Positions 1 through 64,000 of a DNA stretch of 64,000 bases are shown piece after piece. A model generated the notes under the pieces. The model searched no databases, was not told the DNA's origin, and saw only the letters and a list, made by a program, of their open reading frames with translations. How positions within the stretch are numbered: the first letter of the stretch is position 1; each line of letters opens with the position of its first letter. The position numbers and the translations under genes are program-made. The DNA is taken from contig OY761556.1 in NCBI GenBank assembly GCA_963664705.1, forward strand, positions 4,864,001 through 4,928,000. The letters run 5' to 3'. The stretch is from Acidobacteriota bacterium (lineage in GTDB: Bacteria; Acidobacteriota; UBA6911).

Positions 1-2
1 AG

Positions 3-860
3 AGCACATGCGAACACTGCGGCCAGTGCGCAAGCATCTGCGCCGGGGATGTTCTGGTGATGGAGAATGGCCATGTCCGAGTCAGCAACGACAGCCCATT
101 CGGCTGCATCGCCTGCGGCCACTGCATGATGGTTTGCCCGGTGGGGAGCATCACGGTGACAGGACGTGGGCTCAGCCCAGAGGATCTGCTGACGATGCCT
201 CCCAAGGAATCATGCGCCACAGCCGATCAAATCTTTGCGCTAATGAAAGCTCGCCGCAGTGTTCGACGCTTTCAGCCGCGTGAAGTGGAACCGGAAATAC
301 TCAACCGCATTGTCGAAATGGCCTCCTCTGCCCCCATGGGCATTCCGCCCTGGGACGTGGGCTGCATTATCGTCCAGGGGCGCGACAAGGTTCAGGAACT
401 TGCGACAGAGGTCGTTAAGGGCTACGAACAGATTTTAAAGATATTCAAGCCATGGCTGCTTGCGGTGATGCGTCCGTTCGTGGGCCGGATAATGTATGAA
501 CAGCTTCTCAATTTCGTTCGACCATTGGCCCGGTCCTATATCGACAGCCATCGCCAAGGTCACGACGCGTTATTCTATGACGCACCGGCAGTTTTGGTTT
601 TCCATCATTCGCCATACGCCGAAGCCACCGACGCTGCCATTGCCTGTACCTATGCCATGCTGGCAGCCGAGTCCCTTGGTCTGGGCAATACGATGATCGG
701 GGGAGCCCCGCCTATTATCAAACGCAATAAGAGCCTGTGTGCCCGGCTGGGCATTCCGGCCGGCAACACGCCGTCTATTTCATTGATTGTCGGCTATCCG
801 GCCACGCACTTCAGACAATCCGTCAAACGCCGCTTTTCGCACGTCAACCGGATTGACTGA
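3..860 (+). CDS. Nitroreductase family protein with N-terminal 4Fe-4S dicluster (5'-truncated by window edge)
   Basis: Frame is open from position 3: STCEHCGQCASIC...CIACGHCMMVCP (two CxxCxxCxxxC motifs), then the nitroreductase motif RRSVRRF...SSAP and YAMLAAESLGLG. Confidence 0.85.
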   Translation, partial: STCEHCGQCASICAGDVLVMENGHVRVSNDSPFGCIACGHCMMVCPVGSITVTGRGLSPEDLLTMPPKESCATADQIFALMKARRSVRRFQPREVEPEILNRIVEMASSAPMGIPPWDVGCIIVQGRDKVQELATEVVKGYEQILKIFKPWLLAVMRPFVGRIMYEQLLNFVRPLARSYIDSHRQGHDALFYDAPAVLVFHHSPYAEATDAAIACTYAMLAAESLGLGNTMIGGAPPIIKRNKSLCARLGIPAGNTPSISLIVGYPATHFRQSVKRRFSHVNRID

Positions 861-953
861 CCTTGCCGGCTTGCTCGCTGGCAAGGCAATGTATGGAGCA
901 ATCACGGCTCTTTCCATGACGCTCGCGGCGGCATTCCATGCCAAAATGCTCGG

Positions 954-1808
954 ATGTATCCCGTGAAAAAGTTGAAAGGACTTGTCCGCCTGGTACGCCT
1001 GGAGCTTCCCTTCTCCGCCGGAGTCTGCGTCGTCATGGGACAATTATTCGCGCTGGGTGGGTTTGCCTCCATCCGCAACACGGCTTGCGCGTTTCTGTCC
1101 ATCTTTTCTATTGCAGCGTCCATACTCGTGTTGAACGATTACTTCGATGTCGAAACCGACCGGATCAATGCGCCGCACCGTCCCATCCCTTCCGGCATTG
1201 TGACGAAATCGGAAGCACTCTCGTTTTCCGTACTGCTTGTGGTTGCCGGACTGCTGCTCAGTGTTTTTCTTGGTACCAGCGCTCTTGCCTGCTCATTTGC
1301 CCTGCTGCTAATCGGTTTTCTCTATAATCGCAAATTCAAGCAAAGCGGATTGCCGGGAAATCTGATGGTCAGCGTCTCCGTCGGAATGACCTTTATCTAT
1401 GGCGGCGTATCGGTGGGAGTGCCTTTCGACAAGACCGTATGGCTATTTGCGGGCATTGCCGCGTTGGTCGACCTGGGAGAAGAGATCGCGGCAGATGCGA
1501 TGGATATGGCTGGAGATCGGCTTATCCAGTCGCGGTCACTGGCATTGCGATATGGAAGGGATGTTGCCCTTCGCGTCAGCGGCGGTCTCTTTGCCATTGT
1601 CATCGGGCTGACCTCTGTTCCTTTCCTTTTGGGATGGTTTCCCCTTCCCTATGCGGCGCCGATCGCGGTAATGGACGCCGTGATTGCCGGCTCAACGCTG
1701 CGTCTGCTCAGGTCCGAAAATCATGAAGGGCGAATTTATGTCCGACAGCTATACCTTGGCGCAACCGGCGGACTGCTGCTGTTTTTGCTGATGAGGCTGT
1801 TTCTGTGA
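954..1808 (+). CDS. UbiA-family prenyltransferase (DGGGP-synthase-like)
   Basis: NDYFDVETDRINAPHRPIPSG first Asp-rich motif; EEIAADAMDMAGD second motif; multiple TM helices. Confidence 0.85.
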   Translation: MYPVKKLKGLVRLVRLELPFSAGVCVVMGQLFALGGFASIRNTACAFLSIFSIAASILVLNDYFDVETDRINAPHRPIPSGIVTKSEALSFSVLLVVAGLLLSVFLGTSALACSFALLLIGFLYNRKFKQSGLPGNLMVSVSVGMTFIYGGVSVGVPFDKTVWLFAGIAALVDLGEEIAADAMDMAGDRLIQSRSLALRYGRDVALRVSGGLFAIVIGLTSVPFLLGWFPLPYAAPIAVMDAVIAGSTLRLLRSENHEGRIYVRQLYLGATGGLLLFLLMRLFL

Positions 1809-1848
1809 TCCAGTCCTCGCTGGAGCGCCATGCAGCCACGCCCAGTAG

Positions 1849-1887
1849 TCTGAAATCCGGAATCTGGAATCTGGAATCTGAAATCCG
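1849..1887. repeat. Heptamer tandem repeat (TCTGRAA)x~5.5, intergenic
   Basis: tctgaaa tccggaa tctggaa tctggaa tctgaaa tccg. Confidence 0.8.
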
Positions 1888-1964
1888 ACTCAGATTGTTC
1901 CAAAGCACTTCGTGAGAATTAGTGGCCAACGTGGAAGGCAATCCTATAATATTCAAGCTGCGCT

Positions 1965-2780
1965 ATGGAATCAGATCATCCCAATGACTTGGCCGGTCAG
2001 ACAAATCTGCCGGCAGGACAGCATCCGCGGATAAACCCGGATGAAACACTCGACCGTTTGACCTCGAAATTCCTTATTATCCAAAAACGCCGGGGGCACC
2101 GGGCTGCTTCCGACGATACCCTGCTTGCCTGGGCCGCAGCTCGAACTCGTCCGGAAGCGTCGAGAGTTCTGGATCTGGGCAGCGGCAAGGGAACTGTCGC
2201 AATGCTTCTGCTCCACTGCTTGCCCGGTTGCCGTGTGATTGGGCTGGAGGCGCTGGAGGTTAGTCACGAACTCGCAACTCGAAATGCGCATCTGAATTCG
2301 CTGCAGGATCGTTGGGATCCGCGCCTGGGCGATCTGCGGGATCCAAGCCTCCTCGCCGGTGAATCTCTCTTCGATCTCATCACCGGTGCCCCGCCGTTCA
2401 TGCCGGTCGGAAGCGGTGTCATGCCCAAAGATCCCCAGCGCGCGGCCGGTCGATTCGAATTGCGGGGGGGCGTGTGGGACTACGCAGAGGCGGCGGCCGG
2501 AAATCTGGCCAAAGGAGGAAAGGTCGTATTTCTCATGGACGGGCTTGCTTCCTCCAGATCCCGAACACTGCACGCCCTGAGCGCGGCCGGACTCTGCATC
2601 AGCGTTATTACTGCAGTACATCCTTTCCCCGGTCGGAACCCGGTTTATTGGATCTTCGAAGCCGGTATGGGAGCCCAGCTGCAAACAGAGCAGTCGCTTT
2701 GCATCCGCACCAAACAGGATGGCGCTTTCTCACCGGAGTTTGAAGCGATCCGCCGGGAAATGAACTGTATTCCCGGTTAG
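1965..2780 (+). CDS. Class I SAM methyltransferase, tRNA1(Val) m6A37 (TrmN6)-like
   Basis: IIQKRRGHR..DDTLLA N-terminus, VLDLGSGKG motif I, GAPPF in place of NPPY, RFELRG. Confidence 0.75.
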   Translation: MESDHPNDLAGQTNLPAGQHPRINPDETLDRLTSKFLIIQKRRGHRAASDDTLLAWAAARTRPEASRVLDLGSGKGTVAMLLLHCLPGCRVIGLEALEVSHELATRNAHLNSLQDRWDPRLGDLRDPSLLAGESLFDLITGAPPFMPVGSGVMPKDPQRAAGRFELRGGVWDYAEAAAGNLAKGGKVVFLMDGLASSRSRTLHALSAAGLCISVITAVHPFPGRNPVYWIFEAGMGAQLQTEQSLCIRTKQDGAFSPEFEAIRREMNCIPG

Positions 2781-2937
2781 TGAATTCCCCACAAAAATTG
2801 AGAATCCTGGTATGGCCGCGATGGACCGGGATGGAACCGGGTTAAAGCATATTCCGCTATCCCCAGGAACTTTTCGTAGTAAAATCAGCCACTTTTGTTT
2901 TTCCAGGTAATCGCTGTTTGCGGCAGAGCTTTGTGGG

Positions 2938-5565
2938 ATGAGAAAAGACGACATCGCGCATATCCTGAAGGAGACTATGCTTTTCCAGCGGCTGGAGCGA
3001 AGCCAGCTCCTGGCAACCGCTGCAGTCGCCAAGATCTCGAGTTTTCCGGAGAACAGCTATGTCTATCGGCAGGACGATGTTGGAGAGGGATTCTATATTG
3101 TAGCTTCCGGCGAAGTCGATCTGGTGCTGTCTCGAGACGGCGGCGAAAAGATCGTGGTCGGGCGGATTGGTCCCGGTGGTCATTTCGGCGAGACCTCGCT
3201 GATTACCGGAAAACCGCATTCCCTGGGAGCCCGGGCCAAAGGAAAGCTGGTATTGATCTGGTTTGACCGGCATGTGTTTCAAGAAGTGCTTTTGGGCGAT
3301 GACTCCATCCATAGCCGGATGAATCTGGCGCTTGCCGAACGACTGAGAGTTTCCTTTCTGGACCAGGCGGATTCCGCAATACACGGCCATCGACGCGTTG
3401 CGGAAAAGGCCTCTTCATGGTCGGAGGATTTCGCCTATTTCGCCGAGGATCACGATCCGGGAACCAGCGAGAGCGGGCCGAATAGCCATCCCGTCTCGAC
3501 TACCACCAAGCGCGTCCAGAATATTACAAGCATTTTCGCCAAAAACCTCCACCCGGTTTTTCTAAGCGGCGAACCAGGCACCGGCAAGAAGCTGCTCGCC
3601 AACCAGATTCACCTGCAGAGTGTCTATGCCCACGGGCCCTATATTGAGGTGGATCTAAGAGACATCGAAGAGCAGGAGATCGTGGAAAAGCTCTTTGGCA
3701 ATCAGCGGGACGACCTGCCATTCACTCAAGCCCGGCAGGTGGGCACCTTTGAGCAATTCAGTGGTGGAACCGTGGCGCTGCTGAACTGCGAATCCATGGG
3801 TGAGCCGCTCCAGCAGAAACTTATCAAAGCGATCACTGAGGGCTCCTTTACACGAGTGGGCGGCAACCGGAAAACCCTGTTTCAGACTCGTGTCATTTTT
3901 ATCAGCGAATCAAGCATGGAAGATGTGGAAGCGACAGGCACCATCCTGCCGAAAATGCTCGAGATTCTGCAGCGGCAGCACTACCGCGTCCCGCCGTTGC
4001 GGGAGCATCGACGCGACCTGCCGCGACTGATTGAGCATTTCCTTCGTCGTTACAGCCGGGAATATGGAAAGAACATCCACAAAATCCATCCGAATTCCAT
4101 GGGGATCCTGCTGAATTACGAGTGGCCCGGGAACATGCCCGAACTGGAGAGCGTGATCCAGCGGGCAGTCATGCTGGCTCAGAAAGACGAGATTCTGACC
4201 GACCAGATCCTGCTGGGCCTGCCGAAGACTGAAGGGAAATGGGAGTTCAACGTACTGCGCATTCCCTGGGTGAGGAAGCTCCTGGAGTCGAGATATTTTC
4301 CGGTTATTCCGCGGGCTGTTATCGGCTACATCTTTCTCGCGGCAGTACTGGCATTGTTCTTCGGTCCGTCTGAACCGGAGAAGAACATCGGTATGACATT
4401 GAGCTGGGTAATCGGGTGGCCGATTTTATTCTTTTCCTTTTTCTTCCTCGGCAGGCTCTGGTGCACGGTCTGTACCCTGACGGTCCCGGGTCGAATGGTT
4501 CAATCGGTCCTGAAGCCGGATCGAAGCACCCCTAAACTAATAAAAAAATATTCCGGCTGGATCATGGCTTTGCTTTGCATCCTGGTGCTTTGGGTTGAAA
4601 TTGTGTGGGATGCCCACAATCATCCACGAATCGGTGGCTGGGTGATCCTGTCGGTCACGCTGGGAGCCCTTTTCTTCCGCACGTTTTTCAAGCGCCGATC
4701 CTGGTGTCTGTATGTCTGTCCGCTGGGTGCCATCAATGCGATTTTCGCCATGCCTTCCATCCTGGAGTTGAGAGCCAATCGACATCTTTGCCTGAATCGT
4801 TGCCGGAAGCATGTCTGCTTCGGCGCGGAGAATGAGCAGTCCGGATGTCCGATGTACCGGCATCCGTTCCTGGTCGACAACAACCGGGATTGCATTCTGT
4901 GCGCCAAATGCATCAAGAACTGCAAAGATAATTCGATCCATTTGAACTTCCGTCTTGCTCCGCAGGAGCTCTGGGACCTGGAAACACCAAGGCGGCCCGA
5001 CAGCTTTCTGATTGTTGCCCTGGGTGCGATCTTTTTCCCATTTGCGCTGCAGGAAAGATTCCTCCAGTTGATTGGCAGGGGACTGGCTCTTCTCCCTGCC
5101 GGCATCCATCTGCCGATATGGCTGGCCGCGACGGCTGTATTCTTCAGTCTCATCCTGCTCTTTGAAATCGGCTATGGACTGATGGTGGCCATCCAGGCGC
5201 GTTATGCGGCGGTGAACAAAGAGGTGCTGCTGCCCTTGTTGGGATATGGATTCATCCCGATGATTCTTGGCTGCTATTTAACCGTCCACTTCGATATCTT
5301 TGTGGGAGGCGCCTGGCGGCTTTGGCCCAACCTTCTCTCACTGATAGGAATTCAGTCCCTCTATCAAGGAGAGCGAATACTGAGCCTGGGAGGCACGGCG
5401 GTTCTTCAGACCATCACGGTTTTCGGCGGCATGCTGGCCTCTTTCTATGCAATATTCAGGATCATGGCGCGCCTGAAAGGGAGCCGCCAGTTTTCGTCCA
5501 GGATGCTGCTGCTGCCATACAGCTTCATGATTATTCTCGGCGGTCTGTCCCTCTTTATTATCTGA
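2938..5565 (+). CDS. Fusion: cNMP-binding domain + degenerate sigma54-type AAA+ domain + membrane polyferredoxin (4Fe-4S binding)
   Basis: GFYIVASGEV..HFGETSL (cNMP); GEPGTGKK Walker A, WPGN; TM region with WCTVC, WCLYVCPLG, CILCAKCIKNC. Confidence 0.85.
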   Translation: MRKDDIAHILKETMLFQRLERSQLLATAAVAKISSFPENSYVYRQDDVGEGFYIVASGEVDLVLSRDGGEKIVVGRIGPGGHFGETSLITGKPHSLGARAKGKLVLIWFDRHVFQEVLLGDDSIHSRMNLALAERLRVSFLDQADSAIHGHRRVAEKASSWSEDFAYFAEDHDPGTSESGPNSHPVSTTTKRVQNITSIFAKNLHPVFLSGEPGTGKKLLANQIHLQSVYAHGPYIEVDLRDIEEQEIVEKLFGNQRDDLPFTQARQVGTFEQFSGGTVALLNCESMGEPLQQKLIKAITEGSFTRVGGNRKTLFQTRVIFISESSMEDVEATGTILPKMLEILQRQHYRVPPLREHRRDLPRLIEHFLRRYSREYGKNIHKIHPNSMGILLNYEWPGNMPELESVIQRAVMLAQKDEILTDQILLGLPKTEGKWEFNVLRIPWVRKLLESRYFPVIPRAVIGYIFLAAVLALFFGPSEPEKNIGMTLSWVIGWPILFFSFFFLGRLWCTVCTLTVPGRMVQSVLKPDRSTPKLIKKYSGWIMALLCILVLWVEIVWDAHNHPRIGGWVILSVTLGALFFRTFFKRRSWCLYVCPLGAINAIFAMPSILELRANRHLCLNRCRKHVCFGAENEQSGCPMYRHPFLVDNNRDCILCAKCIKNCKDNSIHLNFRLAPQELWDLETPRRPDSFLIVALGAIFFPFALQERFLQLIGRGLALLPAGIHLPIWLAATAVFFSLILLFEIGYGLMVAIQARYAAVNKEVLLPLLGYGFIPMILGCYLTVHFDIFVGGAWRLWPNLLSLIGIQSLYQGERILSLGGTAVLQTITVFGGMLASFYAIFRIMARLKGSRQFSSRMLLLPYSFMIILGGLSLFII

Positions 5566-5586
5566 CCCCGAAACCACCGATTTTCT

Positions 5587-7638
5587 TCAACGCAGCACGT
5601 TGCTTTCCTCCGCCTGCCGGATGAGCAGTTCGCCGTCCTCAGGCAGCAGGAACCGCTGTTTTACCAGGCCCCCGACCGCTTTCTTCACCGATTCGACATA
5701 GCCCGCATGATTTGAATATCGCTCCTCGATGGACAGGCGCGGATCCCCGGAGGCCTGACGCTCAGTCTTCGACCTGGCAAACGGAACGAAGCCGCCCGTA
5801 AATCCGCAGGCGCGTCCCCGGTAGAATCCTCCCTGAGTAACGTTCCAGCCCAAATAGGTACCCAGCGGCGCCTGATGCAGCGGGGATGCGATTCCGCTTG
5901 TTTCATTGCCGTCAGCATCCACCTTCGGCACAAGCAACGGCAGAATGCGTTGAACGATCGGCGGCTGAATTGTCAGTACTCCGGATAGATCGCGGCGGAT
6001 AAATTCCGGGCCAAAATCATAATCAAGAAATGAGTTGATGAGATGATCGGGCAGGGGCCGGCCGGGAATGGCGGGAAAGCCCAGGCTCCGGGAGTCGGGC
6101 CGCACCAGCTGCCCTTTGTCCAACCGGGGATAGACGCTTTGCGGCGGCTCTGCATTTTTAGTCACCCAATCGGTCAATGCAGCGATCAAGGCCCGCATCG
6201 TTTCGCTTTGCGGATTTGGGTTCTGCGGCAAATCGCAGGAGGGCGCCACGGCAGGAACCTCAGTGCTGAATCCACCACGCCCCCCGCCGTGAGTTGTGCC
6301 CGGAAAATAATAACGGCGCACATTGGCCGGAAGCGGAATATCCCTATCGGCGGCAGTGCCGATCAGGTTGGGTGACATCCGCAAACCCCAGAACTCCGCA
6401 GAACCGAACGTTTCCATAATCTTCGGACAGGTCTTTGTTGCGCGGCAACGGTCCAGCATGCTTCCGCTTTTCTGCCCGCGCATCCTATCCGCATAGGATC
6501 CCCACCAGAGTTGCGGTTCACTGCCCGCCTCATACATGTTGGCCGCGCCGCCTGGAGTGGCAAACCGGATATTCAGCGCCAGTTGCCGGCCGGCAATGTG
6601 CGGATTGGCGCCATCCCACACAATTTGTCCCGCTTCATCCTGGTTGAAACCAAGATGAAGGAAACTTTTGATGAAATTCCCCGACTGTGAAACGCCTTGC
6701 GCGATCACATGCCGCATCTTCCCTGCAACGGGATTAGCCAGATTATTCGAATCCATCGCAGAGCGACGGAAGAAGGAAACGATGTCGCGCGTTGCCGCGA
6801 AACCGATACCCAGCACAAGCGGATCTTTTGCCGTATATCTCAGTTCGTATAGATAGGCCGGATCGAATCCGTCCTTGAGGCAAACTTTGCCGGCATCGGG
6901 TTTTCCCGGAAACGGCATTTTGCTGCAATCCGCAAAAGCCCACTCCATTGGAGCGATCGGAATAACGGCGCTTTCCTCGCCAGCCTGTTTGGTGAGTGTT
7001 GCCCTATTGGTATTCATGTCCGCGGTTTCATGCGCAACGGGCAGCGGCATTGTTCCGGTACCTGCAGGCATGTTATTGAAGCGCGCCCATGCGGGTCCGG
7101 TGATACTGGAACCGTCCGCTTTCCGGGCGACCGGAACGGTAATTGTTTCGCTGCCGGGGCGCCCGGCCAGGTCGCCCTGCCAGCCGCTGTGCAAAATCAC
7201 GTATCCGCGTTTGAGAAAGAAATCATCGCCCGATTCACCTGCGGTGCCGAACGACATTGTTGAAATGCGGCTGCCGCGATTAGGTACGGCATAAAGGAGC
7301 ACGCCATTGGCCTTCGTCATGTCTACCGGCTTGACCAATGTATAGGTGGCAGAATATTCGACATGCCCGCGAACATTGCGCGGCGCAAAACCGAGATCGG
7401 TAATAATAGCATTGTGAACATCTTTGGGATCCAGCTCGCCATAGGCGCGTCCGCTGAGAATCTCATACGGACCCACGCTTCCAAAGCTCTTCCCATCAAA
7501 TGCAGGCGACTGCCGCTGTTCGATCTCAATCCGAATAATCCGAGCCTCAACTTTTGCGGCGCACAAAATAGCGATAATCAAAGAAAACCACATTGCGGAG
7601 GGTCGCTGAGCCAATAATGATTTGCGCGATGGATTCAT
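5587..7638 (-). CDS. Secreted alpha/beta hydrolase domain protein
   Basis: Signal peptide; VPNRG, GWQGD, GVSQSG nucleophile elbow, VPKVDADGNE; GGAG RBS supports ATG at 7638. Confidence 0.75.
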   Translation of the reverse strand: MNPSRKSLLAQRPSAMWFSLIIAILCAAKVEARIIRIEIEQRQSPAFDGKSFGSVGPYEILSGRAYGELDPKDVHNAIITDLGFAPRNVRGHVEYSATYTLVKPVDMTKANGVLLYAVPNRGSRISTMSFGTAGESGDDFFLKRGYVILHSGWQGDLAGRPGSETITVPVARKADGSSITGPAWARFNNMPAGTGTMPLPVAHETADMNTNRATLTKQAGEESAVIPIAPMEWAFADCSKMPFPGKPDAGKVCLKDGFDPAYLYELRYTAKDPLVLGIGFAATRDIVSFFRRSAMDSNNLANPVAGKMRHVIAQGVSQSGNFIKSFLHLGFNQDEAGQIVWDGANPHIAGRQLALNIRFATPGGAANMYEAGSEPQLWWGSYADRMRGQKSGSMLDRCRATKTCPKIMETFGSAEFWGLRMSPNLIGTAADRDIPLPANVRRYYFPGTTHGGGRGGFSTEVPAVAPSCDLPQNPNPQSETMRALIAALTDWVTKNAEPPQSVYPRLDKGQLVRPDSRSLGFPAIPGRPLPDHLINSFLDYDFGPEFIRRDLSGVLTIQPPIVQRILPLLVPKVDADGNETSGIASPLHQAPLGTYLGWNVTQGGFYRGRACGFTGGFVPFARSKTERQASGDPRLSIEERYSNHAGYVESVKKAVGGLVKQRFLLPEDGELLIRQAEESNVLR

Positions 7639-7764
7639 TCGCTGTTTACTCCAGAAATAGAAGCGCCACTGTAGGAGAAGATTCCCGATCTGAGCCCTCA
7701 ACACTATCGTAGAATGGCTGGGAGCATGTTCGAGAATTGGGATAGGATATACCTCATTCTGAGA

Positions 7765-9384
7765 CTATTTGACGTTCTTGTTTGAAGGCAACGCACATAC
7801 AAAACTGGCAGCGTCGTCCGTATTTCCGCTTCCTTTGTACTTTGCAACCTGAGGATATGGACACAACGGACGCGTTCGATCCACTTTGCCGGCCGCTGAA
7901 TGGGAGGCAATAATCTGATCGGGCGCCGTATCCCTTTCCACCCACTGCTCCAGAGAGGCAAGCGCATCAAAGCTATTCGGTCCGGAACCGCCGCCGCAAT
8001 GAGCCATCCCGGGCGCCATAAAGAGTCGCACGAATTCATCCGACTTCCTGACGCCTCCGTTTTTCTTTTGAACGCTTTCAAAATACTGAACCGTGTTTCT
8101 TGGAGCAATATTCTGGTCCAGCCACCCGTGGTACATAATCATTTTGCCGCCGCGCTGTGCAAAGAGAGCTAGATCCGGATTGGTTGAGTCCAGGACTGGA
8201 CCAAGTTTCCGGGATGCATCCTCCATGAACGCAAAGTTCTTTGAGTCGGAGAAGGAAAAATTCCTCCAGTTCCAATTCGGGTCCTTCATCACCATAAATT
8301 TGAAATAGGAAATAGGCGTATTAAAAGGATTGTTGATGTGCCCCGGCCACTGAGTTTCACTGCTTTTCTCATAGCCATACCAGAAGTTTCTCCCGGTAGA
8401 AGGATCCTTAGCCCCTTCGTAAATTTTCCTTACTGAATCCGCTTGAGCCGCGGTCAGGCAGGTTGGACGATCCGCCCCGGAACACTGGATCCTGGCGGGA
8501 TCGAAATTGCACTGCCTGGGATCCTCGATAACGCCATCCTTGATGCCATCTGACTCATCACATGCTTCGATCGCGGCATTGGTGATCAACGACAGTTTTT
8601 CGTTGGGGATGCGGCTGGCTTCATCTCTGTGGGTAACCCAGGCCGCATAAAGCTCCCCGGGCCAAAGGCGTGTTGGGAAATTTGCGGGTGCGCCGGCCAC
8701 GATACCGTTGTAATCGGCTGGGTATCGTTGAGCCTCGGAGAGCGCCTGACCGCCTCCACCCGAGCAACCGGTGAAGTACGAGTAGCGCGGATCCTGATTG
8801 TAGTACGCCTTGATGACTGTCTTCGCGGCGATCGCGGTCATGTGTATGGAACGCGATGCAAAATCAATGCGCAGTTTTTCATCAAGCGCCCAGGAGTCAT
8901 CCCCCATTTTGTCAACATGGCCGGTATCCGTGCTGGCCGTAGCATAGCCTCGCGCAATTGCCTGCATCATGGCATCGTAGTTGATGAAACCGGCAAGGCC
9001 ACCGTTTCCGACTCCATTAAATTTTCCATTCCATTTCCGTTCACCGGATAACAGTGGCAGCCAAATCTCAAAATTGATTGAAGGTTGCACCTTACCGGAT
9101 ACACGGCAAAAAGCAGGCATGGCATTTCCTGTGGCTGCCGAGCCTCGACCGATATCCGGCTTCCCTCCGAAAGGAGGCTGTCCGCCGCCGAGAGCAATTC
9201 CTCTGCCTGGAGGAATAAATTCGCCTGCCGACACCGATTGGGCGGCAACGATGTTTATTTCGGGAATTTTGAGGTTTTTCAGGCCCTCACAAGAGCCCGT
9301 CGTCACCTGACCGTATGCCGAGGCAATCGAAAGAATCATGGCAATGCTCAGGAATGCAGCGGAGCCAACTCTATAAGCTTTCAT
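7765..9384 (-). CDS. Tannase/feruloyl esterase family alpha/beta hydrolase (secreted)
   Basis: GNGG, STDTGH, GCSGGG, HGWLD, PGMAHCGGG, RPLCPYP; signal peptide; AAGGA RBS before ATG 9384. Confidence 0.92.
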   Translation of the reverse strand: MKAYRVGSAAFLSIAMILSIASAYGQVTTGSCEGLKNLKIPEINIVAAQSVSAGEFIPPGRGIALGGGQPPFGGKPDIGRGSAATGNAMPAFCRVSGKVQPSINFEIWLPLLSGERKWNGKFNGVGNGGLAGFINYDAMMQAIARGYATASTDTGHVDKMGDDSWALDEKLRIDFASRSIHMTAIAAKTVIKAYYNQDPRYSYFTGCSGGGGQALSEAQRYPADYNGIVAGAPANFPTRLWPGELYAAWVTHRDEASRIPNEKLSLITNAAIEACDESDGIKDGVIEDPRQCNFDPARIQCSGADRPTCLTAAQADSVRKIYEGAKDPSTGRNFWYGYEKSSETQWPGHINNPFNTPISYFKFMVMKDPNWNWRNFSFSDSKNFAFMEDASRKLGPVLDSTNPDLALFAQRGGKMIMYHGWLDQNIAPRNTVQYFESVQKKNGGVRKSDEFVRLFMAPGMAHCGGGSGPNSFDALASLEQWVERDTAPDQIIASHSAAGKVDRTRPLCPYPQVAKYKGSGNTDDAASFVCALPSNKNVK

Positions 9385-9579
9385 TTTCTTTTCCTTATGC
9401 AAAAGATGTGCCGACCGGATCCAGGCTAACAATTCCGCATAACGAATCTTGAAACCATCTCGGCTATAACGCAGGCATTTATGCAAGGAATCTCCACTAC
9501 CAGACAAGCGGCAGTATGGATTAGCCGGAAACGGGGCTGAACATCGAGGCTCCCTGCAAATTTCGGTACATGAGCCCGA

Positions 9580-11079
9580 TTATGGGAAGTGCGTTCCTGG
9601 TGGCTTCGTTTCTCTCAGGATGTAAGCTTTCGCTGTTCGGCGATCAAGTCCGGCACGCCTGGCCACTTCCTCATAGGTACCCAAACGCTCATACAGAAGC
9701 CGGCAATAGCCGGCCAGCAGGGAATCCGCCGGCAGGGACCCGGATGAGATACCGGCCTGCAGCCTGGCGCACAGATCGGGGGCCAGGGCCTGTTGATCGG
9801 CTCTGTATTCACGCGTCAGCAACACGCGCCGAACTGCCTGTTCGAGTTCGCGCACATTCCCCGGCCACGAATAGTGTTTTCCCGGAGACTCCAGAATGGC
9901 GGTACGGATCTTCTCCACGATCTCGTGCGAAGATTCTCCAGTCAGACGGTTGACTATCAGGGTGATCAGGTCTTTGAGCTCTTCCGGTTCCTCGACAATG
10001 CGCTGCCGCAGCGGTGGAACCTCGATGACATCCGAGCAAAGTCGATAATAAAAATCCTCTCGAAACTGGCCGCCCGCCCGCAGCTTCTCCAATGGTTTGT
10101 TCGTCGCCGCGATGACCCGTCCGCGGAATCGCAGCTTCTCGTGAGAGCCGACCGGCGAGAAAATTCGCTCCTGAAGAACGTGCAGCAGTTTAATCTGGAT
10201 TGGGATGCTGGCATCTCCAATCTCATCAAGAAATATCGCTCCGTAAGGGCTGCACCGGGCAAATATGCCCTGATGGGCCTCAACCGCTCCCGTGAAAGCA
10301 CCCTTGCGATGTCCAAACAGCTCAGATTCAATCAGATTTTCGGGAAACTGCGAAAGATTCAACGAGGTGAAACTGCCGGTAAAACTGTCGGCGAACACTC
10401 CCTTTTTCTCATCAAAGGGAATAAACCCCGAACGGCCGATCGCGGCGGCCGCCGCCCCTTTGCCGGCTCCCGTCTCCCCAAATAGCATCGTGGAGAAATC
10501 TTCCATCCGGTTCCACAGGTGCCGCTCATAGAGACGGATGTCGTGCGTGAACACGTTGTTCCAAAGATGGCGGCGCAGCTGCTTCATAGACTCGCTGCTC
10601 CCGACCAGGCCGCGATCAATGAAGTAGAATGCGCGACGGATCTGGAACAGGATCGCGAAATATCGCCTGGCTTCATCCGGTGTAAATCCACGCCGAACAA
10701 GAAGGCGCAGGACATCCCCCGCGATCCGAACGGGAACCGAGCGCTCACCGGCCGCGACCTGATCCACAATCAGCTCATCCAGCTGCGGCATAAACCGATA
10801 ATAGATGTCGAACATGAGAGCATAGCGGACCAGTTGCCTGTCCTCGCCGCCATATCGACGCATATCATCCAGCCCGCCCGCCTCCATGCGCCGGACCTCT
10901 TCGCTCACCCGGGAGACAATTCGCTTGTTCTGTTCATCAACGGGGACCGAAGCGTCGCACCCGGCAATCTGCAACTGGAGCTTGAAATAGGCATCGCTGA
11001 ATGGATTGGTAGCCGCCGCTTCCGCGAGCAACCGAAGGAAATCGCGATCACGACCTGACAAGCTGTTGGCATGGGTCAT
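9580..11079 (-). CDS. Sigma54-dependent transcriptional activator (bEBP) with non-receiver N-terminal domain
   Basis: GETGAGKG Walker A, ESELFGH, GAFTGA, FLDEIGD, WPGNVRELE, C-terminal HTH; start at 11079 or up to 11106. Confidence 0.9.
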   Translation of the reverse strand: MTHANSLSGRDRDFLRLLAEAAATNPFSDAYFKLQLQIAGCDASVPVDEQNKRIVSRVSEEVRRMEAGGLDDMRRYGGEDRQLVRYALMFDIYYRFMPQLDELIVDQVAAGERSVPVRIAGDVLRLLVRRGFTPDEARRYFAILFQIRRAFYFIDRGLVGSSESMKQLRRHLWNNVFTHDIRLYERHLWNRMEDFSTMLFGETGAGKGAAAAAIGRSGFIPFDEKKGVFADSFTGSFTSLNLSQFPENLIESELFGHRKGAFTGAVEAHQGIFARCSPYGAIFLDEIGDASIPIQIKLLHVLQERIFSPVGSHEKLRFRGRVIAATNKPLEKLRAGGQFREDFYYRLCSDVIEVPPLRQRIVEEPEELKDLITLIVNRLTGESSHEIVEKIRTAILESPGKHYSWPGNVRELEQAVRRVLLTREYRADQQALAPDLCARLQAGISSGSLPADSLLAGYCRLLYERLGTYEEVARRAGLDRRTAKAYILRETKPPGTHFP

Positions 11080-11219
11080 GCAAATAATGTACATCAGGTT
11101 TGCCAAATTCGTACAACAAACGATGTATCCCCTCTGCGAATTCCATCGTGAATACAGGGGAGGGCGAGGTATTTGGGCAGGGACGCCCGGAGGAAAAGCA
11201 GGGTCGTTGGCCGAGGGCT

Positions 11220-11249
11220 GATTTCAGATTTCAGATTCCAGATTTCAGA
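11220..11249. repeat. Heptamer tandem repeat (GATTYCA)x4, reverse-orientation copy of the 1849 repeat
   Basis: gatttca gatttca gattcca gatttca ga. Confidence 0.75.
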
Positions 11250-11299
11250 AGCTCAAAATCGGGGGCTGATTCCAATATTGAATTTTCGACCCTGACTTT

Positions 11300-11587
11300 T
11301 CAACAGGATAAGGCCGGGGTGTTGTCCATCTCCTCGATGAAGCTGTTCAGAACGGCGATGATCTCCTCGGCTCTCGGCAATTCATCCTGGCTTAAACCGT
11401 GAACCTGGATGTCTCCACGAAACGATATGGCGAACTGTTGTCCTTCAGGAACGATTTCGTAAGAGTCGGATTTGGGAATTGCACGGGATATCTTCAGCAA
11501 GCGCAAACGCTGGCCGCAGCTGTTGCAGGAAATGGTCAATGCCGGGATCTCTTCATTGCATGAAGGGCAGAGCGCATTTTCGTACAT
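11300..11587 (-). CDS. Small hypothetical protein with N-terminal zinc ribbon
   Basis: CPSC-x10-CNSC; AAAGGAG RBS upstream. Confidence 0.65.
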   Translation of the reverse strand: MYENALCPSCNEEIPALTISCNSCGQRLRLLKISRAIPKSDSYEIVPEGQQFAISFRGDIQVHGLSQDELPRAEEIIAVLNSFIEEMDNTPALSC

Positions 11588-12048
11588 GCCACGCTCCTTT
11601 TATATCAGTGTGGATCGAACGGTTGTGGGGGGGGGCCAATTTTCAAATAATCAAACGGATGGGATTGTAATCTTTCGCAGGAAAAAGCATTGTGATTTTG
11701 ATCACGGTCAGAGAAATAGCTATGCGGTTGGAAGCTGTGCTCCGAGGGTTTCTTTCATTCTTTTTGGAAACGACCGCGCCGCTTCGTTTCCCGGGAAACC
11801 AATCTCCTGGACTTCAAACAGGAAAATGTACCTGAAAAATAGGCTCCGGTCAGCGTACTATATCTATGGACCGCTTGACCACAAACCCTATTTCTATATG
11901 AATCAATGAGCTGCGAACAACGTTGGAGATCCATCGATGAGATTTGAATGCAGAACAAAAATCCAGATTGCTCTTGTTATATTGTGCCTGCAGATCGGCC
12001 TGGTTCCCAGTGATGCCCCGGCAGAGATGAAGAAAAGGGAGATTGTTT

Positions 12049-13581
12049 ATGGGTAAATATCTGGTGCGGATCCTGTTGGTAGCAGCTCTTGGCGTCATTC
12101 TCTTTGTTACGCCTATAGCCGCAGCAACTTGTGAGAGTGTTGCATCACTTGCATTGCCGGATGGAAAGATCACCTCGGCAACCCTGATCGCCGCAGGTTC
12201 GTTCACGCCTCCTGGCGGCGGGCTTATGATGGGCGGACCGGGTGGCTCCTCGGCCTTTAAATCGGCTCCCGCATTCTGCCGAGTCACTGCCACGCTTACG
12301 CCAACACCCGATTCAGACATCAAGATAGAGGTCTGGATGCCGGCGGATAACTGGAATAGCAAACTTGTCGGCATCGGCAACGGAGTATGGGCCGGCAGCA
12401 TCAGCTATTCGGCCCTGGCAGAGCCTCTGGCAAAGGGCTACGCCACCGTCGCAACCGATACCGGCCACGTTGGCACCGGAATGGATGCAAAATGGGCCGT
12501 CGGTCACAAGGAAAAGCTGATTGATAATGGATATCGCGCCATTCATGAAATGACGGTGAAAGCCAAGGCCTTCATCAAAGCATACTACGGGCGCAAGGAA
12601 CAGCGGTCGCTTTGGGTCAGCTGCTCCACTGGAGGTCGACAAGGGCTCATGGAAGCCTATCGCTACCCGGAAGACTATACCGGCATCTCTTCGATGGCTC
12701 CGGCGAATCACTGGTCAAGGCTGATGATTGGATCATTATGGTCCGGCTATGTCACATCAAAAGATGATGCTCACAGAGTTACACTGGCAAAAATCAATGC
12801 TGTGCATAAAGCCTTCGTCAATCAATGCGATGAGAAAGATGGGCTGAAGGATGGAATTATCAGTGACCCTGAACGCTGCCGTTTCGATCCCGAAATCATC
12901 CAATGTAAAGAAGGAGACGGCAGCGACTGCCTGACCGCTCCACAGGTTGAAGCCATGCGACAGGTTTACGCCGGCGCAAAGAATCCGCGCACCGGAGAAC
13001 AGATTCTTGCCGGTTTTCAGCCCGGAAGTGAACAGCAATTGATGGCGCTGATTGGAGGAAAGGAGCCATTCCCGGCTGCCTACTCCTATTTCCGCGATGT
13101 TGTATTCAACAACCCCCAGTGGGATTACAAATCTTTTGACTATGACAGGGACCTCGCAGCAGCCTACAAAATCGGAAGTGAAATCCTCGACGTCCCGAGC
13201 GACGGGTTATCCAAATTTTTTAAAAATGGCGGGAAGCTCCTGCTTTCGCACGGCTGGTCGGACGGCCTGATTCCGGCAGGCGGGACTGCGGTTTTCTACA
13301 AATCGATGATTGCAAAGATGGATCCAAAGGCCGCCGATTCAGCCCGGCTATTTATGTTTCCGGGGATGGGTCACTGCGGTGGTGGCGAAGCCCCCGCGGT
13401 AGCAGATATGCTTACTGTGATCGATCAGTGGGTGGAAACGGGGAAAGCTCCGGAGCGTATCATTGCAACCAATCCGCCCAATCAAAAGCCGATGTCGCGC
13501 CCGATTTGCCCTTATCCGCAGACTTCAAAATACAAGGGCTCGGGAAGCACAGAGGATGCGGCCAATTTCGAGTGCAAATAG
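12049..13581 (+). CDS. Tannase/feruloyl esterase family alpha/beta hydrolase (secreted)
   Basis: GNG, ATDTGH, SCSTGG, HGWSDG, PGMGHCGGG, RPICPYP; signal peptide; GGGAG RBS. Confidence 0.92.
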   Translation: MGKYLVRILLVAALGVILFVTPIAAATCESVASLALPDGKITSATLIAAGSFTPPGGGLMMGGPGGSSAFKSAPAFCRVTATLTPTPDSDIKIEVWMPADNWNSKLVGIGNGVWAGSISYSALAEPLAKGYATVATDTGHVGTGMDAKWAVGHKEKLIDNGYRAIHEMTVKAKAFIKAYYGRKEQRSLWVSCSTGGRQGLMEAYRYPEDYTGISSMAPANHWSRLMIGSLWSGYVTSKDDAHRVTLAKINAVHKAFVNQCDEKDGLKDGIISDPERCRFDPEIIQCKEGDGSDCLTAPQVEAMRQVYAGAKNPRTGEQILAGFQPGSEQQLMALIGGKEPFPAAYSYFRDVVFNNPQWDYKSFDYDRDLAAAYKIGSEILDVPSDGLSKFFKNGGKLLLSHGWSDGLIPAGGTAVFYKSMIAKMDPKAADSARLFMFPGMGHCGGGEAPAVADMLTVIDQWVETGKAPERIIATNPPNQKPMSRPICPYPQTSKYKGSGSTEDAANFECK

Positions 13582-13596
13582 CCTAGGGAGAAGAAC

Positions 13597-13645
13597 CACC
13601 ACGGATTTCACAAATCACCAACTCCACTTCGTGAGATCCGGGGTG
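13597..13645. repeat. Imperfect inverted repeat (REP-like), intercistronic
   Basis: accacggatttcacaaa ... ttcgtgagatccggggt. Confidence 0.5.
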
Positions 13646-13664
13646 CCTCTTTTGGAGGAGACTG

Positions 13665-15602
13665 ATGTTGACCAGCAAATATCCACACCTGCTTAAGCCG
13701 ATCAAGATTGGCAAATTGACATTGAAGAACCGCATTACCAATGCGCCAACCTATAATTTTCTGGCTTCCTACGATAACCACATAACCCGCGAGGGAATCG
13801 AGTTTTCGAAACCGGTTGGCCAGGGCGGCGCTGCCACCGTTACGCTGGGCAGCGGCTTCATCAACCGGGTATTGCCGCCTGCCGCCCGCCACATTGTCGG
13901 GCTGAATGACGATTGGGTTGTCACCTATTTGTCGGAGTGGTGTGAAGCCGTCAAACGGTATGGCGCAAAGGCTTGTGTGGAACTGGTGCCCATCGCGTCC
14001 TACTTCGGCACACACGAGGTAGAGAGTTCCGTCGGAATTCCCATGGAAATCGATTGCAATCTTTTGACCCTGCAGGAGCTTCAGGATTTCATTGCGGACT
14101 ACGCAAAATCAGCGCGCCATGTTCTAAAGGCTGAGGGGGACATGGTTTTGATTCACGGCGCTCACTGCCAGTTGCCTGCGCTGCTTTTTTCCAAGGTTTT
14201 CAACCGGCGAACCGATCAGTATGGCCCACAATCCTTCGAAAACCGGTGCCGTTTTGCGGTGGAAGTCCTGGATGCTATTCGTGCCGAAGTGGGCGACAAA
14301 CTGGCAATCGAGTATCGCATCAGCGCAATCGATATGGTTCCCGGATCGCCGGATATTGAAGAGGTCATCGAGTTTGCAAAGCGGATCCAGGGGAAGATTG
14401 ACCTGCTTCATATTTCGCGCGGCAACCTGGCCATCAACAAACAGACGCCCTTCATTTTTCCCCCGGCCTACATGGAACATGGAATCAATATTGAGCTGGC
14501 CGCTCAGTTCAAAAAGGCTTTGCAGATACCCGTCAGCGTCGTTGGAGCAGTCAGCCTGGAACAGGCGGAAGAGGCTATCGCTTCAGGCAAAGTCGATATG
14601 GTTGCGCTATGCCGTCAGCTTATAGCGGATCCGGAAACGCTCAACAAGCTGGAGCGCGGCCTGGAAGACGAGGTCCGGCCTTGTCTCCGATGCAATACCT
14701 GTATCAGCAGAAGCCATTTCGGATCGAAGCCGCCCAGATGCGCGGTGAATCCCCTGTGCGGACGCGAACTGGATTACATCCATTACCCGGCCCCAAAGCG
14801 GTCGAAAAAGGTAGTGGTCGTGGGGGGCGGACCTGCAGGTCTTGAAGCTTCAAGAATTCTCGCGGCACGGGGCCATCACGTGGTCCTGTTCGAAAAATCC
14901 GCTGAACTGGGTGGGCTTCTGTACAAGGCCGCCAAATCTCCCCTGAAATCCGACTTGAAACAGTATCTTGATTGGTCCATTCGCCTGACGAGCCGCTGCG
15001 AAAAAGTCGAGCTGAAAACCGGCATTGAAGCAACCGTGGAACGCATTGCCGAGGAGCATGCAGATGCGTTGATTCTGGCGATCGGAGGAACGCCGGTAAT
15101 TCCCAAGCTTTCGTTTTCTGATAAATCAAAGGTCGTCTGGGTGGGCGATATCGATGATGACGATGTCCGGGTGGGAAAAAACGTTTTGATTGCAGGCGCC
15201 GGCCTGACCGGTTGTGAGACGGCCTTGAGATATCTTCAGTCGGGCAGGAATGTGACTCTGATCGATGCCCTGCCCCGCGAAGAGCTTGGTTCAGGCAGCT
15301 CGCCCATCAATGCCTATGCCCTTTTCAACATTCTCGCGGATTACGCTAATCTCGAACTGCGGACCCAGACAAAATTGGCGGATGTGACAAAGGAGAATGT
15401 CACGGTCATCAAGGATGGCAAAAAGGAAACTCTGGTTTTTGATACGGTTATTCTTGCGATGGGAACACAGGTCGACATGGCGCTGATCAGCCGTTTAAGA
15501 GCCACCGTTGCGGAGTGCTATGTGGTTGGAAACTGCAGCGGAAAATCAAACACTGTCTGGAATGCCACGACCAGCGCCTTCGATGCAGCCATGGTCATCT
15601 GA
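13665..15602 (+). CDS. NADH:flavin oxidoreductase (OYE-like TIM barrel + 4Fe-4S + FAD/NAD domain; 2,4-dienoyl-CoA reductase/BaiCD-type architecture)
   Basis: PIKIGKLTLKNRI, NRRTDQYG, CLRCNTC..C, VVGGGPAGLE, GAGLTGCE; GGAGGAG RBS. Confidence 0.9.
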   Translation: MLTSKYPHLLKPIKIGKLTLKNRITNAPTYNFLASYDNHITREGIEFSKPVGQGGAATVTLGSGFINRVLPPAARHIVGLNDDWVVTYLSEWCEAVKRYGAKACVELVPIASYFGTHEVESSVGIPMEIDCNLLTLQELQDFIADYAKSARHVLKAEGDMVLIHGAHCQLPALLFSKVFNRRTDQYGPQSFENRCRFAVEVLDAIRAEVGDKLAIEYRISAIDMVPGSPDIEEVIEFAKRIQGKIDLLHISRGNLAINKQTPFIFPPAYMEHGINIELAAQFKKALQIPVSVVGAVSLEQAEEAIASGKVDMVALCRQLIADPETLNKLERGLEDEVRPCLRCNTCISRSHFGSKPPRCAVNPLCGRELDYIHYPAPKRSKKVVVVGGGPAGLEASRILAARGHHVVLFEKSAELGGLLYKAAKSPLKSDLKQYLDWSIRLTSRCEKVELKTGIEATVERIAEEHADALILAIGGTPVIPKLSFSDKSKVVWVGDIDDDDVRVGKNVLIAGAGLTGCETALRYLQSGRNVTLIDALPREELGSGSSPINAYALFNILADYANLELRTQTKLADVTKENVTVIKDGKKETLVFDTVILAMGTQVDMALISRLRATVAECYVVGNCSGKSNTVWNATTSAFDAAMVI

Positions 15603-15611
15603 GCCAATCTC

Positions 15612-15654
15612 GGTGGAATTCGTGGCTAAAAGTCCATTCGCCACGAATTCCACC
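15612..15654. terminator. Perfect 15-bp inverted repeat between convergent genes (REP-like or bidirectional terminator)
   Basis: ggtggaattcgtggc-13nt-gccacgaattccacc. Confidence 0.65.
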
Positions 15655-15762
15655 CCTTCCGCAAAAGCCTCGCTAAAACGAACTCTATTTACATCAGGTT
15701 TTGGCGCCGTGAGGATGGTTCTGTGATTACTCGAAACAAAAAGCTATCCTGCTGGACCAGAG

Positions 15763-16866
15763 CTATTGAATGCTCTGTATCTGCTCTGACATCCCTTGTT
15801 CGAAATTGCTCCATCCAGAGTTCATTCCATAGGGGCATCGTTGCAGAACAGCTTCAATACGACGGATTTTTCCTTTCTCTATCTTGAAAAGCTCCGCCTG
15901 CTGCCAGGTCCACGGCTCCGTTGGGCCGGCCACGACATCGCGACCGTCGGGCGTCTTGAAATAGCGTGTCTTGCCCGCGCCATGATCAAAGAAATTGAAG
16001 GTGAATACAATTCCGCGTTCGCGATCCACCGCGGCGAAGCGCCGGTCACGAATTCGGGAAACAAAGTGCATGAGACCGGACTCAAACTGCTTTTTGCACC
16101 CCCACGCGGAGGAATAGACTTTTTCCTTAACCGCATCCGGCATCTTTTCTCCCGGCTTCAGCGGAACATTGGTTGCTCTATTCCCATTTTCAATACGATC
16201 GCAGTCATCGGTGAAGGGATAATGCCCTTTGCCGTCATTCCGCTGCAATCCGGAGAAGTAATAATTGGCGGTTTTGATCATTTCCTCCCGCGAAGCCCGC
16301 TCCGCTTCAGGAATCGATTCCATATACACGGCGTGAGGCGCACCCATTTTCTCAATGCTCTCGGCGGCAGATGGCGGACGTTTGCGGGTCGGATCGAGTA
16401 GATTGCTTTCCGGTCGGATCACGAGCTGCTCCGCTTCGGCAATCACCCCCTTGGATATCTTCAGGCGAAGCGCAACCACCACGGGATTGCCTTCTCCTGG
16501 CGCGCCGGATTCCTCGCGGGCTGTACCGATAAATGCAACCTGCTGGGTCTCAATATCCGGAACATAAAATTTGTAAGTCCCTTTTCCAACCATGCTCGCC
16601 CATAGCCCCTCGTTTCCGAACTGCAATTGCACTCCATTCTCCGTAAACCGGACACTATCGGCAAAAAGGGCTTTGTCGGGTTCATGCTTGAGCATTGCAT
16701 CCATATATTTGTCGACGTAGCCTTCCAGGCAGGCGCGGTCACAAGCGCTTGGAGGAACAGCTTTCTGCGCAACTGCTGTTTCGGGAGAGGCGCTATCAGA
16801 AGCAGGTTTTTGACAGGCGACAACCATGAACGAAAACGCCATAACGGCGAGGCATTTCTTCCACAT
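15763..16866 (-). CDS. Hypothetical lipoprotein (CDRACL-type, two-domain)
   Basis: Lipobox VVAC; CDRACL, RFTENG, CDRIENG repeated motifs; AAGGAGG RBS. Confidence 0.75.
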   Translation of the reverse strand: MWKKCLAVMAFSFMVVACQKPASDSASPETAVAQKAVPPSACDRACLEGYVDKYMDAMLKHEPDKALFADSVRFTENGVQLQFGNEGLWASMVGKGTYKFYVPDIETQQVAFIGTAREESGAPGEGNPVVVALRLKISKGVIAEAEQLVIRPESNLLDPTRKRPPSAAESIEKMGAPHAVYMESIPEAERASREEMIKTANYYFSGLQRNDGKGHYPFTDDCDRIENGNRATNVPLKPGEKMPDAVKEKVYSSAWGCKKQFESGLMHFVSRIRDRRFAAVDRERGIVFTFNFFDHGAGKTRYFKTPDGRDVVAGPTEPWTWQQAELFKIEKGKIRRIEAVLQRCPYGMNSGWSNFEQGMSEQIQSIQ

Positions 16867-17244
16867 AACTCCTCCTTTGTTATTTATAAGTAATGAGGTG
16901 CCCTACATCAAAAGATAAGTCAGTGATAACTTACTTTAAAGCCGTTCGAGTGCGAGTGTCAACCGGGTTGCCGCTATCAGGGCGGTGAAGCCCGTGCCAC
17001 TGATGCCACCCGGCAGTGCCCCCCCCCGGCACAGAAAAACAGATTAATAACTTCCAATGAGCTTGAGCTTCATCCTAGAATATGGCTACCAGGAATTAAA
17101 CAAAGAATTAAAACCAATGCTTAATTGTGCCATCTATTCTTCGAAGAATTGGACAACCGGCACAAAATCCCATAGTCGTGGGAACCACCGATTTATCCCA
17201 AGAGTATTTTTCCTTGTAAGCATTGTTGGGCTGGAGAATGCCAT

Positions 17245-20028
17245 ATGTCACAGCATCCAGAGCAGAGCAGTTTTGTAGAGCGGATCAAGGAATTGGAATC
17301 CCGCGTGGCTCAGTTGGAATATGAAGCCACGCTCCACACCCAATCGGAACTGCAGGACCAGTTAGCCAAGATTGCCGCCTCGGTCCCTGGTTTGATCTGT
17401 TCATTTGGCATGCGCGCCGATGGTTCCACCTGCATGCCTTTCGCAACCGACCGCATTGAGGACCTCTATGGCCTTAAGTCCGCGGTGGTGCGCGAGGATT
17501 TCAGTCCAATTCTGTCACGCGTACATCCGGAAGATGCCAGCGGCCTCCAATCGGGCATTGCGGAATCGGCCCGTACCATGACGCCATGGCACGATGTTTT
17601 CCGCTATCTTCACCCGACAAAGGGAGAGGTCTGGATTGAGGGGAACTCGATGCCGCGGCGGGAACAGGATGGCAGTATCCTGTGGCACGGCTTCGTCCAT
17701 GATATTACCGAACGCAAGCGCGCCGAACTGGCGTTGCGTGAAAGCGAAGAACGATTCCGCGCGCTTTTCGAGCAGGCGGGCGTAGGCGTGGCGGAGGTCG
17801 AATCCGCCACAGGCCGATTCCTCCGCATCAACCAGCGCTATTGCGAAATCGTCGGCTACAGCCGGGAGGAGATGCTGCATCTGGATTTCCAGACGCTGAC
17901 GCATCCAGATGACTTGAAATCGGATCTGGCTCAGATGGAGCGGCTGAAAACAGGCACGATCCACAATTACATCCTGGAGAAACGCTATTACCGGAAAGAT
18001 GGCACGATCGTGTGGGTAGCGCTTACCGTTTCACCGCTGTGGTCGCCTGGTGCCGCGCCCACCAAGCATGTCGCGGTCGTGCAGGATATCACCGATCGCA
18101 AGGCCGCTGAAGCAAAGCTGCGGGAAAGCGAAGAACGTCTGAGCCTGTTTGTCGAGCATGCCCCTGCGGCTCTTGCCATGTTCGACCGCGATATGCGTTA
18201 CCTTGCGGTCAGCCGTCGCTGGATCTCCGATTTCCAACTCTACGATGCGGAGATTATTGGAAAACCTCATTACGAGATTTTCCCGGAGATCGGAAACGAT
18301 TTAAAGGATATTCATCGTCGGGGCCTCGCGGGCGAGGCGCTTAAAGGCAATGAAACTCGCTTCGTGCGTGCGGACGGTTCAGTTCAGTATGTGCATTGGG
18401 AGATGTATCCATGGAATGACAGCAATGGCACAATCGGCGGAATTGTCATCTTCATTGAGGATGTTACCGATCGCAAACACGCGGAGACCGCGCTGGGCGA
18501 AAGCAAGGAACGTTACCGGGCCCTGGTCGAAACAACCTTTGATTGGGTCTGGGAAGTGGATGCGGAGGGCAGATACACCTACGTCAGTCCTAAGATTCAG
18601 GATCTCCTGGGCTATGCGCCGGAAGAGGTTTTGGGGAAGACTCCTTTCGACTTAATGCCCGAAGACGAAGCCAAACGCGTGGGCGTCATCTTCGGCGAAA
18701 TTGCGCATCAGCGGATCCCGTTCTCCGAGTTGGAGAACTCCAATCGCCACAAAGATGGCCGCCTGGTGATTCTTGAAACCAGCGGAATCCCCATATTGGG
18801 ACAGGACGGTCAATTCAACGGCTATCGGGGCATGGATCGAGACATCACCGCACGAAGGAAAGCCGAAAGCGAGAGGGTTCGACTGGAGGATCAGTTGCTG
18901 CAGGCGCAGAAGATGGAGTCAGTGGGCCGTCTGGCAGGCGGCGTCGCGCATGACTTCAACAATATGCTCGGCGTCATTCTTGGAAATGCGGAATTGGCCC
19001 TGGCGGAGCTCGATTCAAGACAGCCCATCTGCGGCAACCTTACAGAGATTCTCGAAGCCGGCAAACGATCCGCGGAGCTTACGCGCCAGTTACTGGCATT
19101 CGCCCGAAAACAGACCATTTCCCCAAAAGTGATTCATCTAAACGAGACCATCGCGGGCATGACCAAAATGCTTAAGCGAATGATCGGCGAAAATATCGGT
19201 CTTGCATTTAAGCCCGCGGCAGATCTATGGACCGTCAGGATGGATCCCTCTCAAATCGACCAGATCCTGGCTAATTTGTGTGTCAATGCCCGCGATGCTA
19301 TTGCGGATGTCGGTCAAATCGTCATCGAATCGGAAAACAGCCTCCTGGATGAGAATTTTTGCGCATCGCGCGCAGGCGCAAAACCCGGAGCCTATGTGAA
19401 GCTGATCATCGCTGATGATGGGAGCGGCATTGATAAAGAGACCCTGGACCATATCTTCGAACCTTTCTTTACGACCAAGGAAGTCGGCCGGGGAACCGGC
19501 CTCGGGCTTGCCACCGTCTACGGCATCGTTCGGCAAAATGAAGGGTTTATTGAAGTTGAAAGTAACCAGGGGTTTGGAACTCGGTTCTCGATCTACCTGC
19601 CGCGCCACCAGGCAACCGATGACCGGACACAGTTGGAAGAGGCTCCGCCCGCCAGGCTGGGCCAGGTGACTATTCTGGTGGTTGAGGATGAACCGAGCCT
19701 CCTGAAACTGATCAGTGCAGCCCTCCGGAAACACGGCTGCACTGTTATAGAAGCAAGTGCTCCAGGTGATGCAATTCTCAGGGCCAGAGAATACACGGGC
19801 AAAATCCACCTTCTCATAACCGATCTGATCATGCCTGGAATGAATGGACGCAATCTTGCCGTTGCACTGCAGTCCGTATATCCAACAATTAAGTGCCTGT
19901 TCATGTCCGGGTATACAGCGGACATCATTGATCGTCACACTGTGCTGGAAGAAGGCGTCCACTTTATGCAGAAACCTTTTTCAACGGAGAGCCTGGCAAG
20001 GAAGGTCACGGAAGTGCTGGGCAAATAA
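17245..20028 (+). CDS. Cytoplasmic hybrid histidine kinase (4 PAS + HisKA/HATPase + receiver)
   Basis: Four PAS-PAC units ending DITxRK or similar; AHDFNN H-box; EPFFTTK, GTGLGL; VVEDE/DLIMP receiver. Confidence 0.95.
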
Positions 20029-20212
20029 GCAAAGCCGCTACTTCAGGCGCCGGCGTCTCCCGGTGAAATCCCGTCTGCCGTCTTCTGGCTTGCTACGGGA
20101 CTCCGAACTTTTGTAAAATCTCCGCAAAGATTAGCCATGCAAACTTGCTGAAGGCTTGGGGGTCGCCCATTCTCGAGGATGTTTCGGAAGGAGCAGTACG
20201 GGTGGTTTTAGA

Positions 20213-21640
20213 ATGAGCGCGGAAGAATTTCCCAATACTTCAAGACCCGCCCGCATCCTGCTTGTAAAAAGCTGCTGCAATGATCCTGCCTACAAGGTAG
20301 TCAATCATCCTCTGGGTCTGATGAGCATCGCCTCCTACCTGAGGGAAAAATACGGTTGCCAGGCCAAGATCATCGACCTTCGGCTGGATGGCAATAGCCG
20401 CAGCGGACTGGAATCCGAGATTCGTCTTTATGCCCCTGATATTGTCGGCATCAGCGCTTTGACCTTTGAATCCAACGCCATTCCCTGGATCGCCGAAAGC
20501 GCTAAGCGCGTAAATGCAAAAACGCCTGTGCTGTTGGGAGGCCCGCATGCCACCGCGTATCCGGAGCAGGCCGCTCAAATTCCCGGTATTGACTATGTCA
20601 TCGTCGGCGAGGGCGAGGTCGCGGCCGGCAGATTGATCGAACGCATTCTGAATCAGCAGGATCTCTCTGGTTTGAAAGGGATCGCCTATCAGCGCGGGAA
20701 CCAGGTTATTACGACCGTCAGGGAAGATCCGATCGAAGATATCAATCTCCTACCGTCACCCGCCTATGATCTGATTCCCATTGAGCAATACGGGGAATAC
20801 AGCCGAATGAGTCGTACAGGATCAGGCAAATTCATGAGCCTCTTTTCCTCGCGCGGTTGCCCTTACCAGTGCATCTATTGCCACAATATTTTTGGAAAGG
20901 CATTCCGCTTTCGCAGTGCCGAAAACCTTTTTAACGAAATCAAACACCTTTACACCACCTATCAGATCCGCGATTTCGAGATTCTGGATGACATCTTCAA
21001 TCTGGACCGGGAACGGCTGATCGAGTTCTGTGACCGTATCATCTCGAGCGGCATCAAGGTTACCCTGGCCTTCCCGAATGGCGTACGCGGCGACATCCTG
21101 GACGAGGACCAGCTGTCCAAGCTTCGGCAGGCGGGAACAATATTCATGGCCTTCGCCATTGAAACCGGATCGCCGCGCATGCAGAAACTCATCAAGAAAA
21201 ATATCCAGCTCGAGAAAATAAAGAAGAATATAGAGATCGCACACGCTCTCAAAATTCATCCCCATGGATTCTTCATGATCGGCTTCCCCGGCGAGACGCT
21301 GGAGGAAATGCAGATGACCGTCCGGTTCATGGTCGCTTCCAAACTTCATACCATCGCGCTATTTGTGGTTATGCCCTTTGAAGGGACCGAACTGGGAAGA
21401 ATCACGAAGGAAATGGGCAAAGCCCCGGTCAGCGATTTTTCGATGAGCTATCATTCAGAGAGCTTTGTCAACCTGACCAGTGTGCCCGCCAGACAGGTGA
21501 ACCGCCTGCGGCTCCACGCGCTGATGAAGTTTTATCTGAATCCATTCCGGCTGTTTGTGCTGGTGAGAGATTTCCCGAACAAGCGGGAACTAGGTAAGCT
21601 CGTGATGGTTTTTTTCCGACGCCTGCGTTGGCGGGGTTGA
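20213..21640 (+). CDS. Cobalamin-binding radical SAM protein
   Basis: PLGLMSIAS, GGPHAT, GEGE, SRGCPYQCIYC, DDIF, MIGFPGET. Confidence 0.92.
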   Translation: MSAEEFPNTSRPARILLVKSCCNDPAYKVVNHPLGLMSIASYLREKYGCQAKIIDLRLDGNSRSGLESEIRLYAPDIVGISALTFESNAIPWIAESAKRVNAKTPVLLGGPHATAYPEQAAQIPGIDYVIVGEGEVAAGRLIERILNQQDLSGLKGIAYQRGNQVITTVREDPIEDINLLPSPAYDLIPIEQYGEYSRMSRTGSGKFMSLFSSRGCPYQCIYCHNIFGKAFRFRSAENLFNEIKHLYTTYQIRDFEILDDIFNLDRERLIEFCDRIISSGIKVTLAFPNGVRGDILDEDQLSKLRQAGTIFMAFAIETGSPRMQKLIKKNIQLEKIKKNIEIAHALKIHPHGFFMIGFPGETLEEMQMTVRFMVASKLHTIALFVVMPFEGTELGRITKEMGKAPVSDFSMSYHSESFVNLTSVPARQVNRLRLHALMKFYLNPFRLFVLVRDFPNKRELGKLVMVFFRRLRWRG

Positions 21641-21687
21641 AAAATCGAGGGGCGGCAGGCAATCCTCCTCGGGTTTCGCGGTAGCTC

Positions 21688-23133
21688 ATGCGCATTCTTT
21701 TTATCTGCAAAGATATCAACTTGAGCCAGCCCATGGGAATTCTCTCCCTCTCGGCAGTTTTGCGCGCGCAAGGCCACCACACTGATCTGGCGCTGGCTGA
21801 GCGCAGGGGATTCCTGGCGCGAGTGAGCGATTTCAGGCCCGACGTCCTTGCCTACTCCGTGACCACGGGGTTTCACAACTACTACCTTGATCTCAACCGC
21901 CGCCTGAAAACACATCTGGCTGGAGAGGGCCGAAATCCTCTGACGCTGATGGGCGGTCCACATGTCACGTTCTTCCCCGAAATAGTGGAGGCGGAAGGGG
22001 TAGACGCCGTTTGCCGAGGCGAGGGAGAAGATGCGATCGTGGACTTTGTCCATGCGCTGGAGCGGGGCAGCGACTACACGCAAATTGCCAATTTCTGGGT
22101 CAAGACTGGCAGCGGAATAGTCCGGAACGATGTGCGCCCGCTCATAGAGGACCTCGACCGCCTGCCATTTCCCGACCGCGATCTGTTGTTCAGTGTGGAC
22201 CGCTTCACACGCGAATCTCCGGTGAAGGTCTTTTTCCCGAACCGCGGCTGTCCATACCTTTGCACATACTGTTTCAATCATAAGTACAACGCACTTTATT
22301 GCGGCAAAGGAAATATCGTCCGCTACCGATCGGTGGAAAGTGTTCTCGCCGAAATCAAGGAGGTCCGTGCCAGGTGGCCCCTAAAATACCTCTTCTTCCT
22401 TTCGGATAATTTCATCCTGAACAAAGAGTGGGTCGGCGAATTTGCGGCGCGATACCGCGCGGAAATCGGGCTGCCTTTTACCTGCAACGTGCGGGCGAAC
22501 CTTGTGGATGAGAAGGTGGTTTCCGATCTGCGGAAGGCCGGGTGTGTCTCCGTTCTTTTCGGTGTCGAATCGGGAGATGAGCACCTGCGCAACGATGTCC
22601 TGAAGCGGCAGATGTCTGACGACGTCCTGCTTCGCGCCGGCCGTTTGCTGCGCGCGGCCAATATCCGACTTTACACGCAGAACATATTGGCGCTGCCGGG
22701 CGAGGACTTTCGCCAGGCCCTTTCTACCCTAAAGCTGAACCAGAGTTTGCGGCCCGCCTATGCCTGGGCTTCGATTTTTGCGCCGTATCCTTCAAGCGAG
22801 TTGACGGAATACGCCATTGACAACGGGCACTTCGAGGGCGACTCCAACAGGATCAACCCGTCTTTCCATAGCAGGTCGGTCTTGAAGTTCTCCAGTCGAA
22901 AAGAGCGGCGGATGTTCACAAACCTGCACCGGCTTTTTGGCATTTTTGTTGAATGGCCGTCTCTGGGCAGGAATGCCCGACTGTTCTGCGCCTTGCCGCT
23001 GACGCCCGTTTACTCGGTTTTATACAAATTATGGTATGGCTATACCAATCGATACCGGATCTATCCGTACCCGGCATCACCGCGGGAGTCCATGGTCGGG
23101 CTCATTCGTTTTCTCAGGAAAGACCGATCATGA
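21688..23133 (+). CDS. Cobalamin-binding radical SAM protein
   Basis: PMGILSLS, GGPHVT, GEGE, RGCPYLCTYC, GVESG, LPGE. Confidence 0.92.
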   Translation: MRILFICKDINLSQPMGILSLSAVLRAQGHHTDLALAERRGFLARVSDFRPDVLAYSVTTGFHNYYLDLNRRLKTHLAGEGRNPLTLMGGPHVTFFPEIVEAEGVDAVCRGEGEDAIVDFVHALERGSDYTQIANFWVKTGSGIVRNDVRPLIEDLDRLPFPDRDLLFSVDRFTRESPVKVFFPNRGCPYLCTYCFNHKYNALYCGKGNIVRYRSVESVLAEIKEVRARWPLKYLFFLSDNFILNKEWVGEFAARYRAEIGLPFTCNVRANLVDEKVVSDLRKAGCVSVLFGVESGDEHLRNDVLKRQMSDDVLLRAGRLLRAANIRLYTQNILALPGEDFRQALSTLKLNQSLRPAYAWASIFAPYPSSELTEYAIDNGHFEGDSNRINPSFHSRSVLKFSSRKERRMFTNLHRLFGIFVEWPSLGRNARLFCALPLTPVYSVLYKLWYGYTNRYRIYPYPASPRESMVGLIRFLRKDRS

Positions 23134-23187
23134 TTGTCGCTCATGCTGCAAGCTCTAAACCATGTTGATTCACCGAAAGCAATACGC

Positions 23188-25140
23188 ATGAAAAAAAAGG
23201 CAAAGAACAATAGCTCAAACCAGGCGCCATCCATCAAACAAGACCGCGGGAAAAAGCAACTCCTGTGGGTTCTGGTTGCGATTGTCATCCTTGCAACCGG
23301 AATCGCCTATTCGAATTCTTTGAAGAACGGGTTTGTAAACTGGGACGACGACCTGTACGTCTATACAAATCCGGATATAACACATTTGGATGGCAGTTCC
23401 ATTCGGGAATTCTTCACCGGATATTTTGTGAAAATGTATGCGCCGATCACCATGATCAGCTATGCGCTCGACTATCAGATCGGCGGACTGAATGCCACTG
23501 TCTATCACAGCACAAACCTGATCCTTCACCTGCTGAACACGACTCTTGTCTTCTGCCTTGTCTACCTGCTCACCCGGCAAATGCCCATCGCCTTTATCTC
23601 TGCCCTGTTTTTCGGTATCCATCCGCTGCACGTTGAATCTGTAGCCTGGATTTCCGAACGAAAGGATTTGCTCTATTCGTTCTTTTACTTATCCGGATTG
23701 ATTACCTATCTTCAAATTCGTCGGAACAACGAAAGCCGCAAGTATTACTTTTTCACGATCCTGCTGTTCTGTTTAGCGCTCCTGTCCAAATCCGCCGCGG
23801 TTACGTTCCCGCTGGCGCTTCTCCTGATCGATTTTTATCGAGGACAAAAGCTGACGCTCAAGGACAATCTCGACAAGATTCCCTTTTTTGTGCTGGCCTT
23901 GGGGTTTGGCATCCTTTCCCTTCTATCGCAGCAGGTTATAGGTGAAAACCGGGATTACGTGGCAGGGTATACTGTTTTTGACCGGTTTTTCCTCGGGGCA
24001 TATTCCTTCACGTTTTATCTGATCAAGTCGGTTATTCCAACCGGCCTCTCTGCCCTGCACCCAATGCCCATGAAGCCTTCCGGCCTTCTGCCTCTGCGCT
24101 ATTACTTTTCGGTTCTTTCATTCATCGGGTTTGTCTGGCTGCTGTTCCGGGTTTTCAGATCAAAAATAGATGAGGCATTCAAAAAAGACATCATCTTCGG
24201 TCTCCTGTTTTTTCTTCTCACCCTCTTTCTGATACTTTTCATCCCGGTGGGAGAGGCGGTGGTTGCGGAGAGGTATACCTATCTTCCATATATCGGGATT
24301 TTCATGATCCTGGGAAGACTCTATTTGTATCTTCAGGAGCAGACCTTCCGCTCGCTTCCCAGGCTGAGGCAATGCTGCACCGCATGTGTCGTCATGGCGG
24401 CCCTTCTGTTCACCGGGATCGCTTACGGCAGAAACGGAGTCTGGAAGGATACGCTCAGCCTGTTTTCGGATGTGATCGCAAAGGATCCGGATGCCGGGCT
24501 GGCGTATAACAACAGGGGCAACATCCGGATAGAACAGAAGGATTTCAAAGGTGCCATGGAGGATTTCAACAAAGCGATAGAGCTAAAATATGAGGATGCC
24601 TATAACAACAGGGGCATTCTCAAGAACCGGCTCGGGGAATACAGGAGCGCTCTTGAAGATTTCAACCGGGCAGTTCTGCATGTCAAACTGGACAAAGCCA
24701 AGGTTCACTACAATAGGGGCATTGCCAGGTTGAATTTGAGCGATTACAAGGGTGCAGAAGAGGATTTTGGAATAGCGATCAAGCTGAGCCCGAAATATGG
24801 CAGCGCTTACAGCAACCGCGGTCTGGTGAGATATGAGAAATTATCAGACCTTGCGGGGGCTATCAGGGATTTCGATACTGCCATCAGTCTCGATCCGACC
24901 GATCCCTATTCCTATTATAATCGAGGCAATGTACAACTGCGTTCAGGCAGATTTGAGGATGCGTTATCCGATTATGATCGAACGGTACAGATCGCCCCAG
25001 GATTCACTGCTGCATATTTCAATAAGGGAGTTGTCTTATTGAAGCTGAAAAACAGAGAAGGGGCCTGTCTGAGCTGGAGCAAGGCACTGGACCTGGGGGC
25101 AAAGACGGCGGCCGAACTGATGCAGGCGTATTGTCAATAA
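23188..25140 (+). CDS. TMTC-like GT-C glycosyltransferase with C-terminal TPRs
   Basis: FVNWDD loop, HPLHVESVAWISERKD, LLSK, AERYTYLP, then repeated AYNNRG TPRs; start uncertain (23134-23188). Confidence 0.85.
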   Translation: MKKKAKNNSSNQAPSIKQDRGKKQLLWVLVAIVILATGIAYSNSLKNGFVNWDDDLYVYTNPDITHLDGSSIREFFTGYFVKMYAPITMISYALDYQIGGLNATVYHSTNLILHLLNTTLVFCLVYLLTRQMPIAFISALFFGIHPLHVESVAWISERKDLLYSFFYLSGLITYLQIRRNNESRKYYFFTILLFCLALLSKSAAVTFPLALLLIDFYRGQKLTLKDNLDKIPFFVLALGFGILSLLSQQVIGENRDYVAGYTVFDRFFLGAYSFTFYLIKSVIPTGLSALHPMPMKPSGLLPLRYYFSVLSFIGFVWLLFRVFRSKIDEAFKKDIIFGLLFFLLTLFLILFIPVGEAVVAERYTYLPYIGIFMILGRLYLYLQEQTFRSLPRLRQCCTACVVMAALLFTGIAYGRNGVWKDTLSLFSDVIAKDPDAGLAYNNRGNIRIEQKDFKGAMEDFNKAIELKYEDAYNNRGILKNRLGEYRSALEDFNRAVLHVKLDKAKVHYNRGIARLNLSDYKGAEEDFGIAIKLSPKYGSAYSNRGLVRYEKLSDLAGAIRDFDTAISLDPTDPYSYYNRGNVQLRSGRFEDALSDYDRTVQIAPGFTAAYFNKGVVLLKLKNREGACLSWSKALDLGAKTAAELMQAYCQ

Positions 25141-25141
25141 C

Positions 25142-25843
25142 ATGAACTCATCGACTGAAATGGATCTTGAATCGATATACACGAGGCGTTTCGAGCCGAA
25201 TGCGGAATATCGCCGCGCGGTGTGGCGTGTTCTTGTGTCCAGCTATTTTTCCCGTTTCATCCCTGCCGACTCCACCGTGCTCGACCTCGGCTGCGGGTAT
25301 GGCGAGTTCATTCAGGCTGTGCGCGCAAAAACGCGCATGGCTATGGACATGAACCCGGGAGTGCGGGACAAATTGGAAGTCGATGTGCATTTGTTCCTCC
25401 AGGATAGCGCCGAACCGTGGCTTGGAATCCAGGACGACTCCATTGACGTTATTTTCACGAGCAACTTTCTTGAGCATTTGCCGAACAAGGCTTGCGTGAG
25501 CAGAACCCTGCGGGAAGCCCATCGCTGCATCAAGCCTGGGGGGCGATTCATTGCAATGGGGCCCAATGCAAAATATCTTGGCGGGCTCTATTGGGATTTC
25601 TGGGATCACGAAATACCCATGACGGAGAATTCCCTCGCGGAAGTTCTGGGCTCCAACGGTCTTGTCACGGAGGTTTGTGAAGGCCGGTTCCTGCCGTTTA
25701 CGATGTCTTCCGGGCGGCGGTATCCTCTCGCTATGATAAAGCTATATCTCGCCTTTCCTTTTCTGTGGCGCCTGTTTGGCCGCCAGTTTTTGATTGTGGC
25801 CCGCAAGCAGTCCCTCCACGAACCGAAGGGGACGCGGAAATGA
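25142..25843 (+). CDS. Class I SAM-dependent methyltransferase
   Basis: VLDLGCGYGEF, SNFLEHL, KPGG. Confidence 0.88.
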   Translation: MNSSTEMDLESIYTRRFEPNAEYRRAVWRVLVSSYFSRFIPADSTVLDLGCGYGEFIQAVRAKTRMAMDMNPGVRDKLEVDVHLFLQDSAEPWLGIQDDSIDVIFTSNFLEHLPNKACVSRTLREAHRCIKPGGRFIAMGPNAKYLGGLYWDFWDHEIPMTENSLAEVLGSNGLVTEVCEGRFLPFTMSSGRRYPLAMIKLYLAFPFLWRLFGRQFLIVARKQSLHEPKGTRK

Positions 25844-27540
25844 TGAAAGCGCGTCCAAAAGATCGAGCGAATTCCGCTCCCGCGGCGGTTCATCCGCCAA
25901 AGCCGTCCATTTCGCGCGAGATCCTCGCAATCGCTGTTTGTGTGCTGCTCCTGTGCGGGATCTACTTGGGCAAGGCCTACAACATGGACGACCCGCTCGT
26001 TATCTGGACCGCAAAGCAGATCGCAGCGCACCCGGGAAATTTCTACGGGTTTAATGTGAACTGGTGGGGATACGCCACACCGATGTGGCAAACAGACCTG
26101 AATCCGCCGGGAGCCGCGTATTACACCGCAGTTTTTGGGGCTCTCTTCAACTGGCGCGAAGCTGCAGTTCACGGCGGAGTCGCCCTGATCGCCGTCGCAC
26201 TCATTCTCGGGATCTATTATCTCGCGCGACAAATGGGGGGAAACGCGCTGACGGCGGCGGTCATTGCCCTCGCTTCTCCCGCAATCTTTGTGTCGATGGG
26301 CACGGTGATGACGGATCTGCCGATGACGGCATTGTGGGTATGGGCGGTTTTCTTGTGGTTGCGCGGATTGGATAAGCCGCACCCGTACCTCAACGCGCTA
26401 TCGGGACTGCTGATCGGACTGGCTGCCCTGGCCAAGTATTTCGCGCTCAGCCTGGCACCGCTGCTGTTGGTATACACACTTTTGCGCGACAAAAGCCGGC
26501 GAACCCGGCTGCTCTGGCTACTGGTGCCGATCGTGATCCTGGGTCTCTTTGATCTCTATACCGAACGGCTTTACGGAGTGGGACAAATCCGCGGAATATT
26601 CGGAATTATTCAGGACTATCACGAAGTCCACACAACCCCTGTAGGAAGAAAACTCCTGACAATGCTGATTTTCCTGGGCGCGGGCACTGCCCCGTTGCTG
26701 TTCCTTGCACCCTGGCTCTGGCATCCAAAAGAGCGGACCAAACTCTGGATCGCTGCCCTCGTAACCGCACTGGCCACGGTAGTGCTCCAGCAGAGCGGAT
26801 GGCGCGTAGCCGAACCGGATGTACCGCTTCGATGGTGGTTCTGGATTCAATACGGCCTCTGGTTGCTAGCCGGGCTTCACGTCATCACTCTTATGGTTGC
26901 GGAACTCTGGACCCGACGCGACCCCGATTCCCTGCTCCTGGGTTTGTGGTTTGCGGGGACTCTCATCTATTGCCTGTTCGTCTACCAGTTCGTCAACATC
27001 CGTGTGCTCCTGCCGGCCCTGCCGGCCATTTTTCTGATATGTGTCCGTCGACTGCAGCAGGTCAACGCCGATAAAGAGACCGGCCGAACGGCGCTGCAGA
27101 AACCTGTGGGGGGAGTTGCCGCTGCGGGTATTGTCCTTAGTCTTTGTGTAGCGAACGCGGACATCAGCCTGGCAAATTCCGCGCGAGCGGCGGCAGAAAA
27201 GATTGCGCCGGAAAAAAGAAGCGGAAGCACATGGTTTTCGGGACACTGGGGATTTCAATATTATATGGAAGCACGCCACGCGAAGCCCATTGACGTAAAT
27301 CACCAGGAATTCCGTTTGAAGGATACGGTTGTGACACCGGAGAACGGAACAAACCGGTTCCTGACGCGGGTACGTATCGAGACAATAGATCAGAGTTTTG
27401 AATTGCCCGTTTGCAGCTGGGTTACGACCATGCGTGCCGAATGCGGGGCGGGATTCCACTCGGATCTGTGGGGACCCTTGCCATTCGTGTTTGGGCCGGT
27501 CCCGGCCGAGCGTTACCGGGTTACGGTATTGGGCCGTTAA
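25840..27540 (+). CDS. GT-C (ArnT/PMT, GT39/GT83-like) membrane glycosyltransferase
   Basis: NMDD loop, NPPG, MTD, LAKY, many TM helices; ATGA overlap with upstream stop. Confidence 0.8.
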   Translation: MMKARPKDRANSAPAAVHPPKPSISREILAIAVCVLLLCGIYLGKAYNMDDPLVIWTAKQIAAHPGNFYGFNVNWWGYATPMWQTDLNPPGAAYYTAVFGALFNWREAAVHGGVALIAVALILGIYYLARQMGGNALTAAVIALASPAIFVSMGTVMTDLPMTALWVWAVFLWLRGLDKPHPYLNALSGLLIGLAALAKYFALSLAPLLLVYTLLRDKSRRTRLLWLLVPIVILGLFDLYTERLYGVGQIRGIFGIIQDYHEVHTTPVGRKLLTMLIFLGAGTAPLLFLAPWLWHPKERTKLWIAALVTALATVVLQQSGWRVAEPDVPLRWWFWIQYGLWLLAGLHVITLMVAELWTRRDPDSLLLGLWFAGTLIYCLFVYQFVNIRVLLPALPAIFLICVRRLQQVNADKETGRTALQKPVGGVAAAGIVLSLCVANADISLANSARAAAEKIAPEKRSGSTWFSGHWGFQYYMEARHAKPIDVNHQEFRLKDTVVTPENGTNRFLTRVRIETIDQSFELPVCSWVTTMRAECGAGFHSDLWGPLPFVFGPVPAERYRVTVLGR

Positions 27541-27593
27541 TATGCAGCATGAACCGGGACGGCGGAGTTCCCAGTTTTCAGACAGGTGGTTCT

Positions 27594-28664
27594 ATGCGTG
27601 TTTTGATCACCGGCGGTGCGGGATTTGTCGGCTCCAGGATAGCTCTTGCGTTGGCAGCATCCGAGGGCGTCCGTGTCACTGCTCTCGATAACCTCAAACG
27701 ACGGGGTTCCGAACTCAATATCCCAATCCTGCGCGAAGCAGGGATCGATTTTGTTCACGGCGATATCCGCATACAGGCGGACCTGGAGTCCGCAGGGGGC
27801 AATTTTGATTTGATGATTGAAGCCTCCGCCGAGCCCAGCGTTGCTGCGGGGCAAGACGGTTCGCCTGCCTATGTCATTGCTACAAACCTGGCGGGCACCG
27901 CCAATTGCCTCGAATTTGCCCGGAAGAAGGTGGGGCGATTTCTCTTTATATCCACCTCGCGCGTCTATTCCATCGCGTCGCTGCGCGCAATCAAGCTGGA
28001 AGAACAATCGAGCCGTTTCGAAATTGTCCCGAATCAAATTCAGTCGGGAGTATCTCCAGAGGGCGTCCGGGAAGATTTCCCGACAAACAGCGCCCGTTCC
28101 TTCTATGGAGCCACCAAGCTGGCCTCCGAAATGCTGATTCAGGAATATCATGAGAGCTACGGGCTGGAAGCCCTCATCAATCGCTGCGGAGTAATTGCCG
28201 GGCCCGGGCAGTTTGGCAAGCCGGACCAGGGCGTTTTCACCTTGTGGGTAGCCGCACACTGCTTCGGCGCTCCATTGCAATACACCGGATTTGGAGGCAC
28301 GGGAAAACAGGTGCGCGATCTATTGCATCCGGCCGACTTTGTCTCCCTGGTACAAAGCCAATTCACGGATGGTCGCCGTTGGGATTGCGGAATCTTCAAT
28401 GTCGGCGGGGGAAGAGCGGGTTCGACCTCGCTGCGGGAACTGACTGAAGTCTGCCGTACTGTCACGGGCAGAGAGATCTCCATAAAGGAAGTATCGGCAA
28501 CAGCGCCGTACGATGTACCGGTTTATTGGACGGACAACAGCCGCGTATCCGCAGCATACGATTGGAAGCCTCGCAGGAGTATCGAAAACATCGTCTCAGA
28601 GATTGCTCTCTGGATTCGAGCCAACGAAAAGGCGCTGAAGCCGCTGTTCTGTCTGCCCTGTTGA
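27594..28664 (+). CDS. NAD-dependent epimerase/dehydratase, CDP-paratose 2-epimerase-like
   Basis: [28 protein letters not shown]. Confidence 0.88.
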
Positions 28665-28695
28665 GAATTATTGTCGAACTCGAGATTGGAGCTTT

Positions 28696-29766
28696 ATGTC
28701 TACAGCCATTGTTACGGGATCCGCGGGATTAGTTGGAAGTGAGGCGGTCCGGTTTCTTCACGACCAGGGAATGGATGTGATCGGGATCGACAATAATCTG
28801 CGCGAATACTTTTTTGGACCTGACGGGTCCACGCGTTGGCAGCAGGAGCAGTTGACCGGATGCCTGAACCGCTATCGGCACTTCGATCTGGATATCCGCG
28901 ATCAGGAATCGATGTTCCGGCTGATCCGGGAGCACCAGCCTTCACTGCTGATCCATTGTGCCGCACAGCCCAGTCACGATTGGTCCGCCAGGGAACCGAT
29001 CACGGACTTTTCGGTCAATGCCTGTGGAACCGTGGTGCTGCTGGAAGCCCTGCGGCGCTTCGCACCGGAAGCCGTGTTTATCTTCGTATCAACAAACAAA
29101 GTGTACGGGGATACGCCCAATCATCTGCCGCTGGTCGAGCAGAATACGAGATGGGAGCTGGATTCAAGCCATCCCTATGCCGCCCGCGGTATCGATGAAT
29201 CCATGGGAATCGATCAGACAAAGCATAGCCTGATGGGGGCAAGCAAAGTAGGCGCGGATGTGATGACGCAGGAATATGGCCGATATTTCGGGTTGAAGAC
29301 AGGAGTTTTTCGGGGAGGTTGCCTGACCGGTCCCGCTCATTCCGGAGTCGAGCTCCATGGGTTCCTGGCCTACCTGGTAAAATGCGCGGTACTTGAGCGG
29401 CCGTATGTTGTCTATGGATACAAAGGCAAGCAGGTGCGCGATAACATTCATTCGGCCGATCTGGTCTCAGCCTTCTGGCAATTCTACTGCCGGCCCCGCC
29501 CCGGAGAGGTTTACAATATCGGCGGATCAAGACACAGTAACTGCTCTATTATTGAAGCTATCAACAGAATCGAAGCCTTGTCCGGGTGCCGCGTCGAATA
29601 TTCCGTGGTGGATCAGGCGCGTTCGGGCGATCATATCTGGTGGATATCGGATGTAAGCAAGTTTATGCGCGACTATCCCTCCTGGAAATATGCCTACAAC
29701 CTGGATGACATCCTGCAGGAAATCATTGCGGCGGTGAAGGCACGAACCGGGAGTCGAAGCCTGTGA
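28696..29766 (+). CDS. NAD-dependent epimerase/dehydratase, CDP-paratose 2-epimerase-like (second paralog)
   Basis: [37 protein letters not shown]. Confidence 0.88.
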
Positions 29767-30500
29767 AACTCTCGGTATTGATACCCGCGCATAATGAATC
29801 CTCATGCATCGCCTCGACAGTCCAGTCGCTCTTTGCCGAGCTGGACCGCCAGGCGATTGATCACGAAATACTTGTCATCAACGATCACTCGACCGATCAG
29901 ACCGAGGCGGTGCTTCAGAGTCTGATCCCTTCAATCCCCACCCTGCGCTACCTGAACAACTCGCGGGGAAAGGGGCTTGGGCTGGCCGTTCGCCTTGGAC
30001 TGGAGACTTTTGCGGGAGACGCGGTCGCACTATTCATGGCCGATGGGTCAGACGATCCCGTCGATCTGGTCCGCTTCTTCAGGAAAATGCAATCCGATGA
30101 CACGGACTGCGTATTCGGAACCAGGTTTTCCAGGGAGTCCAGAGTCGTCGGATACCCGCTGGTGAAACTTGTTTTGAATCGGTGCGGAAACAACCTCATA
30201 CGACTTTTGTTCGGCCTGCGTTACAACGACATCACAAACGCATTCAAGCTGTATCGGAACTATGTGATCCAGGGCTTGCAGCCGATCATTAGCCATCACT
30301 ACAACCTGACGGTTGAATTACCCCTGAAGGCTATTGTTCGCGGATACAGCTACTCGGTCGTCCCCAACTGCTGGACAGAACGGCGGCACGGGCTTTCCAA
30401 GCTGAGAATAAAGGAAATGGGATCGCGGTATATGTTCATCATACTCTACTGCTTTATCGAAAAATGGCTTTCAAAGGGGGATTATTACCGCAAGAACTGA
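29763..30500 (+). CDS. GT2 polyprenol-phosphate glycosyltransferase (DPM1-like)
   Basis: [32 protein letters not shown]; GTGA overlap with upstream stop. Confidence 0.9.
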
Positions 30501-30886
30501 TGGTGTTGCAGCCGCTTTGGTGCAATTCGTGAAAATTCGGGAAATTCGTGGCAAAAAGAAGCTGCACATCCGCCACGAATGCCCACGAATTACACTAAAC
30601 CCCACATCCTGCCGGGATTATTACCGCTAGAATTGATGATGTTGCAGCTGCTTTGGTGCAATTCGTGAAAATTCGGGAAATTCGTGGCAAAAAGAAGCTG
30701 CATATCTGCCACGAATGTCCACGAATTACACTAAACCCCACATCCTGCCAGGATTATTACCGCAAGAACTGATGGTGTTGCAGCTGCTTTGGTGCAATTC
30801 GTGAAAATTCGGGAAATTCGTGGCAAAAAGAAGCTGCATATCTGCCACGAATGTCCACGAAATAAACTAAACTCCGCATCCTGCCA
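30479..30886. repeat. Three tandem 136-bp near-identical units with internal inverted repeat
   Basis: Units start at 30479, 30615 and 30751 (ggattattaccgc...catcctgccR); each holds ttcgtggc...gccacgaa. Confidence 0.95.
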
Positions 30887-30940
30887 GGAAAAATGGCTTT
30901 CAAAAGGGGAGATTATTACCGCGGGAACTGATGGTGGAGA

Positions 30941-30991
30941 GGGCCACAAATTTCACAGAGGTTACAGCCTGTTCTGTAAAATTTGTGGCCC
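30941..30991. terminator. 19-bp inverted repeat between convergent genes (bidirectional terminator or REP)
   Basis: gggccacaaatttcacaga ... tctgtaaaatttgtggccc (1 mismatch), followed by gttttgtt. Confidence 0.7.
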
Positions 30992-30999
30992 GTTTTGTT

Positions 31000-33900
31000 C
31001 TAGAAAGTTAACCGCAATTTTGCGGAGAAGACTCGGTGTCCGCCTTTATACCCGATAAAGCCGAATGGATCGGTACTATTCAGGTTGAAATTTGGATTCG
31101 AGAGTTCATAGTCACGCGCATTGTAGGTAGCAGGAACTCCACCTGATGGCGTGGGGTGGTTGAATATGTTGGTAACATCGACACGGAAATTGAGGCTCTT
31201 GCCTTCCATGAATTCGATGTTTTTGCTCATTGCCATATCCAGGCTCCAGCGCCCGGGACCGGTAAGCTGATTCGGCAGGTAATTGCCTCTCACACCCGGC
31301 TTGGGATGCTGGAAGATAATCGCGCTTGTGTCGCTGGCGAGAGCGAGCGCCCTGAGACCAGCCGCGCAGGTAGCCTGAAGGCTCGTGGCAACTCTGGCAC
31401 ACTGCGGATCATCAACGGACGTGTACTTGCTGCCATAAAAACGGCCGCGATTGTTTGGATCCCACGTGAATTCCCCAGCTTTTGGATCCCACAGATCTGC
31501 TCTGACGAGATCCGGCATGGTGCGAGCATACATCGATTCCACGGTGGTGACTGAAGAAGGCAATCCACTGGTAATGCTGTTCACCCAGCTGAGTTGCCAT
31601 CCTTCGGCAATCTTCTTGGCTATACCGGAACTGTTGCGGAACAGGTATCCGGCTTTCCCCAAAGGCAGATTGTAAGTGCCGTAGGTCTGGAGCATGTGCG
31701 AACGGTGATTGGAAAGGATTCCATAATCCGCCGCCCGGTCCAGAGGATCAGTGGCAGCGCCGCTAACCCCAAGGTTTCTGCTCCAGGTGTATGTCGCCTG
31801 GAAGTTCAATCCATGCTTCGGCCGCATCATGACCTGCGCCTGCAGGGAGTGGTAGTTGGAATAGTTGATATTTCCCCACACATTCGCCGCGGCAAACTGC
31901 GGGTTCGTGTAGATGAAATTCTCGGCGAAGCCACTGCTGCGGAGAAGTTGTCCATATACTCCCCGTCCAGCGGCAACAGTCCCATTGGTGGTAGCCAGGA
32001 AAGAAGCGATCGGGTTGTAGTTCCCGATCGCAAGGTTCCTTGAAGTGGAGCCGGAACGACGCACCTGATCGGCACCGGAGGTCACGCCTTTGACAAGCGT
32101 GCCGGACGGGATCATCTGGTTCAACAAAGTAGATTCCCCGCCTGCTCGCGCAAGATCCAGAGCATCCCTCAGGCCATTGTTGATCCAGTTGGGTGTGTTG
32201 ATGTTTACCGTCGCTGCCTGTTTCCGGCTGAGTGTTCCGATATAGCGGACATCGACCGTCAGGCTGGATCCGACCTGGCGTGTTACGGCCATCGTCAAGC
32301 TCTGAACATACGGAGTTCTTATGTTCGGATCAAATACCGCCACGCTCTGCTGGCGGTCTGTGACGGGCCTAACTTGCAGAGGTTGAACCGCGGGATCGAA
32401 GAATCTGGAAGTCGGGACGAGATCTTTCAGCATGCTGATATCCAGATACTTCAAGCTGCCGGTGTCGCCGCTGAAGGTGTGGGTATACAAGAGCCCGGGC
32501 TGGCTGCCCGCAACGTTCATAAATCCTGCGTTGGGGTCCATTCTCGAGATCGTGGTGTAGCTTAACTGATATCCGCCACGCAGCGTGGTCTTGCCCTTCC
32601 CAAACCAGGGAAGCTGCCAGGAGAAGCCGACCGCGGGACCAAAATTGTTCAGATCTTTGTTGAACAGGCTCTGGTCGGGATGCGACGAATCGGGTCCAAT
32701 AAAGATCTGCTTGGTGAGGTTGCTGGCATTGAAGGCGGGGACTCCGCGGAGCCAACTGTCAAAGCCTCCGGCAGATCCTCCAAAAATGCTATTGGCGCCT
32801 CCCTCAAGCCCTACCGTCATGCCGCCCAGCATAAAAGGCACGCCATAGTACTCATAGCGAACGCCAAGGTTGAGTGTCAGGTTGGAGTTCACCTTCCAGT
32901 CATCTTTGAAGAAGGCGCTGACCTCGCGCTGGTTCATCCTGAGGTAACGCACTTGCCCTTCCGGTTTCGATGGATCGCTCCAGGTACCGGAGGTAGCGCT
33001 ATTGACGAAGTAGAACTGCCGGATCGCTGCAAGCGAACCCGTCATATAGTTCATCAGATCGTAGATCTGCGAGTAGTTGCCGGTGGCTCCGTTGCCGAGA
33101 TCCTGCCCTACGAGTCCAGGGAAAAAGGCACTGCCGGCAGTCAGACCTTGGGGCTGAGAATACTCGGTGTTTCCCCCAAAGACCGTTGGATGCCAGTTCA
33201 TGGAAATATCACCGAATTGCGCCCATCCATTCATGTCGGAATTCGCCTTCGTCAAGCGCAGGTCGCCTCCGACTTTGAAGGAATGAGAGCCTTTCGTCCA
33301 GGTCAGCGTATCCGAGAAGGTCCAGCGATAATCCTGGCTTCCCCATGTGGCTTCAACCGGATTTCGGCCGCCAATCGGATGGCTTCCATTGTTGGCGGAT
33401 TCGGGCTGGAATCTGAAGAGCGAGGTACCTCCAGCGGGTGGGTAGCCGCCACCGGGTGCTATAAACAAAGGTAGTCCCGACCAGGTAGGGAAATCTTTTG
33501 TGGGCAGGAGCTTCTGGAGAACGTCTGAGAGTTGCTTACCCGTCGCCGGATTGTCGAGAGGAGATCCGTTGTGGCTGGTATTATACGCCAACCCGAAACG
33601 AACCTCGTTCAGGAGCGTCGGTCGCAAAGAGGACGTGAGCGAGCTCGTGAAGGTCTGCGGCTTTCTTGAAATGAAGCCACCGTAGCTGTTCTGAGGCCAC
33701 AAAGCCTCTCCGGCATCGTTAAAGGCGCTCTCATAGGAATACGTTCCGCTGAGCCTGTGCGTCTGGCTGAAGTTGTGATCGATTCTGACCGTAATCGACT
33801 TTCTGTGGCTATCCTGGCCCGATCCGTAAACCGTGTCCGCGCCTTTTGTCGTTCGCGTCCATCGCAGCGCCGCAACATTCAAGCCATCGCCGACGAAGTA

Positions 33901-35241
33901 ATAGTTGGGCAACGGCATGAGGGCTGAGAACCGGTCCACATACCCGGATGTATCGTATGCTTTCCGATTGGGATCCCAGTTTGTGCCGGCAGTGATTCCG
34001 GTACTGGTCGGACTGAACTGATACTCCGAACAGTTGACCGGGTCCCTGGCAATCTGGGCTTGGGCCGCGGGCGTAAGCTGACCAAGCACGCTCGCCCACT
34101 GAAGCGTTCCCGTGTACGCGGATCCATCCCGATTGTCAGTCGGGATGAGCGGAGTACCATCCGCATTGACGACGGACCGCGTCTGCGCCCCGGCATTGCG
34201 GCTTATGGTTGCATTGGCATTGCCGTTAATCCATCCGGGGAACCAGCGGTAAATGCCCTTCCTCGCGCAAGGCGTTAGGGCTTTCGGCATTACCACTTTT
34301 CTTTCTCTGACGATGTTGTGGTCCCATGACCCGAAAAAGAACGTCTTGTTCTTGATGATCGGGCCGCCACCACTGATCGTGTAGTTGTTTACATTCTTCC
34401 AGTCCTGATTCACGCCGGTGCGGTTATTATTCCACTCGTTCGCATCCAGAGCCGTATTCAAGATGCTCCAGACACCGGAACCGTGGTATTCGTTCCCACC
34501 CGACCGTGTCAACACTTGAACCTGTCCCGCACCGCGCCCCATTTCGGCATCGACCGGGGTCAGTACCATTTTAAATTCAGCAACCATTTCCGGATTGAGG
34601 CGGCCCGGGGAAACAATCCCGGAACCGAAACGCGCATCATTCACGGAAATGCCATCACGCGTGATGTTGATGTCGTTCCCCAGAACTCCAGCAAAAGTCT
34701 GGTTGGAATTGCCGAATATTGTATTCTCCGGCTTTACGACGCCGCCCATGACGTTAACAAGCTGCATCATGTCGTTGCCCAGAAGCGGCAGCTCTTTGGC
34801 GACTTTTTCGCTCATTACCGTGCCGGTACTGGAGCTCGATTCGAGCAACAGATCCTGGGCACTGGTGGAAATCTCAATCTGTGTGGATGTCCCTGCTATA
34901 GCCAGCTCGAAGTTCAATCGAACCTGAGCCCGCGTTGCCATCTGGACGTCCGTCTTGGTATTGGTTTGAAACCCGCGCATTTCCACGCTGACCGTGTAAG
35001 TGCCGGGAGGTAAAGAGGCAAAATTGTAGACGCCTGCGCTATTTGACAGTACCGTTACTTTAACGCCAGTTTCCTTATTTGTCGCAATAACGTTAGCACC
35101 CGGCAATACCGCCTGGGATGCATCCGTTACCGTTCCGCTCAAGCTAGCCGATTGGCCGAAGACCTGGGCAGAGAGCATAAGAAGCGGTACCATCGCGACT
35201 GCGAAAACGAGTACTTTTCGGATAAGATCCATTCTGGTCAT
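31000..35241 (-). CDS. TonB-dependent receptor, Oar/carboxypeptidase-regulatory-domain type
   Basis: Signal peptide; GTVTDASQAVLPGA..G.Y.F..LPPGTY; TRSGGNEYHG; DDWKVNSNLTLNLGVRYE; NNFGPAVGFSW; C-terminal LRLTF. Confidence 0.9.
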   Translation of the reverse strand: MTRMDLIRKVLVFAVAMVPLLMLSAQVFGQSASLSGTVTDASQAVLPGANVIATNKETGVKVTVLSNSAGVYNFASLPPGTYTVSVEMRGFQTNTKTDVQMATRAQVRLNFELAIAGTSTQIEISTSAQDLLLESSSSTGTVMSEKVAKELPLLGNDMMQLVNVMGGVVKPENTIFGNSNQTFAGVLGNDINITRDGISVNDARFGSGIVSPGRLNPEMVAEFKMVLTPVDAEMGRGAGQVQVLTRSGGNEYHGSGVWSILNTALDANEWNNNRTGVNQDWKNVNNYTISGGGPIIKNKTFFFGSWDHNIVRERKVVMPKALTPCARKGIYRWFPGWINGNANATISRNAGAQTRSVVNADGTPLIPTDNRDGSAYTGTLQWASVLGQLTPAAQAQIARDPVNCSEYQFSPTSTGITAGTNWDPNRKAYDTSGYVDRFSALMPLPNYYFVGDGLNVAALRWTRTTKGADTVYGSGQDSHRKSITVRIDHNFSQTHRLSGTYSYESAFNDAGEALWPQNSYGGFISRKPQTFTSSLTSSLRPTLLNEVRFGLAYNTSHNGSPLDNPATGKQLSDVLQKLLPTKDFPTWSGLPLFIAPGGGYPPAGGTSLFRFQPESANNGSHPIGGRNPVEATWGSQDYRWTFSDTLTWTKGSHSFKVGGDLRLTKANSDMNGWAQFGDISMNWHPTVFGGNTEYSQPQGLTAGSAFFPGLVGQDLGNGATGNYSQIYDLMNYMTGSLAAIRQFYFVNSATSGTWSDPSKPEGQVRYLRMNQREVSAFFKDDWKVNSNLTLNLGVRYEYYGVPFMLGGMTVGLEGGANSIFGGSAGGFDSWLRGVPAFNASNLTKQIFIGPDSSHPDQSLFNKDLNNFGPAVGFSWQLPWFGKGKTTLRGGYQLSYTTISRMDPNAGFMNVAGSQPGLLYTHTFSGDTGSLKYLDISMLKDLVPTSRFFDPAVQPLQVRPVTDRQQSVAVFDPNIRTPYVQSLTMAVTRQVGSSLTVDVRYIGTLSRKQAATVNINTPNWINNGLRDALDLARAGGESTLLNQMIPSGTLVKGVTSGADQVRRSGSTSRNLAIGNYNPIASFLATTNGTVAAGRGVYGQLLRSSGFAENFIYTNPQFAAANVWGNINYSNYHSLQAQVMMRPKHGLNFQATYTWSRNLGVSGAATDPLDRAADYGILSNHRSHMLQTYGTYNLPLGKAGYLFRNSSGIAKKIAEGWQLSWVNSITSGLPSSVTTVESMYARTMPDLVRADLWDPKAGEFTWDPNNRGRFYGSKYTSVDDPQCARVATSLQATCAAGLRALALASDTSAIIFQHPKPGVRGNYLPNQLTGPGRWSLDMAMSKNIEFMEGKSLNFRVDVTNIFNHPTPSGGVPATYNARDYELSNPNFNLNSTDPFGFIGYKGGHRVFSAKLRLTF

Positions 35242-35405
35242 AGAGTCGTTTTCCTCGATGTGTAGTTCTGGACAAACTCCACCCCAGGGAAGGTGAAGCT
35301 TGTTCTACATCCATTCCTGTGGCGGCCTTTCGACCACCCAAAAAAACGCCTTCTCGGTAGTTCTCTGTAAAGCTGATTCTTAAGACAATCTTAGATGTTG
35401 GTCCT

Positions 35406-35445
35406 ATCCTAATCGGAGTGTGCAAATTGTCAATAACAATTATCA
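35406..35445 (-). promoter_or_regulatory. Sigma70-like promoter of the TonB receptor with overlapping Fur-box-like site
   Basis: Minus strand: TGATAAT-T-GTTATTG overlapping TTGACA(35428-33)-16nt-TAGGAT(35406-11). Confidence 0.5.
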
Positions 35446-35552
35446 TAATGGCGAAAAATGTATCTTCTTAATGCCATTTGTTTTTCAGGTTACCAGTGCT
35501 ATAAGAGGGGCAAGCATTTCGAAAATCAGCCAAAGAGCCGGTGGAGAAACCT

Positions 35553-36428
35553 ATGTCCAAGATGCACTATGTTGTCTCGTCAGGAATTCTCGTTCTATGC
35601 CTGAGCATTTTCCGGGTCGGTGATGGATGGCCCAAAGATCAGGTCACGGCGGAACAGGTCATAAGCGCCCACTTAAGGTCTCTGGGCAGTCCGGAAGCAC
35701 TGGCTGCTTCGAAAGCGCTGGCCTTTGTCGGGACAACGTCCGTGGAGTTTATCCAGGGGATGCATGGAAACATGAGCGGCAAGTCCATGTGCGTGGCGGA
35801 CGGGAAAAAAATGGCAATCGTTATGAAATATGGCGATCTGACCTATCCGGGAGAGTACTTTGCTTACGATGAAAAAGAGGTTTCGGTGGGGCACATCAGT
35901 CCCGGGCAGAGGTCGCCATTAGCCGATTTCCTCTTTCGCTATAAAGACATTATGAAAGAGGGGCTCCTGGGTGGCGTTTTTTCCGGAGGTTGGCCGCTCC
36001 GGAACCTGAAGGAAAGGAATGCGGATCTGGCATCCCGCGAATCCACCATTGACGGTCGCCAGCTGTACGAAATTGAATACCGCCCGAAGAAAACTCTGCG
36101 GGAAATGAAAATCAAACTGTATTTCGATGCGGAAAGCAACCGTCACATCCGGACGGAATATCGGGTTCGAGTGCGCGATGATATGTCCGTGGTACAGGGA
36201 GCAACCTTCAACACACTCAAGGATGGTCTGCCGGATTCGATTTACGTATTGACCGAGAGATTCGACGACTTCAGAGTAGAGGGCGCCCTGACACTTCCGC
36301 ACAAATACACCATCGACTATTCGGTAGAGGGGCAAGGCCGCACGTTCATCGCAAAATGGACCCTGGATGCGGTTCAATGGGCCTTCAACCAGGCCTATGA
36401 CGAACGGATTTTCGTCGCACAGAAATAG
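35553..36428 (+). CDS. Secreted hypothetical protein (possible LolA-like fold)
   Basis: Signal peptide; TAEQVISAHLRSLG start; LYFDAE, ERFDDFRVEGALTLPH; GGAG RBS. Confidence 0.7.
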   Translation: MSKMHYVVSSGILVLCLSIFRVGDGWPKDQVTAEQVISAHLRSLGSPEALAASKALAFVGTTSVEFIQGMHGNMSGKSMCVADGKKMAIVMKYGDLTYPGEYFAYDEKEVSVGHISPGQRSPLADFLFRYKDIMKEGLLGGVFSGGWPLRNLKERNADLASRESTIDGRQLYEIEYRPKKTLREMKIKLYFDAESNRHIRTEYRVRVRDDMSVVQGATFNTLKDGLPDSIYVLTERFDDFRVEGALTLPHKYTIDYSVEGQGRTFIAKWTLDAVQWAFNQAYDERIFVAQK

Positions 36429-36600
36429 GTTTGCTCCCGGCAAAATGGACCCGCTGGCAGCGCCGTCGTTCCGCCTAATGCGTCATACTTCTTTGCAAAG
36501 AGGCGCGCTCGAATGGGAACGGTGAAGTGCTGCATCAAGCTGCAGCCTTTGCAAACCATAAAAGCCGAAGGCGGTGGCAAGCCATCTCCGAAGAGCACGG

Positions 36601-38646
36601 CTACTTTTTGGTCGAGCGGCGTAGAACTGCAAGCCTCTGCTTCACTTCTTCAAGATCGGGCCGGAGCAGCAAGGCCTGCTCATAATGCTCGATGGCATCT
36701 TGGAGCCGGCCCACACGCTCCAACGCAATGGCGACATTGCAATGAGCTTCCGCATACTCAGGCTTGATCCGGAGCGCTTCATCATAGTGCGTGATCGCCT
36801 CGTTGAACCGGCCTTCCCGCAGAAAGGCATTGGCCATATTGTAGTGCGCCTCGGCAAAAGCGGGCTTAACCTGAAGCGCCTGCTCCCACTGCCGCATTGC
36901 TTCCTGCCCTTTGCCCTGGTCGTACAGCACGCTTCCAAGTAGAACGCGCGCATCCGCATCAGTGGGATCGATCTGAACTACCTGCTCAAAATGCTCAATA
37001 GCATTGCCTGGCTGCCCGGTTTTAAGAAGAGCGATCCCCAACTTGTAATGCGCACGCGTATCCTTCGGATCGATGCGAAGGGCCTGGTTGAAATATCCGA
37101 TGGACTCCTCCGGCCGATCGGCTTCCAGCAAAGCGGCCGCAAGATTGAAAGGCACATAGGGATCTCCGGGATTAAGAGCCAGGGCCTGTTCATACTGATC
37201 GATTGCATCCCGAATCTGCCCTTTCAGGACAAATGCATTCCCGAAATTATTATGCGAATCCGCTCGAACAAGAGCTTCGGATATCATGGCATGATTACAA
37301 ATGGCCGCGACCACCACCGCGCCTGCCGCGCCGGACCATAGCGGCCGCCAGCGTGCCTCGCGAAACGCACCGCGAAGGGATGTCAATCCCGCGGCTGCAA
37401 ACAGGATCAGCATCGGTACAAGCGGAAACCTGTATCGCGCGAACACATAAAACAACACCACGCTTCCTGCGTAGACAAGGATCATGGCATAGAGGATCCA
37501 TAATTGTCGGCGGCGGTTCCAGGTCAGACAAATCCCCAGCGCCGCCAGCGGACAGAGCGTTCCAAAATGAAGCAAAGAGTTCAGCGCTTGCAGCAACGGC
37601 GACCAGTCCCCATAGGTGTATTGATCGTCGCTGTCACCCATTTCGGTGGCATTCCAGACAAGCAGCCATTTTCTGAACAACAGGCGCGCCCAGCGAAAAA
37701 TGTCCGCGCGAATGTCGTCGAACGCCCTGGCTGTCCAATAATTCGATACTTCCGATGGCGTAAGAGTTCGGCCTCTCGCCGCTTCCGCCAGTTTGGTAGC
37801 ATCCTCTCGTTCGAACAAGGCGCTGCCGCGCCCCTCCTGGAGAGGCTCATAAGTCCCGGTCGCACCGCTTCTGTTTCCGATATAAAAGTTCGGACCCAGC
37901 TGTGAAGTCGTTAAGTGAAATTCCCCACCGGCCAGCAGATTTCGAAACCCTATGGGCAACAATACCGCCGCCAGTCCCACCAGAACCAATCCGGCCCAGT
38001 ACAGACGGGTTTGCCACAGCTCGTCGCGCCAGGAGATGAAGAGCCAGGCCAGAAGAATCGGCAGGAAAATGAGCGCGTTTTCGCGGGTCAGCGCCAGCAA
38101 TCCCAAAACAAGCCCGGTCGCCACCCACCATCGACGCTGGGAGCGCTCCGCCAGTCTCCCCAGCACCGCCAGCAGTGCGCAGATAAAGAATAAATCCAGG
38201 ACCGATTTCTGAATGGAACAGTCAAAGGAAATCGCGGTCGGATGCAGTGCAAGAAGAACGCCCGATAGGATCCCCGCGCCGGATTTGAAAAAGCTGCGGC
38301 CGGCACGCGACAAAAGCACGCACGAACCGGATCCAAGGACAATTTGAACCAAGCGAACGGCAAAGAGGGCCTTGCCTCCAAGCAGGAAATAGAGCACGCC
38401 AAGGAAATACGGATATAGCGGCGCTTGGTAAAACACGCCCTTGCCAATCCATTCGCCGCCCGCAATGCGGCCGGCCCAGGCGTCGTAGGTTACCGCATCC
38501 CCAACGAGGAGTTGAGCTGCCGGCACATTGTTGATCTGCAGCAGGTAAATCAACCGCAGGATAAACGCAAACACAAAGACTAAAATGTAGGCGTAAGTCT
38601 CCCACTTAAACCCTGTAGACTTCTGCGGACTTAACTTTTTGACCAT
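36601..38646 (-). CDS. GT-C (PMT/GT39-like) glycosyltransferase with C-terminal TPRs
   Basis: GDAVTYD..YQAPLYPYFL, LTREN, NFYIGN, RYRFP, then about 6 TPRs. Confidence 0.85.
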   Translation of the reverse strand: MVKKLSPQKSTGFKWETYAYILVFVFAFILRLIYLLQINNVPAAQLLVGDAVTYDAWAGRIAGGEWIGKGVFYQAPLYPYFLGVLYFLLGGKALFAVRLVQIVLGSGSCVLLSRAGRSFFKSGAGILSGVLLALHPTAISFDCSIQKSVLDLFFICALLAVLGRLAERSQRRWWVATGLVLGLLALTRENALIFLPILLAWLFISWRDELWQTRLYWAGLVLVGLAAVLLPIGFRNLLAGGEFHLTTSQLGPNFYIGNRSGATGTYEPLQEGRGSALFEREDATKLAEAARGRTLTPSEVSNYWTARAFDDIRADIFRWARLLFRKWLLVWNATEMGDSDDQYTYGDWSPLLQALNSLLHFGTLCPLAALGICLTWNRRRQLWILYAMILVYAGSVVLFYVFARYRFPLVPMLILFAAAGLTSLRGAFREARWRPLWSGAAGAVVVAAICNHAMISEALVRADSHNNFGNAFVLKGQIRDAIDQYEQALALNPGDPYVPFNLAAALLEADRPEESIGYFNQALRIDPKDTRAHYKLGIALLKTGQPGNAIEHFEQVVQIDPTDADARVLLGSVLYDQGKGQEAMRQWEQALQVKPAFAEAHYNMANAFLREGRFNEAITHYDEALRIKPEYAEAHCNVAIALERVGRLQDAIEHYEQALLLRPDLEEVKQRLAVLRRSTKK

Positions 38647-38745
38647 GTGACTGGGTGACAATCCTAATCACTCACCGAAAAACGCGCAAGTGATTTGATG
38701 GAGCACTCAGGCGAAACCGAGTTCTTGCGAGTTTGGCAACGAAGC

Positions 38746-38772
38746 CCTTTGCCGGCGAGACGCCGGCAAAGG
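38746..38772. terminator. GC-rich 12-bp hairpin, intercistronic
   Basis: cctttgccggcg-aga-cgccggcaaagg; no clear U-tract. Confidence 0.45.
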
Positions 38773-38850
38773 ACGTAGCTGCTTGCATGTCGCTGATGTC
38801 GCCCGGACGGCGGCGCTCCCAGTCAGCGGAATTAGCACCCTGGTATCTTG

Positions 38851-39996
38851 CTATCGCGAATGCTCGCGTATGTGCTGAAGCACAGCGTCCGCAACCAGGC
38901 GGTTTCCGGCCTCATTCCAATGAATGTCTCCTGGAATGAAGTACTTTCCGTACACTGCTTCCGGTGGTTCGTCTGCAATGAACGCGGGAAAGAGGTTCAA
39001 AAAACGGATCCCGCGCATCTCCGCAAATTTGCTCCAGTAGGTAACCGGAATGCCGGACAAATTGCTGCGGGTAAGCTGATACGGCGATGGGTAAATCACC
39101 AGGCTCAGCCGGATGCCGTGCTGATCACAGAGCTTCTGAATTTCCTGTATGTACCGGCTGCAAAGGGTCAGGCCCTCACGGCCCCACTCCTCAAAAGCCG
39201 CCGGCTTGTTGGGCCAAAGAAATCGGTCTTTTTCAGGTTCCGCACGCCGCACGTATTCCTGCAGGTCCTGTACCCAGAATTGCGCATCGGCCGACCCCTC
39301 GGCAGGAAAAGCGTTGCTGACTGCCTTCTGGCGGTTCAGGCGCCTTTTTGCTGCCACATAGCTGTAGAGGAAAAAATGCTTCTGCAGGAAATTGTCCAAG
39401 GCATTCAGTCCGGAAGCGAAGGCGCCAGAGGCCGGCGGATCCCAATACTTATAGATGATTTCATCGTGGGGATCGGAGATATCGAGAAACAGATAGAGAT
39501 CGGTAAATACGAGATGCTTCTGCTCGAGTAAATACCGGAGCTTGAGGTAGTGCAGCTTGGGGCTATAGCTAACCGCAGCGGCGTTCAGCACCTCGGCCTT
39601 TTCCGGATTCAGTGCATTGCCTAGGATGCCTGCCACACTCTGCTCAAAGGAGACGCCCATACCTTCGATGAACGAATCTCCCATAAGAAGGATTCTCTCC
39701 CGACTCGTGGCGAGCGGGACTTCCCGAACCATCCCGTCCCTGAACCCAAGGGAGTTTGTAAACATACGGTATTTCCGGTTTCCCCAGGCTGTCACAGTGT
39801 CCTGGTTGGGCAGGAAATCGTGATGATAGTAGGGACTGGAGCAGCGGAAAGAATTGCCCGTCGGATTAAAAACAACACGGGCCAGTACATCTGCGACAAG
39901 GATGAAGAACACAGCGGTAATGATCAGCGTCTTCCGCGGGTTTCGTTCAAACAGGTTTTGTCTCTGCCCAGCCGTCCCGTCGCTATCCCGGTTCAT
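38851..39996 (-). CDS. Membrane-anchored SGNH/GDSL hydrolase-like protein
   Basis: TNSLGFRD, GDSFIEG, LNAAAVSYSP, GDIHWNEAG. Confidence 0.85.
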   Translation of the reverse strand: MNRDSDGTAGQRQNLFERNPRKTLIITAVFFILVADVLARVVFNPTGNSFRCSSPYYHHDFLPNQDTVTAWGNRKYRMFTNSLGFRDGMVREVPLATSRERILLMGDSFIEGMGVSFEQSVAGILGNALNPEKAEVLNAAAVSYSPKLHYLKLRYLLEQKHLVFTDLYLFLDISDPHDEIIYKYWDPPASGAFASGLNALDNFLQKHFFLYSYVAAKRRLNRQKAVSNAFPAEGSADAQFWVQDLQEYVRRAEPEKDRFLWPNKPAAFEEWGREGLTLCSRYIQEIQKLCDQHGIRLSLVIYPSPYQLTRSNLSGIPVTYWSKFAEMRGIRFLNLFPAFIADEPPEAVYGKYFIPGDIHWNEAGNRLVADAVLQHIREHSR

Positions 39997-40053
39997 CGGT
40001 TCGGCCTTGATGGTTCTCCCGCGCGTGTGTCGCCCCACCGGTTTCAGTCCTGA

Positions 40054-40251
40054 TCAGAAAAGCGTGTAAATAAAAGCTCCCGCCGTGGTCCCGCCAAGCA
40101 TAACGAGCACGCCGATCAGAAGCAAGACAGCGATGATCGGAACCAGCCAGTATTTCTTGGTACGCGAGAGGAATCGCAAATATTCAACGAGGAGCCCTTC
40201 CTCTTTCTTCGTTGCCGCGCTCTCAAAGCGCATTTTCCCGTTGCCGTTCAT
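40054..40251 (-). CDS. DUF5989 family (SxtK-like) small membrane protein
   Basis: FL..KKYWLVP...AFIYTLF signature. Confidence 0.85.
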   Translation of the reverse strand: MNGNGKMRFESAATKKEEGLLVEYLRFLSRTKKYWLVPIIAVLLLIGVLVMLGGTTAGAFIYTLF

Positions 40252-40260
40252 ATCCTGATC

Positions 40261-40701
40261 TCAGAATTGCCTGTAATAATCGCGGACATCGTCGGATGTC
40301 TCAACGTCCACCCAATAGCTTTGGATTTTTTTGTTGAAGGTTTTGCACACCACCCGTCGCCCGAATGCCCGCATGGCAACTCCGACAGGGGTTATAATCA
40401 ACAGGTAGAACCCTGCCAGTAACGTGTTCCCGACAATCATGCCGATGCAGCACGCCAGGAAGTACCACACAATATAGAAGGGTTTTGCCAGGAAAGGAAT
40501 CGCAACAAACAACACACCCGCAGCCAAACCAACTCCGGCAAGCCACAGGGAGGGCTCTACGCTCCAGGTTCCACGCCAGAAACGGTTGGATACCAGAAGC
40601 ATAATTCCCAGGAATGGGAACCCGAGAATCAGGCTCCGGCCAAACGCTCGTATTTCAGTTATGCCGGGGCGCCAGTTGACTCCGCTGAAAGGGTTGAACA
40701 T
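40261..40701 (-). CDS. SxtJ-family membrane protein
   Basis: IRAFG, YLLIITPVG..MR, SYW, YYRQF. Confidence 0.8.
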   Translation of the reverse strand: MFNPFSGVNWRPGITEIRAFGRSLILGFPFLGIMLLVSNRFWRGTWSVEPSLWLAGVGLAAGVLFVAIPFLAKPFYIVWYFLACCIGMIVGNTLLAGFYLLIITPVGVAMRAFGRRVVCKTFNKKIQSYWVDVETSDDVRDYYRQF

Positions 40702-40709
40702 GAGATCCG

Positions 40710-42554
40710 CTAATCCGGTATAAAATTATCGATATATTGCCGCGCAGCCCCGTCCTCGGATTTCGGCTGCTCGCTCTTAAGCAAAAGACAATTCTCAATC
40801 ACCAGTACATCCATTTCGGTCGCGATAAAGCAGCGATATGCATCCGCCGGGCTGCATACGATCGGCTCACCACGAACATTAAAGCTGGTGTTGATCAGGA
40901 CGCTGCAACCTGTTCGCCTTTTAAATTCGATCATAAGCCGCCAAAACCTGCCATGCCGCCGTTCATCCACCGTCTGCACGCGGGCGGACATATCCACGTG
41001 AGTGACGGCCGGAATGTCGGACCGCCTGATATTCAGTCGCGATTGCAGATCAGGCTCGCCGCGGCAAACATTCTGATTGTCTACTGCCGGGCACCGCCGC
41101 TCCTTGCGAACATCTGCCGTCAGCAGCATGTAGGGTGATTCATGGTTTAGTTCGAAATAACTTTCGACATCCTCGATGAGCACGCAGGGAGCAAACGGCC
41201 TGAAGGATTCCCGGTGTTTGATTCTCAGGTTCAGCGTCGACTGCATTGCGTCGTTGCGTGCGTCGGCGATGATGCTGCGTGACCCCAGCGCACGGGGACC
41301 GAATTCCATCCGGTTCTGAAACCAGCCCACGATCCTCTGTCCGGCGATCGCATCAACGGTGGCGCGCAACAAATCCGCTTCCGAATCGAAGGCGCGATAG
41401 GGGATCCTCTGCCCCTCCAGAAAAGTGCGGATCGCATGGTTGTCAAAGCTCGGCCCCAGGAGCGACCCTTTTTGAGAATCCGTATCGCCTGGCTTTCGTT
41501 CATTTTCCAGAAGCTGATGATGAACAAACAGCGCGGCTCCAAGGGCTCCGCCGGCATCGCCGGAGGCAGGCTGGATCCATATATCGTCAAAGAGCCCTGA
41601 TCGCAGCAATTTGCCGTTTGCGACACAGTTCAACGCGACTCCGCCGCCCAGGCACAGCGCGCGGGCGCCGGTCAGATTACGGGCGGTCCTCCCCATGCGA
41701 AGCACGATTTCCTCTGTGACTGCCTGGACAGAAGCAGCCATGTCCATTTCACGCTGCGTCAGGGGTGCTTCGGGATTGCGCGGCGAACCTTCGAAGAGCT
41801 GATCAAAACGACGGTTTGTCATTGTCCAGCCCTGGCAGTAATTGAAGAAGCTCATATCCATCCTGAATGAGCCGTCTTCTTTCAGGTCAATCAGTTTGTC
41901 ATAGATCAGCCCGGTATACTTTGGCTCGCCATACGGTGCCAGCCCCATCAGCTTGTACTCGCCTGAGTTCACTTTGAACCCGCAGAAGTAGGTGAACGCG
42001 CTATAGAGAAGCCCCAGCGAGTGGGGAAACCTCAGCGCTTTGAGCAACTCGATGCGGTTCCCCTGCCCGCGACCGATGGTAGCCGTATGCCACTCTCCCA
42101 CTCCGTCCATGGTGAGGATCGCGGCCTCGTCGTAAGGCGAAGGAAAAAAGGCGCTCGCGGCATGGGCTTCGTGATGGCTGGTGAAAACGATTCTTCTCCG
42201 ATAGCCTCCGCCCAGCGCCTTTCGAATGACTCCAGGCAGGTGAAGCTTGGATTTCAGCCAGAGCGGCATTGCCTGCAGAAACTGGCCCAAACCTGCCGGA
42301 GCATAAGCGAGATATGTTTCCAGGAGGCGGTCGAACTTGACAAGCGGCTTTTCGTAGAATACGACGTAGTCCAAATCTCCGGGTCCGATCCCCGCCTTAT
42401 CGAGACAGAATTGAACTGCGGCAGCGGGAAAACGATCATCATGCTTGCGACGGGAAAATCGCTCTTCCTGTGCCGCGGCAATCATCTCCCCATCAATCAG
42501 CAGCGCAGCCGCGCTGTCATGATAAAAGGCCGATATCCCAAGAATGGCTGTCAT
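40710..42554 (-). CDS. O-carbamoyltransferase (NodU/CmcH/SxtI family)
   Basis: ILGISAFYHDSAAAL, EERFSRRKHD, GEYKLMGLAPYG, GGVALNC, EFGPRALG, NTSFNVRGEP. Confidence 0.95.
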   Translation of the reverse strand: MTAILGISAFYHDSAAALLIDGEMIAAAQEERFSRRKHDDRFPAAAVQFCLDKAGIGPGDLDYVVFYEKPLVKFDRLLETYLAYAPAGLGQFLQAMPLWLKSKLHLPGVIRKALGGGYRRRIVFTSHHEAHAASAFFPSPYDEAAILTMDGVGEWHTATIGRGQGNRIELLKALRFPHSLGLLYSAFTYFCGFKVNSGEYKLMGLAPYGEPKYTGLIYDKLIDLKEDGSFRMDMSFFNYCQGWTMTNRRFDQLFEGSPRNPEAPLTQREMDMAASVQAVTEEIVLRMGRTARNLTGARALCLGGGVALNCVANGKLLRSGLFDDIWIQPASGDAGGALGAALFVHHQLLENERKPGDTDSQKGSLLGPSFDNHAIRTFLEGQRIPYRAFDSEADLLRATVDAIAGQRIVGWFQNRMEFGPRALGSRSIIADARNDAMQSTLNLRIKHRESFRPFAPCVLIEDVESYFELNHESPYMLLTADVRKERRCPAVDNQNVCRGEPDLQSRLNIRRSDIPAVTHVDMSARVQTVDERRHGRFWRLMIEFKRRTGCSVLINTSFNVRGEPIVCSPADAYRCFIATEMDVLVIENCLLLKSEQPKSEDGAARQYIDNFIPD

Positions 42555-42891
42555 GCATACTCTGATATGGAGCGACAAAGATATTAACGCGCGCGAGCTT
42601 ATCACACCGCTCAAAAGCAGTCAAAACCGGGCAGATCTGAAGCAGCCACAAAAAGCCGAACCGCACGACCCGGCTCGTGCCCTGAATGTCGAGTGGAGCT
42701 GCCGGGGCAACTTGAGGCGCTCTCCTTCCATCCCAAAGGGCGCGCGGATTACCATAGGACCCTCATTTACCGCTCACTTTCTGTTCTGTGATTCCCGCAG
42801 CTAAGATGACCTGCTTTGCATTTATACTACGTTGTGGTATGGTTCTTCCGAAAAGTCAGCTTTTACCCTAAATTGAAAAACAGAGCTATAA

Positions 42892-45045
42892 ATGCGAATG
42901 CATCTCTGCATTTGGAGCCTATTGGTTCTTGTTGCCCATACACAGGAATCTATTTGCGCCGAGCAAAGCCCTAAAGATCCCATCCCCATGCTGATCGTGA
43001 TGCTGCAGAATGACGATCGGGCGGTCCGGGCGGAAGCGGCCGATGCATTGCTAAAACTGGGGCATACAGCCATCGACCCGCTAATCAGGGAATTGTCGGG
43101 CAGGAATGCCAAGGTCCGCAGAGAGGTTGTCTCCATTATTGGGCAAACCAGAGACCCCCGCGTACTCAGTCCGCTTATTGCCGCGCTGAAGGATGACGAT
43201 CCCGTCGTCAGCTTTAATGCCGCGGCTGCCTTGAAGCGTATCCGGGATCCGAGGGCAGTGGATCCGCTGATTTCAGTTCTCAAGGCAAACGATTCTATCG
43301 TCAGTTATGGAGCCGTAGATGCCCTGGGGGAGTTCAAGGATCTTCGGGCGGTTGAAGCACTCATTGCAGTATTAAAAGAGACAAATCCCCTGCTTCGCAA
43401 ATTGACGATCACGGCATTGGCAAGGCAGGGGCAGGCTGCTGTTGACGCCCTTCTTGTCGCCCTGGCAGGCCCGGAAGACAGAGTCCGCATGGATGTAGCC
43501 GACGCACTGGGCAAAATCAAGGATCCGCGGGCAATAGATCCTCTCAATGCTTTGCTCGATAGTCCGAACCATGAGGTCCGCAGCAGAGCCGCCGGCGCGA
43601 TAGCGCGCATCCGCGAATCCAATGGTGCCGCCTTGGATTCCGCAGCGAATCAAAATGCAGACCGGCCTCTTCTGGGCACCAGAATATTGATTGTCAGAGA
43701 TTCAGGCCAGGAAAAGACACCGGGAGGCGAATCCCTGTTCAGAAACGCTCCGCAACTGAAACAGATTTTGACCGATTGGGAAGATTCATCACCGGAACCG
43801 GTGCAGAAGCAGATCCAAAGGCTCAGGGGAAGTGACGCGAGTTCGAAAGCCGACGCCGCTATACAGTTGCGAAAAGCGGGATCCTCCGCACAGGGAGCGA
43901 TCCTGGCCCTTCTGGATACACTGCGTGACCCCAGGATTGACAAACAGGTTTACATGAATGGCGGAATAGCGCGTCTCACAATCAACGTCTCTCCAGCGGC
44001 AGAGGCGGCAGATACGCTTGTCCGAGTGGGAGAGCCCGCAGTGGCTTCTCTCATTGCCGTCTTGAAAGATGGTGATGCCGGTTCGCAAAGGGCTGTTGTG
44101 CATGCACTGGCGAATGTTAAGGACCCGAACATCGCAGAGGCGCTCATCCCGATGCTGGAGGATGATAGCGCACAAACCCGCGAAGACGCCATTCATGCGT
44201 TAGGCACCGTCACTGATCCGCATGTGATTGACCTTCTCCTGGCTGCGCTGAGAAACGGCGGAGCGCGTCATCAGGAAGGTGCCATCCGGATTTTGGGTCA
44301 GATCAAAAACCGCCGGGCGGTGGAACCGCTGATCTCAATATTGAAAGAGGGTAATCCCAATGCGCGCAAGGCAGCCATTGAGGCTTTGGGACAGATCCGA
44401 GACAAACGTGCGCTCGGGCCACTGATCGCGGTTCGGAAAGACCCCGACCCCAATATTCGCGAAGCAGTCATCCTGGTCCTGGAGCAAATGAACGGGCCCG
44501 AAATTCTGGATCCTCTTGTTGCAGCATTGAGCGACGATGAGGTCAGGATCCGGGACCAGGCAAGCCGCGTGTTGAAAGCCTTCAAGGATCAACGCACGGT
44601 GGACGCACTTGCGGCAATGGCGAGGGATTCCCAAGTCAGGACTCGCAAAAGTGCAGTTCAGGTATTAGCACAAATCAAAGACGCGCACGCCATGGTCCCG
44701 CTGATCGCAGCTTCGAAGGATCAGGATCCCGGCATCCGGCAATTGGCAATAGAGTCGCTGGGCCAAATCGCCGAATCGCCCGCGTCCGAGGCCGTCATAT
44801 CCGCCTTGGCCGACACGGATCCGGATGTCCGGATCGCTGCGATTAGGACTCTGGGAAATGTGCGAACCCCCCATGTTATCGCCTCCCTCATTGCAGTTCT
44901 GGCGGACACGCGCGAAAGCGTTCGCATTGAGGCGACATGGGCACTGAAAAAACTAACCGGTGAGGATTTTGGATCTGATCGCAAGCGATGGGAACAGTGG
45001 CATCGGTCTCAAACGCCGCAAGCCACGCCTGCGCCTAAGCAGTGA
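42892..45045 (+). CDS. Secreted HEAT-repeat (PBS lyase-type) protein
   Basis: N-terminal hydrophobic signal; more than 15 repeats of the type DPRAVDPLIxxLKD..VR..AA.ALG; ends W..W. Confidence 0.85.
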   Translation: MRMHLCIWSLLVLVAHTQESICAEQSPKDPIPMLIVMLQNDDRAVRAEAADALLKLGHTAIDPLIRELSGRNAKVRREVVSIIGQTRDPRVLSPLIAALKDDDPVVSFNAAAALKRIRDPRAVDPLISVLKANDSIVSYGAVDALGEFKDLRAVEALIAVLKETNPLLRKLTITALARQGQAAVDALLVALAGPEDRVRMDVADALGKIKDPRAIDPLNALLDSPNHEVRSRAAGAIARIRESNGAALDSAANQNADRPLLGTRILIVRDSGQEKTPGGESLFRNAPQLKQILTDWEDSSPEPVQKQIQRLRGSDASSKADAAIQLRKAGSSAQGAILALLDTLRDPRIDKQVYMNGGIARLTINVSPAAEAADTLVRVGEPAVASLIAVLKDGDAGSQRAVVHALANVKDPNIAEALIPMLEDDSAQTREDAIHALGTVTDPHVIDLLLAALRNGGARHQEGAIRILGQIKNRRAVEPLISILKEGNPNARKAAIEALGQIRDKRALGPLIAVRKDPDPNIREAVILVLEQMNGPEILDPLVAALSDDEVRIRDQASRVLKAFKDQRTVDALAAMARDSQVRTRKSAVQVLAQIKDAHAMVPLIAASKDQDPGIRQLAIESLGQIAESPASEAVISALADTDPDVRIAAIRTLGNVRTPHVIASLIAVLADTRESVRIEATWALKKLTGEDFGSDRKRWEQWHRSQTPQATPAPKQ

Positions 45046-45115
45046 TCGGGAATGGGTCCCGGGTTCATCGTAATTTCGGAGGTCTGATACCAGATTCGTC
45101 GAGGGAGCCATCATT

Positions 45116-46147
45116 TTGAGAAACAGTTCTCATAGCAAGCGCGTTTTTATGCTGTTATTTATTGCCGGAATAGTCGCATTAGCCATCCGGCATCTGCTAT
45201 TGCCCGCTTCCTTCGGAACTATCGGTCATTACCGAACCCCCAGCCTGAAGGATATGCTGAACTTGGAATCCACGTATCAAAGCGAAAATGCCTGCATCCC
45301 TTGTCATGAAGATAAGTATGAGACCCACAAAAAGGATGTCCACTATGGTGTCCAGTGTGAAAATTGTCATGGGCCGGCCAAAATTCATATTTCGGAAATA
45401 GTGCGCTATCTTGACCAGCGCAACCAAAAACTTACGGAATCAGGAAAGTATGCGAAAACGGTTTTGCAGACCGTTCCAAAAACACTGGCTCAGATGCCCA
45501 AAGAATACACGCTGGAGGGGTGTCTTTACTGCCATCGCAAACTCGATTCCCGTCCCCACGATTTTGCCCAGATAGATCCCAAGGAACACTTCAAGGCTCT
45601 TCACGTAACCGATACGTCAATACGCTGTGTCGAATGCCATAACCCTCACGAACCACTGTATCTGCTGAACCCTGTGAGTGAGGCAAGGATCCACCCAGCC
45701 ATATTCGAGTGCGAATACTGTCACAAAATACGTCCGCAGAAGAGTCACAAATCGGTAGAGAACCATCCCGTGATATTTGAATGCGAAGATTGCCATTCAG
45801 CCATAGTCCAGGATTTTAAAAAGCGGGAGCATGCGTCCATGCGATGTACGCAGTGCCATCTGTACCATCCGGAGAATGAAACATCCGGAAGAATTTATAA
45901 AAATGGAAACAGGCAGTTTTGTCTCTTATGTCATGAAAAGAAGCCCTTTAAAAACCAGCATGATCTCCCGCAAATAGATGCCTCAAAGCACCTGGAGAAA
46001 ATGCCCGGGATTATGAAAAAGGACGCGCTGACTATTATTAATTCCAGAACCGCCTGCCTGGAATGCCACTACAATTTTATTCATGACAGTAACCTCATCA
46101 AAACCCTGCGGGAGCAAAAGCAATGGGCAAAACACGTCATTCTATGA
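45116..46147 (+). CDS. Membrane-anchored nonaheme cytochrome c
   Basis: 9 CxxCH motifs; N-terminal TM helix, then PASFG..GHYR. Confidence 0.88.
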   Translation: MRNSSHSKRVFMLLFIAGIVALAIRHLLLPASFGTIGHYRTPSLKDMLNLESTYQSENACIPCHEDKYETHKKDVHYGVQCENCHGPAKIHISEIVRYLDQRNQKLTESGKYAKTVLQTVPKTLAQMPKEYTLEGCLYCHRKLDSRPHDFAQIDPKEHFKALHVTDTSIRCVECHNPHEPLYLLNPVSEARIHPAIFECEYCHKIRPQKSHKSVENHPVIFECEDCHSAIVQDFKKREHASMRCTQCHLYHPENETSGRIYKNGNRQFCLLCHEKKPFKNQHDLPQIDASKHLEKMPGIMKKDALTIINSRTACLECHYNFIHDSNLIKTLREQKQWAKHVIL

Positions 46148-46893
46148 CCCGTGGAGAATTCGTCCGTTTGGCGCTGTATAGCGCAACGGGAGTTTGCGTC
46201 GGTTCCATGTATGCCTGGGGAACCCTGAAAGATGAACCGATAGAGAAACTCGCTCGTGATTTAAGCAGGTTCGACTGGGCCTTTATTGTTGATACAACCC
46301 GATGTATAGGATGCGGTTCCTGTGTCAGAGCCTGCGGAATAGAAAATAAAGTCCCTGACGGATATTTTCGAACCTGGATAGAACGCTACGAAATAGATAA
46401 GGATGAAAACATCCTTGTCGATTCGCCGGAGGGCGGGAAACAGAGTTTTGCGCAAAACCGGCTGCAGGCTAAAGATATCGTAAAAGGGTTCTTTGTCCCG
46501 AAATTGTGCAATCATTGCCGCAATTCATCGTGCACTCAAGTATGTCCTGTCGGTGCAACCTATCATTCGCCTGACGGAGTTGTTTTGGTGGACAGGAAGC
46601 ACTGCATGGGATGTGGATATTGTGTTCAGGCCTGCCCGTATGGATGTCGCTATATTTCGTATGATATAGGCACGGTTGATAAATGCAGCTTCTGCTATCA
46701 TCGCATCCATCGCGGCCTGCCGACCGCCTGTGTTCAGGCTTGCCCGAGAAGAGCCAGGATCTTTGGAAATCTCAAGGATCCTCACAATCCAGTTTCAGCC
46801 GTGCTGCATTCCCGGCGATATTCCATACTCAAGCCTGAAATGGCCACAAATCCCAAATGCTATTACATTGGCCTTGATCTGGAGGTGATTTAA
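46123..46893 (+). CDS. NrfC/DsrO-like 4x[4Fe-4S] ferredoxin subunit
   Basis: CIGCGSCVRAC, CNHCRNSSCTQVCP, CMGCGYCVQACP, CSFC..ACVQACP; Tat-like TRGEF. Confidence 0.9.
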   Translation: MGKTRHSMTRGEFVRLALYSATGVCVGSMYAWGTLKDEPIEKLARDLSRFDWAFIVDTTRCIGCGSCVRACGIENKVPDGYFRTWIERYEIDKDENILVDSPEGGKQSFAQNRLQAKDIVKGFFVPKLCNHCRNSSCTQVCPVGATYHSPDGVVLVDRKHCMGCGYCVQACPYGCRYISYDIGTVDKCSFCYHRIHRGLPTACVQACPRRARIFGNLKDPHNPVSAVLHSRRYSILKPEMATNPKCYYIGLDLEVI

Positions 46894-48047
46894 TGGGCGA
46901 TTTTGTCTTCCCCAATGAGTTGCATGTTACCTGGACGGTGATGATCGTAATGTATCCTTACATTACCGGTCTTGTGGCCGGCGCCTTTATTGTTTCCTCT
47001 CTGTTTCATGTGTTTGGCTTGAAACAGCTGGAGCCTATTGCCCGTTTCTCACTCGTCTCTTCGTTTGCTTTTCTGCTTTTTGCAACCTTACCCTTGCTCA
47101 ACCATTTGGGAAGACCAGAGCGTGCCATGAATATCCTGATTACTCCTCATTTTACTTCGGCAATGAGCGGGTTTGGGTTTGTCTATTTGACATACACCAT
47201 TATTGTCATTCTGGAAATCTGGTTCCATTACAGGGCCGATTTTGTTGATCGATATCATTCTCCGGACGTTAAATGGAAGGTGATCTATTCAGTATTGCTT
47301 CTCGGCTGCACAACACGCAATGAAGAAACGGATCACATCGATCACAAAACCGTGAAAATACTTGCAGGTATCGGGATCCCGGTTGCCTGTATCCTTCATG
47401 GTTATGTAGGCTTCCTGTTTGGTTCGATCAAAGCCAATCCATGGTGGTCTACACCACTTATGTTCATAATCTTCATTTTTTCCGCCGTTGTATCCGGCAT
47501 TTCCGTACTCATCTTTCTTTACCTCTTTGCGAACTTTCTCAAAAGGCAGAAAATCGATCAGAATGCCCTCAATACCATGGTTCGCTTTCTCTGGGGCTTC
47601 ATGATTATCGCTGTCGTGCTGGAGCTTATGGACCTCCTGTCATTGGCCTATGAGCAGACGCAAAAATGGGCAGTGCTGAAATATCTCATAACCGGACCCC
47701 TGTGGTATACCTATGTGATCGGACAGATAATCATTTGTTCGCTGGGATCATTCCTCCTTCTGACCTGTATAGTCCTGTTTAAGTTGCCACAGAAAATCTC
47801 GAATATACTTGCCTTTATAACTTCAGGCCTTCTTTTGCTGCAGGTGATTATGATGCGATGGAATGTTGTGATAGGCGGACAGCTTGTCTCAAAAAGCTAT
47901 CGTGGATTCACCAGTTTTATGCCGGGATTTCTGGAAAAGGAGGGCATCCTGGTCGCCGCGATCATTTTTATAGTGCCGTTTCTCATGCTGCGTCAATTTG
48001 ACAGGATTTTCCCTTTCTTTCCAGTCTCAAAGAAAAACATATCCTGA
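46893..48047 (+). CDS. nrfD: NrfD/PsrC-family quinol oxidoreductase membrane subunit
   Basis: YPYITGLVAG, HLGRPER, SAMSGFG, HGYVGF, RWNVVIGGQ; multiple TM helices. Confidence 0.88.
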   Translation: MGDFVFPNELHVTWTVMIVMYPYITGLVAGAFIVSSLFHVFGLKQLEPIARFSLVSSFAFLLFATLPLLNHLGRPERAMNILITPHFTSAMSGFGFVYLTYTIIVILEIWFHYRADFVDRYHSPDVKWKVIYSVLLLGCTTRNEETDHIDHKTVKILAGIGIPVACILHGYVGFLFGSIKANPWWSTPLMFIIFIFSAVVSGISVLIFLYLFANFLKRQKIDQNALNTMVRFLWGFMIIAVVLELMDLLSLAYEQTQKWAVLKYLITGPLWYTYVIGQIIICSLGSFLLLTCIVLFKLPQKISNILAFITSGLLLLQVIMMRWNVVIGGQLVSKSYRGFTSFMPGFLEKEGILVAAIIFIVPFLMLRQFDRIFPFFPVSKKNIS

Positions 48048-48065
48048 TTTCGAAGATACCGGCCT

Positions 48066-49082
48066 ATGCGTAACAATACTCGCATTCTACTACTCCTTTT
48101 GGCTGTATTGCCGTCCCTTTCATTTCTTTGGGCAGGTAAGAAACCCACGGAGCCAACAGAATCCTGTGCGACCAGGGAATGTCATAATTCCTATCGTCAG
48201 AAACAATTCGTTCACAAACCCGTGGCGCAAGGCTCATGCAAGTATTGCCACAAGCTCGTGAATCCTAAAACACACACCTTTAAGTTGTTTCGCACCAGGA
48301 CTGAACTCTGCGGTAATTGTCACAAGGAGATACTCCAGGGAAAAAACCTTCACAAACCGCTGGAACAGGGGCAATGCACGGAATGCCACAACCCGCATAG
48401 CAGCGATAACAAAGCCCTTGTCCGATTTGCAAACATTGAGGAGGCATGCCGCAAGTGTCATAAAAAGAAGGAAGACGTGAAAAATCCTCACGAACCGGCG
48501 GCCAAAGGCAAATGCACCGCCTGTCACAGCAGTCACAGCTCACCCTATAGACCATTGCTCATCAATAGCCAGCGGCAGCTGTGCTTCTCCTGTCATGAAA
48601 AGACAAAATGGGAATTGGATGAGTATAAGTATGTTCATAAACCGGCCACAGATCGGGGATGCAGGGTTTGTCATGAACCACATGGAAGCGATTACTACCG
48701 GTTGCTGGTCAAGGAGTATACCCCGGAATTCTATGCTCCATTTGATATTGCGAATTATGCACTTTGTTTCACGTGCCATCAGGCCAATCTGGTGTTAAAC
48801 AAGGAAACGGACAATGCGACCGATTTCAGAAATGGGAAAGTGAACCTTCACTACCTGCATGTTAACACGCAGGAAAGGGGACGGACCTGCCGGACGTGTC
48901 ATGCCACCCACGCAAGCAATGAGCCCCGGCACTTGCGCAAGGTGGTCCCCTATGGGGACTGGGAGATTCCAATTCAGTTCAACAAAACAGAAACCGGCGG
49001 CGGATGCTCTCCTGGTTGTCACAATCCGCGGACCTATGACAGGGTCGAAGCAGTTGTTTACAAATCCGATGGAGCGCATTAG
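48066..49082 (+). CDS. Periplasmic multiheme cytochrome c (paired-CxxCH type; 9 CxxCH + 2 variant motifs)
   Basis: Signal peptide; 9 CxxCH plus CATRECH and CSPGCH; H.P...G.C..CH.PH.S repeats. Confidence 0.9.
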   Translation: MRNNTRILLLLLAVLPSLSFLWAGKKPTEPTESCATRECHNSYRQKQFVHKPVAQGSCKYCHKLVNPKTHTFKLFRTRTELCGNCHKEILQGKNLHKPLEQGQCTECHNPHSSDNKALVRFANIEEACRKCHKKKEDVKNPHEPAAKGKCTACHSSHSSPYRPLLINSQRQLCFSCHEKTKWELDEYKYVHKPATDRGCRVCHEPHGSDYYRLLVKEYTPEFYAPFDIANYALCFTCHQANLVLNKETDNATDFRNGKVNLHYLHVNTQERGRTCRTCHATHASNEPRHLRKVVPYGDWEIPIQFNKTETGGGCSPGCHNPRTYDRVEAVVYKSDGAH

Positions 49083-49139
49083 GCCAATATCTGTTTTTGA
49101 GAACCCGGGCCAGCAAAAGGAAACAGACGAGGGATAGAG

Positions 49140-50405
49140 ATGTATCTCAGGTTGGACAGCCGTTCCAGGAATTCCGGGCAAATCCGAGACAGGATTGTGC
49201 GGACACTCTTCACAGGGTTTATGGGGCTTGCGCTTCTGGTGAGCTGCAGGACGCTTTCCGCACAGGAACCGAATCCGGGACCGGGGCCAATCTATGGTCC
49301 GCATTCGCCACTGGGTTCAAGGGAATGCACGGACTGCCACAAGCGGGCAGTTTCAACCACCCTGCGCTGCCTGGCAGCCAAAACGGATCTGTGTGAATTT
49401 TGTCACCAGGTTCCTCCGGAAGGAGGTCTTGCCCAACAGGTTCGTTCATCGGAGCCACTTTGCTTCAAGTGCCACAAAAGAGATCAATTCAAAGCCAACT
49501 ATGCTCATGGTCCTTTCATTGCTGGAGCTTGCGTTACCTGTCACGATCCGCATGGTGGAGAGGTTCCGGGAATGCTGCGCATTGCGGGTTCACAATTGTG
49601 CCTGGATTGCCATAAGGATTTCAGCGCGCGTTTTTCAAATGCGAGTTTCCGGCATAAGGCCGCTGTCAATAATTGCCTGGATTGTCATTCCCCACACATG
49701 TCCGACCAACGACACCTGCTGAAGTCAGCGCCCCCCGGGCTTTGTGGTAAATGTCACCAGGGAATCATCGGAGATCTTCAAACTGCCGCAGTCATACATT
49801 CACCAGCCAGGGAAACGCCTTCCTGTATGAACTGCCACGATCCGCACATGGCAAAGGAAAAAAGTCTGCTCCTAGCGGACAGGTTAGACAGTTGTCTGAA
49901 GTGCCATGACAAACCGGTTAAAGGCGCTAAAGAAGAATTCGCGGATATGAAGAAACTGCTGGAAGCAAATCCGTATCCGCACGGACCGATCCAAAGCAGA
50001 GACTGTTCGACATGCCACAACCCGCACAGTTCGTCCTATTCCCGACTATTGACGAACCAATACGCTCCGGGCTTTTATGCTCCTTTTTTCATTTCAAATT
50101 ACAGCCTCTGTTTCCGCTGCCACGATGCCGTGCTGGCTACCGAAGAGCATACAACCAGTACCACGGAGTTCCGCGACGGCGATCGCAATCTTCATTATGT
50201 TCACGTCAGCAAGGCATCTCACGGAAGGACCTGCCGTTCGTGTCATGAGGTTCATGCAAGCTCGGGCCAGAAGCACATCGCGAAAACCGTCCCCTTTGGA
50301 AATTGGGAACTCCCGGTTCAATACGAAAAAACTGAAGATGGAGGCACCTGTACGCCGGGCTGCCATACTGTGCAGAAATACAGCCGCCAGCAGGGCAAGC
50401 AGTAA
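49140..50405 (+). CDS. Periplasmic multiheme cytochrome c (12 CxxCH + 1 variant), paralog of the upstream gene
   Basis: 12 CxxCH plus CTPGCH; shares C-terminal FYAPF..NY.LCF.CH..FR.G..NLHY.HV..GRTCR.CH. Confidence 0.9.
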   Translation: MYLRLDSRSRNSGQIRDRIVRTLFTGFMGLALLVSCRTLSAQEPNPGPGPIYGPHSPLGSRECTDCHKRAVSTTLRCLAAKTDLCEFCHQVPPEGGLAQQVRSSEPLCFKCHKRDQFKANYAHGPFIAGACVTCHDPHGGEVPGMLRIAGSQLCLDCHKDFSARFSNASFRHKAAVNNCLDCHSPHMSDQRHLLKSAPPGLCGKCHQGIIGDLQTAAVIHSPARETPSCMNCHDPHMAKEKSLLLADRLDSCLKCHDKPVKGAKEEFADMKKLLEANPYPHGPIQSRDCSTCHNPHSSSYSRLLTNQYAPGFYAPFFISNYSLCFRCHDAVLATEEHTTSTTEFRDGDRNLHYVHVSKASHGRTCRSCHEVHASSGQKHIAKTVPFGNWELPVQYEKTEDGGTCTPGCHTVQKYSRQQGKQ

Positions 50406-50670
50406 ATCACCGGTTGACCACTTACATTCTGTGACCTGGGTGTAAAGAAAACAAAACAACCTGTTTTTCATTCCCTGCTGAATAATCCCGATGCGTACGC
50501 GGCTGGATTTCAGCAGCGTATCCATCCACTAAATATTACATTATAAATAACTTAATCTGGAAAATCCGATTTCCTGACAGTCATTACGGCCGAGGCAATC
50601 CCTTCCAGAGCTGCAGGATTGCATTTTTATATGAATATGATTCCCTATTTCATGATATAGTTTCCGTCCA

Positions 50671-50687
50671 ATGAAAATTGATTTCAT
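50671..50687. promoter_or_regulatory. Fur-family-like palindromic operator
   Basis: atgaaa-attga-tttcat in an AT-rich region ~25 nt upstream of a GGAGG/GTG start; a second related palindrome at 50631-50653. Confidence 0.4.
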
Positions 50688-50712
50688 ATTTAGGCTATAC
50701 GGAGGCTATTTC

Positions 50713-51573
50713 GTGAGATATCTTTGCGCTCTAGCAATATTAGTTGGAATACCCCTTCAACCAATTTTTGCCCAGCAGAATCCCTATTTTGTGACCTATG
50801 ATCACCGGATGGAGGAGCCGCAGAATCTGGAAATCTCAACGCAGAGCACGGTGGGGATCCCGAAGGGCGATTTGCCTGGATACCTGGGCCAGCTCCTGGA
50901 GATTGAATATGGCGTGACGCCGCGCTGGTCCTCTGCGCTATATCTGGAAGGAGCCTCGCAGAGGCACGACAGCACCGTATTCACCGGATTCCGCCTGGAA
51001 AACCGTTTCAAGGTGCTGAAGGGAGAACACCGGATCAATCCTGTGCTCTATTTCGAATACGAGAACATTAACGAGGCAAGCCGGATCAAGAAGGAGATTT
51101 TGGGACATGCGGAGCCTTCCAACGAATCACTTCAGGAACCGAAACAGGAAACCGCGCGCGAGCTCGAGGCGAAACTTATCTTGTCCTCCGATATCAAGAG
51201 CTGGAATGTGGCCGGGAATTTTATCGTTGAAAAAAACCTGTCTGAAGACGAAGGATTTGAGTTTGGCTATACGTTGGGGATGTTTCATCCGCTGTCCGGC
51301 AAATCCGCCTGGTGCCGACTCTGCCAGAGCATTTCAGTCGGCGCTGAACTCTATGGCGGCCTTGGAAGCACCGATCAATTCGGTTTCAAGGACACGGCCC
51401 ATTATATTGCACCTCTGCTCGTCTGGAACTTTGCGGCCAATCAAGCGGTCAAGGTATCGCCTGGCTTTGGCTTGACGACCGTCAGCGATCGCATGCTCCT
51501 GCGCTTCGGCTACGTCTATGAGTTGAATGGCTTTGGTCACAGAGTTTCAAAGCTGTTTCGATCCAGGAGTTGA
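50713..51573 (+). CDS. Putative outer-membrane beta-barrel protein
   Basis: GGAGG RBS + GTG; signal peptide; EIEYGVT, NPVLYFEYE, AELYGGLG; alternating beta-strands. Confidence 0.65.
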   Translation: MRYLCALAILVGIPLQPIFAQQNPYFVTYDHRMEEPQNLEISTQSTVGIPKGDLPGYLGQLLEIEYGVTPRWSSALYLEGASQRHDSTVFTGFRLENRFKVLKGEHRINPVLYFEYENINEASRIKKEILGHAEPSNESLQEPKQETARELEAKLILSSDIKSWNVAGNFIVEKNLSEDEGFEFGYTLGMFHPLSGKSAWCRLCQSISVGAELYGGLGSTDQFGFKDTAHYIAPLLVWNFAANQAVKVSPGFGLTTVSDRMLLRFGYVYELNGFGHRVSKLFRSRS

Positions 51574-51577
51574 AGCC

Positions 51578-51781
51578 ATGAGCCGCGACATGGATCTCCG
51601 CGAAGTATACGGCGCCAAAACCCAATCCCGATCCTGCACAAATGAAATGCGCTGCTGTTGCGGCAGTCTGTTGGCGCGTCTCGTACCCGGCGGGGTGGAA
51701 CTAAAGTGTCGGCGCTGTAAACGAACCATCTTTTTGAACCTGAAATCTCCGGAGAAAACCGGTTCTTTTCCGAACGTCTGA
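51578..51781 (+). CDS. Small zinc-ribbon protein (Mu Com-like)
   Basis: EMRCCCGSLLARLVPGGVELKCRRCKR; AGGAG RBS. Confidence 0.65.
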   Translation: MSRDMDLREVYGAKTQSRSCTNEMRCCCGSLLARLVPGGVELKCRRCKRTIFLNLKSPEKTGSFPNV

Positions 51782-51893
51782 CCCGTGCAGACGCCTCCAA
51801 TGAACATAACCAGAGCGGCCAGCGGTCAAACAGCACCCAGAGCCCAGGCCACCGCCACGATCCGTGATTTGTGGCGGAGGAAAGGACTCTCTG

Positions 51894-52766
51894 ATGACCG
51901 CAGTACGTTTGTTGCATTTCATATTCCGTCCGGCTCTGTTGAGCCTGGCACTCGTCTGTGCCGTTCCCTTCCCTGCCCGCGCTGATAACGCGAATCCATT
52001 TGCCCTGGAGCGAGACGAAAAGATCCGGGACAATCTCTTCCTCCTGGAAGAGGCATACAACCAGGAACCCGGCGTCATTCAGCATATTCAGGCATTCAGT
52101 CTCAATCCTCAAACCAGGAGCTGGAACTACAGCTTCACGGAAGAATGGCCTGTTCCCACCGATCGGCATCAACTGTCTTTGACCATTCCGGCAATGAATC
52201 AGGGACAAGCAAGCTCCAGCGCGGTCGGGGATTTGCTCATCAATTATCGCCTTCAGGCAATTGGAGCTGGAGGTACGGGCCGCCGGATCGCAATGGCTCC
52301 AAGGCTATCGCTGGTCTTGCCTACGGGAAAATACCAGAACGGCAACGGACGCGGAGGCACCGGGTTTCAACTTAATCTGCCAATCAGCCTGGAAATCGGA
52401 GACCACTTCGTTGCGCACTGGAATGCCGGATTTACGACGACTCCATCCGCAAAATCTCCGGCCGGCTATTCGGCCTTCGCCCTCGATATCAATGCCGGAG
52501 CAGCCCTGATATGGCTTCCGCTCTCCTGGGCGAACCCGCTCATCGAGGTTGTGCATCTGTCGTCACAGGAGATCAGAGAGGACGGGACTCGCCCCCGAAG
52601 CTCCACAGCAATCATCAATCCCGGAATTCGCTTCGCGCTCAACCATCGCTCGGGACTGCAGATAGTTCCCGGGATATCCATACCGGTGCAATTGGACCGC
52701 ACTGGAGCCAAAGCTTCTGTTCTGTTCTATCTCTCCCTTGAACATCCGCTGGGGAGACGGCGCTGA
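51894..52766 (+). CDS. Putative outer-membrane transporter (MetA-pathway/phenol-degradation barrel-like)
   Basis: Signal peptide; DNLFLLEEAYNQEPGVIQH, GDLLINYR, LPTG, YLSLEH. Confidence 0.7.
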   Translation: MTAVRLLHFIFRPALLSLALVCAVPFPARADNANPFALERDEKIRDNLFLLEEAYNQEPGVIQHIQAFSLNPQTRSWNYSFTEEWPVPTDRHQLSLTIPAMNQGQASSSAVGDLLINYRLQAIGAGGTGRRIAMAPRLSLVLPTGKYQNGNGRGGTGFQLNLPISLEIGDHFVAHWNAGFTTTPSAKSPAGYSAFALDINAGAALIWLPLSWANPLIEVVHLSSQEIREDGTRPRSSTAIINPGIRFALNHRSGLQIVPGISIPVQLDRTGAKASVLFYLSLEHPLGRRR

Positions 52767-52785
52767 TCCATTATTTCTTCTCTGT

Positions 52786-53742
52786 TTAAATCTGAGGCGG
52801 TTGGCCTGCACGGCTGCCCTCCGCCGGAAACAAAAACGAGGCAACCACGGAAAGGAAAAGCAATGCCGCCACGATCCCCAGGGACAACGCAATGGGCACA
52901 TGGAAAAAGCCGGCGATCAGCATCTTGATTCCTACGAACGCCAGCACAAGTCCAAGGCCGACCTTCAGGAATCTGAATTTCCCAATCATCCCGGCCAAAA
53001 GGAAATACAGTGCGCGCAATCCGAGAATGGCAAAAATATTGGATGTGAACACAATAAAGGGATCCGTCGTGACAGCAAAAATCGCGGGAATGGAGTCTAC
53101 CGCAAAGACGATGTCGGTGGCTTCAATGGCCAAAAGCACCATCAGCAGGGGGGTGGCATATCGTCGCCCCGCTTCCTTCACGGTGAACCTGGCGCCCCGA
53201 TAGTCCGGAACGGACGGGATAATCCGGCGCGATAGACGGAGTACGATATTACGCTCCGGGCTTATATTGCCTCCCTCTCGTGCTGCCAATAGTTTGATGC
53301 CGGTGAAAACCAGGAACGCTCCGAAGATATAGATCACCCACTGGAACTGCTGGATGAGTGCCGCGCCGGCCATAATAAAGCCCGCGCGCATGAGGAGCGC
53401 TCCGACGATGCCCCAGAAAAGCACTCTGTGCTGAAGCTGTGTCGGAACGGCAAAATATGAAAACAAAACCAGGAAAACAAAAAGATTGTCGACCGAAAGA
53501 GCCTTCTCGATCAGGTACCCGGTCAGAAATTCGAGTGCGCGGTCCTGTCCAAACCAGAAATAAACGCCCGCGTTAAACAAAATTGCAAGTCCGATCCAAA
53601 CCACCGACCAGGCAAGCGCTTCACGCATTTTTACGGCGTGTGCATTGCGGTGGAACACCCCGAGATCCAGGGCGAGCATCGCAAGAACGAAAATAGTGAA
53701 CCCTATCCACATCGCGGGCGTTCCGATACTCACAGCCACCAT
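52786..53742 (-). CDS. terC: TerC/Alx family metal-homeostasis membrane protein
   Basis: GYLIEKALSVDNLFVF, QHRVLFWG, DIVFAVDSIPA, SNIFAILGLRALY. Confidence 0.92.
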   Translation of the reverse strand: MVAVSIGTPAMWIGFTIFVLAMLALDLGVFHRNAHAVKMREALAWSVVWIGLAILFNAGVYFWFGQDRALEFLTGYLIEKALSVDNLFVFLVLFSYFAVPTQLQHRVLFWGIVGALLMRAGFIMAGAALIQQFQWVIYIFGAFLVFTGIKLLAAREGGNISPERNIVLRLSRRIIPSVPDYRGARFTVKEAGRRYATPLLMVLLAIEATDIVFAVDSIPAIFAVTTDPFIVFTSNIFAILGLRALYFLLAGMIGKFRFLKVGLGLVLAFVGIKMLIAGFFHVPIALSLGIVAALLFLSVVASFLFPAEGSRAGQPPQI

Positions 53743-53779
53743 TTCAATTCTCCCGACAAAGCTATGGCACGCATCCGGT

Positions 53780-54049
53780 TCACAGCGCACTCCCGGCAAC
53801 TCGCGGCTTTCCGTGAGTTGGCACCGATTTCTGTCGATAGCGCTTCGGGGCTTGTGACGGCCAATGTACCTCCAATTCGAGATCCACCTCTCCGAGACAG
53901 ATCTCCAATTCCTCTTCAACCACTACATGATCCGGGATCTGGATTGACTTGCTTCCGATCTTGACCGGCTTGCCCACGGATATCTGCAGCGCAAGATAGT
54001 GAAGCCGTCGCGCCAGGGCATAGCGGCTCAATTTCCGTTTTGTTTTCAT
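53780..54049 (-). CDS. Amphi-Trp domain-like small protein
   Basis: LSR..LA..L..LA, then beta-rich ...ELELEVHW; GGAG RBS. Confidence 0.6.
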   Translation of the reverse strand: MKTKRKLSRYALARRLHYLALQISVGKPVKIGSKSIQIPDHVVVEEELEICLGEVDLELEVHWPSQAPKRYRQKSVPTHGKPRVAGSAL

Positions 54050-54136
54050 ACGGCCATCTCCATTTGCAAAGCACCTCTATTGTCAGAATACGGAACGGGC
54101 CTTCACTTAGACAAACAGATAAAATAACCTTATTTA

Positions 54137-54151
54137 TTCGATTTAATCGAA
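54137..54151. promoter_or_regulatory. LysR/NhaR-type operator between divergent genes
   Basis: Perfect palindrome ttcgatt-t-aatcgaa (T-N11-A). Confidence 0.6.
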
Positions 54152-54164
54152 GTATAGTTCCGTA

Positions 54165-55103
54165 ATGGAATGGATCAACTACCACCATCTGCTCTATTTC
54201 TGGATCGTATCCCGGGAAGGGAATCTTGCACGTGCGAGCGCAGAGTTGCGCCTCGCCCAATCAACCGTGAGCAAGCAGATCCATCAGCTCGAGGCGATGC
54301 TTGGCCACAAGCTTTTCTCCAAAACCGGTCGCCGGCTGGTGTTGACCGAAAGCGGCCGCGTGGTCTTCCGGTATGCCGAAGAGATTTTCGGTCTTGGCCG
54401 GGAGATGGTCGATACCCTCGGAGATCGCCCGGTCGGAAAGCCGCTTCGGGTAACAGTCGGAGTTGCTGACATTGTCCCCAAACTGGTGGCCGAGCACGTT
54501 CTGGCTCCCGCCCTAAAGTTGACGGGGCAAGTGCGGCTGATATGCAGGGAGGACAAACCGGATCGCCTGCTGGCCAATCTGGCTCTGCATGAATTGGATG
54601 TTATTTTGACGGATGCTCCGGCCAGTCCGCAGGTAAACATCCGCGCATTCAGCCATTTGCTGGGATCTTCAGAGGTCGCCTTTTTCGGCCGATCGGAGCT
54701 CGTGTCGAGATATCGTCGCAATTTCCCGGCCTCGCTGAATAGCGCACCGGTCCTCCTCCCGACGGAGAACACCATGATGCGCAGGTCCCTGGAGCAGTGG
54801 TTTGAATCGGAAGGGATCCGGCCGGATGTTGTCGGAGAATTTGAAGACAGTGCGCTTCTAAACGTATTTGGGTTTCGAGGGGCAGGGCTGTTCCCGGCAG
54901 CCTCGGTGATCTCCAGGGAGCTCGAAAAGCAATACAAAGTCCGTTGCGCCGGCATCGTAGCGGGCGTTCAAGAACGGCTCTATGCGGTCACGGTGGAACG
55001 ACGGATAAAACATCCGACAGTCGCCGCGATCATCAAGGCAGCCGAGACTTGGTTTAAGCCGGCCCAGGGCGGAAGCCGGGAAATAGTTTCCACGCATCCT
55101 TAG
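54165..55103 (+). CDS. nhaR: LysR-family transcriptional activator NhaR
   Basis: MEWINYHHLLYFW, YAEEIF.LG.E, GVADIVPK, GEFEDSALL, ERRIKHP. Confidence 0.88.
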   Translation: MEWINYHHLLYFWIVSREGNLARASAELRLAQSTVSKQIHQLEAMLGHKLFSKTGRRLVLTESGRVVFRYAEEIFGLGREMVDTLGDRPVGKPLRVTVGVADIVPKLVAEHVLAPALKLTGQVRLICREDKPDRLLANLALHELDVILTDAPASPQVNIRAFSHLLGSSEVAFFGRSELVSRYRRNFPASLNSAPVLLPTENTMMRRSLEQWFESEGIRPDVVGEFEDSALLNVFGFRGAGLFPAASVISRELEKQYKVRCAGIVAGVQERLYAVTVERRIKHPTVAAIIKAAETWFKPAQGGSREIVSTHP

Positions 55104-55344
55104 GCACTTCAGAAGATAGCCTGAATTTTCGAATGGCAACGCTTCCGTTGCAAAAATGCCCCCGCTTGTCGGGTGTCCCGCCGCGGTCTTAATCCACACG
55201 AAAGGCTGGCTTTACACTCCTTGTCGTATAACTGTCGCATTCCTGACATTCCCGTTCTCAGGGGCTGCGGATACCCTTCAGCTCAACGCGGTGGCGTTCC
55301 TGCCACACGCAATGGACGACCGCATGGTCCGAAGGGAGGATGTT

Positions 55345-56400
55345 TTGAAGAAACAGGATATCTTGCGCGCCTGGGGGCGCATTCTTGTTGGGAAAGCACC
55401 ATCCATGTCGATTGAGATAACGCGACGATGTCCCCTGTCGTGTCCCGGCTGCTATGCTTATCAGAACTCCCACCTCGCCAGGGAGGGTTCCCTGACCAAT
55501 GCCCGGGAATTTGAGGGAGAACAGCTTATCCGGGGAGTTCTCTCTCTGGTTGACCGGCATCGGCCGCTGCACCTGTCCATCGTAGGAGGCGAGCCGCTGG
55601 TCCGTCAGCGGGAGATAACAGCGCTCCTGCCGGAGTTGGAAAGAAGGAAGATCCATACGCAGATTGTGACAAGCGCGGTCAGTCCTATTCCGATCGAATG
55701 GAGCCATTTCCGCCACCTCACCCTGGTCGTCTCCGTTGACGGCCTGCCTTCAGAACATGACCGGCGCCGGGCCCCTGCAACCTACAACCGGATCCTAAAC
55801 CACATGCGCGGACACTTGATTACGGTCCATTGCACGATTACGCGACAGATGACTCAACGGCCGGGTTATCTTCGGGAATTTCTCGATTTCTGGTCGGAAA
55901 GGGATGAAGTTCGCAAGATCTGGATGAGCTTATATACTCCCCAAATCGGCGAATCGCGTCCGGAGCTAATTCCTCAGGATCTGCGAAAAAGAGTGATCGA
56001 CGAACTTACTATACTCAATGACGAATTCGCAAAACTTGAACTCCCGCCGGGCTTGCTGCAGGCTTACAGGACGCCACCAGCCGGGCCACGTCATTGCGTA
56101 TTCGCTCTGACCACGCAAACAATTTCGTCCGACCTTACGACCAGGGTAATCCCTTGTCAGCTTGGAGGAAGGCCCGACTGCCATCAGTGCGGTTGCATTG
56201 CGGCGGCTGGCATGCTAGCGATCAGTCGGCACCGCCTACCGGGTGGGATCCAGGCCGGCACCATTTTCACTTTATCCCATGCTTTCGGGCTTCAACTGAG
56301 AAAATGGCTCGACAATACCGCTCTATCGCGGCCGATCATGGAAGGCAATCCAATTCCGCGTATTGGTCAGAACGCGGAAATCCGAATCGATGGCGCCTGA
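55345..56400 (+). CDS. Radical SAM protein with C-terminal Cys cluster (HpnH-like architecture)
   Basis: CPLSCPGC, GGEPL, SVDG, C-terminal C..PC....DCHQCGC; GGAGG RBS before TTG 55345. Confidence 0.85.
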   Translation: MKKQDILRAWGRILVGKAPSMSIEITRRCPLSCPGCYAYQNSHLAREGSLTNAREFEGEQLIRGVLSLVDRHRPLHLSIVGGEPLVRQREITALLPELERRKIHTQIVTSAVSPIPIEWSHFRHLTLVVSVDGLPSEHDRRRAPATYNRILNHMRGHLITVHCTITRQMTQRPGYLREFLDFWSERDEVRKIWMSLYTPQIGESRPELIPQDLRKRVIDELTILNDEFAKLELPPGLLQAYRTPPAGPRHCVFALTTQTISSDLTTRVIPCQLGGRPDCHQCGCIAAAGMLAISRHRLPGGIQAGTIFTLSHAFGLQLRKWLDNTALSRPIMEGNPIPRIGQNAEIRIDGA

Positions 56401-56435
56401 ATCGGTCCGAAGATCAATGGGTGGTGGAGCGTGCC

Positions 56436-57329
56436 CTAGAATACGCGCTTTACGGAGGTCCCAACTTTCGAAACAAAGCTGCCGGTCTTCCGGGCCGCGA
56501 GATCCAGCGCCTGTCTGACCGCACCCAGCTCCGGTTCATCCTGGGGCCGGTTTATCGCAAGAACCGGAAGCTCGCTTGAACGAACGGGCATCTCCGCCAT
56601 TACCAGTTCGGATTGCAGGGTATGCGAATGCGGAAGTGAATCGAAAAATGCAGAGGCCTGAGAACTCTGGATCATTTCTCTTGAACCAGCATCGGAGGAC
56701 ACCACAGGTTGCGGCTCCTCAGGAATTGATTGCCGCAGGCTTACAGGGTGCTTGGATGCTGCTGCATTGACGGGTTGAGTTCTGACTTTTGCCGCTGGCT
56801 TTTCCAGTCGTGCATCGGCAATCAGCGGCACAGTATTGGGAGGTATTTCGACAGCCCGTGAAACCACCGCAGGCTTCGAAGACTCCAGGGAATGGGATTT
56901 CCCTCTTATCCCAAAATGAGTTGTGAGGATGGCTCCCGCTGCCAGACCTAAAATCAAGGTGCATACCGACAGGAAAGACCTCGTCCACACCGGCCGCACC
57001 CATTGCCGGGTCGGGTTGACCGGAATCGTCTCCAACTCCTGTCCGGAGGTCATGATGACTGCCCCCTCCGCAACCTGAGCTTCATGATCGGAATCAGGCG
57101 AGGACTCCGATCCAAGCAGTTGGGCGAAATCCGTTTCGAAAGCTACCGCAATCGCTCTCAACGTTTCAAAAGAGGCGCTGCTTGCAGTCTCGGCTCTCTG
57201 TATGGTCCGGGCACTGACGCCGGCAATTTCCGCAAGTTGTTCCTGGGTCCAGCCACGCTGGATGCGCAGAATTTTGATTTTGGGGCCATCAGGGTTGAGC
57301 TTGCCTCGCATCGGATCTCCCAATGTCAC
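56436..57329 (-). CDS. XRE-family HTH protein with TM helix and low-complexity C-terminus
   Basis: IKILRIQRGWTQEQLAEIAGVSARTIQRAE; hydrophobic FLSVCTLILGLAAGAILT. Confidence 0.75.
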   Translation of the reverse strand: MTLGDPMRGKLNPDGPKIKILRIQRGWTQEQLAEIAGVSARTIQRAETASSASFETLRAIAVAFETDFAQLLGSESSPDSDHEAQVAEGAVIMTSGQELETIPVNPTRQWVRPVWTRSFLSVCTLILGLAAGAILTTHFGIRGKSHSLESSKPAVVSRAVEIPPNTVPLIADARLEKPAAKVRTQPVNAAASKHPVSLRQSIPEEPQPVVSSDAGSREMIQSSQASAFFDSLPHSHTLQSELVMAEMPVRSSELPVLAINRPQDEPELGAVRQALDLAARKTGSFVSKVGTSVKRVF

Positions 57330-57466
57330 TCGAGTTCATTGACGGACTCAAAGCTCACCAACAATACGCCCGCCATGCCGGATTGTATAGAATAAATCAG
57401 CCGCCGTCCTGATCCGGAATTGCAGCAAACACATGTTTCCCGGGTTTGTTTAGCCAAGGAGAGGGC

Positions 57467-57703
57467 TTAGTTCATTTTTTGGATAGAGGATATTTCCACG
57501 TTTGCGGAATTCAGCAGAGCGCGTACCCGCGGTTCATCGCACCAATCGAAGCGCAGCGCCATCCCGCAGTCGCTCGAAAACTCACGGGGTGTGGGAATTA
57601 ATTTGACCGAAAATCCATCCTTCAGCAGAAGCTTTTCCGAACGCAATGCCGCCGAACTTGTGTAAAACAGAATCACACCAAATATTTTGATCTCTTGAGG
57701 CAT
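57467..57703 (-). CDS. DUF3343 family protein (putative Se/S carrier)
   Basis: F.TSSAALRSEKLL..IPTPREFSSDCGMALRF. Confidence 0.88.
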   Translation of the reverse strand: MPQEIKIFGVILFYTSSAALRSEKLLLKDGFSVKLIPTPREFSSDCGMALRFDWCDEPRVRALLNSANVEISSIQKMN

Positions 57704-57709
57704 AGTGCA

Positions 57710-58852
57710 CTATTGAAGAATTTTATTTACCGCGTCGACCGCCAGATCCACTTCTTCCTTCGTTGCCTCCAATCCCAAGGCTAAACGAACAGTACCGTCA
57801 GGAAATGTCCCGATCGTACGATGAGCCGCCGGCGCACAGTGTAAGCCAACACGGCTCAGGATTCCAAATTCATCGTCCAGACGCAATCCAATTTCGGAGA
57901 CGCGATGCCGGGCTGCAGTGAAGGAAACAATCGATGTACGCCGAGTCACATCCGCAGGGCCGTAGATGTCGACTCCATCCATATTCGCCAACCCTTCAAT
58001 GAGCCGCCGGGTCAACTCAATTTCCCTTGCGCGAATCGCCTCAATTCCTCTTTCCATTATGTACTGAAGGCCGGCGCCAAGTCCGGCAATTCCCGGGCCG
58101 TTCAAAGTACCGCTTTCAAATTTATCCGGCAAATCTTCAGGCTGTATCTCGAATTCAGAACGGCTCCCGGTGCCTCCGCGCCAGAGGGGCTTCATCTCTT
58201 CAGGATGCGCTGCGCTTCCGATTATCAATCCGCCGGTTCCCTGCGGCCCCTGCAATCCCTTATGCCCGGTGAAGGCCAAGAGATCGATGCCCATGGCGCC
58301 CATATCGATGGGCACAACACCCGCCGTTTGCGCCGCATCGACCAGCAACAATGCGCCTGCTTGATGGACTATCCTCGCAATCTCATGAATCGGAAGAATG
58401 GTGCCAACGACATTGCTGGCATGAGTAACCACCACCATTCGGGTAGAGGGACGCAATGCACTGGCAAAAGACTCCGGAGCCACAGAGCCATCCCGCGCAC
58501 AGGATATCACCGTTAGTTCGATCCCTTTTTTTTCGAGATCCCGCAGCGGCCTCATGACGGCATTGTGTTCCATCGAGCTTGTGATGACATGATCTCCCGG
58601 TCCTAAAATCCCGTAGAGACACAGATTGATTGCCTGGGTAGCGTTGGCTGTGAAGATTACTTTCAGGGGATCCGGGGCATTGAAGAAATTCGCCAGAGTT
58701 TCGCGCACGTTGTAGACGATGCGTCCGGCCTCGATGGACAAACGGTGCCCGGCACGACCCGGATTGCCGCCCCTCACCAGGAAATCTGCCATCGCATGGA
58801 GAACAGCGGGCGGTTTCGGCCAGGAGGTTGCGGCATGATCGAGATATATCAT
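57710..58852 (-). CDS. Cysteine desulfurase/selenocysteine lyase-like class V aminotransferase
   Basis: MIYLDHAATSWPKP, NPGR.GH, DAAQTAG, FTGHKGLQGPQG, RVGLHCAP. Confidence 0.92.
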   Translation of the reverse strand: MIYLDHAATSWPKPPAVLHAMADFLVRGGNPGRAGHRLSIEAGRIVYNVRETLANFFNAPDPLKVIFTANATQAINLCLYGILGPGDHVITSSMEHNAVMRPLRDLEKKGIELTVISCARDGSVAPESFASALRPSTRMVVVTHASNVVGTILPIHEIARIVHQAGALLLVDAAQTAGVVPIDMGAMGIDLLAFTGHKGLQGPQGTGGLIIGSAAHPEEMKPLWRGGTGSRSEFEIQPEDLPDKFESGTLNGPGIAGLGAGLQYIMERGIEAIRAREIELTRRLIEGLANMDGVDIYGPADVTRRTSIVSFTAARHRVSEIGLRLDDEFGILSRVGLHCAPAAHRTIGTFPDGTVRLALGLEATKEEVDLAVDAVNKILQ

Positions 58853-58858
58853 GGGCCT

Positions 58859-59581
58859 TTATTCCAGACAATTTTGCGACATCAAGGTCGCTTCATAGAA
58901 GTTCACACCCAGATAGCACCAAGTGCCATTTCGTCGGTACTGCGCCAGACCGCGTTGGGTGCGGCCGTCAAGGTAAGAGAACAGGCCCTCGGAAAAAGCA
59001 TCATACTCGGCGGGCTGGAAAGGCCGTTCGACCCTGGCCCTGCGTCGGAGAGTAAATCCTTTCCTTTCGAACAGCGGCATGACTCTCAACGGAAAGGCCC
59101 AATCGGTAATCAGCATATATAGCCGTCCGCCGGGCATGAGATAGCGTTCGGCTTTCGCGGCCAGTCTGCGCAGGTATTTGAGCCCATCAGGTCCCCCATA
59201 CCTGGCTGCGAGAATCGGTTTCGGAGCAGGAAGCTGCGGAAGGGTTGTGATGATAATGTCAAACCGTTCCCCTCGGACCGGAGCAAAGAGGGATCCGACG
59301 CGTCCATCAACCCGCGTGATGCCATTCCGGGCGGCATTCCGGAGTGCGCAGGTTACGGCGGCGGGATCAATATCGGTAAGGACGATTTCTCCCGCTCCGC
59401 GCACCGCAGTGGAAAGACCATAGCCTCCCGCCCCGCAGCCGAGGTCAAGAACTCTGTCGCCGCGCCGAACGCGTATCGCCGCCGCAACCGTATCCGCATA
59501 CGGATCCGGATGATGCACCGGCGAGTCCACCGATAGGGAAATTGGGCTGTGGGGAGGAACCTGCAACTTAAATTTTTTCAT
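58859..59581 (-). CDS. Class I SAM methyltransferase (HemK-like fold)
   Basis: VLDLGCGAG, TDID, GSLF, FDIIITTLPQLP, YGGPDG; start at 59581 or 59608. Confidence 0.8.
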   Translation of the reverse strand: MKKFKLQVPPHSPISLSVDSPVHHPDPYADTVAAAIRVRRGDRVLDLGCGAGGYGLSTAVRGAGEIVLTDIDPAAVTCALRNAARNGITRVDGRVGSLFAPVRGERFDIIITTLPQLPAPKPILAARYGGPDGLKYLRRLAAKAERYLMPGGRLYMLITDWAFPLRVMPLFERKGFTLRRRARVERPFQPAEYDAFSEGLFSYLDGRTQRGLAQYRRNGTWCYLGVNFYEATLMSQNCLE

Positions 59582-59628
59582 AAAAAAATCTCTTTGATAA
59601 AAAAACACTCAATCGAATTACATAATGG

Positions 59629-60735
59629 CTAGGCTGTCGTTTTTTCTCTCATCAGCAAACCAAGAGTGACGCAAACAAGGATGCCGACGATCACCGCAAC
59701 CGGACCATAGGGACTGGGACCGGCCGGAGAGCTTGCCAGATTGAAATTGTGGGCAAATCCTGCGCCGACAAGCATGCCTATGACAAAGACGGCGGCATCG
59801 CCATCCCCTTCGCCGGACAAAAAGACCTGGCGGCCGGGACATCCTCCCGCCAGAGTAAATGCCAGGCCGGACAAAAGCATTCCGGCAAAATTCCACAATC
59901 CAAAGGTGTGCGCTATCGGCTGCTCCGCAAAACCGGGCTTAAATTGCCCCAACGCCAGGTTGGTTACAAATGAGGCCAGAACCAAAGCGATCACTCCGCT
60001 GAACAGATTCACATTTTTCAGGAGGATCAGATCCCGCACGGCTCCGACCGTACAGAATCGGCTGCGCTGCGCCAGAAACCCGATCAGCAAACCGGCAGCC
60101 AGGGAAATCCATATTCCCGCATGTTGGCTGCCGGGACCTTTCGCCGACAGAAATATCGGACCGATGGGTTTACCTTCCGGATCCCGCCCCAGTTGCGGCG
60201 CAAGGATCAATAAAAGCAGCAGGCCGATCATCAGAGCAGGCATTACCCATCCGAGCACATTAGAAGCCGGATGCGATCGCCCCAAGCTAAAGCCCATACG
60301 CAACAGGACTACGCCCACTGCAACCCCCGCTGCCAAACCGAGAATTCCCAGAAGTGCATTCCAGTCGCCGCCGCCCAGACGCAGAAAAGCGCGCCAGGGA
60401 CAACCCAGAAACACGAGAGCTCCGATCATGGAAAGAGCGCCCAGAAGAAATTTGATGAGCGGAGAAGATCCGGTGCGTGGACGGAATTCACGAAAGATCA
60501 ATGCCGCAACAAGAGATCCCAATATAAAACCGATGATCTCGGGCCGTATATATTGAACGGTGGCCGCGCGGTGAAAACCCAGGGCTCCCGCAATATCCCG
60601 GCTGAAACAGGCAACACAAACACCCATATTGGCAGGATTGCCCAGCTTGACCAAAATGGGAGCCAGCACACCCACCGCTAGCCCCGTGACAATTATTCCC
60701 CCGCGGGAAGACAGGAAACGGCCAATTGCGGACAT
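59629..60735 (-). CDS. yedE: YedE-family putative selenium-metabolism transporter (YeeE/YedE)
   Basis: GNPANMGVCVACFSRD, YIRPEI, FLGCPWR, QRSRFC, GGCPGRQ; AAGGAA RBS. Confidence 0.92.
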   Translation of the reverse strand: MSAIGRFLSSRGGIIVTGLAVGVLAPILVKLGNPANMGVCVACFSRDIAGALGFHRAATVQYIRPEIIGFILGSLVAALIFREFRPRTGSSPLIKFLLGALSMIGALVFLGCPWRAFLRLGGGDWNALLGILGLAAGVAVGVVLLRMGFSLGRSHPASNVLGWVMPALMIGLLLLLILAPQLGRDPEGKPIGPIFLSAKGPGSQHAGIWISLAAGLLIGFLAQRSRFCTVGAVRDLILLKNVNLFSGVIALVLASFVTNLALGQFKPGFAEQPIAHTFGLWNFAGMLLSGLAFTLAGGCPGRQVFLSGEGDGDAAVFVIGMLVGAGFAHNFNLASSPAGPSPYGPVAVIVGILVCVTLGLLMREKTTA

Positions 60736-60821
60736 TATATTTATTCCTTTCGTTTCAACTTGGATTACATTGCCAGGAACATATTTTCACTATCGCTATT
60801 GTCGCTGTTGCCAGGCCTACC

Positions 60822-61667
60822 CTATGAAATAGCATCTTGAGTAATTGGCAAATACCCGACCGCATCGGACCGGCATCGCGTGCAATGATGCATCTGCCGG
60901 ACATAGGGACTCGCCCGCTGTCTCAACCATCTCATCTTTTCCTCACTGGGAGCCGCTATGCCCGCCATTTCTGTTCCAGCCAGAGGGATCAACGGCAGAA
61001 AATTCATCAAGTCCACCTGGAGGTTGCCCAGGTTCTTGGCAAGAAACGGCAAATGGTGTTCATTGATTCCAGGAACAACAACAGTGTTGATCTTGACGAT
61101 GATTCCGGCAGCTTTCAAACGACCGATGGCTTCGAGCTGCGTAGATATCAGGCCATGAGCCGCTTCCATACCTCTGAAGATTCTTCCGGCAATCGAAATC
61201 CACGGATGCAGCCGCGCCCCGATGAAGGGATCGATTGCATTGACCGTGATCGTTACATAGCCGACGTTCAAGGCGGACAAGTGCGGGATAGAGCCCATCA
61301 CATTCAATCCATTGGTGGAGACGCACAAAGCAATGTCCGGATTTTTCCTGCGAATAAGCTCAAAGGTCTTCAAGGTGCATTCCGGATCACAGAAGGCATC
61401 TCCCGGTCCCGCCACCGCCGCTACCGAGATGTGCGGCGTTTCTCGGAGTACCTGTTCCAGCCGCTCGGATGCTTCTTCCGGGCTCAACACGCCGGTGCAG
61501 ACACCGGGTCGGTTTTCATTGGGACAATCATGATCGCGGCGGCAATACGCACATTGGATATTGCAGGACGCAGCTACAGGCAGATGCACCCGCCCATATT
61601 TCCCTTTGGCCCCGGCATAAAAGCAGGGATGAATTTTCTGTTGCGTAGGCACGATGGCAGATGACAT
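60822..61667 (-). CDS. nifB: NifB-family radical SAM (SAM domain only)
   Basis: HPC, CNIQCAYC, ENRP, AGPG, TITVN and CTRCRSDAVG are all present; no NifX-like domain. Confidence 0.85.
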   Translation of the reverse strand: MSSAIVPTQQKIHPCFYAGAKGKYGRVHLPVAASCNIQCAYCRRDHDCPNENRPGVCTGVLSPEEASERLEQVLRETPHISVAAVAGPGDAFCDPECTLKTFELIRRKNPDIALCVSTNGLNVMGSIPHLSALNVGYVTITVNAIDPFIGARLHPWISIAGRIFRGMEAAHGLISTQLEAIGRLKAAGIIVKINTVVVPGINEHHLPFLAKNLGNLQVDLMNFLPLIPLAGTEMAGIAAPSEEKMRWLRQRASPYVRQMHHCTRCRSDAVGYLPITQDAIS

Positions 61668-62471
61668 TTACGCTTTCCTCCCAGGGCGCCCGATGTGAAT
61701 GGCGTCACGAGGGCAAAGGGATGTGCAGTCGCAGCAGTTTGTGCAGTTGACCTCTGCAGGGCGAGTTCCCATTTCACAAACTTGAAGGCATTGATTGCAG
61801 CCGTCGCATTTGTCGTCTTTGTAAACCTTAAACAGGGAAAGCGATTTGATAATTTCCAATGCGCCGCCCGTGGGACAGGCAAACCGGCACCAGGCGTTGG
61901 CAAGGAGCAGTCCCAGCAGGACGAATCCCAAAACAAAAACGGACCGGATCAGCCAGAGCGGATGCGCGTTCTTGAACGTAAACGCGAACGAAGCGAAGAA
62001 CTCTCCGATTCGAATCGGCACAGCTTCACGCGGTTGTCCATAAGGCAGCCAAATGCAGAGCGCCACCAGCAGCCCGATATACTTAAAATAGGGTGCGGTC
62101 TTCGTAAAACCGTTTCTGATTCGCAGCTTTGCCGACGATGCCATTCCAAGCAGTTGATGGAGTAATCCTCCGGGACAGAACCAACTGCAAAAAGCCCTGC
62201 CAAAAACCAGCGCGGAGATAGGTAGCAGGAGCCAAAAGCCCCAGAACATCGTGAGAAGCCTGCCATGACAGGTAATGACCGGGCAGTTCTGGCAGCTTAC
62301 GTACGGCACTATGAAAGGGCAGCGAAAAATGCCGTAAAAGGACCACTGCCCAAGAACAGCCAGCGAAGCGCACTGAGCAACCCGACGCCACCGGGTAACC
62401 GGCGCTGTTTTGCTTTCCTCCCCTGACAATTCGTTCATCACTGCAAGCTGAGCCACGTTGACCTTAGACAT
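61668..62471 (-). CDS. Membrane polyferredoxin (NapH/MauN-like 4Fe-4S binding protein)
   Basis: CP...SCQNCP..TC, FCSWFCP, WCRFACP, CDGCNQCLQVC, CTNCCDCTSLCP. Confidence 0.85.
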   Translation of the reverse strand: MSKVNVAQLAVMNELSGEESKTAPVTRWRRVAQCASLAVLGQWSFYGIFRCPFIVPYVSCQNCPVITCHGRLLTMFWGFWLLLPISALVFGRAFCSWFCPGGLLHQLLGMASSAKLRIRNGFTKTAPYFKYIGLLVALCIWLPYGQPREAVPIRIGEFFASFAFTFKNAHPLWLIRSVFVLGFVLLGLLLANAWCRFACPTGGALEIIKSLSLFKVYKDDKCDGCNQCLQVCEMGTRPAEVNCTNCCDCTSLCPRDAIHIGRPGRKA

Positions 62472-63333
62472 CTTTCACCCCCAGTTTCTCAACCAAACGA
62501 CGCCCTTCATCCGACATGGCGGGGATAAAGCCTGCGGACTGAAAGAATCCCTGTCCTTCCTCCGACAAAATGAAATCCACAAAATGATTGGCCAGTGCCT
62601 TGTCGCGTGCGTTTTTCATCACGCCAATGGTGAAGGTCAGCGGACCGGCAGGGAAAAATTCCTCAGGGATTGGAAGAACCTCTACTTTTCCGCTGAAGAG
62701 AGGCATCCGCGTCAACCTGCATTCAACCACGGACACATCCCCTTTTCCCTTTACCAGATCCTCCATCGTGCGCTGGACGCAGCTGCCTTTGATTACAGCA
62801 TTTTTCATGGCCTGATCCAGAACTCCAGCCTTTTTCAGCAGCCCGGTGACCGCTTCTCCGCCCGGCGCTGAGGCATCGGGAGCAAGAATTACCCTGACCC
62901 CCTGCTTTGCCAGGTCCTGTATAGCTGAAATGCCCGCGGGGTTGCCTTTCGGCGTGACCAACACATAGGAAGTAAAGCAGAGCGGCTTAAAGAACGACAT
63001 TTTGTTCGCGCTGCGCAGCTTCTGGGCCAACGCGAGAACTCTTCCCGCAAATACCTCAGTGGTTGCGCTGCCCAAAAGCGATTTGCCTAAGGCGGCGGCA
63101 AAAGCACCGGTAAAAGCGATCTCAATTCCGGTCTTTGTCCGGTATTGCTTGTTTGCAGGAATAAAGGCTTCCGCCAGTCCACCACAAGCCCAGACCTGAA
63201 GCGTATTCTGCCCAAACGATAGTGATTCCGAACCGGCTGCGGCAACCGTTGCGCCTGCTGCGGCCCCGGTGGCGACAGTCAAAAAGGCCCTGCGGTTCAA
63301 GAGGGATTGCGGTACTGTTTCAGTCATATGCAT
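62464..63333 (-). CDS. ModA-like substrate-binding protein with Tat signal
   Basis: NRRAFL Tat motif; LQVWACGGLAEAF; PKGNPAGI...DLA; FILSEEGQGFF..GF. Confidence 0.8.
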   Translation of the reverse strand: MHMTETVPQSLLNRRAFLTVATGAAAGATVAAAGSESLSFGQNTLQVWACGGLAEAFIPANKQYRTKTGIEIAFTGAFAAALGKSLLGSATTEVFAGRVLALAQKLRSANKMSFFKPLCFTSYVLVTPKGNPAGISAIQDLAKQGVRVILAPDASAPGGEAVTGLLKKAGVLDQAMKNAVIKGSCVQRTMEDLVKGKGDVSVVECRLTRMPLFSGKVEVLPIPEEFFPAGPLTFTIGVMKNARDKALANHFVDFILSEEGQGFFQSAGFIPAMSDEGRRLVEKLGVKDV

Positions 63334-63394
63334 TCTCGCCTTTGAAAAGGTCGCGTAATCGAGTCTTAATTAATGGTGTTGAGACGCGTTTTAT

Positions 63395-63553
63395 CTAAAC
63401 CTGCGCATCTCCAAGTTCAGCCCGGACCATATTGCTGGTTTGAGAAAGGAACGATGCTAATTCGGAATGCCCGTGAGATCGGCCCGCCCACAGATTCGTC
63501 CAACAACCCGGTCAGATGACGATCCTGTTTCACGTAAAGCCGAATACGTTCAT
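63395..63553 (-). other. Candidate leader ORF with two in-frame UGA codons (possible Sec)
   Basis: AAGGG-8nt-ATG; MNVFGFT*NRIVI*PGCWT...AQV-TAG; a hairpin follows each UGA. Confidence 0.3.
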
Positions 63554-63592
63554 TACGAAAGCCCTTGCGGATTCAATATAGTTAAGAAAATC

Positions 63593-63628
63593 CTTATACA
63601 TATATGCTATCTATATGTCAAATAGATA
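63593..63628 (-). promoter_or_regulatory. Sigma70 promoter of the selenium-associated operon with overlapping LysR-type palindrome
   Basis: Minus strand TTGACA(63616-21)-17nt-TATAAG(63593-98); palindrome tatctat-7-atagata (63608-63628) centred on the -35. Confidence 0.7.
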
Positions 63629-63701
63629 TATTTTAGGTTAATTATCGTTGTTTGAGAGAGCGAAACATCATTACTTTGCCGGTATTGTTTAACGAGGGAC
63701 C

Positions 63702-64000
63702 ATGGAACTGAGATATATCGAGATATTCTGCGCAGTGGTAGAACTGAAGAGCTTTTCCAAGGCCGCCCAGGCGTTGCATCTGACTCAACCGACGATCAGC
63801 GTGCATATCAAAGCCCTGGAAGACGAGTTTTCGACCAAGCTTCTGGACCGTCTTGGCAGAACGATCCTGCCGACCCAGGATGGCGAAATTCTTTACAGGT
63901 ATGCAAAAGAGATCGTCACTCTGAAAGAGAATGCGCGCAAGGCGATGGAAAGGGTCACCGGCACGGTGAGCGGCAAGCTTACTATCGGCGCAAGCACGAT
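63702..64000 (+). CDS. LysR-family regulator (selenium-metabolism-associated type by context), 3'-truncated
   Basis: Own translation: MELRYIEIFCAVVELKSFSKAAQALHLTQPTISVHIKALEDEFSTKLLDRLGR...GKLTIGAST; GAGGG RBS. Confidence 0.9.
   Translation, partial: MELRYIEIFCAVVELKSFSKAAQALHLTQPTISVHIKALEDEFSTKLLDRLGRTILPTQDGEILYRYAKEIVTLKENARKAMERVTGTVSGKLTIGAST

Follow-up and report, generated by a model that had tools for sequence, protein, structure and literature searches.

Why would a stand-alone NifB be encoded together with a ModA-like binding protein, a membrane polyferredoxin, and selenium genes? The question is raised by the end of the window, the 64,000-nucleotide stretch of an Acidobacteriota genome analyzed here, where the ORF list contains seven minus-strand genes. 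Core gene 1 (62464..63333; PF13531) encodes a ModA-fold protein with a Tat signal (SBP), core gene 2 (61668..62471; PF12801) a four-helix membrane polyferredoxin, and core gene 3 (60822..61667; TIGR01290 and six NifB motifs) a radical SAM NifB of 281 amino acids. These are followed by accessory genes for a YedE family putative selenium transporter (59629..60735; TIGR04112, 493.6 bits against a threshold of 200, with the motif MGVCVACF), a HemK-like class I methyltransferase (58859..59608), an EF2568-type cysteine desulfurase or selenocysteine lyase-like enzyme (57710..58852; TIGR01977, 461 bits against 377, with the SclA model NF040779 at 416.5, under its threshold of 525), and a DUF3343 putative Se/S carrier (57467..57703; PF11823, 72 bits against 25). 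Successive genes are spaced by -8, 0, 86, 20, 6, and 6 nt, and the co-orientation and close packing given in the preliminary description of the locus check out. Our answer, to which we assign a probability of a little under one half, is that the SBP and the polyferredoxin would together form a NifB client, a selenium-scavenging oxidoreductase that uses an ordinary nitrogenase-type [8Fe-9S-C] L-type cluster.

The seven genes had been taken as one unit, a proposal that the comparison with relatives does not support. All seven occur together in just 1 of 80 related GTDB loci; YedE lies within 10 kb in 8/80 and the methyltransferase in 1/80, which rules out the latter as part of the module. The desulfurase is found at high identity in 2/80 GTDB loci and in 48 of the 65 testable host-associated loci. 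In contrast to YedE, the core genes stay together, so that of the syntenic NifB-SBP-YedE linkage originally suggested, the SBP-polyferredoxin-NifB portion survives and YedE drops out. The polyferredoxin follows the SBP in every GTDB locus with a testable flank (75/75) and in 76/77 host-associated loci. A NifB with all six motifs adjoins the pair in 56/73 testable GTDB loci, where two gene orders occur, and NifB adjoins in 72/73 host-associated loci. Moreover, every long SBP relative at E≤1e-40 (31/31) is a fusion of NifB and SBP that carries a Tat motif internally, and the NifB in each is of a subtype that lacks ExRP (type B), unlike the window copy. NifB is present in 49/50 genomes with the SBP versus 40/195 genomes of the phylum without it, and where no NifB adjoins the SBP, a copy is encoded elsewhere in 16/17 genomes. 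The SBP-polyferredoxin pair depends on NifB; most NifB genomes lack the pair. The trio is found in Veillonella, Megasphaera, and Campylobacter, and the pair in Methanococcus; Syntrophus buswellii is another culturable carrier. A literature search, with most subscription papers outside its coverage, returned no description of the module.

The preliminary description assigned this NifB to cluster assembly unrelated to nitrogenase, and the copy is indeed unrelated to the host nitrogenase: the latter has its own two-domain NifB inside a nifHDKENB cluster, with which the window copy shares 44% identity and from which it is separated in a different clade. No linked NifH or NifD/K homologues are found at the locus, the nif cluster lying ~290 kb away and a nif-like pair ~1.5 Mb away. 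Among the trio genomes, 16/33, one of them complete, give no nifH-like match, while the short NifBs of sampled SBP-less genomes all belong to nif or nif-like clusters (10/10). The window NifB scores 284.7 bits against TIGR01290, below the curated cut-off of 343.65, because the NifX domain is absent, and covers model positions 8-276 of 441. It carries all six Arragain motifs that define NifB (HPC, Cx3Cx2C, ExRP, AGPG, TxTxN, and Cx2CRxDAxG; PMC5715403), as do 62 of 66 closed host-associated ORFs. The stand-alone protein matches 6Y1X (E=6e-69), with a SAM-domain architecture like that of methanogen NifB, and the module NifBs nest among bacterial NifBs in the tree. Residues C15, H28, C35/39/42, C115, C262, and C265 are invariant in 55/55 module NifBs; apart from the HPC Cys, assigning ligand roles to single residues is a matter of general background. 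The window NifB would probably make the [8Fe-9S-C] cluster from SAM. The alignment reveals no diagnostic residue between type A module NifB and nif NifB, and the former seems replaceable by the latter. nifH is present in 14/17 genomes without an adjacent NifB versus 14/33 with one (p=0.008); corrected for kinship, the comparison reduces to 4 independent pairs, is no longer significant (p=0.5), and is underpowered.

The SBP is named a molybdate-binding protein in databases. Its AlphaFold model (pLDDT 85.7) has a type II periplasmic binding protein fold whose best Foldseek matches are ModA proteins (TM 0.69 to 4KD5), and the ESM Atlas gave generic SBP and 4Fe-4S clusters. The name and the fold would suit an ordinary molybdate or tungstate binding protein beside a leftover nif gene, a reading that is largely refuted and that we consider highly improbable. 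Although a PF13531 member, the SBP scores 41.4 bits with the modA model TIGR01256, for which the cut-off is 62.5. The ModA motifs AAASL, GASGSL, and VYFSD (VYxSD) provide Ser, Ser, and Tyr as oxyanion ligands; in the SBP alignment they are replaced by WsCGGl, GAFAAAL, and VExRL, with invariant Cys, Arg, and Glu residues instead. ModB occurs in only 4/80 loci, ~4 kb or more distant, non-adjacent, and on the opposite strand, and the operon has no cognate permease or ATPase gene such as ModABC would have. The trio is also intact in nifH-less genomes, and NifB is fused to the SBP.

Within the SBP, predicted to be the catalytic or binding subunit, C50, C119, C185, R98, E204, and R206 are invariant, cleft cysteines among them, and all of these except C119 remain so as far as Methanococcales. 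The Methanococcales proteins lack C119 and have a lipoprotein-type signal in place of the twin-arginine motif, which is RRAFL in the window copy; cluster loading before Tat export thus cannot be general. The second ATG, at 63327, may be an alternative SBP start. Substitution of selenocysteine for cysteine is ruled out, as no in-frame TGA falls at an invariant Cys column of the SBP or the polyferredoxin in 160 loci.

The polyferredoxin has 16 invariant Cys residues, distributed over a loop (C51/60/63/68), two CxxxCP motifs, and two ferredoxin motifs. The Fer4_5 CxxxCP and ferredoxin motifs are shared with NapH/NosR/YccM-type polyferredoxins, whereas the four-Cys loop is an addition, the NapH score is low (TIGR02163, 56.1 bits against a cut-off of 213.05), and Foldseek gave no match to a solved structure at E≤0.001. 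A nap cluster is absent among the recurring neighbors of the module. The ferredoxin domain is predicted to be cytoplasmic, a placement that also fits a different division of labor, in which NifB with its bound L-cluster is itself the catalyst or serves a distant client, the polyferredoxin donates electrons, and the SBP is a cluster-free thiol binder or sensor. L-cluster-bound NifB is itself catalytic with a ferredoxin donor (PMC13245594); the archaeal SBPs are not Tat substrates, and double-cubane proteins, which could be the distant client, are encoded within 10 kb in 17/80 loci. We nevertheless judge this arrangement unlikely. All 31 long relatives fuse NifB to the SBP and none to the polyferredoxin, and where NifB departs, the SBP-polyferredoxin pair remains joined. 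The double-cubane protein is missing from the host genome and from its two nearest module-bearing relatives, which rules it out as an obligatory client.

Evidence on selenium comes from gene neighborhoods and published expression data. Families of YedE, TusA, DUF3343, and HgdB-type dehydratase recur by the module in 27/80 loci, while 53/80 have no Se-regulon gene within 10 kb. In Megasphaera-type loci the module stands beside desulfurase-YedE-TusA-DUF3343-selD. AVB75435.1, the SBP of a pair, is probably MMJJ_00160, whose mRNA and protein rise 55-fold and 14.6-fold, respectively, on selenium depletion in Methanococcus, with co-induction of YedE, TusA, DUF3343, and an HgdB-type dehydratase (PMC11097638). 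The authors labeled the neighbors of MMJJ_00160 ModB and ModC, and nifB is not named in their supplement of Se-regulated genes (PMC11097638). Five transporter deletions in that study left the question of selenium source use by M. maripaludis unsolved, the probable ortholog having been spared on account of its annotation as a molybdate transporter (PMC11097638). Our literature search for MMP0975/MMJJ_00160 returned this paper only. The recurring neighbors and the induction of the probable ortholog support the selenium link proposed at the outset, and in the best reading the pair has a loose connection with the known YedE/TusA/DUF3343 regulon.

A sulfur compound (thiosulfate, polysulfide, sulfite, or thiocyanate) could instead be the substrate of the same NifB-client oxidoreductase, with the selenium genes nearby since S/Se trafficking genes cluster. 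Rhodanese-like genes occur within 10 kb of the module in 13/80 loci and TusA in 10/80, YedE and desulfurase are missing from Campylobacter-type loci, and cleavage of organic sulfur compounds is known from the NifB-dependent MAR enzymes (PMC13474568). Nor is there enrichment at the genome level, YedE being present in 19/50 genomes with the module versus a baseline of 89/201, and selD in 47/50 versus 187/201; with a baseline of 93%, selD co-occurrence was dropped as evidence for selenium. However, the adjacent regulator is LysR_Sec_metab rather than CysB, YedE is of the selenium type rather than TsuA, and the probable archaeal ortholog responds to selenium depletion, so that sulfur is the improbable choice of substrate.

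The preliminary description further had selenium or sulfur imported, mobilized, and fed to NifB for an unusual, possibly Se-containing end-product cluster. In favor of such a product, selenite or tellurite can serve in the maturation of NifB L-clusters in vitro (PMC13474568), and the module lies beside desulfurase, YedE, and DUF3343 here, joined by TusA and selD in Megasphaera-type loci. Yet the uptake and mobilization genes are not obligatory, nif NifB appears to substitute for a type A module NifB without distinguishing residues, and no TGA marks a conserved Cys. Induction on selenium depletion fits acquisition better than a selenium sink, and the one-sided dependence of the pair on NifB also speaks against a flow of selenium into NifB. 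A Se-containing end-product cluster is less likely than an ordinary L-type cluster, and this model as a whole is quite unlikely, more so than a sulfur substrate.

For the selenium-scavenging NifB client, we propose the following course. At low selenium, the LysR_Se regulator would turn the operon on, and NifB would load an L-type cluster on the SBP before Tat export, or on the membrane protein. On the SBP, C50 and C185 may hold the cluster across the cleft. Electrons would cross the membrane through the polyferredoxin, and a selenium anion bound at R98/R206 (selenocyanate, selenite, or methylseleninate) would be reduced to selenide. In loci that have them, YedE, DUF3343, and the desulfurase-like enzyme would then hand selenium to SelD. 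Taken to its full extent, the scheme would describe a third class of NifB client, a Tat-exported SBP fold turned into a periplasmic enzyme with an 8Fe carbide cluster between two Cys residues, wired to a polyferredoxin and stripping selenium from anions such as selenocyanate free of ATP; this specific form is tentative and rather doubtful.

To our knowledge, L-clusters have been described only in proteins of the nitrogenase family and, from 2025 on, in the archaeal MCR activation complex. With a nitrogenase-free, three-gene bacterial NifB system, the L-cluster would gain another host fold and perhaps another cell compartment. Compared with nif, vnf, and anf systems, the module shares the NifB motifs and the place in the tree, but it has no nearby nifHDK/EN, and its NifB is partnered by a ModA-fold protein and a membrane polyferredoxin. 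The MCR activation complex has an L-like cluster outside the nitrogenase fold, probably from an unlinked NifB (PMC12176620, PMC13474568), and in McrC/Mmp7 a pair of protein ligands (Cys/Cys, His/His, Cys/His; PMC13474568) is enough to hold an L-type cluster; both points resemble what is proposed here. Methanogens also have an essential orphan NifB. That complex is archaeal and cytoplasmic, whereas the module occurs mostly in bacteria, is membrane-bound and exported, has unrelated folds, and carries a linked or fused NifB. Methylthio-alkane reductase (MarBHDK) likewise has a NifB paralogue of its own, for which nif NifB can partly stand in, and is a chalcogen-freeing reductase (PMC13474568); it is nitrogenase-fold, ATP-driven, and cytoplasmic, while homologues of H, D, and K are absent from the module. 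If the proposal holds, its users would be anaerobes as different as sulfate reducers and commensals of the human mouth and gut, and the module would account for the annotated NifB of Campylobacter concisus as well as for NifB-type genes in Veillonella and Megasphaera. It would be a testable candidate for the use of scarce selenium by anaerobes, and nitrogenase cofactor engineering would profit from a minimal L-cluster acceptor.

The last four to five genes of the operon and the LysR gene are members of a described neighborhood of YedE/YedF/SirA(TusA)/DUF3343/Sec lyase/LysR_Se/2-hydroxyglutaryl-CoA dehydratase (Lin et al. 2015, PMC5322559). The passages of that source that were consulted do not mention a radical SAM enzyme, and the three-gene core mostly travels without this neighborhood. 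The promoter and divergent LysR gene of the preliminary description were both recovered. A predicted sigma-70-type promoter (63593..63621, minus strand) has TTGACA at 63621-63616, a 17-nt spacer, and TATAAG at 63598-63593. The -35 hexamer is identical in 4/4 aligned relatives; our scanner, which demands T as the final -10 base, left the promoter out. A LysR site may be formed by the inverted repeat ATCTAT-N7-ATAGAT, which overlaps the -35 box. Rfam at gathering score gave no match in 20 kb, and for the leader nothing but a chance snoRNA match. The selenium metabolism-associated LysR regulator (296 aa; 63702..64000, plus strand, extending beyond the window end) scores 312.9 bits with NF040786 (LysR_Sec_metab; cut-off 250) and is close to the module in 6/80 loci. 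Downstream of the LysR gene lies a gene for an alginate-export-type porin.

Seven head-to-tail ORFs are called on the minus strand of the window from 63333 to 57467, in the order SBP (a Tat protein of ModA fold), membrane polyferredoxin, NifB, YedE, methyltransferase, desulfurase, and DUF3343. Their intergenic spacings of -8, 0, 86, 20, 6, and 6 nt bear out the co-oriented, closely packed genes of the preliminary description, and its family assignments agree with those made here. The divergent LysR gene it reported is also present, the product passing the selenium-associated LysR model (312.9 bits; cut-off, 250). Facing the operon is a predicted promoter, TTGACA-17-TATAAG, with a -35 box identical in 4/4 aligned relatives; the strength ascribed to it is a prediction only. 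The ~250-nt operon leader holds a short element (63530-63544, minus strand), partly conserved among four aligned relatives, for which an Rfam search gave no match. Positions 49140 to 57329 encode a multiheme cytochrome (paired CXXCH), TerC, a LysR, a radical SAM protein, an XRE-type HTH protein, and two ORFs without a Pfam match, with no tie to the module seen.

The SBP family is tight (917 matches among 8,000 candidates scored), and C50, C119, and C185 are invariant in 120 sequences among the matches listed. Its distribution is rare and patchy, with the SBP found in 6/201 genomes of a Desulfobacterota sample (centre genome included), 0/400 sampled from the window's own phylum, and 5/29 in its genus. 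The best 80 GTDB loci are mostly from Desulfobacterota, with some from Acidobacteriota, Phycisphaerae, SAR324, and Dissulfurispiraceae. In 75 of them, the SBP gene is followed by the polyferredoxin gene, and the other five have at most 102 bp of downstream sequence. NifB matches occur in 59, three of which are full-length copies located far off on the opposite strand; with these set aside, and with seven loci left out whose downstream DNA is too short to judge, adjacent NifB stands at 56/73. There are two gene orders, SBP-polyferredoxin-NifB and, at nine loci, NifB-SBP-polyferredoxin. Accessory genes are far fewer: YedE within 10 kb in 8/80 loci, LysR in 6, a porin in 6, a close desulfurase in 2, and a methyltransferase and a single-domain DUF3343 in 1 each. 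The seven-gene unit proposed earlier is not conserved, all seven genes occurring together only in locus L020; of its four-gene synteny, the first three genes are linked and YedE is nearby in few loci. In a second set of 80 host-associated metagenome loci, highly redundant and from a few species (source names Campylobacter concisus, Megasphaera micronuciformis, Colibacter massiliensis, and uncultured Veillonella), polyferredoxin follows the SBP in 76/77 testable loci and NifB follows this pair in 72/73.

An alginate-export-type porin gene lies after LysR, just outside the window end (L001:10695-12182, in the window's own locus). As its homologues adjoin the module elsewhere, directly upstream of NifB in L045, L052, and L056, it may serve as outer-membrane entry. 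DsrE-family and molybdopterin-oxidoreductase-domain genes (L001:15007-16484) lie some 6 kb away from the gene for the SBP and are not kept beside the module (0/80 and 1/80 loci, respectively). An exported single-domain rhodanese-like protein accompanies the SBP-polyferredoxin pair at L022, L032, L035, L040, L046, L069, L083, L085, and L093, often where adjacent NifB is lacking.

The window NifB carries all six motifs (HPC, Cx3Cx2C, ExRP, AGPG, TxTxN, and Cx2CRxDAxG) set out by Arragain et al. (PMC5715403). Among module NifBs, all 44 of type A and all 11 of type B that were aligned retain C15, H28, C35/39/42, C115, C262, and C265, type B being the subtype without ExRP, and no alignment column tells type A apart from nif NifBs. 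Judged by these residues, the module protein appears to be an ordinary NifB; the preliminary description's end product, a selenium-containing cluster, is quite unlikely. Roughly 290 kb away, the host encodes a complete nifHDKENB cluster that includes a two-domain NifB, so the window NifB (44% identity to it) is a second copy. In a midpoint-rooted tree of 88 cores, with several long branches, the window NifB clusters with further module NifBs (13 rows, 100/99), apart from the host's nif NifB. A single clade (99/91) unites type A with the two-domain nif NifBs, while type B and an SBP fusion, both lacking ExRP, are placed apart. The ExRP-less subtype (L045, L047, L052, L056, L057, L073, L074, L077, and L083; proteins P0124 and P0301-P0330) is always either fused to the SBP or encoded upstream of it, would be dropped by a six-motif filter, and may make a different cluster. 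The host also has, within a cobalamin biosynthesis and uptake cluster (G000:C1:6416471-6419972), a nitrogenase-like pair comprising a NifH-NifD-like fusion (735-754 aa frame) and a second subunit.

Fifty of the 80 GTDB genomes were tested for NifB: all 17 without an adjacent copy (two with no upstream flank), all nine with the NifB-first arrangement, and 24 more picked for their long contigs. NifB is present somewhere in 49/50, including 16 of the 17 (one copy a fragment), versus 40/195 sampled genomes without the SBP (Fisher p=1e-9, overstated by kinship). nifH exceeds the cut-off in 14/17 genomes without adjacent NifB versus 14/33 with it. A nifH-like match is absent in 16/33 of the latter, including the complete Syntrophus buswellii genome; since most others are MAGs, absence is not proven for most. 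Adjacency changes nine times on the SBP tree of 46 tested genomes, giving only four independent pairs (predicted direction 1.7, opposite 0.0 on average; p=0.5). All 31 long SBP-profile relatives (E<=1e-40; 7,994 candidates scored) are radical SAM-SBP fusions, 44-99.8% identical among themselves, that keep an internal twin-arginine motif; P0124 and P0307 have no Met between the NifB-domain end and this motif. The pair needs NifB, whereas most NifB genomes lack the pair, a client-and-maturase pattern from which we infer that the pair is the client and NifB its maturase. Each of the 10 short NifBs from sampled SBP-free genomes belongs to a nif or nif-like cluster. At L113 (G147:C29), a short NifB is accompanied by two NifH-like genes and two nitrogenase-like subunits, along with TonB receptors, an ABC transporter, and a methyltransferase-like gene. 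That NifB itself or a distant client uses the cluster seems unlikely; in its favor, PMC13245594 reports that NifB with a bound L-cluster is catalytic, a ferredoxin being the donor.

The SBP is predicted to adopt a ModA fold (pLDDT 85.7; TM 0.69 to 4KD5), and ModA AAASL, GASGSL, KDVKE, and VYFSD align to its WsCGGl, GAFAAAL, GSCVQR, and VExRL. No linked cognate permease was found among the GTDB loci searched, and ordinary Mo/W uptake is very improbable. From ModA architecture, C50 and C185 presumably sit on opposite sides of the cleft, pointing at one another. In McrC and Mmp7, just two protein ligands hold each L-like cluster (PMC13474568, PMC12176620); a two-Cys site would therefore suffice. 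Four membrane helices are predicted for the polyferredoxin, whose 16 invariant cysteines include a four-Cys loop after helix 1; a structure search returned no solved match.

Methanococcales encode a related SBP (32% identity, E=4e-43) and a shortened polyferredoxin (29%, E=2e-16) with consecutive accession numbers, and C50, R98, C185, E204, and R206 occur in 19/19 distant SBP relatives. Signals of the archaeal SBPs are of the lipoprotein type and lack RR, confining the Tat argument to bacteria. One of them, AVB75435.1, is probably MMJJ_00160 of Methanococcus maripaludis JJ, given identical annotation wording and gene order. Upon selenium depletion, according to PMC11097638, MMJJ_00160 is induced 55-fold at the mRNA level and 14.6-fold at the protein level, the next two genes 14- and 8.5-fold, and YedE, TusA/D, DUF3343, and an HgdB-type dehydratase also increase. 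Its authors label the MMJJ_00160 neighbors ModB and ModC, and nifB is not named in the supplement.

We favor, at roughly 45%, the pair as a selenium-scavenging oxidoreductase that would bear an L-type cluster made by NifB. Optional handlers of selenium downstream would be YedE, the desulfurase-like enzyme, and DUF3343. The genome-level co-occurrence with selenium traits previously expected is not seen (selD, 47/50 module genomes versus 187/201 at baseline; YedE, 19/50 versus 89/201). In the random sample, YedE is in 5/6 SBP carriers (p=0.09). A NifB-client oxidoreductase acting on a sulfur substrate is a doubtful alternative. Physical linkage to selenium genes is loose: YedE, a double-cubane protein, TusA, DUF3343, SelD, desulfurase, or LysR lies within 10 kb in 27/80 loci, in several layouts, with eight YedE in 1.2 Mb versus roughly 0.1 expected by our estimate. 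Veillonella- and Megasphaera-type loci run on into desulfurase and YedE (YedE in 43/55 testable loci), the latter further into TusA, DUF3343, and selD; Campylobacter-type loci do not run on into these genes.

The accessory half of the operon is already known, a YedE/TusA/DUF3343/desulfurase-type neighborhood having been set out in Lin et al. 2015 (PMC5322559). No account of the three-gene core turned up in a literature search that covered largely open-access papers, without bioRxiv supplements, and the core does not belong to nitrogenase-like clusters, ModABC, or NapH systems. It may work in a manner like MarB-MAR or NifB-McrC, although its client fold is unrelated.

The host genome has two copies each of selA and selD (an in-frame TGA occurs in one selD but not the other), two long tRNA-Sec genes, an odd 72-nt tRNA-like element read by ARAGORN as UCA, and two tatC; its 6.18% contamination limits the reading of the duplicated selA, selD, and tRNA-Sec genes. 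Apart from tatC, these features are placed at G000:C1:3074543-3078309, 3461774-3463132, 2046792-2047721, 6559014-6559112, and 1625651-1625722. A double-cubane cluster protein, absent from the host genome, is within 10 kb in 17/80 GTDB loci and in 37/50 genomes, and with its activase is co-oriented with the module in unrelated lineages (L067/L227, L212, L214, L095, L021, and L054).

Follow-up and report, generated by a model that had tools for sequence, protein, structure and literature searches.

A stand-alone NifB forms a conserved gene trio with a twin-arginine ModA-fold protein and a NapH-like polyferredoxin in bacteria with and without nitrogenase

A stand-alone NifB encoded in a 64,000-nucleotide stretch of an Acidobacteriota genome (64 kb, hereafter the window) belongs to a three-gene unit, together with a ModA-fold protein bearing a twin-arginine (Tat) signal (hereafter SBP) and a NapH-like membrane polyferredoxin. 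This trio is real and conserved and, as it appears, undescribed, and its NifB likely makes an eight-iron cluster for its partners, not for nitrogen fixation. Bacterial NifB proteins and their homologues are known solely as maturases for nitrogenase-fold enzymes, and the one non-nitrogenase precedent is archaeal. The trio offers a concrete candidate client in bacteria without any nitrogenase-family gene, including cultured Veillonella. Because a candidate is named, the three-gene unit is small and Veillonella is cultured, the idea of other users of the carbide-centred eight-iron cluster becomes directly testable. If the exported ModA-fold protein carries the cluster, the system would be categorically new: an L-cluster enzyme from bacteria, human-associated Veillonella among them, whose fold has nothing to do with that of nitrogenase. 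An earlier reading of the window from its sequence alone had singled out the nifB gene and missed its two invariant upstream partners, the ModA-fold and NapH-like genes.

Table 1. Features of the trio and its surroundings (positions in the window unless stated otherwise).
Feature	Position	Strand	Remarks
Stand-alone NifB radical-SAM domain	60822..61667	-	281-aa ORF; profile and structure-database matches
NapH-like membrane polyferredoxin, 267 aa	61668..62471	-	Stop codon abuts nifB start
ModA-fold SBP_bac_11 protein (SBP), 289 aa	62464..63333	-	Twin-arginine (RRAFL) signal; invariant C50/C119/C185
Overlapping ATA-N9-TAT repeats between SBP and LysR starts	63596..63616	.	Possible LysR site
LysR, selenium-metabolism-associated family, divergent	63702..64000, runs past window	+	Full length 312.9 bits, cut-off 250
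Alginate_exp outer-membrane barrel, after LysR, outside window	genome C1:4928695-4930182		
YedE putative selenium transporter, accessory neighbour	59629..60735	-	TIGR04112, 493.6 bits, cut-off 200
Class I SAM methyltransferase, HemK-like	58859..59608	-	Below cut-offs
Cysteine desulfurase / selenocysteine-lyase-like PLP enzyme	57710..58852	-	TIGR01977 above cut-off; SclA model below
DUF3343 putative Se/S carrier	57467..57703	-	PF11823

The window protein is, by its sequence, an intact NifB, and the full NifB signature that had been read in its 281-residue SAM domain is confirmed for both motifs and ligands. HPC (residue 13), CNIQCAYC (35), ENRP (51), AGPG (86), TITVN (139) and CTRCRSDAVG (262) pass the six-motif filter (HPC, CX3CX2C, ExRP, AGPG, TxTxN, CX2CRxDAxG) by which the accessible text of Arragain 2017 (PMC5715403) defines NifB. 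The TIGR01290 match (284.7 bits, E 1e-84; residues 9-273 on profile positions 8-276 of 441) covers the SAM domain only and stays under the whole-protein cut-off of 343.65, the model including a C-terminal part, the NifX part, that is absent here. In the PDB, the solved methanogen NifBs were matched (6Y1X, E 6e-69; 7BI7/7JMB, E 3e-57). The ligand sets are C15/H28/C115, C35/C39/C42, C48/E51 and C262/C265; aligned with the reference ligands given in the sections available of PMC10114646 (C29/H42/C128/C62/E65 of 6Y1X and C260/C263 of 7BI7), all K1, K2 and plug-loop ligands are present (C15, H28, C115, C48, E51, C262 and C265). Among the 63 NifB rows from loci with the order SBP-NapH-NifB, the cluster ligands on that list are kept in 63/63 and H261/C262/C265 in 62, the remaining row being truncated.

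The three genes are tightly coupled, with an 8-bp overlap between the SBP and NapH-like genes, a gap of 0 bp before nifB, and nifB as the last gene. Downstream follow the YedE, methyltransferase, desulfurase/Sec-lyase-like and DUF3343 genes in that order; L024 is the only further locus at which the methyltransferase adjoins the trio. A scan for promoters and terminators gave signals at chance level. Selenocysteine within the trio was considered and rejected: the single TGA flagged, in G016, is a normal stop, and the NifB, SBP, NapH-like, YedE and SclA matches of loci L019-L102 contain no internal stops.

As had been stated from the sequence, nifH, nifD, nifK, nifE and nifN are absent from the window: tblastn with the genome's own NifH and NifD (E 1e-3) returned nothing there, and a genome-wide PF00148 search placed zero matches for NifK, NifE or NifN inside it. 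The genome as a whole is another matter. A complete nifHDKENB cluster lies at C1:4.624-4.633 Mb, about 295 kb from the window NifB; it contains nifH, four PF00148 genes and a nifB whose 427-aa product exceeds the TIGR01290 cut-off and is 45% identical to the window protein. The window nifB is therefore neither nif-linked nor the sole nifB of the genome; it is a second, extra gene, and since a nifB is also present in the nif cluster itself, simple relocation is excluded. A second nitrogenase-like pair without nifB (G000:C1:6416471-6419972, L017) would formally fit a relocated gene. It comprises a 735-aa NifH/NifD-like fusion, whose best match is CfbC-type and below the cut-off, and a 436-aa PF00148 protein; cassette carriers of the same genus have no such pair. 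Its neighbours look, we presume, like cobalamin biosynthesis genes, and it is possibly a tetrapyrrole reductase.

SBP has a class II binding-protein fold in its predicted structure (pLDDT 91.7; Foldseek TM 0.76-0.79; ModA Z 26, rmsd 2.1 A over 225 residues) and is not an ordinary ModA. It shares the fold with ModA of ModABC, but its TIGR01256 score of 41.4 bits does not reach the cut-off of 62.5, the Ser12 of ModA is replaced by Gly, a Tat motif is present (in 119/120 homologues), and three Cys (C50, C119 and C185) are invariant in 120/120, with no conserved His across the same 120. Neither modB nor modC occurs within 3 kb at 162 loci, and a true modA is located elsewhere in the host genome. 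C50 aligns to A10 of E. coli ModA in the lobe 1 anion site. C185 starts the matching lobe 2 helix in HMMER alignments; since it falls in a gap of the MAFFT ModA alignment, its placement at the cleft rests on those HMMER alignments and on the helix start. PDB entry 3AXF is, by its title, an A11C/R153C ModA mutant. The SBP alignment gave a 27-column match only against E. coli ModA in hhalign. We take positions A11 and R153 of 3AXF to lie close across the ModA cleft. A predicted NifB-SBP complex scored 0.14 against a mark of 0.32, which gives no verdict. Distant ModA-fold proteins that keep a WxCGG-type Cys and a lobe 2 Cys were also seen in P0256 (Armatimonadota), P0259 (lipoprotein-like) and P0280 (TPR-fused).

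The NapH-like protein carries the motifs of the NapH/MauN family, namely two CxxxCP (C95/C99, C195/C199) and two 4Fe-4S motifs (C222-C232, C243-C253), within a set of 16 invariant Cys. Four of these, C51, C60, C63 and C68, lie outside the NapH-type motifs. NapH itself is a membrane electron conduit. The NapGH-type modules (NapH/MauN/NosR family) share with the trio these motifs, the membrane location and the position beside a Tat-signal protein, whereas the trio has an extra four-Cys loop, no linked napA or napG, and a partner with a binding-protein fold. The TIGR02163 score (56.1 bits) does not reach the cut-off of 213.05. Only two hydrophobic peaks exceed 1.5, so any topology is tentative, and the structural model is poor (pLDDT 59), with zero Foldseek matches at E 1e-3.

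Two gene orders of the trio were seen, and its carriers belong to Acidobacteriota, Desulfobacterota, Zixibacteria and Veillonella. When GTDB genomes were scanned with the NapH-like protein as seed, 79 loci emerged, from which 12 distant NapH loci (L091-L102, 24-30% identity, without SBP or NifB) were dropped; the other 67 are close relatives, and 38 of them are from Veillonella, most of which were left out of clustering and trees. SBP is present in 64 of the 67, the other three being truncated at the end of a contig; NifB is the neighbour in 58, is absent in seven and falls at a contig end in two. The non-Veillonella loci carry the names Acidobacteriota, Zixibacteria, Desulfobacterota-type or unclassified proteobacteria, the nearest named relatives being Acidobacteriota. 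In an SBP-seeded metagenome scan, of which the best 80 of 317 matches were kept, the NapH-like gene follows SBP in 66/67 evaluable loci, and NifB lies downstream in 39, upstream in 16 and is absent in four of the 80, with 21 too short. The trio is rare. With centre genomes included, SBP was found in 15/401 Desulfobacterota genomes and in 2/301 of Veillonella's phylum, where an even draw of 300 genomes yielded one further carrier; within the host's own genus, 4/24 genomes have NifB with the trio alongside. Viral contigs yielded zero trio loci. Among plasmids, 254 records matched, and the 30 listed show ordinary or unannotated NifB-like matches. Among individual loci, P0246 encodes a 562-aa NifB-SBP fusion with the Tat motif retained between the two parts; this single-member cluster may be a genuine fusion or may reflect loss of a stop codon. 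In P0087 the NapH-like protein is fused to a truncated SBP, and at the Desulfatiglans locus (L027:11631-16150) what we take to be NifX-like and Mrp/MinD-like genes lie downstream of the trio.

The second gene order, barrel-NifB-SBP-NapH-like, is found at 15 loci (L140, L146, L147, L153, L157, L159, L162, L163, L166, L167, L170, L172, L232, L235 and L238). Their NifBs form one clade and have neither the plug-loop C48/E51, nor ExRP, nor the H261 before CxxC, so not all cassettes keep the full NifB signature. A quick, unrooted NifB tree of 117 rows was built without archaeal NifB and without partial matches of fewer than 235 aligned residues. The window NifB falls in a clade of 17 with support 99, all of them cassette NifBs and apart from the genome's nif NifB; cassette NifBs overall are not one clade in this quick unrooted tree (3 changes). 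The cassette NifBs of L175 and L183 nest inside canonical nif NifB clades, a position that suggests that an ordinary nifB, shorn of its NifX part, has taken the place of the cassette gene.

Many carriers have no nitrogenase. Both partner genes occur in 59 genomes (41, 14 and G008, G009, G016 and G000, with G042 counted once with G004), most of which are MAGs with completeness unreported. Thirty have no PF00148 protein over the cut-off, two have divergent nif-like genes only, and 27 have nif. The nitrogenase-free 30 include G009 (100% complete) and G016 (98%) of the host's own genus and 12/12 Veillonella genomes. A group IV NFL system was also sought: PF00148 and NifH are both absent at the window locus, and PF00148 passes its cut-off in none of the 30. 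The non-nitrogenase client that had been proposed for the window NifB accordingly draws support from these 30 relatives, while its own genome does contain a nitrogenase. Searches of G068, G076 and G260, on the Negativicutes side, found TatC in all three but no NifH, NifX-family or double-cubane protein; a NifX-family carrier protein, present in G009 and G016, was on this account rejected as a constant component.

In the genomes examined, the partners do not occur without NifB. NifB is present in 59/59 genomes carrying both partner genes, and in the even Desulfobacterota draw it is present in 14/14 SBP carriers versus 14/60 SBP-less genomes (of 386 non-carriers). The cassette nifB is absent from 10 genomes that keep the SBP and NapH-like genes and internally deleted in two (L030, L040). 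A nif-cluster nifB is present in 12/12 of these genomes; among the genomes outside Veillonella whose cassette nifB is intact, the figure is 15/35 (Fisher 4e-4, related genomes not being independent; seven of the 12 losses come from the NapH-seeded scan, not the even draw). Kinship inflates this figure, yet the loss cases are spread over the SBP tree, with 10 parsimony changes, at least four of them forced by strong branches, and no more clustering than in shuffles. The co-occurrence, the loss pattern and the nesting of L175 and L183 are most simply explained if the partners require the activity of NifB and an ordinary NifB can stand in, which points to an ordinary NifB product; the residues missing from the second-order NifBs speak against this. 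We regard the trio as a NifB-dependent functional unit with good confidence.

As to what the unit does, our leading reading is tentative and falls somewhat short of an even chance: NifB may build an [8Fe-9S-C] L-cluster-type cofactor for the Tat-exported ModA-fold protein, which would be wired to the polyferredoxin. NifB would fuse two 4Fe-4S clusters and insert carbide to give the L-cluster, and the three-Cys ModA-fold protein, the presumed recipient rather than the membrane protein, would take this up while still in the cytoplasm. Tat exports proteins already loaded with cofactor in the cytoplasm, and the loaded ModA-fold protein is predicted to leave by this route. The NapH-like polyferredoxin might then move electrons to or from it as part of a periplasm-facing redox module, and the Alginate_exp barrel, where present, might admit the substrate, for which a small sulfur or selenium anion is our guess. 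A bolder version, which we consider rather unlikely, makes the ModA-fold protein a periplasmic enzyme whose carbide-centred eight-iron cluster is clamped by Cys of the two lobes, supplied by a dedicated NifB and driven by the polyferredoxin without ATP or Fe protein. According to section 2.5.2 of PMC13474568, L-cluster-like cofactors are held by Cys/His pairs in McrC and Mmp7. An L-cluster needs two protein ligands; the conserved residues of SBP, three Cys with no His among them, would suit one cubane or a metalloid of thiophilic character at least as well.

The same loss pattern is equally compatible with the partners serving NifB. SBP would then bind sulfite or selenite through its Cys, and the polyferredoxin would reduce it or pass it on to NifB with electrons; the cluster would stay on NifB as a catalyst or go to an unlinked client. 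This alternative comes close to the chalcogen-supply idea of the sequence-only reading. The chemistry has precedent, as the available text of PMC13474568 reports that sulfite gives the ninth sulfur and that selenite or tellurite replaces it in vitro, and that of PMC13245594 that L-cluster-bound NifB reduces N2 without ATP. Genes for selenium and sulfur metabolism recur beside the trio in unrelated lineages, none of them constant: among 113 loci plus our own, YedE and YedF were each seen near it 11 times, SclA-like proteins eight, SelD five, rhodanese 13, the selenium-type LysR eight and the barrel 15 times. Since these selenium genes are frequent but optional neighbours, the supply of chalcogen by neighbouring genes is unproven, its support being confined to the gene neighbourhood. 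YedE occurs in 27/49 cassette genomes and is missing from 22/49, and there is no linked permease. SelD co-occurrence was set aside as uninformative, with SelD in 49/49 cassette genomes versus 51/60 cassette-less controls (37/40 in matched groups). Ordinary nif systems, moreover, do without such partners, as the SBP and NifB counts in Desulfobacterota given above show, and no unlinked client was found in Veillonella. We judge service to NifB unlikely, though by no means negligible. In the host genome itself selD is present twice (C1:2046792 and 3076698), one copy containing an in-frame TGA, and ARAGORN calls tRNA-Sec three times.

A client in the membrane seems improbable to us. The NapH-like protein would receive the cluster through its four-Cys loop or its CxxxCP motifs, with SBP merely delivering substrate; the four invariant Cys outside the NapH-type motifs and the near-constant pairing with SBP in the metagenome loci suit this arrangement. 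Tat export, as generally understood, suggests instead that SBP folds with a cofactor in the cytoplasm, and the NapH-like model is too poor to judge.

Altered chemistry, which we hold to be quite improbable, would have NifB make a selenium-substituted or carbide-free eight-iron cluster or a methylated chalcogen, possibly for a double-cubane protein. The second-order NifBs without plug-loop residues would fit, and a double-cubane protein lies near the trio in 16, and its ATPase activator in 13, of 113 loci (e.g. L124:4753-6817). NF040772, however, passes its cut-off in only 34/49 cassette genomes and not in G000, G009, G016 or Veillonella, which rules out the double-cubane protein as a universal client, and the apparent substitution by canonical NifB points to an ordinary product.

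Least probable by our estimate, and largely refuted because nitrogenase-free carriers exist, is the view that the window gene is a spare NifB, or one that has moved, serving nitrogenase or the second nif-like pair amid incidental neighbours: this genome has both a nitrogenase and a pair without nifB, and 15/35 non-Veillonella genomes with an intact trio have nif, but a nifB is already part of the nif cluster, the window NifB sits in a separate all-cassette clade, and the trio occurs, in two gene orders, in 30 genomes without any NifD/K-family gene.

The preferred reading, a cluster made for the ModA-fold protein, can be placed beside several known systems. With the nitrogenase NifBs (TIGR01290; 6Y1X, 7BI7, 7JMB) the trio NifB shares all six motifs as well as the ligands of the RS, K1, K2 and plug-loop sites; it differs in having no NifX domain, no nif linkage, NifD/K-free host genomes and fixed partners of other families. 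A stand-alone SAM domain is in itself not unusual, since methanogens and 24% of bacterial NifBs have it, as stated in the text seen of PMC5715403. Methanogen NifB is essential without nitrogenase, and nitrogenase maturation is its only known bacterial role according to the authors, in the portion at hand of bioRxiv 2023.10.20.563283; L-cluster-like cofactors are described in the MCR activation complex (PMC12176620 and PMC13474568, in the passages available). Common to the methanogen NifB/MCR system and the trio are a NifB kept without nitrogenase and an implied non-nitrogenase client, whereas the trio is bacterial and has as its candidate client not McrC/Mmp7 but a ModA-fold protein with a Tat signal, accompanied by a membrane polyferredoxin. 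MarB, NflB and IsrB are, in the parts consulted of PMC13474568 and PMC13753814, likewise NifB homologues serving a system other than N2 fixation; MarB and NflB serve nitrogenase-fold enzymes (PMC13753814). These genes adjoin nflHDK in the same sections, whereas the trio cassette has no nitrogenase-fold gene and often neither does the genome. A literature search covering few subscription journals found no published description of the trio or of a nitrogenase-free bacterial NifB trio; Supplementary Table 1 of Arragain and the NifB tree data of PMC12176620, supplements outside that search, may list such sequences. For practice, nifB alone is no marker of nitrogen fixation, and nitrogenase engineering gains from the trio many NifBs that are small, mesophilic and stand-alone.

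At the Veillonella locus, an RNA assembly gave seven short low-depth pieces, cassette and flanks alike, with one run probably DNA, and two raw-read RNA runs gave 0 reads, which counts as no expression test. Elsewhere in the window, positions 45116-50405 hold an operon for multiheme cytochromes with paired CXXCH motifs, an NrfD-type membrane subunit and a 4Fe-4S protein. At 52786-55103 the gene for a TerC/Alx membrane protein lies next to that for a LysR regulator, NhaR-like and divergently oriented, and at 20156-23130 two radical SAM genes of the B12-binding type stand in tandem, with glycosylation-like genes alongside.

Follow-up and report, generated by a model that had tools for sequence, protein, structure and literature searches.

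A short UGA-terminated leader with a SECIS-like hairpin, most likely a selenocysteine-sensing attenuator, ahead of a likely selenium-uptake operon in Acidobacteriota

What is the function of a very short open reading frame that ends in UGA, carries a hairpin immediately behind this codon and lies upstream of genes connected with selenium? This question is raised by one end of the 64,000-nucleotide stretch of an Acidobacteriota genome that was analysed here as a whole (hereafter the window). A sequence-only reading of this DNA had proposed either a tiny selenopeptide with two selenocysteine (Sec) residues and a UxxC motif, or a leader that senses Sec-tRNA or SelB and controls the operon, and had mentioned chance as a third explanation. 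Comparison with homologous sequences suggests that the leader is real and conserved and that it is most likely a selenocysteine-sensing attenuator.

The leader and the operon of the window

The leader is made of the following elements, from the promoter downstream.

63593..63621, minus strand: predicted sigma-70-type promoter with TTGACA (63621-63616), a 17-nt spacer and TATAAG (63598-63593), recognised by eye
63599-63617, minus strand: palindrome in the sequence overlapping the promoter, possibly a LysR operator
63562..63566, minus strand: Shine-Dalgarno-like AAGGG of the leader ORF, 8 nt 5' of the ATG
63530..63553, minus strand: leader ORF M-N-V-F-G-F-T-UGA with its ATG at 63553, supported by the family profile of 89 copies
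63530-63532, minus strand: UGA1, terminal codon of the leader ORF and predicted decision point between Sec and stop
63512..63529, minus strand: predicted read-through tail N-R-I-V-I-stop, where UGA2 (63512-63514) is the stop and lies in the 5' arm of the hairpin
63499..63516, minus strand: SECIS-like upper hairpin UCUGAC-CGGGUU-GUUGGA, with the first loop G at +21 after UGA1
63467..63485, minus strand: 3' strand of helix P1, pairing with leader codons 63537-63553, the AUG being included in the window copy
63428..63487, minus strand: C-rich, G-poor tract (18 C, 13 G), the predicted Rho loading region

The AAGGG, the ATG, both UGAs and a TAG (63397-63395) lie where the sequence-only reading had placed them. 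A frame of 52 aa results if both UGAs are read through, and read-through of UGA1 alone would yield a predicted 13-aa peptide. The promoter claimed upstream of the leader is also present by eye; its TTGACA/TATAAG pair is not listed by a promoter scan that requires a T at position 6 of the -10 element. In this region of promoter and palindrome, TTGACATAT is found in four of the five orthologous loci as well. Both stems described earlier can be drawn, and the stem behind UGA1 is present in the minimum-energy fold; its upper part is conserved, whereas its lower part, real in the window copy, and the second hairpin are not. The P1 duplex of the window reaches -16.1 kcal/mol, the C-rich tract is weaker than the family average, and the upper hairpin ends about 165 nt upstream of the ATG of the first gene.

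Taken alone, the window sequence is not beyond chance, and the RNAfold-type check of 63334-63590 (257 nt) failed to indicate any excess of folding stability (z-score 0.00). The leader is lifted above chance because it is conserved, the conserved parts being only the segment from the ATG to FGFT-UGA1, the upper hairpin (63516-63499) and the P1 helix. No Rfam family was detected over the leader in the window and six homologous loci, nor any NCBIfam family for the leader peptide, and a covariance model run on the source genome found the window copy and no second one. Two further candidates were rejected: a regular-expression match taken as a second genomic copy, which lies antisense within a biotin carboxyl carrier gene (presumably accB), and a degenerate tRNA-Sec in the leader region, which forms no cloverleaf in its best alignment to the tRNAs of the genome (3 of 300 shuffles scored as high, in one of 12 comparisons).

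The neighbouring genes are listed below, starting with the divergent regulator and following the operon downstream.

63702..64000, plus strand: 5' part of a divergent LysR-type regulator, best match NF040786 (selenium metabolism-associated LysR), 99 aa, E 5e-36
62464..63333, minus strand: first gene, ModA-like substrate-binding protein with a twin-arginine-like signal (PF13531, E 5e-44; TIGR01256 below cut-off)
61668..62471, minus strand: NapH/NosR-like 4Fe-4S membrane protein (matches below NCBIfam cut-offs)
60822..61667, minus strand: NifB-like radical SAM protein (TIGR01290, E 1e-84, below cut-off)
59629..60735, minus strand: YedE family putative selenium transporter (TIGR04112, 493.6 bits for a cut-off of 200)
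58859..59608, minus strand: HemK-like methyltransferase (below cut-offs)
57710..58852, minus strand: cysteine desulfurase family protein, close to the selenocysteine lyase SclA (TIGR01977 over cut-off; NF040779, E 9e-125, below cut-off)
57467..57703, minus strand: putative Se/S carrier protein (PF11823, 72 bits for a cut-off of 25)

The match to NF040786 stays below the whole-protein cut-off because the ORF is truncated at the window end, the full ORF measuring 296 aa. Behind the leader, the operon is likely a selenium-uptake operon. The Sec genes by which the earlier proposal could be checked are present in the source genome, with two copies each of selA, selB, selD and full-length tRNA-Sec, and two rho genes are found as well. 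The closest named relatives of the first-gene product belong to the Acidobacteriota, then to the Desulfobacterota, and an ortholog of the first gene occurs in five of 29 same-genus genomes. As a possible selenoprotein family, the ModA-like proteins exhibited no internal TGA in the 80 loci checked. ModA-like operons mostly lack the leader, one strong and one weak match being found in the 78 loci searched of the 80 fetched.

Conservation of the leader, its hairpin and helix P1

The working set comprises 89 distinct copies from Acidobacteriota, Desulfobacterota and metagenomes, namely the window copy, four protein-selected, 10 hairpin-selected, 52 metagenome and 22 divergent copies. Many of them are closely related, and the pattern behind 72 of the 89 forces the FGFT codons, so that the counts overstate independence. 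The family has three core elements: a leader of 7-8 codons with F-G-F-T-UGA at its end, a SECIS-like hairpin whose loop G lies about 21 nt past the UGA, and the covarying helix P1.

Selection by the downstream protein recovered FGFT-UGA together with the hairpin in three of five same-genus orthologous leaders, the fourth having SRFT-UGA and the fifth VFTF-UGA. The five peptides, each closed by the first UGA, read MMRVFGFT, MTCSFGFT, MAYEFGFT, MTCDSRFT and MKPVFTF, and synonymous third-position changes occur in the Gly, Phe and Thr codons. A TAG or TAA follows within 3-4 codons of UGA1 in two of these five leaders, so that the 52-aa frame of the earlier proposal is not kept. The two same-genus leaders without FGFT are outside the 89 copies; the covariance model found one of them at E 0.99 and did not match the other.

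A search with the hairpin only gave 10 matches in nine of 401 genomes (the class around a Desulfobacterales genome), against five matches in the same 401 genomes when the hairpin pattern was read backwards. All 10 hairpin-selected copies harbor M-x-x-[DCE]-[FS]-G-F-[TS]-UGA upstream, none has TAA or TAG at that stop, and the G and second F are kept in 10/10 and the T in 9/10. A relaxed pattern of FGFT-UGA and the 5' arm matched 21 times in 20 of 401 Desulfobacterota genomes (control, one match), all 21 matches being preceded in frame by ATG or GTG at a distance of 8-9 codons. With a covariance model built from 67 copies, another seven divergent copies were detected in 150 additional genomes of the phylum of that Desulfobacterales genome.

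Metagenomes were scanned for FGFT-UGA followed by the 5' arm of the hairpin, which returned at least 120 loci. Among the matches listed, 99 are non-repeat loci, and the two features that were not part of the search pattern, an in-frame ATG and the 3' arm, occurred both in 65 and neither in 28, with the ATG only in five and the 3' arm only in one. A purine-rich, Shine-Dalgarno-like motif precedes 64 of these 65 metagenome leaders among the matches listed. Another 34 of the 120 loci listed were classed as 'other'; one of them (L193) was retained in the alignment, and L134, which has no 3' arm, was omitted from alignment A2. The remaining 21 of the 120 listed were discarded as an unrelated repeat with no fixed start or frame and no common neighbour genes. 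The co-occurrence of leader and selA (13/14 and 20/20 leader genomes, compared to 28/30 and 68/71 in the background) is complete in near-complete genomes yet uninformative, given a background of about 95%.

The hairpin was judged by a rule that asks for a stem of at least five pairs and a loop that opens with a G and begins at +17 to +24 after the UGA. For calibration, a self-comparison of the source genome gave 13 candidate Cys/TGA pairs, seven of which, judged by family and motif, were counted as authentic Sec sites (selD, fdhA, two mvhD, a rhodanese, a methyltransferase and a thioredoxin-like protein). The rule is passed by five of these seven sites and by 65 of 67 leaders, and also by 155 of 1542 ordinary TGA stops of the source genome (about 10%); SECIS shape alone is weak as evidence. 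The first loop G stands at +21 in 45 of 67 leader copies (range 18-23), at +20 to +24 in the five rule-passing authentic Sec genes of the source genome, and at +21 in the selD and mvhD of that genome and in six of seven distinct selD SECIS of the fetched loci. The stem differs by subfamily, with a change from CUAAC/GUUAG to CUACC/GGUAG. In 42 rows (alignment A3), one stem pair is A-U in 20 and C-G in 21, a switch that represents one or a few events and not 20. Stem covariation amounts to 0.253 compared to 0.125 in shuffled alignments, with none of 500 shuffles as high and slid controls far lower. A well-conserved rival fold, in which the GG of the loop pairs with the following bases, competes with this 5-bp stem, so that the SECIS form may not be the dominant fold. 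As in the bacterial SECIS class, the stem-loop is proximal to the UGA, its loop G lies at the authentic distance and selA, selB, selC and selD are present in the genome; a match to an Rfam SECIS family was not obtained. According to the accessible part of one report, most of the bacterial SECIS-like loci that it identified are without Rfam matches (10.64898/2026.09.15.751765).

Helix P1 (11 bp) pairs leader codons 3-6 with RNA situated about 40-55 nt past the UGA. Its pairing is kept in 91-94% of the cells of 67 rows, and two-sided changes are concentrated at third codon positions, as in column 28 (CG in 30, UA in 24, UG in 6). None of 500 shuffles covaried as highly. With a mean of -16 kcal/mol, the duplex is stronger than both control windows taken further downstream in 84 of the 89 copies. 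RNAalifold applied to alignment A2 recovered the SECIS stem and the inner five P1 pairs, not all 11. For the 3' strand of P1, once freed, no partner helix is conspicuous (pairing fractions of 0.7-0.9 with little covariation). Candidate switch helices would join the loop to a downstream CCUG, the 3' arm to a CUGAC likewise downstream, or GACGA to UCGUC; they are paired in 60-100% of rows, and with little covariation they are possibilities only.

Downstream of the hairpin, C exceeds G at +45..+105 in 88 of 89 copies, compared to 880 of 1892 upstream intergenic windows of the source genome, and C is at least 1.5-fold over G in 74/89 copies against 294/1892 background windows. A terminator-like hairpin was found in two of 88 copies, and none on the minus strand of the window leader. 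The leader has in common with Rho-dependent leaders a C-rich, G-poor tract, Rho genes in the genome and the lack of an intrinsic terminator, the C/G composition being only a proxy for a Rho site.

Genes behind the leader and direction of control

The genes led by the leader were recorded for the 71 copies that have 500 nt or more of downstream sequence, and the reference set was drawn from the same loci. The first recognised gene encodes a double-cubane reductase in 23 copies, a small unnamed protein in seven and a MauE-family protein in six; it is hdrA in six, a ModA-like gene in five, selD in five, mvhD in four and fdhA in three, the other 12 having other genes or none. Genes of the fdhA/hdrA/hdrC/mvhD group come first in 15 of the 71 copies, selD, yedE or selB lie within the fetched span in 24 of the 71, and yedF is also among the genes preceded by leader copies. 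The commonest first gene, that of the double-cubane reductase, has no established selenium role, and selD often encodes a selenoprotein itself. One copy is directly followed by tRNA-Sec, then selB, and this position in front of a tRNA gene points to control of transcription.

Leader-led fdhA, hdrA and mvhD genes were compared with their paralogs in nine genomes, and all 11 of 11 tested have TGC or TGT where the same-genome paralog has TGA (49-87% identity over the compared part). The leader was found within 1500 nt of the Sec paralog in none of 12 compared, and leader-carrying genomes also hold Cys-type mvhD copies without a leader. These Cys back-up targets and helix P1 are features outside the sequence-only reading.

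That the leader senses Sec is strongly suggested by the sequence data. Because the target genes are those of selenium supply and the Cys copies of selenoenzymes, the operon would be switched on when Sec is scarce, a direction that we hold to be highly likely provided that Sec is what is sensed. Gene expression in other organisms gives precedents. In Methanococcus under selenium depletion, the consulted portion of PMC11097638 reports a rise of yedE, of ModA-like and PstS-like genes and of Cys isoforms. In Methanococcus maripaludis, the LysR-type protein HrsM controls the Cys back-up genes, with Cys-type hdrA/vhuD, yedE, ModA-like and PstS-like genes rising at low selenium, and a LysR gene is adjacent to the leader in the window too; HrsM differs in being an archaeal protein repressor whose signal is called unknown in the part of the article that was available (PMC11097638), whereas the predicted sensor of the window is an RNA leader read by the ribosome. 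In Treponema primitia, selenium limitation raises fdhF-Cys transcripts, and the behaviour of the ribosome at a Sec UGA alters transcription, as far as the available text of the study goes (PMC3892789). The fdhF-Sec case, a selenium control of transcription through translational uncoupling, shares with the leader a ribosome at a Sec UGA with a SECIS that alters downstream transcription, and a Sec/Cys isoenzyme pair; in the portion of the article at hand, however, the UGA is inside the selenoprotein gene and lack of selenium shortens the transcript (PMC3892789). The window leader is instead a dedicated upstream mini-ORF before non-Sec genes, and the opposite sign is predicted.

A proposed attenuator and its rivals

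What is observed is the nature of the target genes and the conservation, as one set, of the start codon, FGFT and the UGA, of the hairpin spacing and the early stop downstream, and of P1 and the C-rich tract. We infer that the leader is translated, that Sec is inserted at UGA1, that the operon responds in the direction given above and that Rho plays a role. Overall, the leader is probably a ribosome-mediated attenuator that tests the supply of Sec-tRNA and allows the operon to be transcribed when Sec is scarce. The second claim of the sequence-only reading, a leader sensing Sec-tRNA or SelB and controlling the operon, is thereby well supported: conservation, the geometry of the SECIS, covariation and the genes downstream of the homologs all speak for it.

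The exact wiring of stall and Rho that we propose, which is similar to that of TnaC, falls a little short of an even chance. A ribosome would load on the growing transcript at a time when P1 still lacks its 3' strand, and would reach the UGA. If no SelB-GTP-Sec-tRNA is available on the hairpin, it would dwell there, the F-G-F-T nascent end slowing RF2, the release factor that reads UGA. With the ribosome dwelling beside the C-rich tract, P1 would stay open, Rho would be excluded and the operon would be transcribed. If Sec-tRNA is present, Sec would be inserted and the ribosome would run 2-10 codons into the hairpin, terminate at TAA or TAG and depart. P1 would then close over the first leader codons and block re-loading, the C-rich RNA would be ribosome-free and Rho would terminate transcription. 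A more tentative version, which we would not bet on, makes the eight residues ending in F-G-F-T an arrest peptide that holds the ribosome at UGA until SelB delivers Sec-tRNA, turning the choice between stop and Sec into a Rho-controlled switch.

The leader-peptide transcription attenuators of amino-acid operons of the trpL type, described in the accessible part of PMC3892789, are the nearest general model. Like the E. coli trpL type, the family has a short, presumably translated leader with its own ribosome site, the presumed sensed codon at a fixed place, a helix over the leader codons and downstream genes that supply or spare the sensed amino acid. An upstream ORF with start and ribosome site is indeed conserved, P1 is a helix that a ribosome may disrupt, the targets supply or spare Sec, and the UGA is fixed at SECIS spacing in 10 of 10 hairpin-selected copies, where it is presumably decoded as Sec. 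It differs by its single UGA, by the predicted choice between termination and Sec insertion, by the need for a SECIS and by the absence of a run of control codons. Mutually exclusive antiterminator and intrinsic terminator helices were not found, with no intrinsic terminator (2/88) and no clear antiterminator, and the targets include selenium-free isoenzymes.

The same sensor and the same direction could also be wired the opposite way, an alternative that we regard as unlikely while taking it seriously. Lack of Sec-tRNA would then lead to fast termination at the UGA and departure of the ribosome, upon which P1 would form again and cover the beginning of the Rho site, leaving the operon on; with Sec-tRNA present, slow decoding and read-through would hold P1 open and melt the hairpin, Rho would load and the operon would be off. 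Constrained folding is in line with this arrangement, as the C-rich strand at +40 to +52 is paired in the free RNA (average unpaired probability about 0.1) but mostly free of pairing once the model places a ribosome on the leader (about 0.6), and P1 covaries. The burial of the start of the C-rich tract by P1 fits at least as well as it does the stall wiring, but most of the tract lies outside P1. Moreover, the opposite wiring leaves unexplained why F-G-F-T is conserved at the amino-acid level, the G and second F in all and the T in all but one of the 10 hairpin-selected copies.

The hairpin could alternatively be a switch bound by SelB-GTP-Sec-tRNA without Sec insertion, the ORF merely positioning the ribosome. 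Thanbichler and Bock reportedly described in 2002 a SECIS-like element of this kind in the E. coli selAB 5' region, which is said to repress translation near the ribosome site and to have no leader ORF. The SECIS-like loop and its spacing, the copy that leads selC-selB and a tail without conserved sequence or frame agree with such a switch, and the selAB element likewise puts a SECIS-type RNA before selenium-pathway genes for feedback via SelB-Sec-tRNA. However, a fixed in-frame UGA at decoding distance would be unneeded, and most copies have 140-480 nt between the hairpin and the matched start of the next gene, whose ribosome site the hairpin does not cover. Unlike the selAB element, the leader has an in-frame UGA ORF, is far from the next start and also stands before a tRNA gene. 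In the window, about 165 nt separate hairpin and first ATG and the leader ORF is conserved, which is not the arrangement of a repressor element beside a ribosome site; we consider this explanation improbable.

A peptide sensor of another signal can be imagined as well. Leaders of the TnaC/MgtL type, which act by Rho-dependent attenuation, are terminated by UGA and have a conserved peptide end, a long untranslated spacer, a C-rich, G-poor tract and no intrinsic terminator, features that they share with the present family. An arrest peptide of the TnaC type, sensing another small molecule or the level of RF2 with the hairpin being structural and not a SECIS, would account for the invariant UGA, a codon that RF2 alone reads, for the last four residues being conserved as amino acids and for the absence of an Rfam SECIS match. 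The loop G is nevertheless at the distance of authentic SECIS elements, and the targets are selenium-supply genes and Cys copies of selenoenzymes, making this a quite improbable reading. In the Sec-sensing attenuator, the peptide has only 7-8 residues, the predicted signal is Sec-tRNA through a SECIS and not a free metabolite in the exit tunnel, and stalling is a prediction.

The idea that the product itself matters, a 13-aa or 52-aa selenopeptide acting as redox peptide, selenium store or radical SAM precursor, is very improbable. The 52-codon frame exists if both UGAs are read, UGA2 passes the loose hairpin rule in the window copy and the operon includes a radical SAM gene. The variation of the tail, however, largely refutes it, and with it the two-Sec peptide with UxxC of the sequence-only reading. 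U-P-G-C is present in one of 89 copies, the window itself, so that no U-x-x-C typical of redox selenoproteins is kept in a conserved frame. At the position of UGA2, 65 of the 89 copies have TAA, 21 have TAC or TGC and three have TGA, which is in frame in two. The first in-frame stop past UGA1 is TAA in 48, TAG in 33 and TGA in seven copies, with none within 60 codons in one; in 82 of the 89 copies this stop comes within 10 codons of UGA1. After UGA1, neither the sequence nor the frame is conserved, and the tail varies in length. Two of the closest orthologs stop within 3-4 codons, downstream genes are diverse and no peptide family was matched. By these comparisons UGA2 reads as a stop codon inside the hairpin and not a sense codon, and the 52-aa U-P-G-C selenopeptide does not appear as the conserved unit. 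As to a chance ORF in an ordinary 5' UTR, for which the folding z-score of 0.00 and the commonness of short ORFs and loose hairpins could speak, its probability is practically negligible, since the start, the length, the four final residues, the UGA, the spacing of the hairpin and P1 have all been maintained in two phyla, with compensatory changes.

A literature search, with most subscription papers outside its scope, yielded no description of a UGA/SECIS leader attenuator, although one may have been published before; the supplements of PMC8632094 (1 file) and PMC6429828 (11 files) contain no selenium terms. For the best-studied archaeal case, the way selenium is sensed is called unknown, and no dedicated selenium transporter is known in any organism, according to the accessible part of PMC11097638.

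If the proposal is true, the leader would be a natural attenuator for the 21st amino acid and the missing selenium sensor behind the Sec/Cys isoenzyme switching and the selenium scavenging of sulfate reducers, syntrophs and anaerobic Acidobacteriota. At about 100 nt with a single decision codon, it would make the question of selenium sensing testable by point changes in a reporter, and a portable Sec-tRNA biosensor derived from it would be useful for selenoprotein expression work. It would also serve as a search handle marking selenium-starvation genes, including candidate selenium transporters and the double-cubane reductase. As a marker of the regulon, the leader would designate candidate selenium-acquisition genes, namely those of ModA-like and PstS-like binding proteins, YedE/YedF and the SclA-like lyase, as well as the double-cubane reductase with its activase and the MauE/rhodanese pair. 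The Cys copies of Fdh, Hdr and Mvh would be the predicted starvation isoenzymes of anaerobes that are central to carbon and sulfur cycling.

Genes led by the leader

Among the 71 leader copies with at least 500 nt of downstream sequence, the most frequent first gene (23 copies) encodes the double-cubane cluster reductase (NF040772), accompanied by its activase, and this prominence suggests that the reductase may take part in selenium acquisition. At 14 loci, a small Cys-rich protein for which Pfam and NCBIfam gave no match is encoded after the leader and ahead of selD or yedE, and some leaders precede Cys-type isoenzymes.

L128, L131, L142, L249, L281, L298 and others: loci with a leader-led double-cubane cluster reductase
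L194:27-311, minus strand, and 13 other loci: the small Cys-rich protein, about 70-95 aa long
L290:2770-2828, plus strand: sub-threshold SECIS_3 match (E 1e-4) around the Cys codon of a leader-led Cys-type fdhA
G563:C1:35687-45351: Sec-type hdrA-mvhD pair oriented divergently from a Cys-type fdhA that has a leader; next comes a Cys-type hdrA, likewise preceded by a leader of its own

The SECIS_3 match in fdhA is possibly the relic of a Sec ancestor. As in genome G563, two leaders 3 kb apart are found in genomes G530 and G622.

Leader-like sequences

Short ORFs of a different kind, ending in V-[FY]-T-F-UGA and located about 360 nt (loci L006 and L070) or about 970 nt (L085) upstream of the ModA-like gene, may represent a second leader subtype or else chance occurrences. 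A hairpin follows the ORF of L006, and a search of this locus with the covariance model gave no match. A repeated sequence of L116, L119, L123, L124 and 17 other metagenome loci has about 20 nt in common with the FGFT-UGA segment of the leader; lacking a fixed start codon and lying in gene-poor DNA, it was classed as unrelated.

Sec machinery, tRNAs and a further candidate in the source genome

Coordinates below refer to G000, the source genome of the window.

C1:3072623-3078309: second selB-selA-selD-tRNA-Sec cluster
C1:1625651-1625722, minus strand: ARAGORN prediction of a 72-nt tRNA whose anticodon is TCA and whose acceptor stem is broken
2597966-2598055: odd tRNA
C1:2244737, plus strand: in-frame TGA in the context P-P-G-stop-E-E, with Cys at the aligned paralog position

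The selD of the second cluster has no in-frame TGA, whereas the other selD (2046792-2047721) has one, and G000 therefore harbors two Sec systems. Its tRNA set also includes three tRNA-Cys. The 72-nt tRNA is probably a pseudogene or a false call; a genuine short UGA-reading tRNA would matter for read-through. The TGA at 2244737, left out of the seven Sec sites used, possibly marks an additional selenoprotein.

Palindrome at the predicted promoter

Window 63599-63621, minus strand: palindrome overlapping the predicted promoter spacer

TTGACATAT and a related inverted repeat were found again in loci L002-L005, beside the divergent LysR gene. The palindrome is a possible operator. If so, the selenium operon would be controlled at two selenium-dependent layers.
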